Positions 1-64,000 of a DNA stretch of 64,000 bases are shown in pieces. Within the stretch, counting starts at the first letter, position 1, and every line of letters begins with the position of its first letter. The stretch is from an uncultured Gammaproteobacteria bacterium (GTDB taxonomy: Bacteria; Patescibacteriota; Microgenomatia; Daviesbacterales; UBA10151), in NCBI GenBank assembly GCA_964415615.1, contig CAYQAW010000006.1:495-64494 (forward strand). The letters are read 5' to 3'. The notes beneath the pieces are model-generated. The model was given only the letters and a program-made list of their open reading frames with translations, was not told the DNA's origin and ran no database searches. Made by a program: the position numbers and the translations under genes.

Positions 1-91
1 TAATCAGCTTTAGATAATCGATCTTCCAGCCTAAACTCTTTTCACCACCATAAAACAGATTGGAAGCATCAATAAAAGCACATGTTTTCAT
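1..91 (-). CDS. NYN-domain protein, N-terminal part only (runs off the window edge)
   Basis: Reverse-strand ATG at 91 gives MKTCAFIDASNLFYGGEKSLGWKIDYLKLI, which resembles the FIDxxNL start of the NYN ORF at 43599; the ORF continues past position 1. Confidence 0.4.
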   Translation of the reverse strand, partial: MKTCAFIDASNLFYGGEKSLGWKIDYLKLI

Positions 92-334
92 AAACTAGTC
101 TGATTATATCTCAAATTTTCTTTGTTAGTCTAAAGAATTTTTTCCAACCTCAAGAAATTAAGCACGGGAGTCCTCCTTGATCTCTATGATAGAAACTTTG
201 CCTTCAAAGTATGTAAATCCAAGATCTATTAATTTTTGATATAATCGGAGAAGACTTTCAAACACGGGGTTCCAAACCACGGCTCGATTGTCCACAGGTT
301 TGTTCAATGAAATTGGAAACGATAAACTAAAATT

Positions 335-2125
335 ATGTGTGGAATATTTGGGTATAGTGGTTCTAAAAATGCTTCAGAAGTAATCCTAGAGGGACTCAAA
401 AGATTAGAGTACCGTGGTTATGATTCATGGGGAATTGCAGTTTTAGCTGATCAAATCAAAATCCAAAAACAAATTGGTGCTATTGGTGATATAGATCTTG
501 ACTCTGGACTCTTGACTCTTGACTCTCATATTGGCATTGGCCATACCCGCTGGGCTACTCATGGAGGTATTTCAAAAACTAATGCCCACCCCCATTTCTC
601 TACTGATAAAAGTTTCTGTTTAGCTCAAAATGGAATAGTAGAAAACTATCAGTCTCTTAAAAATGAACTATTAAAAAAAGGTTATAAATTTGAAACAGAA
701 ACAGATACAGAAGTAATAGTTAGGCTAGTAGAAGAAAAAAATAAGTCGTCAGTCGTCAGCTATCAGTCATCAGATAATCTCAAAGAAGCTGTGAGGGAAG
801 CTTTTCTGGAACTGGAAGGCAGAAATACCATTATACTTTTAACAAACAAGGGACAGATAATAGCTGCTAGAAATGGTTCACCTTTAGTTATTGGTATAAA
901 TGATAAGGAAGTTTTCTTTTCTTCAGATACCCTGTCTTTTGCTCCCCATGTGAGTGATTTTATTGTAGTAGAAAATGGACAGATGGTTTCATATAATGGC
1001 AAACTAGACATGGTGGATATCAGATCAAACAAAGTTTTGCCTATAAAAAAAGAAAAAATTAATTTTGAGAGCAGCAAAGTAGATAAAGAAGGCTATGATC
1101 ATTTTATGTTAAAAGAAATTCATGAAAGCCCTTATGTGGTAACCCAGGTACTAAATCAAGACTCTGGATTGTATGAAGACTTTGTTAAATCTTTAAAAAA
1201 AGCTAAAAACATCTATGCTATTGGTTCTGGTACAGCAGGAATTGCTGCTTTCCAAATTGCTTTTTATCTAAGAGCGTTTGGTAAATTAAATGTCAGAGCA
1301 GTGATTGGGGCAGATATTTATGATTATTATGATCTGCTTTCTAAAGATGATTTAATTATTGCTCCTTCTCAATCAGGAGAAACAGCAGATGTTTTAGAAG
1401 TTCTAGAAATTGCTAAGAAAAAAGGGGTAAAAATAGCCTCATATGTAAACATGCCAGGTTCTACTATGAGCAGGGTTTCTGATTATAAATTCCAAGCTTT
1501 GGCAGGCCCAGAAATATGTGTTATGTCTACCAAAGTTTTTACCTCTCAGATTGCCTGGGGGTATTTAATTGCTAAAGTTGTCAGTGGACAGTTTACAGTT
1601 GGCAGGGAGAATTTAAAAAGGTTAGCAGAAGAAATGGATAAATATTTGGCAACTGAAAGCAATCACAAAGCACTTAATGATTTAGCAAAAGACTTGGTAA
1701 AATCCAAAGATATATTCCTGCTTGGTAAATATCAAAATTTTAATATAGTTTTGGAAGGAATGGTGAAAATTATAGAAGGGTCATATATTCATGCCCATGG
1801 TATCCCAGCTGGGGATTTAAAACATTATGCTATAACTTTGATGGAAAAAGGAGTTCCAGTGATTATAGTTTTATCAAAAGATATAGCAAAGGATGATGTG
1901 CTAAATGCAGTAAATCAGGTTAAAGCCAGAGGGGCAACTGTAATAGGTATCTCCCCTACTTCTTACAGTAGTTTTGATTACTATATCCCAGTCCCAGATA
2001 CAGAGGAAACTTCAGCAATAATGAATATAATTTCCCTGCAGCTTTTGGCTTATTATATGGCAGTAGAGTTAGGAAATAATGTAGACAAACCCAGAAATAT
2101 AGCCAAAAGTGTAACTGTAAAGTAA
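335..2125 (+). CDS. glmS: Glutamine--fructose-6-phosphate aminotransferase (isomerising)
   Basis: MCGIFGY N-terminal Cys (class II amidotransferase), two SIS domains, ~600 aa length. Confidence 0.95.
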   Translation: MCGIFGYSGSKNASEVILEGLKRLEYRGYDSWGIAVLADQIKIQKQIGAIGDIDLDSGLLTLDSHIGIGHTRWATHGGISKTNAHPHFSTDKSFCLAQNGIVENYQSLKNELLKKGYKFETETDTEVIVRLVEEKNKSSVVSYQSSDNLKEAVREAFLELEGRNTIILLTNKGQIIAARNGSPLVIGINDKEVFFSSDTLSFAPHVSDFIVVENGQMVSYNGKLDMVDIRSNKVLPIKKEKINFESSKVDKEGYDHFMLKEIHESPYVVTQVLNQDSGLYEDFVKSLKKAKNIYAIGSGTAGIAAFQIAFYLRAFGKLNVRAVIGADIYDYYDLLSKDDLIIAPSQSGETADVLEVLEIAKKKGVKIASYVNMPGSTMSRVSDYKFQALAGPEICVMSTKVFTSQIAWGYLIAKVVSGQFTVGRENLKRLAEEMDKYLATESNHKALNDLAKDLVKSKDIFLLGKYQNFNIVLEGMVKIIEGSYIHAHGIPAGDLKHYAITLMEKGVPVIIVLSKDIAKDDVLNAVNQVKARGATVIGISPTSYSSFDYYIPVPDTEETSAIMNIISLQLLAYYMAVELGNNVDKPRNIAKSVTVK

Positions 2126-2126
2126 C

Positions 2127-2165
2127 ACCCTACGTGTAGCTTCACTCCCACCTCGGAGGTGGAAA
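2127..2165 (+). repeat. Palindromic intergenic repeat, copy A (accctacgtgtagcttcactcccacctcggaggtgg)
   Basis: Begins 2 nt after the glmS stop; related copies at 20529-20567, 25181-25222 and (inverted) 30736-30773. Confidence 0.6.
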
Positions 2166-2202
2166 TACGATGGCACCTGGGGTTTTGAATAAACTATAAA
2201 CT

Positions 2203-2406
2203 ATGCAAGAGGCTGGGAGATTATTATCTTTTTTAGGAACAATATTTTTGCTTTTGAGTCTTATTTTTAATATTGTACCTAATCTTCCAAAAATTCCCGG
2301 AGATATTTATCTAAACAGACCAGGAATTAAGATTTATATCCCTTGGGTATCATCTTTGGTACTTTCTGTAATACTTACTATTTTTCTTGACTTCTTCAGA
2401 AAATAA
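2203..2406 (+). CDS. DUF2905-like small membrane protein
   Basis: 67 aa, hydrophobic, with LPKIPGDIY and KIYIPW motifs as in DUF2905. Confidence 0.5.
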   Translation: MQEAGRLLSFLGTIFLLLSLIFNIVPNLPKIPGDIYLNRPGIKIYIPWVSSLVLSVILTIFLDFFRK

Positions 2407-2407
2407 T

Positions 2408-3898
2408 TTACCCTAAGCTGTGGCGGAAGAGGGCTGCTTGGACTATTTCTTCTTGAGGATCTTGTTTTTTATCTATTTTTTCAATAATTTTTTCTACTAA
2501 TTGGGCATGTTGTTTTTCTTCCTTGGTTTTTGGCCCTAATTTCTCTCCTAAATATTTTTCTATTTCCTTAATATCCTGTTCATTTTCTGGAATACCTAGG
2601 TAAGCTAAACTTTCTTTTCTAAAATATCTTCCAGCAAATTGTAAAGCTGGTTTTAACTGCTGGTAGAGCTCTTCTATAAACTTTAATTTTCCTTCTTCTC
2701 TGGCTTTTTTCAGTCCCCTTCCTGTGCCTATTAACTCAGGTGGGATACCTAATGAGTAACAACTGGCAGTAAAGCCAATAGCCCTTGGTAATTTTGTTTC
2801 CCCTACTTGTCTGGAATAACCAAACAAACCAATATGCTGCATTCTTTCCCTTCTTTGAGGAATATGCTCAGCAACCTTTGCTATATATGGAGCCAGTTTT
2901 TCTACAGCTTGTTTGTAAGGAGTTTCAAACCAAGGAATTACTTGCTGGATCTTTGCTAGATAATCTTCTGGAAGTAATTGAGTTTTGATCTTAGTAACAC
3001 TTTCCTGAATTTTTTTAATAGCAGCTTTAACATCTTTTAATGGATAATCATACCTAAATGAAGATTGGACAACTAAAGTTTTGATACCAGCAAACTCTTT
3101 AATAAAAGCCTCTGTTGCCTTTGGTGTTAACCCTCCTCTAAAAGGTAGGGCTCCCGGGGCAATAATTGGATAGGTAGGAATTCCAGTTTCTTTAGAAAAT
3201 TTGGCATACTCAGAAAGAGCCCATTTAATAGCCAGAGTAGTTGGGACAATACCAGAATTTAAAGCTGGATCAGACCTGGCACAAAAAGGCCTGATATAAG
3301 CAGGCTCTCCAAAATATTTAACATACTTTTGAGCATATTTTCTAACTATTTGGCCTGATTTTAAAATAGTTTGCACCATTTCAAAAATAGGTATTACTTC
3401 AACAGTTTTTTTGCTAAAACCACTGGGTCCAAAAGAATAATCTGCAGCTTTGGCAAATCTGCCAAAATTCTTTTGCAGGGTAATCAACTCATCTGCTCCT
3501 TCTGTCATAGGTAAAATAACTTCAAAAAGAGGGGTGGTGGGAAAGCCTGCACTATGGGCAAGTTGTTGCCCGGATAAAATAACCATGAAAGCCCTGCCTA
3601 ATCTATAACCTGGTTCTACTCTGGGATTAGGGACTCTAAATGTTAAAAATACATCCTGTCCTAATAATTTTTTCTGGAAAAAATCTGTGTATCTGGAAAG
3701 TAATCTTTCTGTAACTCCCTCATCTACTAATTTGCCTTCCCAGTCCCACATTACTTCATCACCACCTAGTTCTGAAAACATTAAAAAACATTCCTTTAGT
3801 TCATCATGAGTTTTTATTAGTTCTCTTTTGTGCCAAAAAGGCTGAGAAGCATGATCAGGATGTTGGGAAAACATCACAGAGGGGATTTTTCGAGCCAT
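2408..3898 (-). CDS. ppcA: Phosphoenolpyruvate carboxylase, archaeal type
   Basis: N-terminus MARKIPSVMFSQHPDH matches the archaeal-type PEPC signature MxxIPRxMSTQHPDN; ~500 aa. Confidence 0.7.
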   Translation of the reverse strand: MARKIPSVMFSQHPDHASQPFWHKRELIKTHDELKECFLMFSELGGDEVMWDWEGKLVDEGVTERLLSRYTDFFQKKLLGQDVFLTFRVPNPRVEPGYRLGRAFMVILSGQQLAHSAGFPTTPLFEVILPMTEGADELITLQKNFGRFAKAADYSFGPSGFSKKTVEVIPIFEMVQTILKSGQIVRKYAQKYVKYFGEPAYIRPFCARSDPALNSGIVPTTLAIKWALSEYAKFSKETGIPTYPIIAPGALPFRGGLTPKATEAFIKEFAGIKTLVVQSSFRYDYPLKDVKAAIKKIQESVTKIKTQLLPEDYLAKIQQVIPWFETPYKQAVEKLAPYIAKVAEHIPQRRERMQHIGLFGYSRQVGETKLPRAIGFTASCYSLGIPPELIGTGRGLKKAREEGKLKFIEELYQQLKPALQFAGRYFRKESLAYLGIPENEQDIKEIEKYLGEKLGPKTKEEKQHAQLVEKIIEKIDKKQDPQEEIVQAALFRHSLG

Positions 3899-4134
3899 AG
3901 CTTTTGTTTAGTTTGCAAGATTTAACTCAAAATTTCAAGATAGTAGTTTTTTATGTTAAAATACTTAAAGCAAAAATGCCGCAGTAGCCAAGGTAGTCAA
4001 GGCGGACGCCTGAAGAGCGTTTTATACGTGTGCAACTCATGTCTGCGGCACACATTTTAATTTTGGGTGCCTTGTTTTAGCGAAGCAGAATTAGAAAGAT
4101 AGGTTTTAGTTAAAGGTGGATTGCTTATATTAAT

Positions 4135-4206
4135 GCGGGAGTAACTCAGTGGTAGAGTGCCTCGTTGCCAACGAGGATGTCGGGGGTTCAAGTCCCCTCT
4201 CCCGCT
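4135..4206 (+). tRNA. tRNA-Gly (anticodon GCC)
   Basis: Cloverleaf folded by hand: acceptor GCGGGAG/CTCCCGC, anticodon stem CCTCG/CGAGG with loop TTGCCAA, T-arm GGGGG-TTCAAGT-CCCCT; no encoded CCA. Confidence 0.9.
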
Positions 4207-4261
4207 CAAAAATCTTTGATTTTTGAGCTCGTTTACGAAAAAGCTCGAACTCTTTTCCAAT

Positions 4262-4470
4262 CGTAACGGTAGGCGGCGGCTCGCCTTTGCCGCCGCCCTC
4301 TATCTGCTCGGCTTTCGGCCGAAGCTCTAAAAACTGTCGGCTCGAACTCCACCAGAGGCGGACAAAAAACGCGAAAATTTTTAAAGAACTTTTTTTATAA
4401 ACTCAAATGGCCGCTCTGGTTGTAACCAAATCCTTGCGAATCTGTCCAAAGCGGCCATTAAAAAACGCAA
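4262..4470. other. GC-rich hairpin-dense intergenic segment (candidate structured RNA or terminator cluster)
   Basis: Perfect 9-bp hairpin GGCGGCGGC...GCCGCCGCC, a 10-bp inverted repeat AATGGCCGCT...AGCGGCCATT and nested small hairpins, in an AT-rich intergenic context. Confidence 0.25.
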
Positions 4471-4578
4471 GGACAAATTTGGTTACGAAAATAATGTATC
4501 TCTTATTAAGAAGATTTGCAACAATAAAAATATTGGAGCATTTGCAATTTGTTCTTAAATGTGAAATAATGTAAGTAC

Positions 4579-5979
4579 ATGGAAGCAGATAAAATTCCTC
4601 AAGGAATACCTATAGCTCAGGTTCCTATTGAGAATGAACCTATGCATAAAAGTCTTTTAAATCAAAAAGGTAGCTTTCTTCTTATTATTGCTGTCACTGT
4701 TATTATTATTCTTATTGGTGTTGGCAGCTATATCTTGGGAGGGAAAAAATCACAACCGGTTCAAAATGCTATTCCTCAATCCTCCCAAACATCTACTGAT
4801 GATAAAACAATCTTGAATCTTCCGTCCGCTTTTAGATCACAAGGTTCAGCTGTAGATATAAAAACAGTTAATATAAAGATTGGCGCAGGAAAAACATCTT
4901 TTAATTTATTAAATACTATTGTTCCAAAAGTTTTTGCAGCAGGACTAGCACGACCAATCGTCTATTTAGTTCCAGCCCCAGACAATTCTGTGCCTTTTGC
5001 TGGTAATCCCGATAATCCTAATAATCCAACTCGCTTTCATTTTTTTAGTTACGATTTGTTAAGTGGGGAGAAAACGCAATTAACTCGGGATTCTTTTGCT
5101 GCACCAATTGACTTTACTCTTTCTCCCTCCGGATTTGTTGTTTTTAGTAGTAATAAGCAGCTAATGACAATTAATCTTTCCGACCTATCAATAGCTGATA
5201 TTCCTGCAACTGGTAAGCTTGGCTATGAAGGTCCATATCCGCCAAGCATTTCTCCTGATGGAAATAAAATTGCCCTTTTTCAAGGCCAAGACCTTGTTGT
5301 TCGTAACCTTGGAAACACAGGGGAAATTGAAACATATCCTCTTCCCGATAATTTTTTGAAAAATCAGGCGGTTTGGGCAGATAACGGAGAGAATATATAT
5401 CTTGAGACAGTAAGAAGTGTTAATGGGCTAGGAGCGAATGATATTCTTGAAGTTAATAGAAATACAAAAGAAATAAAAACTGTTATAACTTCAGATACAG
5501 CTATACATCAAATTGCTTTTTTTAATGGAGAAAAATACAATTCACTCTTATACTCCAAGGGAATTTCGGGATCAAATACGGATCGTGTTTTGATAATTAA
5601 TACCTTGGGCACAGGTCCTATTGAATATCCTGCAATTAATGGTTTCTTAAAAAGTATGGTTTGGACCCCAAACCATGACAAACTATACTATACGCAGGGT
5701 GATAATGTTAACGGAGGGAGTTTTACTGGGGGAGTTAGAGAGTTTGAGTTTGCAGCAGATAAGCTAGGTAGAGTATCAAAAATTCTAGACTCAATAATAA
5801 GTCCATATGTTTATTTAGTAGGTTTTGGGAAAGACGAAAATGAACTTATTGTGAGTGACTCTGCTTTAAGTTCTGATAAAACACTTTACGTCACCTCTTT
5901 TTATTCATTTGATATTCAAAATAAAACATATAAAGAGTTATTTTCCTTTCAACAACCAAATACCAAAGGATCTAAGTAG
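4579..5979 (+). CDS. Surface/secreted beta-propeller-like protein, member of the NQKG signal-anchor family
   Basis: LLNQKG followed by an 18-residue TM then GSYIL; repeated PDG/WADNG beta-propeller-like segments. Confidence 0.6.
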   Translation: MEADKIPQGIPIAQVPIENEPMHKSLLNQKGSFLLIIAVTVIIILIGVGSYILGGKKSQPVQNAIPQSSQTSTDDKTILNLPSAFRSQGSAVDIKTVNIKIGAGKTSFNLLNTIVPKVFAAGLARPIVYLVPAPDNSVPFAGNPDNPNNPTRFHFFSYDLLSGEKTQLTRDSFAAPIDFTLSPSGFVVFSSNKQLMTINLSDLSIADIPATGKLGYEGPYPPSISPDGNKIALFQGQDLVVRNLGNTGEIETYPLPDNFLKNQAVWADNGENIYLETVRSVNGLGANDILEVNRNTKEIKTVITSDTAIHQIAFFNGEKYNSLLYSKGISGSNTDRVLIINTLGTGPIEYPAINGFLKSMVWTPNHDKLYYTQGDNVNGGSFTGGVREFEFAADKLGRVSKILDSIISPYVYLVGFGKDENELIVSDSALSSDKTLYVTSFYSFDIQNKTYKELFSFQQPNTKGSK

Positions 5980-6150
5980 GTTTATTTAGAATACATCTTC
6001 TTTCTGTAATTGACTTTTCCACATTGCATTTTTGTAAAATGAGGGGTGCAACCCCTAAAATCTACGGGAGATAAAACAGTAGGAAGTAAACAGTCAGGTT
6101 TTATATAAAGTAGAGACAGAATAAATTATAAATAAATACCTATCCTATAG

Positions 6151-6179
6151 TTGATAAATGCACTCAATTCTGGTATAAT
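6151..6179 (+). promoter_or_regulatory. Sigma70-type promoter: TTGATA, 17-nt spacer, TGgTATAAT; leaderless-type
   Basis: -35 at 6151-6156, extended -10 at 6172-6179, ATG at 6186 only 6 nt after the -10. Confidence 0.5.
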
Positions 6180-6185
6180 TCTCTC

Positions 6186-7319
6186 ATGACAACTGAAGCT
6201 AAACCATCCAGATTCGGACCAGAACACACCCCTCCGCCAGATTACACCCTTGAACGGCTTCAAGGAGTCTTTCGAAAACCTACACTTAGGAGATTACTAG
6301 CATATGGAGATTCTGTGGGTATTGATCCCAATTCTGTATTTCAACATGTAGTTGGACAATATCCAGAAAAAACTATAACAGAGTTAGTTGCTGAAACAAG
6401 GATGCCTCGGACTACTTTTATAGATATGTTGGATTTTGCAGGTGTCCAGAGACGGACAATGGAAGAAGTAAGGCAAAGAAATAAGCAAGAAGGTAAAGGT
6501 GTATTTGGTATGACTCGTGAAGCCCGCCAAGAAGCTGGAAGAAATAGCAATAGTGGCATAAGAGCACGAGATAACAACTTCGGGCTTGCTGCCCTAACAA
6601 AAGAACAAAGAATAGAAGCTGGCAAAAAAGGAGCTTCTAAAATTCGTCCAGATACAGGAGAAACACAGGCTCAGTATAATGGAAGGCGATCTGTGGAATT
6701 AAAGGCTGGTTGGCATGCACTTACGCGGGAACAGCGAACTAGATTAGCAATAAATATGACCGAAAGAATGGATCCACGAAAAGCGATTGCTGGAGAAAAC
6801 TATTTTGATTCATATGCAGAAGCAGCAACAGCAATGTCACTTGAGCAATTTGTTCCAGAATATCGAGTTCAGCGTGGAGTAAACTATCAAGTGATACTCG
6901 AAAGGGCTGGGATAAAAGTTGATTTTCTAGTTGGTGATGTGTTTGTTGAATATAATCCGATTGTACTTAAATACCTTCCAACAGTAACAGGTTTTGATAC
7001 TCATGAAGAATATGAATTGTATACACAAAATCTTAGTCAATTAGATGAAGATCAACAAACTCAGTATTCCGAACAGGTTCTCCAGGGAATTGCACAACGT
7101 TATTATCAAAGACGAAGAAATGCTATTAACCAAGATCCTGAATTCAGAGAATTAATAGTTGCTACAACACCAGGAGAATTATACGATCAAGTAATCATTC
7201 GATTTGGAGAAAATTACCCTTCTAGAGAAGAATTTACCGAATCTTTTAATGCAACTACAAGAACAATACGTAATGAAAATAGAAGAAGACGAAAAAGAGA
7301 AAATCAAGGAGCTTCTTAG
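6186..7319 (+). CDS. Putative DNA-binding protein with three NUMOD3-like repeats (homing-endonuclease DNA-binding module); GC-richer than flanks
   Basis: HTH-like segment ITELVAETRMPRTTFIDML; repeats MTREARQEAGRNS / LTKEQRIEAGKKG / LTREQRTRLA; Arg-rich C-terminus. Confidence 0.4.
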   Translation: MTTEAKPSRFGPEHTPPPDYTLERLQGVFRKPTLRRLLAYGDSVGIDPNSVFQHVVGQYPEKTITELVAETRMPRTTFIDMLDFAGVQRRTMEEVRQRNKQEGKGVFGMTREARQEAGRNSNSGIRARDNNFGLAALTKEQRIEAGKKGASKIRPDTGETQAQYNGRRSVELKAGWHALTREQRTRLAINMTERMDPRKAIAGENYFDSYAEAATAMSLEQFVPEYRVQRGVNYQVILERAGIKVDFLVGDVFVEYNPIVLKYLPTVTGFDTHEEYELYTQNLSQLDEDQQTQYSEQVLQGIAQRYYQRRRNAINQDPEFRELIVATTPGELYDQVIIRFGENYPSREEFTESFNATTRTIRNENRRRRKRENQGAS

Positions 7320-7551
7320 TTGTAAAAGATGAGACATCTCGAGTGCTTCCAACTTTTCTAATCTATATAATAAGGGAGTAAAAAAGTTTTCGTGCTGGGT
7401 GGGTTGGGGCAAGAAAACATTAAATTGTTTTTGTGTTCCTGTCCCGCTTTGCGGGACTATAATAAATAAAAATCGCGCGCATTCTGTCTTTCTGTCCTAG
7501 CAAAAAATACATAGAGCGAGGCTCGCCCTTCGGGCGGCCCGCTCCCAATCC

Positions 7552-7797
7552 ATGTATTATACTTACATTCTCCAGAGTTCGAAGGACGATAGAACCTATG
7601 TAGGCTATACAAATAATATAGATAATCGTCTCAATCTCCATAATTCTGGTAGAGTTAAAGCAACTAAATATAGAATGCCATTTAAGTTATTATTCTTTGA
7701 GAAATTTCAATCCGAACAAGAAGCTAAGAAACGAGAACTTTGGTGGAAAAGTGGCGCTGGAAGGAGAAAACTTAAGGAATATTTTACTAAAAGATGA
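7552..7797 (+). CDS. GIY-YIG nuclease superfamily small protein (copy 1)
   Basis: 81 aa: MYYTYIL...YVGYTNN...R...HN; ~50% identical to the 46812 copy. Confidence 0.85.
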   Translation: MYYTYILQSSKDDRTYVGYTNNIDNRLNLHNSGRVKATKYRMPFKLLFFEKFQSEQEAKKRELWWKSGAGRRKLKEYFTKR

Positions 7798-7928
7798 AAT
7801 GATCCTTACCCGCTCCATCAGATTTTTATCGAACTAATAAATTTTAGCTTCGGAAAGTTGCTAAATTTTGTCTAAATTTAACCCTAAAAACAAGAACCCA
7901 TACGGGAATCGAACTAGCCTTAGTTTAG

Positions 7929-8093
7929 TTATTTTTTATTTTGCTCAATATCTTCAAAATCTCCCATCCACTTCGACCCATAAAAATGCTGCATAACTGC
8001 ACAAGCCAACAAATAAACAACTTCTTGTATCTCTTTTAGCTCTTCTTCCGACGCATTAGGATAATACTTCTTGATTACTTCCAGCGGTAACAT
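7929..8093 (-). CDS. Small hypothetical protein (54 aa), below the ORF-track cutoff
   Basis: GGAGGTG Shine-Dalgarno 8 nt upstream of the ATG at 8093; MLPLEVIKKYYPNASEEELKEIQEVVYLLACAVMQHFYGSKWMGDFEDIEQNKK. Confidence 0.3.
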   Translation of the reverse strand: MLPLEVIKKYYPNASEEELKEIQEVVYLLACAVMQHFYGSKWMGDFEDIEQNKK

Positions 8094-8276
8094 AGTAGAT
8101 TCTCACCTCCTTTACCAAAGGTTGAAAATCTAGCACATTGGGAAAACTAATTAATAGTAGTGATGACCCCCTACTTTGGTGTCAAAAGCTCCCCGCCAGT
8201 AGACTAGCCTTCAATTCCACTTGAAGTTAAGCTATTTTTCTGAAATACTATAGTTAGATAAAAATAGTTAATAACT

Positions 8277-9551
8277 ATGGAAGATATCGATGAGAGCAAA
8301 TCTGAATTAGAATCTCAAAAACCAATTGAGGCTCAAGCATATCCTAAAAATATTTTGAACCAAAAAGGCATATGGCTTCCGATTATAGGAGTAATTTTTG
8401 TTGTAGCCTTAATTGGTATAGGAATATACTTTTTAAATACAAATAAAACTAAAACGCAACCATCAATTAACCAACAGCAAAATGTAGTTGCGACCCCAAC
8501 TACCTCTCTTCAAATTAAAAAAGTAGAACCAGCAACAGATCTAGAAGCTAAAAACTGGCAAGTATACAAAAATAAAGATTTTACTATTAAATATCCATCA
8601 GATTTAAAGTTAGAGAATACGACTTCTGTTTTCGATTGGTTCGGTTTTAAAAACGCGAGCTTATTTAACATAGAATATACCTCAAAAAATGCCGAAGATA
8701 AAAAATTTTATAGTGTTATGTTTGCAATAATTAAAAATGCTCCTAAAACAACTGCTGAGGAACTAGCCAAAAAAGATATTCAAGATAATTCTAAGGGCCG
8801 AGAGACTCAAGTTTTAAGCAGTTTTGCATCATATGTTAATGGAAATATAAATGGTTTATATTATCTCGACCCTGGTGAAAAGTTAGAAGGTAAGAGATTT
8901 GGGTTTAATCACGATATTATCGATAAAGAACACGCCGTAGTTATAGAAATTAAAGATAACAATATTTTCATCTTTAAAATAGCGGGAAATAATTTTGGAG
9001 TAAGTGAGGAACAATTTAAATTAGCAGACAAAATTTTATCTACATTTACCCCTAATCAAACAATTTTAGTTGATAAACCGCTTGATGAGTTAATTCATTT
9101 TACCTTACCAAACGGATGGAAAATGGAAAAGCATAGTAAAGATGAACCTCAAATACAACAATCTTCTGGAACACTTGTAATAAAGTCCAATGATTGGGAT
9201 GAAAAAAATCCGCCTAACTTTATGCAGACTAACCGCCCAGGTTTAATTATGACGATCTATAAAAACTATGAAGGTTCAGTATATACACAAGGTGATAAAT
9301 ATAAAACAATTTACGATGAAATTCATGATCCGAATCCTGGTGGAGCAACAGACCATGATTTAACAAAGTTAACAATTGCCGGATACCCTGCCATTTCTTA
9401 TTTCTATACCTTTGAAGGTTATGAGCATACTTACAACATCTGGCAGGATGACAATATTTGGACTATTTCAGTTACCTCATATCAGGAGCCGAATTACAAA
9501 AACCAGATGGATAATTTCCTTTCTTCAATTTCCTTTAGTAAAGAAAACTAA
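8277..9551 (+). CDS. Surface protein, NQKG signal-anchor family paralog
   Basis: ILNQKGIWLPIIGVIFVVALIGIGIYFL N-terminal module, shared with the 4579, 41652 and 49785 ORFs. Confidence 0.6.
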   Translation: MEDIDESKSELESQKPIEAQAYPKNILNQKGIWLPIIGVIFVVALIGIGIYFLNTNKTKTQPSINQQQNVVATPTTSLQIKKVEPATDLEAKNWQVYKNKDFTIKYPSDLKLENTTSVFDWFGFKNASLFNIEYTSKNAEDKKFYSVMFAIIKNAPKTTAEELAKKDIQDNSKGRETQVLSSFASYVNGNINGLYYLDPGEKLEGKRFGFNHDIIDKEHAVVIEIKDNNIFIFKIAGNNFGVSEEQFKLADKILSTFTPNQTILVDKPLDELIHFTLPNGWKMEKHSKDEPQIQQSSGTLVIKSNDWDEKNPPNFMQTNRPGLIMTIYKNYEGSVYTQGDKYKTIYDEIHDPNPGGATDHDLTKLTIAGYPAISYFYTFEGYEHTYNIWQDDNIWTISVTSYQEPNYKNQMDNFLSSISFSKEN

Positions 9552-9599
9552 GTAGGACCTTATTTAATGTTAATTAACAGAAAGTTTCTGGTATAATAA

Positions 9600-9770
9600 C
9601 TACACCGAATGATCCTTGTGCCGCCAAAGGCGAGCCTCGTTTATTCAGACGGGGTGAAAGTATCCTTCGACTCGCTGCGCTCGCTCAGGACTTAGCCTTA
9701 CTGTTAGGGAGCGAATGGCAGAATACTTTTTGTAGATTTGCCTAGGCCACAGGGATCGATTTTCTGATAT
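9600..9770. other. GC-rich structured intergenic segment (candidate small RNA)
   Basis: Locally GC-rich (gccaaaggcgagcctcg...gactcgctgcgctcgctcagg) in an AT-rich spacer; shares the CGAGCCTCG near-palindrome with 7512 and 56897. Confidence 0.2.
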
Positions 9771-9776
9771 ACATAC

Positions 9777-9980
9777 TTATGCATTTTTTAGACCTAAAAC
9801 ATAAACTAAATCTGGTAATAGACCGTTAGATAGGAATAATCTGATAAACTCTGGCAGTCTGGCTAAAATCACATCAGGAGCTCCAGACGGGATAGTAGTC
9901 CCAGAGAAGCCCTGAATATATTGATATATCGGGCTAATCATGTAATTGTCAATATCGATTTTCTTCATAAAATTACTCAA
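9777..9980 (-). CDS. Hypothetical small protein
   Basis: 67-aa ORF, no recognisable motif. Confidence 0.3.
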   Translation of the reverse strand: MSNFMKKIDIDNYMISPIYQYIQGFSGTTIPSGAPDVILARLPEFIRLFLSNGLLPDLVYVLGLKNA

Positions 9981-9988
9981 TTTCGTTT

Positions 9989-10025
9989 AAAAAAAATCCG
10001 GCCCCAGACGGAGACCGGATTTTTA
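9989..10025. terminator. Bidirectional intrinsic terminator-like hairpin (A8 - ATCCGG...CCGGAT - T5)
   Basis: 6-bp GC stem flanked by an A-run and a T-run; on the minus strand it follows the DUF378 gene and reads hairpin + TTTTTTTT. Confidence 0.55.
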
Positions 10026-10047
10026 AATAATAACCAGTGAAAGAAAA

Positions 10048-10242
10048 CTATTTCTTCTTTCCTCCAACGAGCATATAAGCTTTATATGCTCCAGCCAGAC
10101 CAACTACCACATAAACTGCTTTAGTAAGGAGCGAACCTGCACCCAAAACTGATTCTACTAAATTTATGTTTAAAAGCCCTACTAATCCCCAATTCAAAGC
10201 ACCAACTACTAAAACCCAAGCTACTATCTGTTTTGTATCCAC
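10048..10242 (-). CDS. DUF378 family small membrane protein
   Basis: IVAWVLVVGALNWGLVGLLNINLV matches the DUF378 signature NWGLVG. Confidence 0.7.
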   Translation of the reverse strand: MDTKQIVAWVLVVGALNWGLVGLLNINLVESVLGAGSLLTKAVYVVVGLAGAYKAYMLVGGKKK

Positions 10243-10340
10243 TGTTAATCACCCCCTCTATACCATTGTTGTCATACTTCTACTTTGCTGTCAATATGGT
10301 GTATATTGGGGTGTTTTGAGATATAATAGGTCTCAAATAT

Positions 10341-10411
10341 TGCGGGATAGTGTAATGGTAGCACAGGGGACTTTGGATCCCTTAATCATGGTCCGAATCC
10401 ATGTCCCGCAA
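10341..10411 (+). tRNA. tRNA-Gln (anticodon UUG)
   Basis: Acceptor TGCGGGA/TCCCGCA, anticodon stem GGGGA/TCCCT with loop CTTTGGA, T-arm CATGG-TCCGAAT-CCATG. Confidence 0.85.
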
Positions 10412-10489
10412 CTTTTACAAAAATATATAATTACTACCTCCAAGGTCTGAAGCAATAAAAAGAGTTATATTTCTGGTATAGTAGAGTTA

Positions 10490-10975
10490 ATGGGCAATAA
10501 ATTTATTAATATCCCTAAATTAATTTTGTCTATTGGTGTTTGTTTAGGAGCTGGAATTTTAGGGAGTTTTTTTACTGTTAACTCTATTCCTACCTGGTAT
10601 ACTGCTTTAAATAAACCTGTCTTCTCCCCTCCTAACTGGGTATTTGCTCCTGTCTGGACAATTTTGTATATTCTGATGGGTATAAGCTTGTACTTAGTAA
10701 TAAGTAATAAGGAAAAAGGAAAAAGTAAAAAATGGGCAGTTCAAGTTTTTGCTGTTCAGCTTATATTAAATGCTTTATGGTCAATTATATTCTTTGGCCT
10801 TAAAAATCCTGCCTTAGCTTTTCTAGAAATACTGGTTTTGTGGGCAAGTATATTTTTAACAATTAAAGTCTTTTTTAATATTAATAAGCTTGCTGGGAAA
10901 CTATTAATCCCCTATTTAGCCTGGGTTTCATTTGCTACCCTTCTTAATTTATCCATAGTTCTTCTGAATTTTTAA
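10490..10975 (+). CDS. tspO: TspO/MBR family tryptophan-rich sensory protein
   Basis: WY..LNKP.FSPPNWVF.PVWTILY motif, 5-TM, 161 aa. Confidence 0.85.
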   Translation: MGNKFINIPKLILSIGVCLGAGILGSFFTVNSIPTWYTALNKPVFSPPNWVFAPVWTILYILMGISLYLVISNKEKGKSKKWAVQVFAVQLILNALWSIIFFGLKNPALAFLEILVLWASIFLTIKVFFNINKLAGKLLIPYLAWVSFATLLNLSIVLLNF

Positions 10976-11082
10976 TGGGTTAAAAAGCTACTAAAATTCA
11001 AGGTTGCCCTTACCCTTTTAATACAAAGGCTTCATGGTTTCCACTTGCTGCTTTTTTAAAATTATTAGGACCTTTACCAAAG

Positions 11083-12012
11083 ATGAAAAATAGGAAGGTT
11101 TATGAATTTGTCTATGACTCAATTGTAATTGGAGATGGGTTTGCTGGGCTTTCTGCTGGGATATTTTTGGCAAGGTACTTAAGGTCAGCTTTAATTATTG
11201 GAGATGAAAAAGGCAGATGGAATACTAATGAAATTAATGAAAATTACCCTGGTTTTCCTGGAGGAATTTCTGCTAAAAGCTTAAGATATCTGATGCTCAA
11301 ACAAGCTCTGCAGTTTGGAGTAGCGTACCAGGAGGATAAGGTTGAAAATATTGCAAAAAAAGGAAAACTGTTTGTTGTTACCTCAGCTAAAAACTTATAT
11401 AAAAGTAAATCTTTAATTTTGGCAACAGGTGTTGAGGACAAGTTTCCCAGATTTCCCCACTGGCAGGAGTATGTTGGTAGGTCCCTTTTTTGGTGTATTA
11501 CCTGTGATGGACACAAAACTATCAATAAAAAGGTATTGGTTGTTGGGCAAGATAATGAAGCTGTTTGTGATTGTCTTCAGTTTAAAAACCTTTCCAATAT
11601 GCTAACTTTTGTTACCAATGCAGTTGGAAGTAATATTTCCCAGTTTTGGATTAAACGTTTGCAGGATGCCCGTATCCCTTTTTATAACGAGGTAATTGCT
11701 AGAGAAATAGGCAGAGATGGTATGTTTGAAAAGGTGATACTGCAATCAGGTAAAGAAATTATTTTTGATTATATGTTTTCAGAGCAAGGAATGAAGCCTA
11801 AAAATAGGCTTGCAAAGATATTAAAAGTTGCTCTGACAGATGATGGATACATCATTGTGGACGAGCACCAAAAGACCAATATTTCCTTTGTTTATGCTGC
11901 TGGAGATATTACTAAGCCGTTTGAGCAACAAATTACAGCTGCTGTGCATGAAGGCTCAACTGCAGCAGTAACTGCAAATTACGACCTTTATGCCCCCTGG
12001 CAGAAGATGTAA
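11083..12012 (+). CDS. Thioredoxin reductase-like FAD-dependent pyridine nucleotide-disulfide oxidoreductase
   Basis: VIGDGFAG FAD motif and a redox CxxC (CITCDG); the second dinucleotide-binding motif is degenerate (VVGQDNEAV). Confidence 0.6.
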   Translation: MKNRKVYEFVYDSIVIGDGFAGLSAGIFLARYLRSALIIGDEKGRWNTNEINENYPGFPGGISAKSLRYLMLKQALQFGVAYQEDKVENIAKKGKLFVVTSAKNLYKSKSLILATGVEDKFPRFPHWQEYVGRSLFWCITCDGHKTINKKVLVVGQDNEAVCDCLQFKNLSNMLTFVTNAVGSNISQFWIKRLQDARIPFYNEVIAREIGRDGMFEKVILQSGKEIIFDYMFSEQGMKPKNRLAKILKVALTDDGYIIVDEHQKTNISFVYAAGDITKPFEQQITAAVHEGSTAAVTANYDLYAPWQKM

Positions 12013-12208
12013 TTTAAGCACCTAGCCTGGCAGCATTGATTGACGATACACGAGCAAAAGGAGGATATCTAAGGATTAAATTACGCTTGGCTTCAAAGAT
12101 ATTTGTATTGAGATATAGATTAAACGTTATACATTCTTCACTTTTAAATGTGAGAATTAATTTTAAAAATAGTCTATAATGTGATTAGTATTTTGGTATA
12201 TTAAAGCA

Positions 12209-13279
12209 ATGGATAAGGCTTCACGAAAACTCAGTAATATACAGACTCCTTCTTTATTTGCCCCTGATCATAAAATAGAAAATGCAGATTTTACATTTAT
12301 AGACTTATTTGCTGGCATTGGTGGTACCAGATTGGGATTTGAAGAAGCTGGTGGAGAATGTGTCTTTACTTCTGAATGGGATCAAGATTGTCAAAAAACT
12401 TATCAGGCTAACTTTGGTGAAATTCCCCACGGTGATATAACCAAGATTGATGAAAAAGAGATCCCTAACTATGATGTTCTTGTTGCAGGTTTCCCTTGTC
12501 AGCCATTTAGCTCGATTGGTAAAAGGCAAGGATTTATGCATGCTACGCAGGGTACTTTATTCTATGACATTTTGAGGATTTTAAAATACAAACAGAGTAA
12601 TGGGCAACCAAGTGCGTTTCTACTTGAAAACGTACCAGGATTAGTAACTCATGATCGAGGTGACACCTTCAAAACCATATTAAAATCCTTGGATGAGATA
12701 GGTTATAAGGTTTTCTATAAAGTTTTTAATGCTGCGGATTTTGGTGTACCACAACAGAGGAAAAGAATATATATAGTTGGGTTGAGGAAAGATTTGTTTG
12801 GCGGTGTTGAATTTGATTTCCCCGAACCCACTGGTAAAAAGGCTTACATAAACGATTACTTAGAAACAAATGTAAAGGGATATTCTATTTCGGAACATCT
12901 TCAGCAAACTTACTTGTTTAAAAAAGATGATGGTAGACCCATGATTATAGATAAAAACTCTAAGATACAAGTTAAGACTTTAGTCTCTACTTACCATAAA
13001 ATTCAAAGATTAACAGGGACTTTTGTGAGAGATGGTGAAACAGGTTTAAGGCTACTAACTGTAAGTGAATGTAAAGCCATCATGGGTTTCCCCCAAGATT
13101 TCATAATTCCTGTCTCAAGAACTCAAATGTATAGGCAGATGGGTAATTCTGTAGCAATTCCAGCAGTAGCAGCAGTTGCAAAACAGATTGCAAAAAAGCT
13201 AAAATCTCTTAAAGTTACCAATAAAGACTATGCCCCAGTTGTGGCAACTGGTTTTATAGGAGCAACGCAATATGGATGA
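12209..13279 (+). CDS. DNA (cytosine-5)-methyltransferase, type II RM methylase
   Basis: Motif I DLFAGIGG, motif IV PCQPFS, motif VI ENVPGL, C-terminal GNSV. Confidence 0.9.
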   Translation: MDKASRKLSNIQTPSLFAPDHKIENADFTFIDLFAGIGGTRLGFEEAGGECVFTSEWDQDCQKTYQANFGEIPHGDITKIDEKEIPNYDVLVAGFPCQPFSSIGKRQGFMHATQGTLFYDILRILKYKQSNGQPSAFLLENVPGLVTHDRGDTFKTILKSLDEIGYKVFYKVFNAADFGVPQQRKRIYIVGLRKDLFGGVEFDFPEPTGKKAYINDYLETNVKGYSISEHLQQTYLFKKDDGRPMIIDKNSKIQVKTLVSTYHKIQRLTGTFVRDGETGLRLLTVSECKAIMGFPQDFIIPVSRTQMYRQMGNSVAIPAVAAVAKQIAKKLKSLKVTNKDYAPVVATGFIGATQYG

Positions 13280-13880
13280 TTTTGAAGATTTAGATAAAAG
13301 TCAGACAGCTAAAGAAGTAGTTAAAGAGCTTATTCCAGATATTAAAATAGATCCTAATTTCAAGCCAAGTGAATTTATAAAAAAGTATTGGGCAAAGTAT
13401 CAGGATAATTTTCCAAGTAATCAGAATATCAACGGTAAGGTATTTGAAGAACTTATAGCTATTACCTTAATCCGTGCTGGAATAATGCCTTTTTATATGC
13501 AGGCAAAAGTTGCCTTCATACCCTATGTAAATTATGACCTTATAATTTATGCCAATGATATTGGCCCTATTTCACTAAGTATCAAAACAAGTCTAAGGGA
13601 ACGGTGGAAACAGGCGGACTTAGAAGCAGTAGCATTAAAATACATTCACAGAAAGTCAAAATCATTCGTCATTACACTTGATACTGATGCTGTCAGAAGA
13701 CGTAGGATTGATCCTAGCGAAGCAATGGGAATAAATGGCTTTATTTTAGCCGGTACAGATGAACTGGATAAAATGTTGGATGAAATCCGTGGGTATCAGA
13801 TAGAACTTTCTCCCACTGTTGAAGTTGTTAGCTCAAGTGTAGTGATAACTTCAGAAAATTACTCTCAAAGATACTCGTAA
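13272..13880 (+). CDS. Putative type II restriction endonuclease, partner of the upstream methylase
   Basis: Start overlaps the methylase stop (ATGGATGA); candidate PD...(S/E)xK core YDLIIY...SLSIKTS; no recognisable family. Confidence 0.45.
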   Translation: MDDFEDLDKSQTAKEVVKELIPDIKIDPNFKPSEFIKKYWAKYQDNFPSNQNINGKVFEELIAITLIRAGIMPFYMQAKVAFIPYVNYDLIIYANDIGPISLSIKTSLRERWKQADLEAVALKYIHRKSKSFVITLDTDAVRRRRIDPSEAMGINGFILAGTDELDKMLDEIRGYQIELSPTVEVVSSSVVITSENYSQRYS

Positions 13881-13894
13881 GCTATAATTTTATG

Positions 13895-14701
13895 CTAATT
13901 GGCGTAGATGACGAAGGTGAATAATTTGTTGCCCAAACCAAAGTTTCTCTCAAACACTGCTGTACGTCCTTGCTTTTTAACTAATCTGCCCCACTCTGCT
14001 GGATTATCGTAGTTGCCCTGACTTGCGGAAAGCGTCTGACTAAGAGTTGTAGTCAAATCAAGATGATCATATATTAATGCTAGTTCGTCGTAATCATGTT
14101 GGTTAGGATGCTGATTTGTGCTTGGATCAGATGTATAATCCATACAGCTACCTACATTTGCATTATTAAAATTCACATCCTGATGATCCAGACCTAAAGT
14201 ATGGCCGACCTCTTGGCATAAGACTAGATTACGCCAGGCAAGGGTGTTATAAGTAGAGGTATTAAAATAAGTATCATTTACTTTGGTAATTCCTTGTACT
14301 ATATGCAGACCGCTAGCCCAAATTTGCGCTAAACCTAACCAGCCATTATTTCCATACTGGGAGTTGCAGACTTCAACCCGGCCTGAAGTAGGCCTACAAT
14401 TGCGGGCTTTTGTACCACCGGTAACAATTGATGTATCCAAAACAGACGAAATACTCCAATCAGTGGAAGTAGTTTGAAGAACCGGGTCCCATTTGAGAGA
14501 AAGATTATCACCTAATTTCAAGTTGAACGGATTTGCAGTCCTGGCCCAATGATATCCACCCCAGGAATGATCAGCATAGGTAACTGAAGGATAAAGGATA
14601 CTTATAAAAATTGCCGCGGTAAACAGAAATACAGTTGAAATAAACCTTGAGCAGATTTTATTCATTATTATAATTGTTACAGATATCCTGATGGTTGTCA
14701 A
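13895..14701 (-). CDS. Secreted metzincin-like metalloprotease with a variant zinc motif QEVGHTLGLDH and a Met-turn
   Basis: Signal peptide (probable start MNKICSRF...); QEVGHTLGLDH fits HExxHxxGxxH with Gln at the first His position; SCMDY Met-turn. Confidence 0.55.
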   Translation of the reverse strand: MTTIRISVTIIIMNKICSRFISTVFLFTAAIFISILYPSVTYADHSWGGYHWARTANPFNLKLGDNLSLKWDPVLQTTSTDWSISSVLDTSIVTGGTKARNCRPTSGRVEVCNSQYGNNGWLGLAQIWASGLHIVQGITKVNDTYFNTSTYNTLAWRNLVLCQEVGHTLGLDHQDVNFNNANVGSCMDYTSDPSTNQHPNQHDYDELALIYDHLDLTTTLSQTLSASQGNYDNPAEWGRLVKKQGRTAVFERNFGLGNKLFTFVIYAN

Positions 14702-15663
14702 GGACTTATTGTGGTGGTATAATCCCTATCTTCATGAGTATACCTGCCTTAATTGCCCTGGTTGTTGCAATAGTTACAATATCTGCTGGAGCGTTTACAC
14801 CTTTATTTGGAAATCCCTTCCAAAAGAAATCAGACTTAAGGACTAAAAAAGCAGAGCTGTCTGTCGTACCGGATTCCCAGATTAAACCGGGATCAACCCC
14901 TACACCAATACCTACACCACAACCAACCCCGATTAAATCGGGGCCAACATCAATACCAACACTTACCCCTACGCCATCCCCTGCTCAAGTATTAGCTGTA
15001 TCTTCTCCTGTTTTAAACTTTAGCCTTCTTAACTGGAAGCTGACATTACCTGTTGGATCTTCCAAAAGCCCTACAGAAATAAGACAACCAGCTTTGGATA
15101 CATACCAGATTGATCCCTGGTTTATAGTTACAGCGGAAAATGCAATCAGATTTAGAGCTCCAGTTAACGGTGTGACAACAGGAGGGTCTAAATATCCCCG
15201 TTCCGAGCTGCGGGAGATGACAGATGGGGGTACTGCAAATGCCGGTTGGTCTTCTACAAAAGGAACACATACATTATTTTTGGATGAGGCAATTACCCAT
15301 CTTCCAAAAACAAAACCCCATATTGTGGCTGGGCAAATCCATGACAGCAGCGATGATATTATGGTTATCCGCCTAGAATCATCTAATTTATATGTAAATG
15401 TGAATGGGAAAAATGTCTATAAACTTGATTCAAATTATACCTTGGGAAAAAGATTTACCATAAAATTTACAATAAACGGGGGAAAAAGTGCAGTTTACTA
15501 CAATGACAGCGCCAGTCCTGTTTATACTCTAAACAAAAATTATTCTGGAGCTTATTTTAAAGCTGGCGCTTATACCCAATCCAACTGCAGTAAGGAAGGT
15601 TCAAATCTTTGCAAAGCTGATAATTATGGTGAAGTTATGATCTACAGATTAAAGCTGGACTGA
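14695..15663 (+). CDS. Polysaccharide lyase family 7-like (alginate/polyuronide lyase) with N-terminal TM and a Pro/Thr-rich linker
   Basis: PL7 conserved blocks RSELRE, QIHD, YFKAGAYTQ; probable real start at MSIPALIAL. Confidence 0.6.
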   Translation: MSRTYCGGIIPIFMSIPALIALVVAIVTISAGAFTPLFGNPFQKKSDLRTKKAELSVVPDSQIKPGSTPTPIPTPQPTPIKSGPTSIPTLTPTPSPAQVLAVSSPVLNFSLLNWKLTLPVGSSKSPTEIRQPALDTYQIDPWFIVTAENAIRFRAPVNGVTTGGSKYPRSELREMTDGGTANAGWSSTKGTHTLFLDEAITHLPKTKPHIVAGQIHDSSDDIMVIRLESSNLYVNVNGKNVYKLDSNYTLGKRFTIKFTINGGKSAVYYNDSASPVYTLNKNYSGAYFKAGAYTQSNCSKEGSNLCKADNYGEVMIYRLKLD

Positions 15664-16675
15664 ACTTTTCACCATAGGAACCTGCCAAATCTCCGCCCCT
15701 ATTTTCAGACATAGTATTGCCACAAATTTTCCCCTGGGGAATCCTTTCAAATTTAATACCGCCTTTGTCATTTCCTCGTATGAGATTACTATAGACATTA
15801 TTATTTATTCCATCCTTCTTGCGGTCTCCTCCTAAGCGTATTCCTGCCCCTAAATTTTCAAAAATATTATTGTTGCGGAAAGTATTATTGCTTCCCCGGG
15901 CATCCATCCCCCCGGAATCAGGGTCTTTTTGTCCGGTGCAACTGTTTCCTTCTACCAGGTTTTCTTTTGAAGATTCCTTTATGTCTACACACTCATTGCC
16001 TTGGGTATTGATGATGTTACCGGCAATCCAGTTATTGCTGGACTGATCCGGGTCACCAGTGGGATTTTTCTCATCATTTAATTGTTCCGGAGCAGTGCCA
16101 ATATAAATCCCCTCTCCGTTTTTCCCACTTTTTTTAAAACGGAAATCATATATACCGCAATTGCGGATGGTGTTATTTCTGATTTCGTTTTTTTGAGCAA
16201 AATAGCGCAGCCTGATACATTCACCGCCGGCATTTTGAATAGTCATTCCGGTGATTTTTAAACCAGTTACTCCTTTGCCTGGTTGCCTGCCGGCAACATA
16301 GAGCAGTTTATCTCTAAAATCAGAAGCTCTAGTTCCAGTACCAAATTGCCCGTCAATAGTAAATCCTTTTAAACTAATGTAGCTGTGATTTATTTCAAAA
16401 ACATGGGGTTTTCCACTACCTACAACAATTGCGCTTTTTGGTCCAACTATAGTAATTGGCAAGTTAGGTTTTCCATCTTTTTTGCTTTGGATATCCTGCC
16501 TATAAGTACCAGCAGATAAATAGATGAAATCCCCGGGTTTTGCTAAATCAATGGCTTTTTGAATGCTGTTTTCTTCATTTGGATCGATATAATATGCAGT
16601 GCCCAGTTTTGGCCTGGTAGCAAAATAAGCAAATAATGATAGAATAACCAGCAAGACCAGCAACCGGTTTATCAC
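15635..16675 (-). CDS. Secreted right-handed parallel beta-helix protein (pectate-lyase/C5-epimerase-like fold)
   Basis: Repeated NNTIRNCGI / GNIINTQGNECVDI / NNNIFENLGAGIRL coils; N-terminal signal anchor. Confidence 0.6.
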   Translation of the reverse strand: MINRLLVLLVILSLFAYFATRPKLGTAYYIDPNEENSIQKAIDLAKPGDFIYLSAGTYRQDIQSKKDGKPNLPITIVGPKSAIVVGSGKPHVFEINHSYISLKGFTIDGQFGTGTRASDFRDKLLYVAGRQPGKGVTGLKITGMTIQNAGGECIRLRYFAQKNEIRNNTIRNCGIYDFRFKKSGKNGEGIYIGTAPEQLNDEKNPTGDPDQSSNNWIAGNIINTQGNECVDIKESSKENLVEGNSCTGQKDPDSGGMDARGSNNTFRNNNIFENLGAGIRLGGDRKKDGINNNVYSNLIRGNDKGGIKFERIPQGKICGNTMSENRGGDLAGSYGEKFSPALICRS

Positions 16676-16676
16676 A

Positions 16677-25638: not shown

Positions 25639-26791
25639 TCTCAGTAAATTTAGAGGCCACGTTTTCCCAGCCTAGATTTTGGACTTTTTTGAAAACTTCT
25701 TCACTCATTTGTTTATGTTCTTCCCTGTTGGTTAACAAATTTTTGATCTTTTTGGCAAGCAATATTGGGTTGCCGGCAGAGGTAAGCAAAGGATGATGCT
25801 TTTTACCTAAAATATTAGAAATGCCTGTCACGTCTGTAATAATCACTGGTATCGCGCAAGCCATGGCTTCCAAGGCTGCCATGCCAAATGATTCATACTG
25901 TGAAGGCATCACTACTACTTCTGATGAGGAATAATAATATGGCAGTTCTGCCCTATTTTTTTGACCAACAAATTTAACATAAGCATGTATTCCTAAAAGC
26001 AGTTTCAGTTCATTCAAGCGGATTACTTCCTCAGACCATGTGCCACCTACAATCCAGAGACAAAATTGTAGTTTGGGGCTTCTCTGCACCAAAATTTTGA
26101 TGGCAATAAGCAGCACATCCAGCCCTTTTAATGGCTCAATTCTACCTACAAAAAGAATAATTTGATGATCTGGATTTGCCTTAATCATTTTTTTAGCATC
26201 TAGTTTATTTATTGGTCTGAAAAGTTTGAGATTGACTCCTGGGGAGAGTAAAAATATCCTTTTTAAAGGAACACCATAGAGAGTATGAATATATTCAAGA
26301 TCACCTTCCCCTGTGGCAATAATTTTGTCCGCTTTTCCAGAGAGCATCAATTCTGTTTTAATTCTTGTTAAGTCTGCTTTTTCATTATCGGTTCTTGCTA
26401 CCAGATTTTTCATTAAAGCTAAAGTATGGAAAGTAATAAACAAAGGAATGTGGTATTTCTTCTTAAGCTCTAAGCCTACCAGTCCTGATAAATAATAATG
26501 GGCGCTTAATAAATCATATGTTAATTTTTCCTGCTGGATAAAATTTTGCAGTTTCTTGGTAAATTCCTGTATATCCTTTGCTGGTAAATGCACAACTTTC
26601 AGGTTGGGCTGAACTTGGACAATCTGGTAATTATTTTTCTCTTCAGCTTTGGTATAAATATCAATAATATAGCCTTTTTCTGCTAAAGCTTTTGACAGTT
26701 CTAAAACATAGGTATTCATCCCCCCTATTTCCGCATCTTTTTCATCAGATAAAGGACAGGTATGGTATGAAATAACAGCAATTTTTTTCAT
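25631..26791 (-). CDS. Glycosyltransferase family 4 (GT-B, retaining)
   Basis: N-terminal GGMNTYVLEL, C-terminal ESFGMAALEAMACAIPVI. Confidence 0.8.
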   Translation of the reverse strand: MKKIAVISYHTCPLSDEKDAEIGGMNTYVLELSKALAEKGYIIDIYTKAEEKNNYQIVQVQPNLKVVHLPAKDIQEFTKKLQNFIQQEKLTYDLLSAHYYLSGLVGLELKKKYHIPLFITFHTLALMKNLVARTDNEKADLTRIKTELMLSGKADKIIATGEGDLEYIHTLYGVPLKRIFLLSPGVNLKLFRPINKLDAKKMIKANPDHQIILFVGRIEPLKGLDVLLIAIKILVQRSPKLQFCLWIVGGTWSEEVIRLNELKLLLGIHAYVKFVGQKNRAELPYYYSSSEVVVMPSQYESFGMAALEAMACAIPVIITDVTGISNILGKKHHPLLTSAGNPILLAKKIKNLLTNREEHKQMSEEVFKKVQNLGWENVASKFTEII

Positions 26792-28398
26792 CTGGAAACT
26801 ACCATCAAATCAATTTCATTATCAAAACCTCTGATGATGTCATAATTTTCTAAATATGGTTTTTCCTTTTCCGGGCCTATATATAAAACCTTCCCGGGTA
26901 AATCCCTGATAAATTTCATTATTCTTGTACTGGGTAGTGAGCCAATATAGATATTACCGTATTGAAAAAAGGAATACTCGTCAATATGGGCAGGAGACTG
27001 GTTTTGTTTGATAACCAGATTTGGATCTAATTTTCCATAAACCGGATAGGCAAATTCCATATTATCAATGTTATTGGAAAGTATTATATAGTCAAATTTT
27101 TCTTTGTTTTCTAAAGCCAGCATGGAAGCTGACTGGGCAGGATATGACCAAAAACGGGCCTGTTTTTTTGGGGCTACAAAATAAAACCGGTCAATAAATA
27201 AAACAAATTGGAATAGGAAAATGATGACTAAAACAGTCAAAACTGCAGTATTTTTTATGTATTTAAAACCTAAGCCTGCAAGTATCAGCAAAGGAGGAAG
27301 AAGCAAAGAGCTGCGGAGGGCATGAGGCTCCCCTACTAAGCTGGTGGGAATGGGGGCAAGTAAAATCCACCCTCCCAGCAAAACCAAAAACCTTTTTTTG
27401 AATTTATATAAATAAATAACTCCTATAATTAACAAGATTGCATCAATCCAAAAGAGTTCTCCTGTCTCTGCCGGATTATGCCTGACATAGCCATCTCCAT
27501 GTAGAAATAAAAAATCCGGAAAGAAATTTCCAAAGTAATTCTCAGCCAAAACTGCAGCCATTTCCAGCTGTGGAGTGTGTAATTTATAAGAAAAGTTTGG
27601 GTGTAAGCTATCTAGCAAACGCTCACTTTTGACCTTCTGAGAAATAGATGATCTTAATGACAGGTCTTTGAAGATATTAATAATATCAAAACGGTCCTCT
27701 TTGCCTCTGCTAAGAGTGAGATAGACACTAAGTAAAGTGGAGGCAGTAATAATAATGAGGGAAAGTATAAATAATGGTTTTTTAATATGCTTTAAAACCT
27801 CTTTGTGTCCTACCCAGGCCAGCAGTAAAATGGTAAATAAGGGAATAGTTAATCTATATGTTGAATAGGTCTGGGAAGCAAACAGGAAGCTGAGTCCAAA
27901 CAGGACAAACCAGCAGCTATTTTTCAGCCCCTTTATAAAGGAATAAAACCCCAGTAGTGTTAAAAACAGAGCAAAATGGGATTCAAATGGGCCTCTGCTT
28001 AAACTTAATTCCCAGGGGTTTAGAGCAGCAACAGCAGCTATAGCCAGGCCTGCTTTTTCAGAAAAAAACTTCTGACCTATTAAAAACAGCAAAAATACTA
28101 TCCCTATGCCGGATAAAACAGATACCATTGCAGATGCTAGAGCTGTCGGGCCAAGGAGAGCTGCAAAGGGAACTGTGGCATAAATATATCCTCCTGGCCT
28201 GCCTCCACCCAGAGAGAAAACTAAAGGTAAAAATTCCCCTTTTTGATCATATCCTCCGGTTTTATAAATAGAATAAGCATCATAAACTCCTGTTAAGGAG
28301 TCTCCATACATAGCTTTGGGATTTGTATCAATTTGGTAAAAACGCAGAAATGCTGCAACCAGAATTATCAGAAGTAGGAATAATGTAGGTTTCCTCAC
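26788..28398 (-). CDS. Polytopic membrane glycosyltransferase, GT39/GT83 (PMT/ArnT)-like
   Basis: ~12 TM, N-terminal loop with YDQKGEFLP; 4-nt overlap with the GT4 gene suggests a glycosylation operon. Confidence 0.5.
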
Positions 28399-28433
28399 AG
28401 AAGATAATATACTACGGGTGGTATAAATTATCT

Positions 28434-28928
28434 ATGGCAGAAATAGCAACATTGGCTGGAGGGTGTTTTTGGTGCACAGAGGCAATTTTTAAAAGATTAA
28501 AAGGGGTAATTTCAGTTACCTCTGGCTATGCAACAGGAGCAGAAGCTGTACAAATTGATTTTGATCCTAAAATTATTTCTTTTGAGCATCTCTTAGATAT
28601 TTTTTGGGCGGTACATGATCCTACTACCTTAAACAGACAAGGTCCTGATGTAGGAACTCAATACAGGTCAGTAATTTTTTATCATAATGAGGAGCAGAAG
28701 AAGGTTGCTCTAAAATCAAAGGAAAATATGGAAAAATCAGGAGTCTTAGACAGTAAAATGGTAACAGAAATTGTTCCGTTTAAAAACTTTTATACAGCAG
28801 AGGGATATCATCAAAATTATTATGAAAGAAATAAGGACCTAAATCCCTATTGTTCTCTGGTAATAGATCCTAAAATAGAAAAACTTCTGACTAAATTTAA
28901 TGCAGATATTAAGCAAAAATACCTATGA
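28434..28928 (+). CDS. msrA: Peptide methionine-S-sulfoxide reductase
   Basis: GCFWC active site, GTQYRS motif. Confidence 0.9.
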
Positions 28929-29317
28929 ATAATTTACGTTCCCACTTGACGAGTGGGAAGCTAACTCCTGAGCAGTATAATATATGTTTTTTGAAAGGGA
29001 CTGAACCTCCTTTTTCTGGGAAGTATACTAAACATTTTGAGCCAGGGATATATGTTTGTGTGGTTTGTGGGACCAAGCTTTTTTCATCAGATTCTAAATT
29101 TGATTCAAAAACAGGCTGGCCGTCTTTTGATAGACCAGTGATCAACAAAAATATTACTTTTGAGGATGATTATTCTATGGGGGTTAAAAGAATAGAGGTT
29201 ATGTGCAAAAAATGTGGTTCACATCTGGGTCATGTTTTTGATGATGGCCCAACAATAACTGGAAAAAGGTTTTGTATTAACTCCCTAGCCTTAAATTTTC
29301 TTCCTAATAAAAGATAA
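28925..29317 (+). CDS. msrB: Peptide methionine-R-sulfoxide reductase
   Basis: CVVCG...[16 protein letters not shown] (SelR); ATGA overlap with msrA. Confidence 0.9.
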
Positions 29318-29321
29318 GTGA

Positions 29322-30710
29322 TTAATGATAGTATAAATCTCTTAACTTAAGATAGAGTGCAGGAACAAACATTCCTTTTACATAAACATCCTGTGGGAAT
29401 TTAGATCTTTTCAAGTGTCTGAACGGGTCTAAAGCTTCTTCAACAACTTGCATAGTAAACTGATGCTGGGTATTATTAATATTTGCAACTGCTCTTTCGT
29501 CAATCTCTTTCACTAGATGATCTACACCCCGAACAGATTTAATCTGTCTGTAATTCGGTATTTGATCCCAAACTTTTTGAAGGTAGTGCATAAATCCTAA
29601 TGATCTTGCAACTGATGTAGCAGGGTTATAAGTATATGGAAATTTATACTCAGATGTGGGAATATGTTCACCATTAATTCTTTTATGACCAAAAGCACCT
29701 TTATCTTTAGAACTGAAAAGGGCTGAAACTGCAGCTATAGCAACATATGCTTGTATGCGCCAAAAAGCAGCTTCAACTTGCTCGGCAGCTAGAGGCAGTA
29801 GCTGAGCAGCAGTATTTCCTAAAGCTTCTGCGAAATGAGTTTGTTCATTTAACGTTCCAACTCCTTTGGTTAACCCTAGAATAACTGCCAACTTTGCCGG
29901 AAGTCTTAATTTCCAATCGTCTACTGTATCAAGTCTTGTTTCTTTACCGTCTATCATTATATTTCTAATTCCAGTAAAGGGTACATATTCAAGATACATT
30001 AACATGGACAAAGCAGATGCTCCTTTCTCTAAAAAGCCTCTAGCTTCTTTTAAAGATTGCCATCTGGTTAATAGCTCCTCAATTCCAGATTCATGGATTG
30101 TTGCTCCTGCTTCTGATAGACTATAATCAGCCTGCCATTCATTAAACTGAGATCTTGCTTCTCTATGAACACCCATAAAATGAGACATTTGTAGGTGATG
30201 TCTGGCATGTATAGATTCATGTCTCCACCAACTTCTTCTACCAGCATAATAAAAACCTCTTAAGATAGGTATAGCAAGTCCTTCTATGCCACCGTTCACT
30301 AGAGAGTATGCAAAAAGAGGATCTGACATACTCAGATCATTCATTCTCATTTTTTGGTCACTCATTTCATAGGTACCCATAACAAATGGCCACGGTTGGG
30401 TATGCCCTGCTTCTTCAATGACTCCTTTTAATTTCTCCATTACTGGTGGAGGAATTGATAAAATTTTTGCCTGATCAGAAATTTCTTGCGGGTTTATCTC
30501 GGTGGAACCTAATGCATATGGACGATTCTTTATCTGAGATAGGTAATATCCAGCATCCGCAGCTGTATAAATATCTGGAATATAACCCCCAATTCGAGCA
30601 AAAACTCTATTTCGTCCAGCCCCAAGCCTGTTGAATACAGGTCTGGTAGCCTCTATAGCTTCTTTTAACATATAATTGTGAATTATAGCACCATAACGGA
30701 GAGCCCTCAA
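29322..30710 (-). CDS. Hypothetical protein, His-rich, GC-richer than its neighbours
   Basis: 462-aa ORF, no family recognised; HESIHARHHLQMSHFMGVH segment. Confidence 0.5.
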   Translation of the reverse strand: MRALRYGAIIHNYMLKEAIEATRPVFNRLGAGRNRVFARIGGYIPDIYTAADAGYYLSQIKNRPYALGSTEINPQEISDQAKILSIPPPVMEKLKGVIEEAGHTQPWPFVMGTYEMSDQKMRMNDLSMSDPLFAYSLVNGGIEGLAIPILRGFYYAGRRSWWRHESIHARHHLQMSHFMGVHREARSQFNEWQADYSLSEAGATIHESGIEELLTRWQSLKEARGFLEKGASALSMLMYLEYVPFTGIRNIMIDGKETRLDTVDDWKLRLPAKLAVILGLTKGVGTLNEQTHFAEALGNTAAQLLPLAAEQVEAAFWRIQAYVAIAAVSALFSSKDKGAFGHKRINGEHIPTSEYKFPYTYNPATSVARSLGFMHYLQKVWDQIPNYRQIKSVRGVDHLVKEIDERAVANINNTQHQFTMQVVEEALDPFRHLKRSKFPQDVYVKGMFVPALYLKLRDLYYH

Positions 30711-30735
30711 CTCTATAGGTCATGCATATAAATAT

Positions 30736-30773
30736 CCTACCTCGGAGGTGGGAGTGAAGCTACACCTAGGGTT
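30736..30773 (-). repeat. Palindromic intergenic repeat, copy D (inverted orientation)
   Basis: Its reverse complement accctaggtgtagcttcactcccacctccgaggtagg matches copy A with 3 mismatches; abuts the stop of the 30766..31494 gene. Confidence 0.6.
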
Positions 30774-31494
30774 TGAGAACTGTTTGATAAATAATATATA
30801 AACCAAATAGTAAGCTTAATATGCCGGATAATGGAATGAGGTATCGGTTTAAATCTGCACTTTTTTTCTTGGCTACTGTTAAAGATGCCCCAATTCCTAG
30901 AGTAAACAACATCATTCCTGATATTACTCCAATATGAAAGATGAGCAAATAAAAAATGGCTAAGTTGGTATTTTTAATAGTGCTTAAAATGAGTAGTGCT
31001 ATAGCAGTGCTTCCTGCCAGTCCATGAACAAGTCCAATAATAAGAGGTCTTAAGGTTTGAAATAATCCTAGATGATGAAAGCTATCTTCTAGATCTGATG
31101 AAAGATGTAAGTGAAAGTGTGAGTGTTTGGAGCTGCCTTCTGAGTGAGGATGCTTATGTAAAGCAAGTGGGGTAAATTTTTCAGTTATTTTGGAAGTAAT
31201 GCCTGTAAGATTTAAGATTCCTAACATAACCAGCATCACACCTACAAAAAATTCCAAAATTAGTCCTAACTGTTCAGGGACTACAAAAGAATAAATAATA
31301 ATGGGAATTCCTACCAAAGTTACTGTCATAGAGTGCCCTATCCCCCACAAAATCCCAACTAAAGCACTGCTTGTAATCCCCTTTTTCTGACGGGAAATGA
31401 TAGTAGTTACTGCTACAATATGATCTGCATCAGTTGCATGTCTTATTCCCAATAAAAAACTTAGGCCTAATATAGTAATTAAATCTGTGTACAT
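30766..31494 (-). CDS. NicO/RcnA-family nickel/cobalt transporter
   Basis: LGIRHATDADHI signature, His-rich loop HKHPHSEGSSKHSHFHLH, 6 TM. Confidence 0.7.
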   Translation of the reverse strand: MYTDLITILGLSFLLGIRHATDADHIVAVTTIISRQKKGITSSALVGILWGIGHSMTVTLVGIPIIIYSFVVPEQLGLILEFFVGVMLVMLGILNLTGITSKITEKFTPLALHKHPHSEGSSKHSHFHLHLSSDLEDSFHHLGLFQTLRPLIIGLVHGLAGSTAIALLILSTIKNTNLAIFYLLIFHIGVISGMMLFTLGIGASLTVAKKKSADLNRYLIPLSGILSLLFGLYIIYQTVLKP

Positions 31495-31524
31495 AAATTG
31501 ACTAATTGATTATATAATGTAATT

Positions 31525-31983
31525 ATGGATGATCCCAAATTAGAGGAATTTCTAAAAACTGTTGATAAGTCAGAATTTACCAATACCCCGTACGTTAAAA
31601 GAGTGGAAAAGCCTTGGGGGTATGAATTGATTTTTACTCCAGAAGGACTTCCCTACACTGGTAAAATTATGCATCTTAAGGCAGGAACAAGACAAAGTCT
31701 TCAAATCCATGATCAAAAAGTTGAAACCTATTATTTAGGTTCTGGAAGAGGTGGAGTAATTATAGAAAATAGTCAAGGCGAAATGGAGCAAGTTGAATTT
31801 GAAAAAGGAAAAGGATATACCACCAAACTAGGACAAAAACATAGAATCTTTTCTATTACTGATTGTGATGTTTGGGAAGTTTCTACTCCTGAAATTGGCA
31901 ATACTTATAGATTAGAGGATGATTACTCAAGGCCAACTGAGACAGAAGAAATGAGAAAAGACCCAAACAGGGGTTGGAAGTGA
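31525..31983 (+). CDS. Cupin domain protein
   Basis: KPWGYE...Q.H...E cupin motifs. Confidence 0.6.
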   Translation: MDDPKLEEFLKTVDKSEFTNTPYVKRVEKPWGYELIFTPEGLPYTGKIMHLKAGTRQSLQIHDQKVETYYLGSGRGGVIIENSQGEMEQVEFEKGKGYTTKLGQKHRIFSITDCDVWEVSTPEIGNTYRLEDDYSRPTETEEMRKDPNRGWK

Positions 31984-31997
31984 TATAATCCCCCGAT

Positions 31998-33479
31998 ATG
32001 AGTTCTATAGAAGCTGATTCTAAGCTGCCTGTTTTAATTCAAGGAGGTATGGGAGTTGGTATATCACATTGGAGACTAGCCAGGGCTGTAGGTCTAGCTG
32101 GTAAAGCACATAATGTGGCTGTTTTAGGAGTAGTTTCTGGTACTGGGGTTGAGGCGACACTTGCCAGGAGATTGCAGGATGGTGATCCTGGAGGCCACAT
32201 GCAAAGAGCTCTTGCTCATCTTCCTTGTCCTAGGATCTCCGAAAGCATTTTGAATGAGTATTACGTTGATGTTAAAAAACCCCCTACAGCCCGTTATAGG
32301 TTAACTCCAAAACCAAGTGACCTTCTTAGTGGAAATCCGGAACTTGTAAGTAGGATAAATGAGCTTAGTGTAGCTGCTAATTTTGTGGAGGTGTGGCTTG
32401 CTAAAGAAGGACATGACAGGCCAATTGGTGTTAATCATTTGGAAAAGATTCAGTTGCTACATCTACCAAGATTATATGGAGCAATACTGGCAGGGGTGGA
32501 TTATGTGCTTGAAGGAGCTGGTATTCCCGACCAAGTACCTGGAGTGTTGGACCATTTTGCCAATGGAGAACCTGCTCAATATAAGATTGATGTTGCAGGG
32601 ATGAAGGTAAGACCTGAAGTTACTTTTGATCCTAAAGAGCTTAATAATGGGTTGCCTGCACCCGTGGTTGGAAGACCAAGGTTTTTGGCTATTATTGCCT
32701 CTAACCTTTTAGCGAAAATATTAGTTTCAGCTCGAGCCTCAGGGCGTGTGGATGGCTTTATTGTTGAAAGACCTACAGCCGGGGGGCATAACGCCCCACC
32801 GCGAGGTAGGCCTGAATTTAATGAGCGAGGAGAACCGGTTTATGGGCCAAAAGATGAAGTTAATCTTGATCAGCTTGCGGATTTACAAAGACCTTTCTGG
32901 TTGGCTGGTTCCTATGCAAGTCCTGCAGGACTTGCAGAAGCATTGGCCTCAGGTGCAACAGGTATCCAAGTCGGTACCATATTTGCTCTGAGTGAGGAAT
33001 CTGGGATGAGGGATGATTTGAAGCAAGAGGTGAAGAGACGGGCCAGGCAGAGAGAATTAGATAATTTAACATCTGCAGTTGCTTCACCTACGGGATTTCC
33101 TTTTAAAGTTGCCCAGATACCAGGGACACTGTCTGAAAAAGCAACATTCGACGCGCGGGTAAGGCGGTGTACTGCTGGACATCTGGTCAAGTCTTATCAA
33201 ACAGGAAAAGGCACTATTGGTTTCCGTTGCCCTGCTGAACCAGTAGATGTTTATGTACAAAAAGGTGGCCAGAAATCAGATACTGAAGGCAGCGTGTGTA
33301 TTTGTAATGGGTTGCTTTCTACTGCAGGCTATCCTCAAACTGATAAGTTAGGGACAGAACCACCTGTAGTTACTTTGGGAGATGATGTAAGCTTTATTAC
33401 TCAAATGCCCGAGCCATACACTGCTGAGGATGCAATGAGGTATTTACTGAGAGATCATATTACTGATGGCGCTGCTTAA
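31998..33479 (+). CDS. Nitronate monooxygenase / 2-nitropropane dioxygenase-like flavoprotein (GC-rich)
   Basis: LIQGGMGVGIS N-terminal motif of the NMO/FabK-like TIM-barrel family. Confidence 0.55.
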   Translation: MSSIEADSKLPVLIQGGMGVGISHWRLARAVGLAGKAHNVAVLGVVSGTGVEATLARRLQDGDPGGHMQRALAHLPCPRISESILNEYYVDVKKPPTARYRLTPKPSDLLSGNPELVSRINELSVAANFVEVWLAKEGHDRPIGVNHLEKIQLLHLPRLYGAILAGVDYVLEGAGIPDQVPGVLDHFANGEPAQYKIDVAGMKVRPEVTFDPKELNNGLPAPVVGRPRFLAIIASNLLAKILVSARASGRVDGFIVERPTAGGHNAPPRGRPEFNERGEPVYGPKDEVNLDQLADLQRPFWLAGSYASPAGLAEALASGATGIQVGTIFALSEESGMRDDLKQEVKRRARQRELDNLTSAVASPTGFPFKVAQIPGTLSEKATFDARVRRCTAGHLVKSYQTGKGTIGFRCPAEPVDVYVQKGGQKSDTEGSVCICNGLLSTAGYPQTDKLGTEPPVVTLGDDVSFITQMPEPYTAEDAMRYLLRDHITDGAA

Positions 33480-34691
33480 TCTTGGATTGTTAAAATATAA
33501 CAGTAATTTCTCTTGCCAGGATGGGTCTTTGATATTAATATCAGGATCTACACCCCTTCCTTCTATTGGTAAGTTATCATCCCTTAAAGTGATGGAATGA
33601 ACTAAAAATAAAGAATACTTTTCTTTTGGGGAAATTTGGTTATCCAATGGGAAAACTTTCTCAACTGTTCCCCAGCCTTTTGTAGGTACACCAACCACTA
33701 CTCCAATATGATATTTTTTTATAGAAGCAGCCATCATTTCTGCTGATGATTGTGTCTGATTATCTACTAAAACTACCATCTGTTTGTATTTAGTAATTGA
33801 TAAGAGTTTGTCTGTTGGTGTTTTAAAGGGTAAAAATTCCCCTTTGTGGTAAAAATCAAAAGCATACTGCCCTTTACCTAAGAAAAATCCTAAAAAGTAA
33901 GCTGTAGCATCTATAGCTCCTCCTACATTTCCCCTTAAATCCAGAATTAGGCTAGTTAAGGAATAATCATTTTTATAAGACTCAAAAGCTTTTTGAAATT
34001 CTTCTAAAGAGGTAGGGGAAAATTTTTTAAACTGGACATAGAGAATACCTGGTGCTGGAATTTTAGTAAATATGGTAGGTTCAACTTGTTTTTGGTCATA
34101 ATTTGCCTTAGTTTCTTTTTGAGTTAAAGTATCTTTGGCATAAGTAAGAGTTTTTAATTTTTCAGGACTTGCTTCTATAGCCAGCTTCTTGTAGGCTGCC
34201 TGCACTGCTGCCTCAGAGGCTCCTTTTGGTAGACCCAGATCTTTATATAGATCTTTTTCCGGATTGATATTTGATACAGTATTCTTGAGTTGCTGTTCCA
34301 GGGCTTGAGTGTACAAACCAGATCTGCCTGCAGGGCTCAAAGATGACAATACTGATGAAACAACAGCTGGTAAATTAAGGGTATTTTTGCTGATGGCAGA
34401 CAAGAGTTGATCTTTATTTTCAAATTTAGCAACTGCTAAATTTCCCCCATTTTTATCAATAGCTAGTTTAAAAAGATCCAGCAGTTCTGCATCAGAAATC
34501 TTATCCCAATAATTTTCCTTAATTGTGTCATAAACCTCTGAAACAAATGCCTTAGGAGTATTTTTTTCAATTTTAGTTTGAGTCTGGATTTTACTAACAT
34601 AATTTGTTCCAAAACCCACACCCAAAGAGAAAATTACTAAAATAAGGAGAATAGTCTTAAAGGATAATTTACGGGCATTCCTGAATCTCAC
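33444..34691 (-). CDS. S41 family C-terminal processing peptidase-like
   Basis: LILDLRGNVGG, VVLVDNQTQSSAEM (Ser), GVPTKGWG (Lys); N-terminal TM. Confidence 0.6.
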   Translation of the reverse strand: MRFRNARKLSFKTILLILVIFSLGVGFGTNYVSKIQTQTKIEKNTPKAFVSEVYDTIKENYWDKISDAELLDLFKLAIDKNGGNLAVAKFENKDQLLSAISKNTLNLPAVVSSVLSSLSPAGRSGLYTQALEQQLKNTVSNINPEKDLYKDLGLPKGASEAAVQAAYKKLAIEASPEKLKTLTYAKDTLTQKETKANYDQKQVEPTIFTKIPAPGILYVQFKKFSPTSLEEFQKAFESYKNDYSLTSLILDLRGNVGGAIDATAYFLGFFLGKGQYAFDFYHKGEFLPFKTPTDKLLSITKYKQMVVLVDNQTQSSAEMMAASIKKYHIGVVVGVPTKGWGTVEKVFPLDNQISPKEKYSLFLVHSITLRDDNLPIEGRGVDPDINIKDPSWQEKLLLYFNNPRLSSAISNMISQ

Positions 34692-34714
34692 TTCTTTAGT
34701 ATATAATAAATCCT

Positions 34715-35647
34715 ATGGATTTTATAAGTATAACTTTGGTAGTTGCTGGATTGGTGCTTTTTGAAACTATTTCTTCAATTGATAATGCAGTTATTAATGC
34801 TGAGGTTCTTTCTACAATGGGAAAGAAAGCAAGAAGATGGTTTTTGATTTGGGGGCTTTTTATTGCAGTTTTTTTACTTAGGGGTTTATTGCCCTGGGCA
34901 ATTGTTTGGGCTGTTAATCCCTCATTGGGACCAATAGGCGCGCTTACTGCTGCTTTGAGCAGTGATCCAGCTGTAGCAGAAGCTGTGGAAGGTTCTAAGC
35001 ATATTTTGCTCTCTGGTGGAGGAATATTTCTGGTATTCCTATTTTTTCACTGGTTATTTTTGGAACCTAAAAACTTTGGTTTAAAAGGTGAAAGATTTTT
35101 CCAAAGACAGGGTGTTTGGTTTTATGCAGTAGTTTCTATCATTTTAGCGCTTGTTGTTTGGTTTGCCATCAAGATAGATCCTTTAATGGCTTTTGGAGCA
35201 GTGGTTGGGTCTACTGCCTTTTTTATTACTCATGGATTTAAAGAAAATGCAGCACAAGTAGAAAGGCAACTGCTGGATAAAAAAGATTCATCTTTGACTG
35301 ATGCAAGCAAGATTTTATATTTGGAGGTTATTGATGCCACTTTTTCTATAGATGGAGTTGTTGGGGCGTTTGCTTTTACCCTATCTGTTCCTCTGATTTT
35401 GTTAGGAAATGGTATTGGAGCATTGGTTGTCAGACAGCTGACTATCTCAAATATAGATAGAATAAAAAGATATGTATTCCTGAAAAATGGCGCTATGTAT
35501 TCAATTGCTTGTTTGGGCGCTGTTATGCTTATAGATAGTTTTGGAGTGCATATTCCATCATGGGTTTCCCCTGTTGTAACAGCTATAGTAGTAGGTTATT
35601 TCTTCCTAAAATCAAGGCACCATTTGTTACCAGAAAAATTTGCTTGA
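34715..35647 (+). CDS. DUF475/TerC-like integral membrane protein
   Basis: Duplicated E..S.DN-type motifs (LFETISSIDNAV, LYLEVIDATFSIDGVV). Confidence 0.5.
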   Translation: MDFISITLVVAGLVLFETISSIDNAVINAEVLSTMGKKARRWFLIWGLFIAVFLLRGLLPWAIVWAVNPSLGPIGALTAALSSDPAVAEAVEGSKHILLSGGGIFLVFLFFHWLFLEPKNFGLKGERFFQRQGVWFYAVVSIILALVVWFAIKIDPLMAFGAVVGSTAFFITHGFKENAAQVERQLLDKKDSSLTDASKILYLEVIDATFSIDGVVGAFAFTLSVPLILLGNGIGALVVRQLTISNIDRIKRYVFLKNGAMYSIACLGAVMLIDSFGVHIPSWVSPVVTAIVVGYFFLKSRHHLLPEKFA

Positions 35648-37279
35648 AATATTGGCTCCAAAAAGGGCATTGCCCAAAGGGCTTTGAGGGAAGAGCTGTA
35701 GGGTTTTGGATATGAAAGTTTCAGCAGACTCTTTGTATCCAGAACTTAATAAAAATATTCCTAAATTTAAATAGGACCTGTGGTTATCAAATTTAAAATC
35801 AGCTGCTTTTAATTTAGAAAGATCTATAGCCTCCAGGGTCTGACCTTGCAAGACTAAAACAATCATGAAGTCATCTATATAAACTGTTTTCCAGGAAGTA
35901 TCTTTTACTAAAGAAGCTAGGAAATTTTTGCCCCAAGGGGTTTGATCTGTGATAGAAAAAATAATACTTTTAAAGCCATACTGTGTGTTAATTTCTGCAA
36001 ATTTTTGAGGATCTGATTGCATAGGGATATAAACATTTTGGAAAAATTCCTTAGGGTATTCCCCTGGCCTACCATCTACGAATATACGATATTTAGGCCA
36101 TCCTTTGTAGGTAATATAGCTACCAATATCGAAATTGTTAAAAATTGGTTGAGGCAAATCATTTTTTAGAACAAAATCCATAGCACTTTTAGCGCTTTCC
36201 TTAAAGATAAGCTTAGGTTCTACATTACTGTTTTTGAAACGATAGTAATCTCCATTTAAATAAAATAAACTCTCATAAATTAGCAATGGAACTGTAATAA
36301 TTACTAATATCTTTGACAAAAAAGATGATTTTGGATTGCCAAAATTTTGCAGTGCTGCTGGGAGTGAAATTAGTACTAAATATGGAAGACTACGTACATT
36401 CATTAATGCAAGTACAAGTCCTAGACTTACTAGGCCGAGATTTTTAACTTCGAGATGTTTTTTGAAAAAAGCTACTACTATTGAGAGTAAGATAATTACA
36501 GAAGCTATCTTGGCAAATAGAAAATTTGGATCATTAAAGCCTATGCTTTCCAGCATAAACATGGTTTGATTTTCAACAATGGTATAACCATAATTTGTGC
36601 CATATAAAAAAGGATTAAGAACTCCTTTTATTGTGCTAGGGTTTATAAAGCTTACTGCAACTGAAACTAAAAATATCATTCCCAACATTTTCAACTTTAC
36701 ATAATTAAGATGTAAACGTAGGTATAAATAGGTTAAATGAGCAAGGAAAATACCCTGTAAGATCAAACCTACAATAAAATAAATATGAGTATTAACCCAG
36801 ATTAGTTGAATTATTGGTAGCAAAAAAATTAATTTGCTTTTCGTTTGGTCATATTTATTGAGGATATATATAACCATTGATGTAAAAAGAAAACTAAATA
36901 TTTCAGGCCTTAATTCTGTTCTTTCTCTTAAAGTATGCAAAAAGAGAAATCCAATAGGTAGAAGCAGATATTGTTTTTTGGGAATATTTTTCAGAGTTAA
37001 CCAGATAGTTAGCAATAGAATGATAACTTTTAAAATAAGAACTACTTGTAGTCCTATTGTTTGTTGTCCTAGGTATATTAAAACTTCAAATAACCAGTGG
37101 CTGTTAATGAAAGGAAAATTAGGGTAGGTATAAGAGAATAGATTGGTTAGAGGCACATTTTTTGTTTGCCAGATTATTTCTCCAAGTTTAAGGTGTCTGC
37201 CTAAATCCTGGTCAAAAGAATGATCTGTTTTAAAAAGAAAAGAAAAAACAAAAAATAAAAGCAGAATCTTTGCCCACAT
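35627..37279 (-). CDS. Large polytopic membrane protein with a TPR-like C-terminal domain
   Basis: ~12 TM then a soluble C-terminus; no catalytic motif recognised. Confidence 0.45.
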   Translation of the reverse strand: MWAKILLLFFVFSFLFKTDHSFDQDLGRHLKLGEIIWQTKNVPLTNLFSYTYPNFPFINSHWLFEVLIYLGQQTIGLQVVLILKVIILLLTIWLTLKNIPKKQYLLLPIGFLFLHTLRERTELRPEIFSFLFTSMVIYILNKYDQTKSKLIFLLPIIQLIWVNTHIYFIVGLILQGIFLAHLTYLYLRLHLNYVKLKMLGMIFLVSVAVSFINPSTIKGVLNPFLYGTNYGYTIVENQTMFMLESIGFNDPNFLFAKIASVIILLSIVVAFFKKHLEVKNLGLVSLGLVLALMNVRSLPYLVLISLPAALQNFGNPKSSFLSKILVIITVPLLIYESLFYLNGDYYRFKNSNVEPKLIFKESAKSAMDFVLKNDLPQPIFNNFDIGSYITYKGWPKYRIFVDGRPGEYPKEFFQNVYIPMQSDPQKFAEINTQYGFKSIIFSITDQTPWGKNFLASLVKDTSWKTVYIDDFMIVLVLQGQTLEAIDLSKLKAADFKFDNHRSYLNLGIFLLSSGYKESAETFISKTLQLFPQSPLGNALFGANISSKFFW

Positions 37280-37305
37280 ACAAAAATTGTACCATACGCG
37301 GTTTT

Positions 37306-37339
37306 TTGCGTGATTATTGCGTGATAATTATGGTATAAT
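37306..37339 (+). promoter_or_regulatory. Tandem TTGCGTGAT direct repeats (11-nt period) fused to an extended -10 TGGTATAAT, 6 nt before the fic ATG
   Basis: Units at 37306-37314 and 37317-37325, then TGGTATAAT at 37331-37339, ATG at 37346. Confidence 0.4.
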
Positions 37340-37345
37340 TAATCT

Positions 37346-38404
37346 ATGTTTGCGCCAAAATATAGTATTACTCCAATCATGCTTCTCAGGATTGCAGAAA
37401 TTGCTGAAATAAAAGCAGCTGTTGAAAGATCAAGAGTTCTACCTTTAAATGAGGCCCAGCTTAGGCGTCAGGCAATCCTCCGAATGGCCCATACTTCTAC
37501 TTCTATTGAAGGAAATAAGTTGGCCCAATTTGAGGTTGGAAAAGTTTTAGAAGGTAAATCAGTCAGAGCTTCTCAAAAAGATATTTTGGAGGTGGAAAAT
37601 TATTACCAGGCTTTGAAAATGTTAAGTAGGTTGGCTGAAAATCCTTCACCTATTACAATAGATGAGATTTTGGTTCTGCATAAGCAGGTGGCGGAGGGCC
37701 TGGGAGCAAGTGAAAAGATTGGCAAATTCCGTTCTGCTGATGTGTATGTTTTGGATGATCTGGGTGATGGTAGAGAGATGCTCAGGTTTAAAGCCCCTCC
37801 TGCCCATCAGGCTAAAAAACTAGTAGCAGAGCTTTTAGCTTGGTTGCAGTCCTCCAGGAAAGAAAACATCCATCCTGTTATCAAAGCTGGTATCCTACAC
37901 CTTCAATTTGTTTCTATTCATCCTTTTACTGATGGTAATGGCAGGGTGGCCCGGCTTTTAACCCAGCTTCAACTTTACAGGGATAATTGGGATTTTAGGA
38001 AGATATTAGTGCTGGAGGATTATTACAACAATGACAGAATGTCTTATTATAATGCTGAAAATGAGGTTCAGGGCAAAGCCTACAACAAGAATATGGATTT
38101 TACTTCCTGGCTGGAATATTTTACCACTGGCTTTCTATCAGAGACAAGAAAGGTTTTAGAACAGATTCAAATGCTAGGTTTTGGCAAGGTATCAAAAAAT
38201 AAAGAGCAAATTTTTCTGAATAAAGATGAGCTGCAAATTTTGGACTTTATAGCCACAACTGGCAGAATTACTTCCCAAGATGTGACTGATATATTAAAGC
38301 TGGCTAAAAGAAGCGCCCAATTAAAACTCAAGGAATTGGTGGATAAAAAACTGATCAAATTAAATGGCAAGGGTCCAAGCTCTTTCTATACCTTAACCAG
38401 ATAA
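37346..38404 (+). CDS. Fic/DOC family protein with C-terminal winged helix
   Basis: HPFTDGNGRVAR Fic motif. Confidence 0.85.
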   Translation: MFAPKYSITPIMLLRIAEIAEIKAAVERSRVLPLNEAQLRRQAILRMAHTSTSIEGNKLAQFEVGKVLEGKSVRASQKDILEVENYYQALKMLSRLAENPSPITIDEILVLHKQVAEGLGASEKIGKFRSADVYVLDDLGDGREMLRFKAPPAHQAKKLVAELLAWLQSSRKENIHPVIKAGILHLQFVSIHPFTDGNGRVARLLTQLQLYRDNWDFRKILVLEDYYNNDRMSYYNAENEVQGKAYNKNMDFTSWLEYFTTGFLSETRKVLEQIQMLGFGKVSKNKEQIFLNKDELQILDFIATTGRITSQDVTDILKLAKRSAQLKLKELVDKKLIKLNGKGPSSFYTLTR

Positions 38405-38414
38405 AACCCTAGGG

Positions 38415-38446
38415 TTGCGTGATAGATTGCGCGTTTCTTGCGTGAT
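38415..38446 (+). promoter_or_regulatory. Second cluster of TTGCGTGAT-type direct repeats (three units, 11-12 nt period)
   Basis: ttgcgtgat / ttgcgcgtt / ttgcgtgat; ~120 nt upstream of the RRM gene and just after the fic stop. Confidence 0.35.
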
Positions 38447-38567
38447 TCTCACACTATTGCTATTTATTGACGTTTATGGGACAATTTAGATGTGAGTAGA
38501 GTGTATTTATCGAATTTAGCGTAATTCACCTCCACAGAAATTTTAAAAGATAAGGAGGTGAATTTTT

Positions 38568-38831
38568 TTGAATAATAATAAGAAACTATTTGTAGGTTCT
38601 TTACCATGGGCTATTGACGATGCTGGCCTTGCGCAGCTTTTTGCTCAAGCTGGTACAGTTGTTTCAGCACAAGTTGTAAAAGACCGCGAAACAGGAAGAT
38701 CTAGAGGATTTGGTTTCGTTGAGATGTCTTCTGAAGAAGAAGCTCAAAACGCAGTCAAGAATCTTAATGGTTCAGATGTTGAAGGTCGCAAGATCGTTGT
38801 AAACATTGCCAGACCAAGAGAAGATCGTTAA
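38568..38831 (+). CDS. RRM-type RNA-binding protein
   Basis: RNP-2 LFVGSL, RNP-1 RGFGFVEM; TTG start 7 nt after AGGAGGTG. Confidence 0.85.
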   Translation: MNNNKKLFVGSLPWAIDDAGLAQLFAQAGTVVSAQVVKDRETGRSRGFGFVEMSSEEEAQNAVKNLNGSDVEGRKIVVNIARPREDR

Positions 38832-38899
38832 ATTCCCTTAAAAAGAAATTTAAACAGAAAAACAAAAGTAGTGGAGAAATCTGCTACTTTTGTGGTGGG

Positions 38900-39445
38900 T
38901 TAAAGAACGCGGTATCTTAAAAAAAGCTCATCTTTTGCTTGTTTGATAGAGATCAGTTTTAGCTTCTTGATTTTATCCTGAGGGAAAAGAATACCTTCTA
39001 CCAGGGTTAAAGTGGTGCCTGTTTTACTTCCAAAAATTTTTGGGGCTATGGTTAAAAATATTTCATCAATTAAATTCTCCTTCAAAAAAGATCCTAGCAG
39101 TGTTGGCCCTCCTTCAACAAGCACATTTCTGTAGCCTTTTTTATAAAATTCAGCTGCTAATTTTCTTGGGCTGGTATGTGTTGCGACAGGATAATAGACC
39201 AGATTAGGAAGCTTGCTTAAACTTTTTTTAGTAATTTCACCAAACTGCTTATATAAATTTTTACCATGAACAAGCACATCTGCATGAGAACGCAGTTCCA
39301 TTAATACTTTGTAATCATTTCTGCTGCCGATAGGCCAGTAACCTGATACCTTGCCATCAACAGTAGAAACAAAATTAGTGTAGAAAAAAGGTCTGCCTTT
39401 AGTTTTGGGAAAGTTTAAATTCTGGTAAAACATGCTTTGAAGCAA
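38900..39445 (-). CDS. RibD C-terminal domain / dihydrofolate-reductase-like reductase
   Basis: VDGKV...ADVLVHG...VLVEGGPTLLGSFL...DEIFLTIAPKIFG. Confidence 0.65.
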   Translation of the reverse strand: MLQSMFYQNLNFPKTKGRPFFYTNFVSTVDGKVSGYWPIGSRNDYKVLMELRSHADVLVHGKNLYKQFGEITKKSLSKLPNLVYYPVATHTSPRKLAAEFYKKGYRNVLVEGGPTLLGSFLKENLIDEIFLTIAPKIFGSKTGTTLTLVEGILFPQDKIKKLKLISIKQAKDELFLRYRVL

Positions 39446-40124
39446 GAAATTCTAAAGTATATTTTACTGCAATATAAGATGCTGCAATTCCTGAAGCAAA
39501 AAGAATTCTTTCAGCAATTACAACTGGAATCAGTCCATTCCAAACAGAAACTGGTAAATTAAAGACCCAAATCCAGGCTGCCCCACCTACAGCATGAGCA
39601 GTCATAGTTGCTCCCAAACTTTTAACCCATAAATTATCTCTTTTAAAGTAAGCTAAAACTGGAATGGACCAAAACATTAAGGCATAATAAGTAACCTGTC
39701 TGCCAATTGGGTGAGCTATAAAAACAGCAATACATAAAACAGGAACAGCCAGAAGCCATTTTCCTTGAAAACCCTTTTTGGAAATTAAGGCAAAATATAA
39801 AACAGCAAAAAGAGTTGGGAAAAGTCTGATCACTGAACCTGTGGTTAGGGGAGTTTGTTTTATCCACATATTAATCACTTCAACTCCAAAAACTGAGGCA
39901 ATTCCAAATACAGGTCCTAAAAATCCTCCTGCCATTGGAGCAAAGAAATCAAAAAGGGTAAAGGAAACATTTGAGCCCATGATTTTGTTAAAAGGAATCT
40001 GTAGGCTTATAAATCCAACTATAGAAAAAAGGGCTAAGAAAAATAATTTTCTCCTGGTATTTGTCATAGCAAGGACATTAGAATAATTCAGGCTACTTAA
40101 AATGTCAATAGCTTTCTGATACAA
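39399..40124 (-). CDS. Multi-TM membrane protein, possibly a substrate-capture transporter component
   Basis: 6-7 TM; overlaps the reductase gene by 47 nt (operon). Confidence 0.35.
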   Translation of the reverse strand: MYQKAIDILSSLNYSNVLAMTNTRRKLFFLALFSIVGFISLQIPFNKIMGSNVSFTLFDFFAPMAGGFLGPVFGIASVFGVEVINMWIKQTPLTTGSVIRLFPTLFAVLYFALISKKGFQGKWLLAVPVLCIAVFIAHPIGRQVTYYALMFWSIPVLAYFKRDNLWVKSLGATMTAHAVGGAAWIWVFNLPVSVWNGLIPVVIAERILFASGIAASYIAVKYTLEFLASKHVLPEFKLSQN

Positions 40125-40137
40125 TAACCAAGAAGAA

Positions 40138-40219
40138 GCTGGTGTGGAGGAATGGCATACTCGTCCGCCTTAAGAGCGGATGCCCAAAAGGCATAAGGGT
40201 TCGACTCCCTTCACCAGTA
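40138..40219 (+). tRNA. tRNA-Leu (anticodon UAA), type II with long variable arm
   Basis: Anticodon stem TCCGC/GCGGA with loop CTTAAGA, variable arm TGCCCAAAAGGCAT, T-arm AAGGG-TTCGACT-CCCTT. Confidence 0.85.
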
Positions 40220-40227
40220 CTTTTATT

Positions 40228-40299
40228 CGGGGTGTAGGTCATCGGTAGACCGCTGCGTTTGGGACGCAGATGTAGGAGGTTCAATTCCTCTCACCCCGA
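40228..40299 (+). tRNA. tRNA-Pro (anticodon UGG)
   Basis: Acceptor CGGGGTG/CACCCCG, anticodon stem CTGCG/CGCAG with loop TTTGGGA, T-arm GGAGG-TTCAATT-CCTCT. Confidence 0.85.
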
Positions 40300-41676
40300 C
40301 TAGTACGTTGTTGCTTGCTTTTTAGCATTTCTGCGAAGTGGGGTTTAAGCTGGTATGACAATACTTTCTCCTCATCAACAGTGAAGTTCAAGAATATTTC
40401 TCTGCAGATTTTATCTTTTATAATTGCATTGGCACTTTGGATTATCACACCAGCATTTTTACTAAGGTTCAAGAATTGTTCGATAGATAGCTTATCTTTC
40501 TCTGGATCTGTTAATTGCTCTTTTAATGCAGTGATCTTTCCGTTTAACTCTTCTTTTTCTTGCTCAAGTTCTAATACCCTATCCTCATTAACTTTCTTGA
40601 CTGTGGGTTGAATATTGAGCGTTAGAAGTCCTAGGGAGCGTTCTTTTATTTCCTGGTCGATAACTTTTAGTCTGCCTTGCTTGCTATGGATCTCAATGCC
40701 AATTTTCTGTCTCTTCTCATCTGTGAGTTTAGTTAGATCATGGTAATATCTCTTATAATCAGCCTCGGTTAAGTTCAGTCCATCTTTTAGAAAATCATAA
40801 ATCCAATTAAATATCTCTTTTGCTCTTATGGATCTTTTCTTTCTGGAACAGAGTTTATTATCACACCTATAATTTAGGTATCGTTTACCTTTACTGCCAG
40901 TTGATGGACCAACAACCATATTATGTCCATATCAACTTTTCTACCTGTTCGCTTAATAACTTTTGAATAAGCGTTATCATTCATAAATTTAGTTATATCT
41001 TCTAAGGATTCACCCTTAGCTCGTAATTCCCAGCCTGTACAGACCAGGTCAAAGTTTTTACCATCAGGTTTATAATAGCCTTCCTTAGTTCTAATATATC
41101 CATGCTTAGGAATAGATGATTTACCTTCTGCAAAGTTCCTTCTGACACCTCTTGTTACTTTCTGGCTCAAATCATCCGAGTATTGCTTACTCAAAACAAA
41201 GCTCATTCCTAAAAGCATTTTTCCGTTGGCGTCTTTAGTAAAGTGGTGAGTCACAAACTTGAGGTCTTTTATCTCTTCCTCATCAATCATGTCTATTATT
41301 TCCCCACCTTCTTTCATATTCCTGCTAATCTATCCGGATTCCAGGCTAATATGCCATCATAGATCCCTTTTTTAAGGTCGTTAAGCATTTGTCTAAATAT
41401 TGGGCGTTTATTTGGTTTTTTAGCAGATTTAGTTTCTTCTAGGACTTTGACTACATTTATTCCTAGTCTTGCAGCTAGTTGCTTACACTCGAAGATTTGA
41501 TCTCCTATGGATCTTACCTGGCGTTGGGGGTCATCAGTAGATTTTCTGGCATAGAGAACATACTTTAGTTTCGTAATGTCTAGTTCGTCATCTTCCATTT
41601 TGTAAAGTATATCAGCAATCTGTAGAAGATTTTGCGTTTCAGAAAGAGAATTTAATGAAGAAAAAACGACTGGCAA
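40281..41676 (-). pseudogene. Large serine recombinase split into three overlapping frames (two frameshifts); 3' end overlaps tRNA-Pro
   Basis: Catalytic domain YARKSTDD...DRL (41314-41676); recombinase domain LSKQYSDDLSQKVTRGVRRNFAEGK (40874-41317); Zn-ribbon and coiled-coil tail YRCDNKLC (40281-40919). Confidence 0.7.
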
Positions 41677-42914
41677 CTAAGATTAGTACTCGGTTCACAA
41701 ATCTTTGACAGCTTTTCTTGAGATATATCATAAATGAAGAGGGTTTTACCAAAAGTTCCTAGTGTGAGAGAGCTGAATATTAGATACTTGTTATCACTTG
41801 TAACTTGAGCATTAGTAAAATCTCCATAAGGAACATTAAAAAGGAGTTTCGGTGTTTTAGATGTAAAATCTAAAGCCATAATGTCTTGACCCTGCTTTGA
41901 GTTCTTAGATGGGTAAATCAACTGTTTTTTATCAGCTGAAAATGTATATCTAAAAGCATTGGTTGAATCAATACCCTCTTCCCCACCAGCTAATAGTGTT
42001 TGTTTACTAGAATTACTATCTATCATCCAGATAGAATCTCCTGTTGATTGTCTTTTTTGAAAGATGATTGAATTGTTATCAATCCATTGAGGTGAAGTAT
42101 CAGCACTGCTTTGATTTACATTAGATGTAGGATTATTTGTAAGTTTCTTAACTTGATTTGTCTTTAAATCATATACATAAATATTCGCAGGATCACCTTG
42201 AGAGAAGCTGCCATATACAATCTTTGACTTATCAGGTGAGAAAGCAAAGTCCCTTAGTGAAGAAGTATCCAAATTGTCTACCTTAGGAATTCTAACTAGC
42301 TCTGAGGACTGCTTTGAATTTATATCATATTTCATTACTGAAACATAAGTATCCTTAGTGAGGAAATTCACGAGTTCAGAATTAGAATACCAACTACCAG
42401 CCATATCTTCAGTTAAATCTTCAACCCTACCAGATGTTAAATCCAAAAGAGCTGGTTTTTCTGTAAAAACTCCATGTGGAGTTGCTGATCTATCTCTCAT
42501 TCCAGATGTAATAATTAGTTTTGTCCCATCTGGTGACCAAGATTGTGGATAGTATGAGTAGTTTTGAGTATTATCACTTAAGATAATCTTTTTAGAATTT
42601 TGTGCTATATCATAAATTGTTATGTCCTTACCTCGTACCCCATTTTTACCAGGCTGATATTCAAATATTTCCTCATCTGAGTAGGCAACTAATCGTTTAT
42701 CTTTAGAATTTATATTAGAGAAATTATTATTTATTGCTGTGTTAATAGGTTGAGCTGCTTGTTGTGCCGGTATTGTTACTTTATTTTGATTTTGGATGTA
42801 GAAATAACCAAGCGATACCAAACCAATTAGAATTACTAATCCTAAAAGAATAAAGAGTGGGGCAAATCCTTTTTGGTTCATTAATTTCAGTATATCACTT
42901 TTTTTGTGAATCAA
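41652..42914 (-). CDS. Surface beta-propeller (TolB-like) protein, NQKG signal-anchor family
   Basis: LMNQKGFAPLFILLGLVILIGLVSLGYFYI; WSPDGTKLII and FSPDKSKIVY repeats. Confidence 0.6.
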   Translation of the reverse strand: MIHKKSDILKLMNQKGFAPLFILLGLVILIGLVSLGYFYIQNQNKVTIPAQQAAQPINTAINNNFSNINSKDKRLVAYSDEEIFEYQPGKNGVRGKDITIYDIAQNSKKIILSDNTQNYSYYPQSWSPDGTKLIITSGMRDRSATPHGVFTEKPALLDLTSGRVEDLTEDMAGSWYSNSELVNFLTKDTYVSVMKYDINSKQSSELVRIPKVDNLDTSSLRDFAFSPDKSKIVYGSFSQGDPANIYVYDLKTNQVKKLTNNPTSNVNQSSADTSPQWIDNNSIIFQKRQSTGDSIWMIDSNSSKQTLLAGGEEGIDSTNAFRYTFSADKKQLIYPSKNSKQGQDIMALDFTSKTPKLLFNVPYGDFTNAQVTSDNKYLIFSSLTLGTFGKTLFIYDISQEKLSKICEPSTNLSCQSFFLH

Positions 42915-42932
42915 GTAAGAAGAATTCGCTAT

Positions 42933-43373
42933 TTAAAACCCTAGTAACTTACCTAGAATTCGGTGGAATTCTAATCTGGTTCTATAATCTGGTACTTTTT
43001 CTCCTGTTAGTTCATTAAGTTTGGTGGCAACTAAGCCTTCTTTAAGACCCTGGATATAATTACTGTATCCAATATCATATCCTGCCAAAATAGCAGAAAT
43101 GTTAATCTTTGCTAACTTTTTTGAGCCTAGAACTCTGGCTGAGGCATCGCTAACGTCTGGGTGCAGGGTCTTGTAAGCTGCACTGGCGTTTAGACCATTT
43201 TTTAACCATTCTGCTAAAAATAGTGGTACTTCCTTGTTGCCTTCTACAAGTTCGTCAATATCTAGCTTGCTGGTATTAAACTCTTTTTCAAATAATTCTT
43301 GATCAGTTTGAGCAGTATCCATAGGGTTCAAGGTGCTACTTCTTAATAACATTCGGATCTGAGGGATCTTCAT
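42933..43373 (-). CDS. Phage terminase small subunit-like (Terminase_2) protein
   Basis: NGLNASAAYKTLHPDVSDASARVLGSKKL resembles the TerS HTH region. Confidence 0.4.
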   Translation of the reverse strand: MKIPQIRMLLRSSTLNPMDTAQTDQELFEKEFNTSKLDIDELVEGNKEVPLFLAEWLKNGLNASAAYKTLHPDVSDASARVLGSKKLAKINISAILAGYDIGYSNYIQGLKEGLVATKLNELTGEKVPDYRTRLEFHRILGKLLGF

Positions 43374-43560
43374 TTAATTCAATTCTGCCACCATTATTGT
43401 CATCTATGCTTGTAGCATTGAGTGACGCTTCAGGTGTAGTTGTATCAACTGATTGGAGTGCATCTACTAAATCTATCAGTGGTTGACCATAATCACTGCT
43501 AGAATCTGTTGCCTGATGCTGATTATTGACAGCTGGCGGTGTTGGGTCATCAGTACTCAT
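43336..43560 (-). CDS. Small acidic hypothetical protein
   Basis: ORF-level support only; overlaps the TerS-like gene start. Confidence 0.3.
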   Translation of the reverse strand: MSTDDPTPPAVNNQHQATDSSSDYGQPLIDLVDALQSVDTTTPEASLNATSIDDNNGGRIELNEDPSDPNVIKK

Positions 43561-43598
43561 AAATCTGATTATACATCAACTGTGGTAAGATAATCTGG

Positions 43599-44111
43599 AT
43601 GAAAAAGAAACAGGAGAATTTCGCCTTTATTGATAGCCAGAATCTTAACCTCGGAGTAAGATCCCAAGGCTGGCAACTTGATTTCCGTAAATTCAGGCAA
43701 TACTTACGTAATAAATACAACGTTACAAATGTTTATCTATTTATTGGCTATAAGGCGGGTAACGAAGCACTTTATACCAGTTTGCAGCAGATGGGATATA
43801 TCGTGATCCTGAAACCAACTATGGAATTACCTGATAAAACTGTAAAGGGCAATGTGGATGCTGAGTTAGTATTACATACAATGCTTCAGTATCCAAATTA
43901 TGATAAAGCTATTATTGTCTCTGGCGATGGAGATTTCCATTGTTTAGTTGAGTATTTAGAGCAGCATGGTAAATTACTTCTTATATTGGCACCAAATAGA
44001 CATTATTCAGGCTTGTTGAGAAAATATAACAACTATATTGTTAGAGTGGATTTGTTGAGGAATTCTTTAGAACAAAAAAAGACTGGCATTCGCGGTCGGT
44101 CGAAACCTTAG
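43599..44111 (+). CDS. NYN domain (LabA-like) protein
   Basis: FIDSQNL...KGNVDAELVL...IVSGDGDFHCLVEYL; extended -10 tggtaagat just upstream. Confidence 0.75.
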   Translation: MKKKQENFAFIDSQNLNLGVRSQGWQLDFRKFRQYLRNKYNVTNVYLFIGYKAGNEALYTSLQQMGYIVILKPTMELPDKTVKGNVDAELVLHTMLQYPNYDKAIIVSGDGDFHCLVEYLEQHGKLLLILAPNRHYSGLLRKYNNYIVRVDLLRNSLEQKKTGIRGRSKP

Positions 44112-44339
44112 GCTAGTCCAGTCATCGTGATAAAAGTATATTATCACAAACTCTTCTTTAATGCAAATCCAAAATTAGCCTCAAAAAACATAATTTTGTG
44201 GGTAATTTGCATTATTTTTCATCAGCATTATTTGTTCAAACGTTCCTATTTTCCAGTGTTTTATGATAGCATTTGCAAGAGGCAGAAGCAGTTCAAGATC
44301 ATTCGCTCCTGTTCGACTCATTTGGATGTAAGATAGTAG

Positions 44340-44852
44340 CTAAGAAGGTAATTTTAAGATTGTTCTTTTAATCTCTTCAAGCCGTGCTTTTGCATTAAGT
44401 GCTTCTCCAAACCCAATATCCCAATTATAATAATCACGCTCAATCCTATTGACCATTTTAGCTATCTCCTGAGTATAATTAGGTGGGAGATCAGCAACAA
44501 GTTTAGCTAAATGTAAAAGATTAAGTGTAAAAGCTGCCAATGGGATGGTGCCAACTTTAACCTTTCCCTGTGAGCCTAATGCCTTATGAAATCTTTCTAA
44601 TGCCGCATTGAGTGTTGGCAAATTTCTTTGATTTGATTTAACAATTTCCACTAATTTTTTAGGATACTGACCTAATCTAGTATCTTCATCTACATTGGGC
44701 AACTTATCAAGTGGATATATAATATCCATATTTCTGATTTTTTCTTCTCCACTGGAAGTTGAGGGGTGTTTGGCTGGAGTTCTAGCAGGAGTTGCAGTTT
44801 GCCTTTGATATAGATCTACAGTCTCCTGGGCAATAGTTCTAATACTCTCCAC
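44340..44852 (-). CDS. Hypothetical protein
   Basis: 170-aa ORF downstream of the VWA gene. Confidence 0.4.
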   Translation of the reverse strand: MESIRTIAQETVDLYQRQTATPARTPAKHPSTSSGEEKIRNMDIIYPLDKLPNVDEDTRLGQYPKKLVEIVKSNQRNLPTLNAALERFHKALGSQGKVKVGTIPLAAFTLNLLHLAKLVADLPPNYTQEIAKMVNRIERDYYNWDIGFGEALNAKARLEEIKRTILKLPS

Positions 44853-44958
44853 ATTCTGGGAGGTTGCTCCATAGTGCTCGCTATTTGGGCGAGACTGCCA
44901 GTTGGCAAAGAGGGAGCAAAAGTCCTTCCAATTTCCACCTTTTGACTGGTAGACATAC

Positions 44959-46695
44959 TTATTTAGGATAGCACAAATCGTTTAAAGTTTCTTCTAGGAT
45001 TTTAGCCATCTGGGGAGTAAATTTTACTCCATCCCGAATTCCTCTATAAGAAACTACCTTAACTCCCATTTTTTCCAACTCAGCTTTTCTTTCATTGAAT
45101 TGGGTCTCATTAGAGCTTGCTCCATCAGAAAATACTAATATTAACTTTAAGATATCCCGTTCCAGAACTCTTTTTAAATAACCGGGTTCTTGTAACTCTC
45201 TTGCTTTCATTTCCTCAATAATCTGGCCTAAACCAATATAATCCTCAGTTGCGCTTCCTGAACAATCATTTAAAGCTTTAAAAACTTCTACTCTTTGCTT
45301 TTCTGTTAACTGAGCTGATAAGGGTTTGATGATCACATTTTGCTTACTTCCTCCGAATGATCGGACCTCAGATAAAGCTGCTAACTGCGGATTTAGCATA
45401 TTATGCCTTACCTCAGGTAAATTCATAAATTCTGCAAGGCTTTCCATAAGGAGTATTGCTGCTCTTCTTTGCTCTTCTTTTTTCCCACCTATATCCATAG
45501 AACCGCTTCTGTCAAACAGTCCTGTGGCTTCCCAAACCCTGGGAACAATCTTTTTAATAATCCTTCCTTCAAAATCCATAAACACTGTTGGATCAACCAC
45601 TCCTGCATCAAAACTTTCCTGGGCTATAGCAGCTAGTCCTGGAGCAATCATTACACCTTCATCTTTAAACCCCACCAGTTTTCTTTTGGGAGTTAAGCGT
45701 TCAGCTATAATCCTTCTGTATTGTTGTCTGTTCGGTTCGATGTAAGGCTCAATTTTTTGATATTCTTTTTTATACTCCAAGGAATCCTGTAAGCTTACTT
45801 TATTCTCTTTTTCGTAGGCAGCTTGCTGCCTTTCAGCTTGGGTGGGGCCTCCTTGTTCTCCTTTAGCTTGTTGCTGTTGTTCCTCATTTAAAGGTTGGGG
45901 ATTATTCTGGTCATATTCTTGATAAAAGCTCTTAAATGGGGCCTCTTCATCTCCAGATGTTGCTTGTCCTTCTTGTTGTCCTTCTTGAGGTTGTTCTTTT
46001 GACTCCTGCTTATCCTCTTCAAATAATTTTTCTATTACAGGATCTATAAATTTTTCAAATAATTTTAGCTTTTTATCATAAGGCAATTTAGGATCTGTAA
46101 CTATTTCTAAAATATCGCGCTCTCTTCCACCTCGTTTAAAATGTCTCAAAGCATTAATTTCTTCAGCAACAATAGGATCAACTATAGATTGCTCACCAAC
46201 AACACCTTCACGAAGTATGGCATAAGGAAATTGTAGGTGCTTAGGAAATCTTGTTAAATCTTGGTCAGGAAAAAGTTTATCTTTATATAAGTTAACTGCC
46301 TCACCTCGGAGCGATGGAAGGTCTGTCAAAACTCTTCTGTCATCAGCTAAATCCCTAAGACAATTATCTGTAAGTCTTATTCTTTGTTTTTTTTCCCTTA
46401 GGGCTTTTCTTTCTTGATAAAGTTGCATCCCACTATCTACAGACAAAAGCTGACCTAATTCTTTAACATGATCAAGTTCATGAGCTGTAGCAAATTGTGA
46501 TTGAGCTCTGCTATAACCCTGTTCTGTAAAAAAGTTCAGGTCATAGGTTCCCTGACCAGTTTCTGGATCCACTCCCCAGCCTGATCCTGGACTAAAATTT
46601 ACTCCTAACCCTTGGGAATAATCCTGGATAAATTTTTGTTCCCTGGTAAAAAAATCTTCAGGGCTTCCTGCTCCTGCATCTTCACTAGTAGTCAT
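44959..46695 (-). CDS. von Willebrand factor A domain protein with a long acidic/Q-rich linker
   Basis: MIDAS-like DRSGSM...SDG near the C-terminus; HELDH near the N-terminus. Confidence 0.55.
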   Translation of the reverse strand: MTTSEDAGAGSPEDFFTREQKFIQDYSQGLGVNFSPGSGWGVDPETGQGTYDLNFFTEQGYSRAQSQFATAHELDHVKELGQLLSVDSGMQLYQERKALREKKQRIRLTDNCLRDLADDRRVLTDLPSLRGEAVNLYKDKLFPDQDLTRFPKHLQFPYAILREGVVGEQSIVDPIVAEEINALRHFKRGGRERDILEIVTDPKLPYDKKLKLFEKFIDPVIEKLFEEDKQESKEQPQEGQQEGQATSGDEEAPFKSFYQEYDQNNPQPLNEEQQQQAKGEQGGPTQAERQQAAYEKENKVSLQDSLEYKKEYQKIEPYIEPNRQQYRRIIAERLTPKRKLVGFKDEGVMIAPGLAAIAQESFDAGVVDPTVFMDFEGRIIKKIVPRVWEATGLFDRSGSMDIGGKKEEQRRAAILLMESLAEFMNLPEVRHNMLNPQLAALSEVRSFGGSKQNVIIKPLSAQLTEKQRVEVFKALNDCSGSATEDYIGLGQIIEEMKARELQEPGYLKRVLERDILKLILVFSDGASSNETQFNERKAELEKMGVKVVSYRGIRDGVKFTPQMAKILEETLNDLCYPK

Positions 46696-46757
46696 AAATA
46701 TACTTTAATTACTTTCCTTGAAATCTGCAAGTGATTTTAGGTAGAATATACAAATAT

Positions 46758-46810
46758 GCGGGTGTAATTCACCGGTAGAATGGTCGCCTTAGGCGACACA
46801 TAAGGGGTCC
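46758..46810 (+). pseudogene. Truncated tRNA-like 5' fragment (duplicate of the tRNA-Gly(UCC) 5' end)
   Basis: 28-nt exact repeat atgcgggtgtaattcaccggtagaatg of 47045-47072 plus a second 10-nt repeat taaggggtcc; the anticodon arm is non-canonical and there is no 3' half. Confidence 0.45.
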
Positions 46811-46811
46811 A

Positions 46812-47057
46812 ATGTATTATGTCTATGTACTAAAGAGTCTAAAAAATGGTAGATTCTATACTGGATCTACTGATAATGTAGATCGACGGTTTAATGAACA
46901 TAACAGCGGAGGATCAAAATATACAAGACTGACCAAGCCGTTTGAACTGGTTTATAAGGAAGAATTTAAGACAAGAAGTGAGGCGTGTCAAAGAGAATTA
47001 TTTTTTAAGTCTGGGAAGGGAAGAGATTTATTAAAAAACTTATTAATGCGGGTGTAA
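46812..47057 (+). CDS. GIY-YIG nuclease superfamily small protein (copy 2); stop codon lies inside tRNA-Gly(UCC)
   Basis: MYYVYVL...YTGSTDNVDRRFNEHNSG; the TAA stop at 47055-47057 is at tRNA positions 8-10. Confidence 0.85.
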   Translation: MYYVYVLKSLKNGRFYTGSTDNVDRRFNEHNSGGSKYTRLTKPFELVYKEEFKTRSEACQRELFFKSGKGRDLLKNLLMRV

Positions 47058-47119
47058 TTCACCGGTAGAATGCCACTTTTCCAAAGTGGACGTAAGGGGT
47101 CCGACTCCCCTCACCCGCT
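47048..47119 (+). tRNA. tRNA-Gly (anticodon UCC)
   Basis: Acceptor GCGGGTG/CACCCGC, anticodon stem CCACT/AGTGG with loop TTTCCAA, T-arm AGGGG-TCCGACT-CCCCT. Confidence 0.85.
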
Positions 47120-47212
47120 CAGAGGATGTTTAGATTGTTAGGACAGACTAATCTATAACTTCAAGGTGATTAATTTTTCCAGATATTCTGGTACAAGAAT
47201 AAAAATGAAATT

Positions 47213-47479
47213 CTAGTAGTCTTTTCTGTCTCTTATCCTGCCATTTGCTCCATGTATAAATAAAGCAGTTCCTTTGTTTTGCGAAACTGATCTTCCATAG
47301 TTTTCGGCTTCTTTTTGAGTACTAAATATTTGACTTGCCCTTGTAGAACCAGCACGTTTCACAATCCAGGAACCATCACGAGGTAAAACATGATGGCTTT
47401 GCATGCCTCTTTCGACTGCATGACGGTATTCTTTGACTTGGGGGTTCATTTGGTTAGTTTTGTACGGTATTTTCTTCAT
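47213..47479 (-). CDS. DUF2188 family protein
   Basis: HVLPRDGSWIVKRAGSTRAS...GTALFIHGANGRIRDRKDY matches the DUF2188 pattern. Confidence 0.65.
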   Translation of the reverse strand: MKKIPYKTNQMNPQVKEYRHAVERGMQSHHVLPRDGSWIVKRAGSTRASQIFSTQKEAENYGRSVSQNKGTALFIHGANGRIRDRKDY

Positions 47480-47561
47480 ATATGAATCTTTTTGTAACGA
47501 GAACGTTATAATTTTACCTTAATAAGTTCAATTATATCAGTTTCTGTTAGTTGTAAACTAG

Positions 47562-48152
47562 TTAGGTAATCAATTTTCTGTTTTGATTATCAAATTCAAG
47601 CCTAGAAAATTGTAGCTTATTTTTTATATAAGTACTCTCAATTATATTTAATTCTATTTCGGGTAGCTCTATTGCTAGCCATAGTAAAGTTTTTCTTGAT
47701 CCTGAATGTGTTCTATAGAAATGCTCGTCACTAAACTTTCTATCTCTGCTTAAAAACGCTATAAATGCTCTTTCTAAATCGTCCGGCATAACAGCATAAA
47801 TAACAGGTTTCTTTCCAGCTTTAATGATTTGATCTATTTTCTCCGCTACTCTTTTTTGCGTAGATGACGTACCGTCGTAAATCACGCAACGTTTTTGACT
47901 CAACTGTGTAGCTAAAAACTCAGTTTTGTCGGAGGCGGATCCACCACACATCAAAACTACCTTGCTGAACGAATTTTCTTTAATGACTTTTATAAATCTT
48001 TCGTCAGCAATAAACCTTGATTTATCATGGAAAAGTTCTGCATTATTTGGATCGTAATTTGGTAGAGCCTCTTTAATTATGTCCGAGGAAATAATAATAG
48101 CCATCTCAAGGATCTTATTTAAGATAATACCATTTTTGTAGTTTATCTCCAA
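47562..48152 (-). CDS. P-loop kinase-like protein with a degenerate Walker A (zeta-toxin/AAA_33-like)
   Basis: VVLMCGGSASDKTEF has GxxxxDKT instead of GxxxxGKT; weak call. Confidence 0.3.
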   Translation of the reverse strand: MEINYKNGIILNKILEMAIIISSDIIKEALPNYDPNNAELFHDKSRFIADERFIKVIKENSFSKVVLMCGGSASDKTEFLATQLSQKRCVIYDGTSSTQKRVAEKIDQIIKAGKKPVIYAVMPDDLERAFIAFLSRDRKFSDEHFYRTHSGSRKTLLWLAIELPEIELNIIESTYIKNKLQFSRLEFDNQNRKLIT

Positions 48153-48231
48153 TTCCTCACCCGCTCTTATAATCCTGAGAGAAATCGAAGGACAGACGGG
48201 GAAGTGTCACCAGAAAAGTCACAAACTCAAA

Positions 48232-48663
48232 TTACGCAACCTCACTCCATACTTTTTGAAGTTTTTCTTTATCATATTTATAGTATTTTGAAATTGGGTA
48301 TAAATATAAATAATTGGATAAATTCCTCTCATGTTCATTAAAGTTAAAAGAAATCCCTTGTTTTTTTAGATATTTAATAGCCTCTTTTACTGCTAATAAC
48401 TCTTCTTTTTTACGGAATTTTGAATCAAATAAATATTTTAGTGTAAAAATAAATACTCCAATATGTTTTTGTCTTACATAGTGGGTTTCTTCGTGTATAA
48501 GAAGGGCTACATAATAGGGATTAGGATTGTCTGTGCTTAAATTTATATAGATATCTTTTGGAAGAAAGATGTAGGGATATATTGAATTAGCAGTGTATGT
48601 ATTCAGTTTAGGAATGAATGTAAAAAACCAGGGTTTGGGTTTAACATATGGTTCTAACTTCAT
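48232..48663 (-). CDS. HExxH metal-dependent hydrolase-like (YgjP/DUF45-like)
   Basis: LLIHEETHYVRQKHIGVF fits the HExxHx(5)H..F pattern. Confidence 0.45.
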   Translation of the reverse strand: MKLEPYVKPKPWFFTFIPKLNTYTANSIYPYIFLPKDIYINLSTDNPNPYYVALLIHEETHYVRQKHIGVFIFTLKYLFDSKFRKKEELLAVKEAIKYLKKQGISFNFNEHERNLSNYLYLYPISKYYKYDKEKLQKVWSEVA

Positions 48664-48687
48664 AAGATAATTATAAAATAAATTAAC

Positions 48688-49788
48688 CTAGGGTTGGGGG
48701 ATAAAGTTTTGAGTAAAAGACCCGCTGTTTTCTCCCGTTACCCCCGAATGACTTAACCAATCAACATCCATTTTACCTGTCTTTGGAGAAACTGTCCCTG
48801 TGTAAGAAATATCTAATGCATGATCTAGGAATGGTATATTGCAGCTCCCCCATGCTCTTCCTAACATAGACCCACCCTCACCGCCATCATACCGACCACC
48901 TATGCTTCCATTACATAATCCACTGATATTACCACTTATATCTCCTCCTGCTTTTGGAATAGTTATATTATAGTGAATGCTCAGATTTGGATATCCCGCC
49001 CAGGTCATATTCTCTGAAATTATTATCACATCTGAAGTATTGGTAGGTGTGGTTGTGCTAGCAGGAGACCCGGTACCTTGTGGAGTTTTTTGGGAGTAAT
49101 CTAATACAGGGGTATTATAAGCTTTTTTCTCAGCTTTGACTAACTTAAATATTTTTCCTTCAAAGACAAACAAAAACTCTTTTCTGTTTCCTTCTGGATC
49201 AAAATGCAGTATATATCCAGAATCTGGGTTGGTTTTAAAACCTGCTTTTGAACTTGGATCCATCTCCAGAAAATCACCATCTTTTTCATACTTTAACCAT
49301 TTTGGATTGCCGTATGGCGGTGTATTTCCTTCTTCTCCACCATTAAGAAAATTAGTGCTGAAAGTTTGGGGAGTGTTAGGGTAATAAGCAGAACCGTGAA
49401 TAGTAGGATGACCATTTTGTTGGAAAAGATGATCCCTGAAAAGAATAAAAAATAGTCCTATACTGTTTTGCTCTTGAACTGGTTTGGTAAATTCTACATT
49501 AACCATTGCAAAAATTATATCTTCGGTGTCCCCCTTGCAAGGAGCATTCTGAATATTATCTGGCAGTTTAAAATTAGCATCCCGTACATCTGATGCTAGT
49601 AATTCTTTACCTGTTATGCCTAAATCAACCGGACAAAAACTTGCTTTTAGTCCATCATTTAAAGTTACAGTTTTTACTATATCTGCAGTCATTTTAAAAT
49701 CAGAAAAATCCAATGTCTGGGCGGATACAGTGGAGTCTAAAAGTAGTACAGCAAATACTACTAGTAGAGAAAATAATGCTTTTTTCAT
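48688..49788 (-). CDS. Secreted hypothetical protein
   Basis: Signal peptide MKKALFSLLVVFAVLLLDSTVSAQ; its start ATG overlaps the stop of the upstream small ORF (ATGA). Confidence 0.5.
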   Translation of the reverse strand: MKKALFSLLVVFAVLLLDSTVSAQTLDFSDFKMTADIVKTVTLNDGLKASFCPVDLGITGKELLASDVRDANFKLPDNIQNAPCKGDTEDIIFAMVNVEFTKPVQEQNSIGLFFILFRDHLFQQNGHPTIHGSAYYPNTPQTFSTNFLNGGEEGNTPPYGNPKWLKYEKDGDFLEMDPSSKAGFKTNPDSGYILHFDPEGNRKEFLFVFEGKIFKLVKAEKKAYNTPVLDYSQKTPQGTGSPASTTTPTNTSDVIIISENMTWAGYPNLSIHYNITIPKAGGDISGNISGLCNGSIGGRYDGGEGGSMLGRAWGSCNIPFLDHALDISYTGTVSPKTGKMDVDWLSHSGVTGENSGSFTQNFIPQP

Positions 49789-49952
49789 TTTTCAAAAGCC
49801 TTCTTCAAACCAACTTTTAAGTCTTGATAAGGATTCCCTGAATTAGAAGTAGATTTTGTGGTTGCTGATTTATTGTATTGAAGGAAAATATAAAGTCCCA
49901 CTAAACATAAGACAATAATTAATAAAATAGGAGCCAGTCCCTTTTGATTCAT
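49785..49952 (-). CDS. Small membrane protein (55 aa), NQKG signal-anchor family, below the ORF-track cutoff
   Basis: MNQKGLAPILLIIVLCLVGLYIFLQYNK...; GGGAGAAG SD-like sequence upstream; translationally coupled to the 48688 gene. Confidence 0.45.
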   Translation of the reverse strand: MNQKGLAPILLIIVLCLVGLYIFLQYNKSATTKSTSNSGNPYQDLKVGLKKAFEK

Positions 49953-49994
49953 ATATTAATCTTCTCCCTATACTGATTATTTGTCAAGTGATTT

Positions 49995-51245
49995 TTACTC
50001 AACGGAATCACCTGCTACATACCCTGTGGTCCAGCAAAGCTGCAACGAAAATCCTCCTGAAGGGCGGTTTATATTAAGCAGGTCCCCTATAATAAATAAA
50101 TTTTCAAACATTTTAGACTTCATAGTTTTAGTGTCTATTTCTTCCAAAGATACTCCCCCATCAGCTGAAACAGCCCTATCATTACCCATAAGTCCTGTAA
50201 TTGTTATAGGTAATGATTTCAAAGTATTTACTATCAGTTTTCTTTCATCTCTGGTTACACTGTGAATCTTTTTTGTAAAATCAATTTTAGGAAAAAGTGT
50301 TTGTAGTGTCTGGGCAGTACCAGCTGGAGCTAGCTCTTTGAAGGCAGTTTTTAGTTCACTGTTTTTCACCAAGTCAAAAAGATTTATAACTTTTCTATCC
50401 AAGCTGCCCAAATCTGTATCAGGGTAAGCATCAATTGTGGCAGTAACTTGGCCCTCCTGGAGCAAATCCCCAACTTTTCCTGCAGTGTTTAAAATAAGAG
50501 GGCCAGATAGGCCAAAGTGGGTAAAAAGGACTTTTCCTATTTTAGAAAACTGCTTTTTACCTTCAAGATAAAAAGTGATCTTCATAAATGAAAGAGACAC
50601 TCCTGCAAGCATCTTTACCCAAGCTTCAGAGACAGAAAGAGGTACAATAGTTGGAGTAGGATCTTTGACAGAGTGACCTAACTCTTTTAACCACTTAAAC
50701 CCATCTCCAGTTGAACCAGTTTCAGGGTGGGAAACACCTCCAGTTGCCAGAATATAGGAGCTTGCTTGAAATGTTCCCAGGTTTGTTTGCACACCAGTTA
50801 TTTGTCTTGCCTCACTTAATATTTTTTGAGCTATACAGGCAGTTCTAACCTTTACTCCTAGATTTTTATTATTTTCTTTTAGGGCATTAAGCACATCAAA
50901 AGCTTTTTCTGTTTTAGGGAAAACCCTGTTTCTGGCTTGTATAACCAGTGGTAATCCTAGAGACTGGAAAAAAGTAAATGTATCTGTAACCCCAAATTGA
51001 GAAAATGGTGAGTACAAAAAGTCTGCAGAAGACCCAAAATTACTCAAAAATGCTCTTGTATCTTCTTCTGCATTGGTAATATTACATCTTCCCCCACCAG
51101 TAATTTTAAGCTTTTCTCCTAAGTGTTTATTCTTTTCCAAAATAAGCACAGACTTGCCTCTTCCTGCAGTAATACCTGCAGCCATCAATCCTGCAGCTCC
51201 CCCACCAATTACTATTACATCATAAGTATTAGTACTACTCATCAT
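49995..51245 (-). CDS. HI0933/BaiN-like FAD-dependent oxidoreductase
   Basis: VIVIGGGAAGLMAA and GGGRCNITN motifs. Confidence 0.8.
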   Translation of the reverse strand: MMSSTNTYDVIVIGGGAAGLMAAGITAGRGKSVLILEKNKHLGEKLKITGGGRCNITNAEEDTRAFLSNFGSSADFLYSPFSQFGVTDTFTFFQSLGLPLVIQARNRVFPKTEKAFDVLNALKENNKNLGVKVRTACIAQKILSEARQITGVQTNLGTFQASSYILATGGVSHPETGSTGDGFKWLKELGHSVKDPTPTIVPLSVSEAWVKMLAGVSLSFMKITFYLEGKKQFSKIGKVLFTHFGLSGPLILNTAGKVGDLLQEGQVTATIDAYPDTDLGSLDRKVINLFDLVKNSELKTAFKELAPAGTAQTLQTLFPKIDFTKKIHSVTRDERKLIVNTLKSLPITITGLMGNDRAVSADGGVSLEEIDTKTMKSKMFENLFIIGDLLNINRPSGGFSLQLCWTTGYVAGDSVE

Positions 51246-51275
51246 CTACAAAGAATATCACAAAATGTAGGAAAA

Positions 51276-52430
51276 TCAGTTAATAGTGTTTACCTTAATT
51301 AATTTGTCATCATTTTCTCTGGGGGCTCCCCTGCCATCAGTATTGTTAGTTATGATATATAAATTCCCATCTGGGTCAACTGCTACTGTTCTAAGCCTGC
51401 CAAATTGACCTTTAAAATATTCCTTCAAAGATTTATCAGCAATATTGTATTTATATAAGGCTTCTCCCCGGAGACCTACAAAGAAGATACTGCCTTCATG
51501 AAATACTGCCCCAGAAGGAGCCCAGGTGTCTGAACCAGAATGGATAACTGGGCTTAACATTCCCTCTCTTTTTTCATCACCTTGTATAACAGGCCAGCCA
51601 TAATTCCCTCCTTTTTCTATTAAATTTAGTTCATCCAAACCAGATTGGACTCCAGACCGCCCATGTTCTGTAGCCCAAAGCCTGCCTTGATCATCCCAAG
51701 CTAACCCTTGTGAATTTCTATGCCCATAGGAATAGACAGCATTCCCAAAAGGGTTATCCTCAGGGATAGAACCATCATCTTTAATTCTTAATATTTTTCC
51801 ATTTAAAGAATTCTTGTCTTGAGCAGAATCAGGATTTTGGGCATCTCCAGTAGTAATATAAAGATATCCATCTGGACCAAAGGCAATTCTACCTCCATCA
51901 TGATTTGCAGCTCCAGCAATTTCCTGCAAAATAACTTGACTGTTAGAAAGTCTCTTGCCTTCCAGTTGATAACGCATAACTTTGTTTGCCAAACCTGAGG
52001 GCAACTTGGTTGTAAGATATAGATAAATCCAATGATTTTTATTAAATTCAGGATGAATAGCTAAACCTAAAAGCCCTCCTTCTCCTACAGGTTCTACTCC
52101 TTCAATTATAATTTTTTGATTATTCTTAACTGAAATTAAATTCCCTGGCCTTTCAGTTATCAGAGTTTCTCCTCCAGGTATAAGAACTACTTCCCAGGGA
52201 ATGTTTAAATTTTGAGCAATTACCTCCGTATCTTTTTGAGTTACTGAAGGTTGTTCTCTTGTTACCTTAGTATTTTTTCCAGATAAATATCCCAATCCAG
52301 AAATTCCTATTATCAAGGCTAAAACTACAGCAAACCATGATCTTTTTGTCATTAGATACAGCATAAGCATACTATACCAACAATCTATTTTGCTTGTACA
52401 TTTAAAACAAATAGATGGTACAATAAACAA
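51276..52430 (-). CDS. Soluble PQQ-dependent sugar dehydrogenase (YliI/SGDH family), beta-propeller
   Basis: GLLGLAIHPEF, RIAFGPDGYLYITTGD, GHRNSQGLAWD, GGNYGWP; probable start MTKRSWFAVV (signal). Confidence 0.75.
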   Translation of the reverse strand: MFIVPSICFKCTSKIDCWYSMLMLYLMTKRSWFAVVLALIIGISGLGYLSGKNTKVTREQPSVTQKDTEVIAQNLNIPWEVVLIPGGETLITERPGNLISVKNNQKIIIEGVEPVGEGGLLGLAIHPEFNKNHWIYLYLTTKLPSGLANKVMRYQLEGKRLSNSQVILQEIAGAANHDGGRIAFGPDGYLYITTGDAQNPDSAQDKNSLNGKILRIKDDGSIPEDNPFGNAVYSYGHRNSQGLAWDDQGRLWATEHGRSGVQSGLDELNLIEKGGNYGWPVIQGDEKREGMLSPVIHSGSDTWAPSGAVFHEGSIFFVGLRGEALYKYNIADKSLKEYFKGQFGRLRTVAVDPDGNLYIITNNTDGRGAPRENDDKLIKVNTIN

Positions 52431-52988
52431 ATGGGAAATTTTAACAGAGGTAGATCAGGTGGAGGAAGAGGGTTTGAAAGACGTGGTGGCTTCAGCGATA
52501 GAGGCTCAAGAGGTCCTGTGGAAATGCATCAGGCTGTTTGTGATAACTGTGGTAAAAGCTGTGAAGTACCTTTTAGACCAACCAGTGGCAAGCCTATTTT
52601 TTGCAGCAGCTGCTTTGAAAGCAATAGAGGTTCTGATTCAAGAAGACCAGAAAGATCCACTAATTATAATGACAGACCAATGTTTGATGCGGTCTGTGCT
52701 GATTGTGGAAACAGTTGTAAAGTTCCTTTCCAACCAAGTGGGGAAAAACCAGTTTTTTGCAGTAATTGCTTTGGAGGCAAAAAAGGTGGAGATAGAGAAA
52801 GACCTCAATCTCAACCACAACATACTGACCAGTTTGAACAACTTAATATAAAGCTTGACAGGATACTGGCAATGCTTAATCCAGATGCTCCTAAAGCTTT
52901 TGTGCAGGCAGTTATTGATGAAACAATAGAAGAAGAGCCAATAAAAGAAGTAAAAGTAGCTAAGAAAAAATCCTCAAAAAAGAAATAA
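52431..52988 (+). CDS. RGG-box protein with two CxxC...CxxC zinc-ribbon repeats (putative nucleic-acid binding)
   Basis: N-terminal GRSGGGRGFERRGGFSDRGSRG; two repeats of CxxCGxSCxVPFxP...KPxFCSxCF; Lys-rich tail. Confidence 0.6.
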   Translation: MGNFNRGRSGGGRGFERRGGFSDRGSRGPVEMHQAVCDNCGKSCEVPFRPTSGKPIFCSSCFESNRGSDSRRPERSTNYNDRPMFDAVCADCGNSCKVPFQPSGEKPVFCSNCFGGKKGGDRERPQSQPQHTDQFEQLNIKLDRILAMLNPDAPKAFVQAVIDETIEEEPIKEVKVAKKKSSKKK

Positions 52989-52991
52989 TTT

Positions 52992-53348
52992 TTAAAGTTG
53001 CTGCAGGTCAGCATCTATAGAAGAAAAATCACTATCTGTATTTCCTACATTCAGAGCAGATAAATCCCTATCCAAAGCATCCACTGTTTCTTCTGGTGCT
53101 GGAGTAGCTTGAACTATTTCCCGGGAAGTGGTCTCATTTGAGTTATTCTTTGCTACCTGTTGTTGTCTGCTCATGAATAAATAAGCTCCAGCTATCAGTA
53201 AGACTATTAGTACAAGGCCTATCACAAAATAAAGAACAAGTTTATTTGAACCACCTGTATTAGTATTAACCACAGGTATTTGGGGAGCAGCTGTTTGAGG
53301 AACAGGGGCTACAGGTGGTTTTGGTGGGTTTAAATTATTGTTGTCCAC
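52992..53348 (-). CDS. Single-TM membrane protein with Pro-rich N-terminus and acidic C-terminus
   Basis: ORF plus TM helix LVLYFVIGLVLIVLLIAGAYLF. Confidence 0.45.
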   Translation of the reverse strand: MDNNNLNPPKPPVAPVPQTAAPQIPVVNTNTGGSNKLVLYFVIGLVLIVLLIAGAYLFMSRQQQVAKNNSNETTSREIVQATPAPEETVDALDRDLSALNVGNTDSDFSSIDADLQQL

Positions 53349-54015
53349 TGCCTGTTGCCTCCTTTATCTCTGAACTTGATTTGGCAATTCTGATAGCATT
53401 TGCCACTGATTGTTTTGCATCTATAACTGTTTTTCTTAAAGCTAGCAGATCTGTATGCAATTTATCCCTTTGAAGTTTGGCATCTGCCCTTATTTTGGTT
53501 TCTGAAGTAACCTGAATTGTATAATCTTTCAGAGACTGGGTTGTCACAGCAGCAGATGAGCTGGCAATATTTGCTCTGGCAGAGGCAATTGCAGCTTTAG
53601 CGCCAGATGGATCTTTTACATCAGGTGAACCCTGATTTATTCTGTTTTCCAGTTTATCTACAATTGCAGACATGTTTCCTAAATGTTTTTGCATCTGTGA
53701 AGTTTGATTTTGATTTAGGGCGTTTAAATTTACACTGACTCTTTCGGCTATTACCGCTTTATTTTTATCTTTAAAGGCCTGTAGTTTAACTTTTAAGGTA
53801 GCTGCTCTGGAGGCCAATTTTTCTTTTGTAGCAGCGCTGGCGCTGGAGCTTAGTTTGGTAACAGGGCCAACTGCTGCGCGGATTGATTCTGGAGCAGCAA
53901 ATGCAGGAGATAAGGTAACAGCAAAAAGAGATAAACCAACTAAAATTGCAAAGGCTTTTAAAGCAGTAGATTTGGACATTGTTTTTACTGTAACAAAGGA
54001 GATGAATTTTGTCAA
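53335..54015 (-). CDS. Secreted alpha-helical/coiled-coil protein
   Basis: Signal peptide ...AFAILVGLSLFAVTLSPAFA; Ala/Lys/Ser-rich low-complexity helices. Confidence 0.45.
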   Translation of the reverse strand: MTKFISFVTVKTMSKSTALKAFAILVGLSLFAVTLSPAFAAPESIRAAVGPVTKLSSSASAATKEKLASRAATLKVKLQAFKDKNKAVIAERVSVNLNALNQNQTSQMQKHLGNMSAIVDKLENRINQGSPDVKDPSGAKAAIASARANIASSSAAVTTQSLKDYTIQVTSETKIRADAKLQRDKLHTDLLALRKTVIDAKQSVANAIRIAKSSSEIKEATGSGQQ

Positions 54016-63139: not shown

Positions 63140-63812
63140 ATATTCCTAAGCTTTCACAAATTCCCGCTTTCCATCCCCGAATTTTCCTAAATAAATTTTT
63201 ATCAGAAATTCTTATTATACATGTTCCCATATATGAAGGATTTCTCTTACCTCTTAAAAGAGTAGGCTTGATATAGGTTTTATTAAATCTTATTAATGGT
63301 ACTCCGGTAACTTCTGACCAAAATTCTTCTGACTCTTTCTGATTATGAAGAGTCATAATATTTAATGCAATCCTAAACTTTACCTCAGGTACTTTGCAAA
63401 TTTCCCTAAACCATTTCATCATAAATTGAATCATCAATGGGTCAGAGTTTGCAAAATCTATATGTTCACAGGTTTTAGCTCCTTCGGCCCAGTAAAGCAT
63501 TACACCATTTGTGAACAAAGCATTTGTGATATTCTCCTTTGCCTTTTGTTTAGCTTCATTTGTAATATCATCAGTTATCCTAATTCTCTTTAGATGATTA
63601 GCAAAAGCCCCCTTCAATCTACCCTTATCTGCACCATTCTTTATCTTGGCTAGTAATCTATCTTTTTGTTCCTGAGTAAGTTCAACATTCTTAAGCCAGC
63701 CATTTAATGTACCCTTTGAGAGGTTTGGAATCCTTTCCATAATCTCACTAAAACTATATCCTTTTCCTCTGAGTTGACGTGCTAAAATTCTATCATTCAA
63801 TCTCAGTTTCAT
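63102..63812 (-). CDS. HTH-domain protein (possible mobile-element endonuclease/recombination accessory) whose last 13 codons run through the tRNA-Arg 5' half
   Basis: N-terminal HTH LRGKGYSFSEIMERIPNLSKGTLNGWL; C-terminal ICPYSSVDRAIRF is encoded by tRNA positions 1-38, with the stop TAA in the anticodon loop. Confidence 0.5.
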   Translation of the reverse strand: MKLRLNDRILARQLRGKGYSFSEIMERIPNLSKGTLNGWLKNVELTQEQKDRLLAKIKNGADKGRLKGAFANHLKRIRITDDITNEAKQKAKENITNALFTNGVMLYWAEGAKTCEHIDFANSDPLMIQFMMKWFREICKVPEVKFRIALNIMTLHNQKESEEFWSEVTGVPLIRFNKTYIKPTLLRGKRNPSYMGTCIIRISDKNLFRKIRGWKAGICESLGICPYSSVDRAIRF

Positions 63813-63920
63813 TTTTTAGTCCATGTGCAATAGAATATATTATTTGGCTGTTTAGTTGTCAATGTGCAAATCCTAGTGATATCAATTTTATCAACTTGGA
63901 GATTATTTAGCAAAGTTTAC

Positions 63921-64000
63921 TTAGAGGTTTTCTGTGGTTTTGATATAGGCAATTAATTTCTTTAAACCATCCTCCAGCTCAACTTTGGGTTCCCATCCAA
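63921..64000 (-). CDS. C-terminal end of an NAD-dependent epimerase/dehydratase (SDR) gene entering from beyond the window
   Basis: Reverse frame reads ...WEPKVELEDGLKKLIAYIKTTENL*, the typical C-terminus of UDP-sugar epimerases/dehydratases. Confidence 0.45.
   Translation of the reverse strand, partial: GWEPKVELEDGLKKLIAYIKTTENL

Follow-up and report, generated by a model that had tools for sequence, protein, structure and literature searches.

A minimal GIY-YIG gene between a partial and an intact tRNA-Gly(UCC) gene in a Patescibacteria bacterium, probably a homing-type selfish cassette

The locus described here lies within a 64,000-nucleotide stretch of DNA (contig CAYQAW010000006.1, positions 495 to 64,494; ‘the window’) from a Patescibacteria (CPR) bacterium. 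Reading along its forward strand, we see a promoter-like motif, a truncated copy of a tRNA gene, a very short open reading frame (ORF) of the GIY-YIG type and an intact tRNA-Gly(UCC) gene, made up of the following features:

46718–46747, forward strand: sigma-70-like motif TTGAAA, 18 nt, TAGAAT (10/12 in a consensus scan), the putative promoter
46756–46782, forward strand: copy 1 of an exact 27-nt direct repeat, ATGCGGGTGTAATTCACCGGTAGAATG
46758–46810, forward strand: upstream tRNA fragment, from tRNA position 1 into the T-loop, lacking the 3′ strands of the T-stem and acceptor stem
46783–46797, no strand assigned: element-specific palindrome GTCGCC-TTA-GGCGAC, an exact replacement for the 17-nt anticodon arm
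46798–46810, forward strand: copy 1 of a second direct repeat, ACATAAGGGGTCC (variable loop, T-stem 5′ strand and first T-loop bases)
46801–46808, forward strand: likely Shine-Dalgarno sequence TAAGGGGT, inside copy 1 of the second repeat and ending 3 nt before the ATG
46812–47057, forward strand: GIY-YIG ORF of 81 aa, Slx1/UPF0213 type (Pfam PF01541, E 1.9e-18, 67 bits against a cutoff of 22.6)
47046–47072, forward strand: copy 2 of the 27-nt repeat, 100% identical to copy 1, spanning the 3′ end of the ORF and tRNA positions 1–25
47048–47120, forward strand: intact tRNA-Gly(UCC) (ARAGORN; Rfam tRNA 56.7 bits, gathering score 29)
47090–47102, forward strand: copy 2 of the second repeat, ACGTAAGGGGTCC, in the real tRNA (variable loop, T-stem 5′ strand and start of the T-loop)

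The pseudo-tRNA leader begins with copy 1 of the longer repeat, in which positions 46758–46782 duplicate positions 1–25 of the tRNA (acceptor 5′ strand and D-arm) and match the real gene at 25/25 bases; an exact 27-mer found twice within 300 nt rules out chance. A preliminary description of this DNA, made from the sequence alone, had reported this exact repeat as 28 nt long and the second as 10 nt; both are present, the former being 27 nt and the latter extending to 13 nt with one mismatch (12/13 bases agree). In each copy the two repeats are split by unlike sequence, the palindrome in one and the anticodon arm in the other, and a classical staggered-cut target-site duplication is rejected on these grounds. 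The upstream copy had been read, correctly, as a tRNA-like fragment without a 3′ half, and the suggestion that it might instead score as an independent tRNA can be set aside: it is not called by ARAGORN, nor by Rfam even at E ≤ 10. Its anticodon arm had been described as non-canonical; the position is indeed odd, but what sits there is a conserved, element-specific palindrome rather than a decayed arm. An unusual anticodon loop (a UUA suppressor, for example) was also considered and rejected, the loops being variable (TTA, TAA, TGA, GC, TA) and the fragment having no acceptor 3′ strand.

At its other end the ORF runs into the real tRNA gene, which is itself uninterrupted in the window (ARAGORN, Rfam), such that the final three sense codons and the stop codon overlap it; the TAA stop (47055–47057) is provided by tRNA positions 8–10, as first proposed. 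Compared with unoccupied alleles, the insert amounts to ~290 bp between the promoter and the body of the tRNA, comprising the copy of tRNA positions 1–25, the 15-bp palindrome, a second copied stretch (variable loop and T-stem 5′ strand) and the 81-codon GIY-YIG gene continuing into the real tRNA. Across the locus, Rfam at E ≤ 10 returned the real tRNA plus chance-level matches only, the leader matching no known RNA family, and the only structures obtained by folding the leader (46758–46811) were a hairpin at the palindrome and a weak stem at the 5′ end (z = −2.1), with no sign that the ribosome-binding site is sequestered.

Integrated islands typically show direct repeats at tRNA genes, and group I introns commonly carry GIY-YIG genes; in NCBIfam our ORF product has a single weak, sub-threshold match, to grpIintron_endo (E 5e-4, 20 bits, cutoff 56). 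That the locus is nothing more than the att repeats of an integrase-borne island, a group I intron or an error of assembly is nevertheless hardly conceivable, and we regard this family of explanations as effectively refuted. The insert holds the 81-aa ORF only and no recombinase, the one other ORF of at least 30 aa lying wholly within the GIY-YIG gene in another frame; the repeat covers the 5′ rather than the 3′ part of the tRNA; the insertion lies outside the anticodon loop, with no intron family found by Rfam at E ≤ 10 in 46600–47300; and the same layout recurs in independent assemblies, both in a second metagenome contig (L091, below) and at dozens of genome loci. The sole exact match of the upstream neighbouring gene, an independent short-read contig of 2.7 kb (L081), stops 86 nt upstream of that gene, at what we reckon to be the end of repeat copy 1; a break at this point is an effect expected of a repeat in assemblies, and supports its being genuine.

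The 81-aa protein is a minimal, standalone GIY-YIG domain of the Slx1/UPF0213 type (COG2827), for which nuclease activity is predicted from sequence and model. Its nearest PDB matches are 1zg2 (E 1.7e-14) and 1ywl (E 3.9e-13), followed more weakly by SLX1 (7.7e-5) and I-TevI (5.7e-3). An AlphaFold2 model (pLDDT 95.1) has E-E-H-E-H-H topology and predicts the three-stranded sheet and helices of the GIY-YIG fold; Foldseek places it closest to 1zg2, 1ywl and Slx1 (TM 0.65–0.71; 0.70 for Slx1), with I-TevI at TM 0.54. Six residues (Y5, Y16, G18, R26, H30 and E62) are invariant across an alignment of 42 homologs, and these we take to correspond to the catalytic residues of I-TevI and UvrC. In the same alignment, no column beyond E62 that is invariant or nearly so is an Asn; a conserved C-terminal Asn marks the UvrC/I-TevI lineage (PMC1564403). 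The protein thus resembles UPF0213/COG2827 members (1zg2, 1ywl) and eukaryotic Slx1 in all of these respects, as best sequence and fold matches, in being a minimal domain and in having no conserved C-terminal Asn. By Pfam and by the model, the catalytic domain accounts for the whole protein, with no auxiliary domain and no DNA-binding module for a long target such as I-TevI and the Seg enzymes have, and for this reason we describe it as acting like a homing endonuclease gene rather than as a member of the Seg/I-TevI family. PADLOC gave no meaningful match, and an exact-sequence look-up of the product returned no record, a homology search recovering it as P0001. Judged by codon comparison of the window ORF with that of L091 (dN/dS 0.12 at dS 0.63), the protein is under purifying selection.

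Is the insert a fixed part of this tRNA gene? The identical 73-nt tRNA-Gly(UCC) is found in 23 metagenome contigs, the sequence being the same wherever it is full length, with a few variant bases in the acceptor or D-arm in L094, L098, L100, L103, L106 and L107. Contigs L089–L111 derive from groundwater datasets. No GIY-YIG match lies beside the tRNA in 22 of the 23, and 21 of these also have no duplicated fragment; they are the repeat-free empty sites that the preliminary description had proposed looking for. The remaining one, L109, carries an ORF-less ‘footprint’, namely a 12-nt fragment plus the palindrome. L091 is the only other filled contig: its ORF is 85% identical to ours at the amino-acid level, its leader contains the same 25/25 bases, a palindrome (GTCGCCTAGGCGAC) and then 13/13 bases, and its ORF ends in a TAG of its own, 2 nt before the tRNA. 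Empty L099 has the promoter and 3′ flank of the window, whilst empty L095, L097 and L110 carry the same upstream gene as filled L091. The promoter motif is also kept in L091 and L099, 9–10 nt from the GCGGG, the spacing between −10 box and GCGGG being equal in filled and empty alleles; in the filled allele, this promoter of the tRNA-Gly(UCC) unit would appear to drive leader, ORF and tRNA together. The presence of the ORF in the window and L091, and its lack in 22 contigs with the identical tRNA, identifies the insert as presence/absence variation, the alleles compared coming from different, uncultured genomes. An orthologous empty site was not found by synteny: the upstream neighbour encodes a 578-aa VWA-like protein, whose relatives reach no more than 57% identity and in no case have a tRNA next to their gene.

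The window locus is by no means alone. Further GIY-YIG copies next to tRNAs, a search for which was suggested at the outset, were found: at 62/80 homologous genome loci, from several phyla, a same-strand tRNA of one of at least 14 amino-acid specificities lies within 100 nt of the ORF, and the repeats on either side always correspond to the neighbouring tRNA, be it Val, Ala, Gly, Ile, Phe, Arg, Cys, Asn, Gln, Pro, Tyr, Ser, Thr or Met. In 14/80, the stop codon coincides exactly with tRNA positions 8–10; termination inside the tRNA is frequent, not obligatory. The genome L026 has copies at both tRNA-Phe and tRNA-Gly, and a 32-nt repeat of the latter tRNA flanks the Gly copy. Syntenic Leu-Val-Phe-Gly arrays differ in where the cassette lies, ahead of Val in L003 and ahead of Gly in L010 and L011; neither L003 nor the window has it between Phe and Gly. 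Distribution is sporadic and includes degenerate copies, as in a cycle of invasion and decay: truncated genes (L031, L043, L047), diverged paralogs within genomes, tandemly amplified copies, the L109 footprint and an orphan at 7552–7797 of the window (see below). As an internal control, one of eight more distant homologs in viral contigs adjoins a tRNA; a phage origin is not supported, these eight being all that the viral contigs yielded. The window locus belongs to a large family of cassettes, whose members reside at numerous tRNA genes of Patescibacteria, Bacteroidota, Ignavibacteriota, Planctomycetota, Omnitrophota and others.

The arrangement seen in the window is one of several. Some 23/80 loci show a mirror form, in which the tRNA comes first, then the ORF, then a 3′ pseudo-piece, and 6/80 a nested form in which ORF plus tRNA lie between two pseudo-pieces; the idea that the element targets the 5′ portion of tRNA genes is not established. 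Pseudo-piece and real tRNA differ from each other in L003, L010, L013 and L014. Those nested loci that we inspected have in common repeats of 18–37 nt centred on the palindrome, and in one (L013) the acceptor halves of the outer pieces are complementary to each other (GGGTCGG/CCGACCC) and unlike the tRNA they enclose.

Could the gene be useful to its host? One might suppose that the protein acts on tRNA, or in DNA repair at heavily transcribed tRNA genes, with the tRNA-like leader as a mimic that autoregulates translation in the manner of the thrS leader. Strong purifying selection would fit, as would the retention of a leader identical to the tRNA (25/25 and 12–13/13 bases) whilst the ORFs have diverged to dS 0.63, and the placing of a ribosome-binding site within the mimic. 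Standalone bacterial Slx1-like domains have, moreover, been deemed vertically inherited, and a fusion to a TrmH-like tRNA methyltransferase has prompted the suggestion of a role with RNA (PMC1564403). We nonetheless consider this quite improbable, since the ORF is missing from 22/23 contigs with the identical tRNA, the cassette changes position among syntenic arrays, diverged, truncated and tandemly amplified copies occur within genomes, orphans such as 7552–7797 exist, and a housekeeping factor would have no need to be accompanied, site by site, by part of a different tRNA.

Taking these data together, we believe that a very small, selfish cassette of the homing type has probably settled in the tRNA-Gly(UCC) gene at this locus. 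The mobile-element ‘footprint’ initially suggested is supported by the empty sites, by a fragment that is not a tRNA and by an architecture that recurs at many tRNA species and in many phyla. From its layout, the tRNA’s own promoter would transcribe leader, ORF and tRNA as a single RNA; the G-rich T-stem strand TAAGGGGT, now unpaired, would serve as the ribosome-binding site, a role suggested both by the window sequence and by G-rich T-stem strands located 2–15 nt before the ATG at other loci; and the conserved U8-A9-R10 of the tRNA would supply the stop codon. Processing by RNase P should still yield a normal tRNA, which the host would thereby retain, and the same cleavage would remove the stop codon of the ORF, which could hold nuclease levels low. 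Spread would most likely be that of a free-standing homing endonuclease gene, the nuclease breaking an unoccupied copy of the tRNA gene and repair copying the cassette across from the occupied allele, with the duplicated tRNA 5′ segment as left homology arm and the real tRNA as right. Being invariant across diverged genomes, tRNA genes are well suited to the role of homing target. The same-site presence and absence that characterises homing genes is seen here (filled in the window and L091; empty in L099, L095, L097, L110 and others), and the truncated and diverged copies, along with the L109 footprint, can be read as signs of the corresponding life cycle. Saying this, several observations sit uneasily with homing. 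The protein is only a catalytic domain, with no DNA-binding domain for a long homing site; the occupied allele keeps a complete tRNA gene, so its escape from the nuclease is left unexplained; and simple homing explains neither how the cassette comes to a new tRNA species such that the copies on either side both match that tRNA, nor the conserved palindrome in the partial copy. The six nested and ~23 mirror loci are, in addition, not predicted by a single insertion model.

The palindrome deserves closer attention. Its consensus, GTCGCC-N2-3-GGCGAC (14–15 bp), is conserved: the exact pattern occurs at 18/80 homologous loci and the core CGCC-N2-5-GGCG at 56/80, within the partial tRNA copy beside the ORF, where the core is enriched 16.5-fold. 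Complementarity of the two outer stem pairs is kept in 76/83 copies, in four compensating variants; TNA accounts for 33 of ~55 three-base loops, and 15/16 two-base loops are self-complementary. In other lineages the palindrome replaces or interrupts the T-loop or D-arm (L054, L055, L069, L072, L060, L074), and it is also found without an ORF, in pseudo-tRNA arrays (L045, L059, L077), as intergenic pairs (L017) and in a 16S–23S spacer (L019). For a homing-type cassette, the palindrome would probably interrupt a 55-nt direct repeat that could otherwise delete the cassette, abolish the tRNA identity of the partial copy and/or act as a binding site for the nuclease.

A tentative alternative, which we hold to be unlikely but worth stating in full, gives the palindrome a more active part: the 14–15-bp palindromes would be the ends of the element or its recognition sites, and the Slx1-like nuclease, specific for structure or for the palindrome, would cut hairpins or cruciforms that tRNA genes extrude, exchanging a tRNA arm for a palindrome-bounded cassette, which may itself carry the replacement tRNA; a process nearer to REP/RAYT or to hairpin-dependent transposition than to classical homing. 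Slx1, the closest solved homolog of known function, cuts branched DNA and stem-loops. Several features described above would be accommodated: the six loci with palindrome-bearing pieces on both sides of ORF and tRNA, the inspected ones sharing repeats of 18–37 nt; the outer acceptor halves of L013, which pair with each other and differ from the enclosed tRNA; the replaced or interrupted T-loops and D-arms; the solitary, ORF-less palindromes; and a symmetry that usually reaches into the loop, as an RNA hairpin would not need. Against this, the window locus has a single palindrome, no 3′ pseudo-piece and a native 3′ flank, and we know of no transposase-like chemistry for GIY-YIG domains. The solitary palindromes could belong to an unrelated REP-like family of the same genomes, and the nested forms could be secondary, arising through recombination among repeated tRNA modules. 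Taken furthest, this line of thought would make palindrome and minimal nuclease an unrecognised bacterial mobile system, a GIY-YIG counterpart of REP/RAYT, that replaces tRNA arms (anticodon, T or D) via hairpins or cruciforms, duplicates the tRNA and installs the nuclease gene in its transcription unit, the supposedly housekeeping bacterial Slx1 branch being in fact a selfish lineage in the tRNA genes of many phyla; as it stands, we consider this larger proposal doubtful.

How does the homing-type cassette compare with systems already known? SegB of phage T4 is a protein of ~220 aa with a DNA-binding region. It is a GIY-YIG homing enzyme that lies within the T4 tRNA cluster, recognises a T-arm motif and spreads itself together with neighbouring tRNA genes by break-induced gene conversion (PMC2330249); in common with our locus, it is a GIY-YIG nuclease gene among tRNA genes whose carriage differs between related genomes (PMC2330249). 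It differs in belonging to the I-TevI/UvrC-like branch (the 81-aa window protein is Slx1-like), in being intergenic, without partial tRNA duplication, palindrome or tRNA overlap, and in being a phage gene, whereas ours is cellular (Patescibacteria and other phyla). A second parallel is provided by the mORFs of fungal mitochondria (Allomyces atp6; Glomus atp6, atp9, cox2 and nad3), through which the end of the invaded gene becomes duplicated (PMC3630166): a free-standing endonuclease ORF in an essential gene brings a replacement end, the gene stays functional, the native end persists nearby as a remnant, and the ORF may share the reading frame of its host gene and have no stop codon of its own (PMC3630166). 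The bacterial mirror form (tRNA, ORF, 3′ pseudo-piece) has just this topology. The hosts of mORFs are, however, protein-coding genes rather than tRNAs, their nucleases are full-size LAGLIDADG or GIY-YIG enzymes, and their remnants have no conserved palindrome, whilst that of the window is the 5′ part, still joined to the promoter.

Islands and prophages that enter tRNA genes via tyrosine recombinases encode the recombinase, are kilobases long and duplicate the 3′ part of the tRNA. Here too, the target gene is regenerated by a copy brought with the insert and direct repeats of tRNA sequence flank it, but the window insert, at 290 bp and without a recombinase, repeats the 5′ part of the tRNA (positions 1–25). 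RAYTs are HUH/Y1 enzymes, the window enzyme is of the GIY-YIG type, and to our knowledge REPs do not replace arms of tRNA gene copies. What the REP/RAYT system (survey of REP families: PMC3733652) shares with ours is short GC-rich palindromes dispersed in the genome and clustered around a small nuclease gene. The 2006 survey of the GIY-YIG superfamily judged the bacterial Slx1-like branch to be vertically inherited and not selfish (PMC1564403); a term search of that paper found no association of this branch with tRNA genes, nor did a wider literature search. The cassette architecture is apparently undescribed: our search found no earlier account, its coverage leaving out most subscription journals, such that absence is not proof.

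If true, the homing-type reading would place this cassette, of which ~240 bp is sequence of its own, among the smallest selfish genes imaginable, with a general route to living inside essential genes: promoter, ribosome-binding site and stop codon borrowed from the tRNA gene, whose extreme conservation offers a landing pad common to species. It would make a selfish lineage of the bacterial Slx1-like/UPF0213 branch, so far held to be vertically inherited, and explain many tRNA pseudo-fragments, and many short proteins annotated as ‘GIY-YIG family protein’, in the genomes of Patescibacteria, Bacteroidota and others. A compact nuclease, possibly with structure- or palindrome-based specificity, could be obtained from it; the cassette would serve as a marker of gene flow among uncultured bacteria; and a regulatory idea follows, in which tRNA processing by RNase P strips the nuclease mRNA of its stop codon.

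The orphan copy elsewhere in the window is accompanied by what may be traces of a former tRNA:

7514–7544, forward strand: GC-rich hairpin, 8 nt upstream of the paralog ATG (−24 kcal/mol, z = −4.8, 0/200 shuffles as stable)
7552–7797, forward strand: second GIY-YIG paralog, 81 aa (Pfam E 1.9e-17, 63.7 bits)
7804–7817, forward strand: remnant resembling a tRNA-Gly 3′ end, CCTTACCCGCTCCA, 7 nt past the paralog stop (read by eye from the sequence)

This paralog had been reported to start in the same sequence context as the first ORF; the gene is certainly there, although the two contexts, aatccATGTATTAT and ggtccaATGTATTAT, are similar rather than identical. It shares 51% identity with the first ORF and has all of the residues invariant in the 42-sequence alignment, of which it is itself a part. 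ARAGORN calls no tRNA near it. The upstream hairpin comes after an AGAGCG string that resembles the 3′ end of a D-stem, contains a palindrome-like CGCCC-TTC-GGGCG and ends in CCCGCTCC, which resembles the acceptor 3′ strand of tRNA-Gly; the downstream remnant, by simple count, matches CCTCACCCGCTC of tRNA-Gly(UCC) at 11/12 positions.

Reading through the tRNA-Gly(UCC) locus from its putative promoter, we see a partial, palindrome-interrupted copy of the tRNA (the 'pseudo-piece'), then the GIY-YIG ORF, which runs into the intact gene:

46718-46747, forward strand: promoter-like sequence motif (TTGAAA, 18 nt, TAGAAT)
46758-46782, forward strand: copy of tRNA positions 1-25, GCGGGTGTAATTCACCGGTAGAATG, from repeat comparison with the real tRNA
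46783-46797: 15-nt palindrome, GTCGCCTTAGGCGAC, in place of the 17-nt anticodon arm
46798-46810, forward strand: variable loop, T-stem 5' strand and three T-loop bases, ACATAAGGGGTCC
46812-47057, forward strand: GIY-YIG ORF, 81 codons, its ATG one base past the pseudo-piece (Pfam, E 1.9e-18)
47055-47057, forward strand: ORF stop TAA, coinciding with tRNA positions 8-10
47048-47120, forward strand: intact tRNA-Gly(UCC) (ARAGORN; Rfam, 56.7 bits)

The preliminary description had rightly placed the stop of a GIY-YIG ORF inside tRNA-Gly(UCC) and seen direct repeats on either side, their lengths now amended from 28 to 27 nt (exact) and from 10 to 13 nt (one mismatch); its upstream tRNA-like fragment is indeed an incomplete tRNA copy, the supposed 'non-canonical anticodon arm' being the palindrome that stands in the arm's place. 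Neither tRNA model (ARAGORN, Rfam) calls a tRNA in this fragment, and we reject it as one. The same organism was assembled independently in L081, a Logan contig from SRR4343430, which stops 86 nt upstream of the neighbouring gene; by rough reckoning it breaks where the 27-nt repeat ends, consistent with a real repeat and a difficult short-read assembly.

A metagenome scan with the anticodon and T region of tRNA-Gly(UCC) as query returned 23 contigs (L089-L111), the tRNA, where full-length, mostly being the identical 73 nt (a few acceptor or D-arm bases differ in L094, L098, L100, L103, L106 and L107, and one T-loop base in L111). There is no GIY-YIG match anywhere on 22 of the 23, and in 19 of these 22 the printed 120 nt upstream of the tRNA hold no tRNA-derived repeat; L090, which begins at the tRNA, and L101, with only ~21 nt upstream, are uninformative as empty sites. 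The second filled contig, L091, carries an ORF 85% identical to the window's behind the same leader (25/25 bases, then GTCGCCTAGGCGAC, then 13/13 bases). Close counterparts of the filled alleles are empty: L095, L097 and L110, whose upstream gene is that of L091, and L099, whose promoter (TTCCTTGAAAT..GCAAGT..TTTTATGTAGAATA) and 3' flank (GTTTAGATTGTT) are those of the window. The -10 box lies 9-10 nt before GCGGG in filled and empty alleles alike, so that the promoter-side tRNA 5' segment is in its original place, with ~290 bp added downstream of it in the filled allele. The preliminary description held that its mobile-element reading would fail if related genomes offered no repeat-free empty site, or if the upstream fragment scored as a functional tRNA; with empty alleles found and no tRNA in the fragment, both points favour insertion. 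One ORF-less contig, L109, bears a footprint (oriented 3530-3580) of a 12-nt tRNA-start copy (GCGGGTGTAATT), palindrome (TCAGCCAAAGGCTGA), 17 nt and intact tRNA-Gly(UCC), left either by loss of a cassette or by insertion of a palindrome alone.

The arrangement recurs in other genomes. Scanning one genome per GTDB species gave at least 562 relatives, the best 80 of which were fetched (cited below by L number); the preliminary description had advised a search for further copies beside tRNAs, and 62 of these best 80 loci have a same-strand tRNA within 100 nt of the ORF (39 downstream, 26 upstream), the stop codon falling exactly at tRNA positions 8-10 in 14. Chance adjacency would be ~1%, a rough, uncomputed estimate from ~45 tRNAs per Mb; in a control set of more distant homologs on viral contigs, one of eight adjoins a tRNA. 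Host tRNAs among the best 80 include Val, Ala, Gly, Ile, Phe, Arg, Cys, Asn, Gln, Pro, Tyr, Ser, Thr and Met, and the organisms include Patescibacteria, Bacteroidota, Ignavibacteria, Planctomycetota, Omnitrophota, Acidobacteriota and Dehalococcoidia; the ORF flanks duplicate parts of whichever tRNA adjoins.

Three layouts are seen. Type 1 (36 loci, including the window) runs 5' pseudo-piece, ORF, real tRNA; type 2 (23 loci) runs real tRNA, ORF and a 3' pseudo-piece made of D-stem 3' strand, palindrome, T-arm and acceptor 3' strand, within which the ORF often stops (TGA in the palindrome loop, L026; TAG in the D-loop, L057 and L059). Type 2 has the topology of fungal mitochondrial mobile ORFs, which supply the invaded gene with a replacement end, the native one surviving as a remnant (PMC3630166); type 1 mirrors this arrangement. 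In six of the type 1 loci, the 'nested' form, ORF and tRNA are flanked on both sides by palindrome-bearing pieces; in L013 the acceptor halves of these outer pieces are complementary to each other and differ from the enclosed tRNA, suggesting that a resident tRNA was split by an incoming ORF-plus-tRNA unit. One genome can hold several copies, mostly 45-76% identical, certain of them truncated: L026 has two, the first reading into tRNA-Phe, the second lying after tRNA-Gly(GCC) and followed by a 32-nt repeat of it. The cassette's place varies within a syntenic Leu-Val-Phe-Gly array: L003 has it before Val(UAC), L010 and L011 before Gly(GCC). The Phe-Gly interval lacks one in L003 and in the window (3978-4207), where no ORF separates the two tRNAs, whereas L010 has an ORF in that interval. 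Tandem amplification is found in L064, a 666-bp Melioribacter sp. contig consisting entirely of tRNA-Cys and then near-identical GIY-YIG units, each closing with a palindrome-bearing tRNA-Cys 3' piece; its coverage of 753 suggests many copies in that genome.

In CPR loci the partial copy has the palindrome GTCGCC-N2-3-GGCGAC exactly in place of its 17-nt anticodon arm. Of the best 80 loci, 56 have the core CGCC-N2-5-GGCG no more than 200 nt from the ORF, and its density is 2.59 per kb there vs 0.16 per kb elsewhere in the loci. Of 83 copies, 76 are complementary at the two stem pairs outside the core (by chance, ~6%), as GT..AC (31), TC..GA (24), CC..GG (12) or TG..CA (4). Loops are chiefly TNA, GC or TA, so the symmetry often reaches the centre, as would be expected more of a DNA palindrome (dimer site or cruciform) than of an RNA hairpin. 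Similar palindromes in other lineages interrupt the T-loop (L054, L055, L069), the D region (L060, L074) or several arms of a single pseudo-tRNA (L072). They also occur away from ORFs, in ORF-less arrays of Cys, Pro and Asn pseudo-tRNAs, each with a palindrome, upstream of a real tRNA and GIY-YIG ORF (L045, 2410-2800; L059, 2570-2860; L077, 1-160; tandem periods ~99 and ~108 nt), and occasionally alone, in L017 and in the 16S-23S spacer of L019, the latter indicating that the palindrome is not limited to tRNA copies. In the main rival to homing into tRNA genes, the palindromes would mark where the element ends or where it is recognised, by an enzyme that is structure-specific. Nested forms and arm replacement at several positions are better accounted for in this way, whilst the window locus, with its single palindrome, is fitted less well. 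The L019 copy (55-69) is an exact GTCGCCTAAGGCGAC, ~10 nt past the 16S rRNA 3' end (..GATCACCTCCTTTCT). In the window, intergenic GCCGCCAAAGGCGAG (9620-9634), upstream of the tRNA-Gln locus, is two mismatches from the palindrome and has no recognisable tRNA-like flank, and a 9-bp GC stem (GGCGGCGGC ... GCCGCCGCC, loop TCGCCTTT; 4272-4297) lies ~65 nt downstream of tRNA-Gly(GCC).

The 81-aa protein belongs to the Slx1/UPF0213 branch of the GIY-YIG superfamily and comprises the catalytic domain only. Its nearest homologs are from Woesebacteria, Levybacteria, Daviesbacteria and other Patescibacteria, which places the window in a CPR bacterium, probably of the Microgenomates; a 42-homolog profile matches the UPF0213 NMR structures BH0048 (E 1.7e-14) and EF2693 (3.9e-13), then Slx1 (7.7e-5) and, more weakly, I-TevI. 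The confident AlphaFold2 model (pLDDT 95) superposes on Slx1 nuclease domains with TM ~0.70, and Y5, Y16, G18, R26, H30 and E62 are invariant among homologs. Comparison with L091, the relative closest at the DNA level, gives dN/dS 0.12 (dS 0.63), indicating purifying selection. In a 2006 superfamily survey the bacterial branch was counted as Slx1-like and minimal, with vertical inheritance and no selfish character (PMC1564403). From its presence and absence between alleles and its decayed copies, the present element most likely behaves like a free-standing homing endonuclease gene; we do not file it under the SegB/I-TevI type, which has the DNA-binding module that this protein lacks. An integrase island and a group I intron are both rejected, a defining feature of each having been sought and not found. 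A literature search of incomplete coverage, and hence no proof of novelty, found no small GIY-YIG genes in bacterial tRNA genes with palindrome-substituted copies; we rate the element a variant of the homing-type selfish gene not found described in that literature, and give a minority chance to palindrome-based behaviour new in kind.

The data establish that a cassette of this make-up was inserted, that it recurs and that its protein is under selection. Judging by the layout, the tRNA promoter would transcribe the cassette (by eye, most CPR loci have a -10-like box 8-15 nt ahead of the pseudo-piece), translation would start from the exposed T-stem strand (TAAGGGGT upstream of the ATG in the window, GGAGG-like in several other loci) and end at tRNA U8-A9-R10, and RNase P would free the tRNA; in the window this release would leave a non-stop mRNA, plausibly a brake on nuclease levels. 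For spread, by analogy with SegB, a nuclease that reads the T-arm (PMC2330249), and the mitochondrial mobile ORFs, the predicted nuclease would break unoccupied tRNA genes and repair would copy from occupied alleles, the duplicated segment and real tRNA serving as homology arms. Pseudo-piece and tRNA differ at 0-1 of 38 nt despite the ORF divergence (dS 0.63), at which ~10 differences are expected (back-of-envelope P ~1e-4 for one or fewer); this near-identity points to selection, gene conversion with the adjacent tRNA, or recent independent insertions.

The window's second GIY-YIG ORF (7552-7797) is intact, with all invariant residues and no intact tRNA adjacent. Around it lie:

7514-7544, forward strand: very stable GC hairpin (z = -4.8) containing CGCCC-TTC-GGGCG, preceded by an AGAGCG string resembling a D-stem 3' end
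7538-7545 and 7804-7817: tRNA-Gly 3'-end-like strings (CCCGCTCC type; CCTTACCCGCTCCA), on both sides of the ORF

This looks like an old insertion site, probably orphaned and decayed, its tRNA lost. Separately, CCTCACCCGCTC (48155-48166), 1 kb downstream of tRNA-Gly(UCC) on the same strand and beyond two reverse-strand genes (DUF2188; zeta-toxin-like P-loop protein), matches 12 nt of its 3' end exactly; this could be a remnant of a displaced tRNA or chance, which by a rough estimate gives about 0.5 matches of this kind per window. Position 55 of the T-loop is near-universally U; tRNAs of this lineage often carry C there (GGTCCGACTCC, GGTCCGAATCC), as in the window (47048-47120, 10341-10412) and in L008, L009 and L013.
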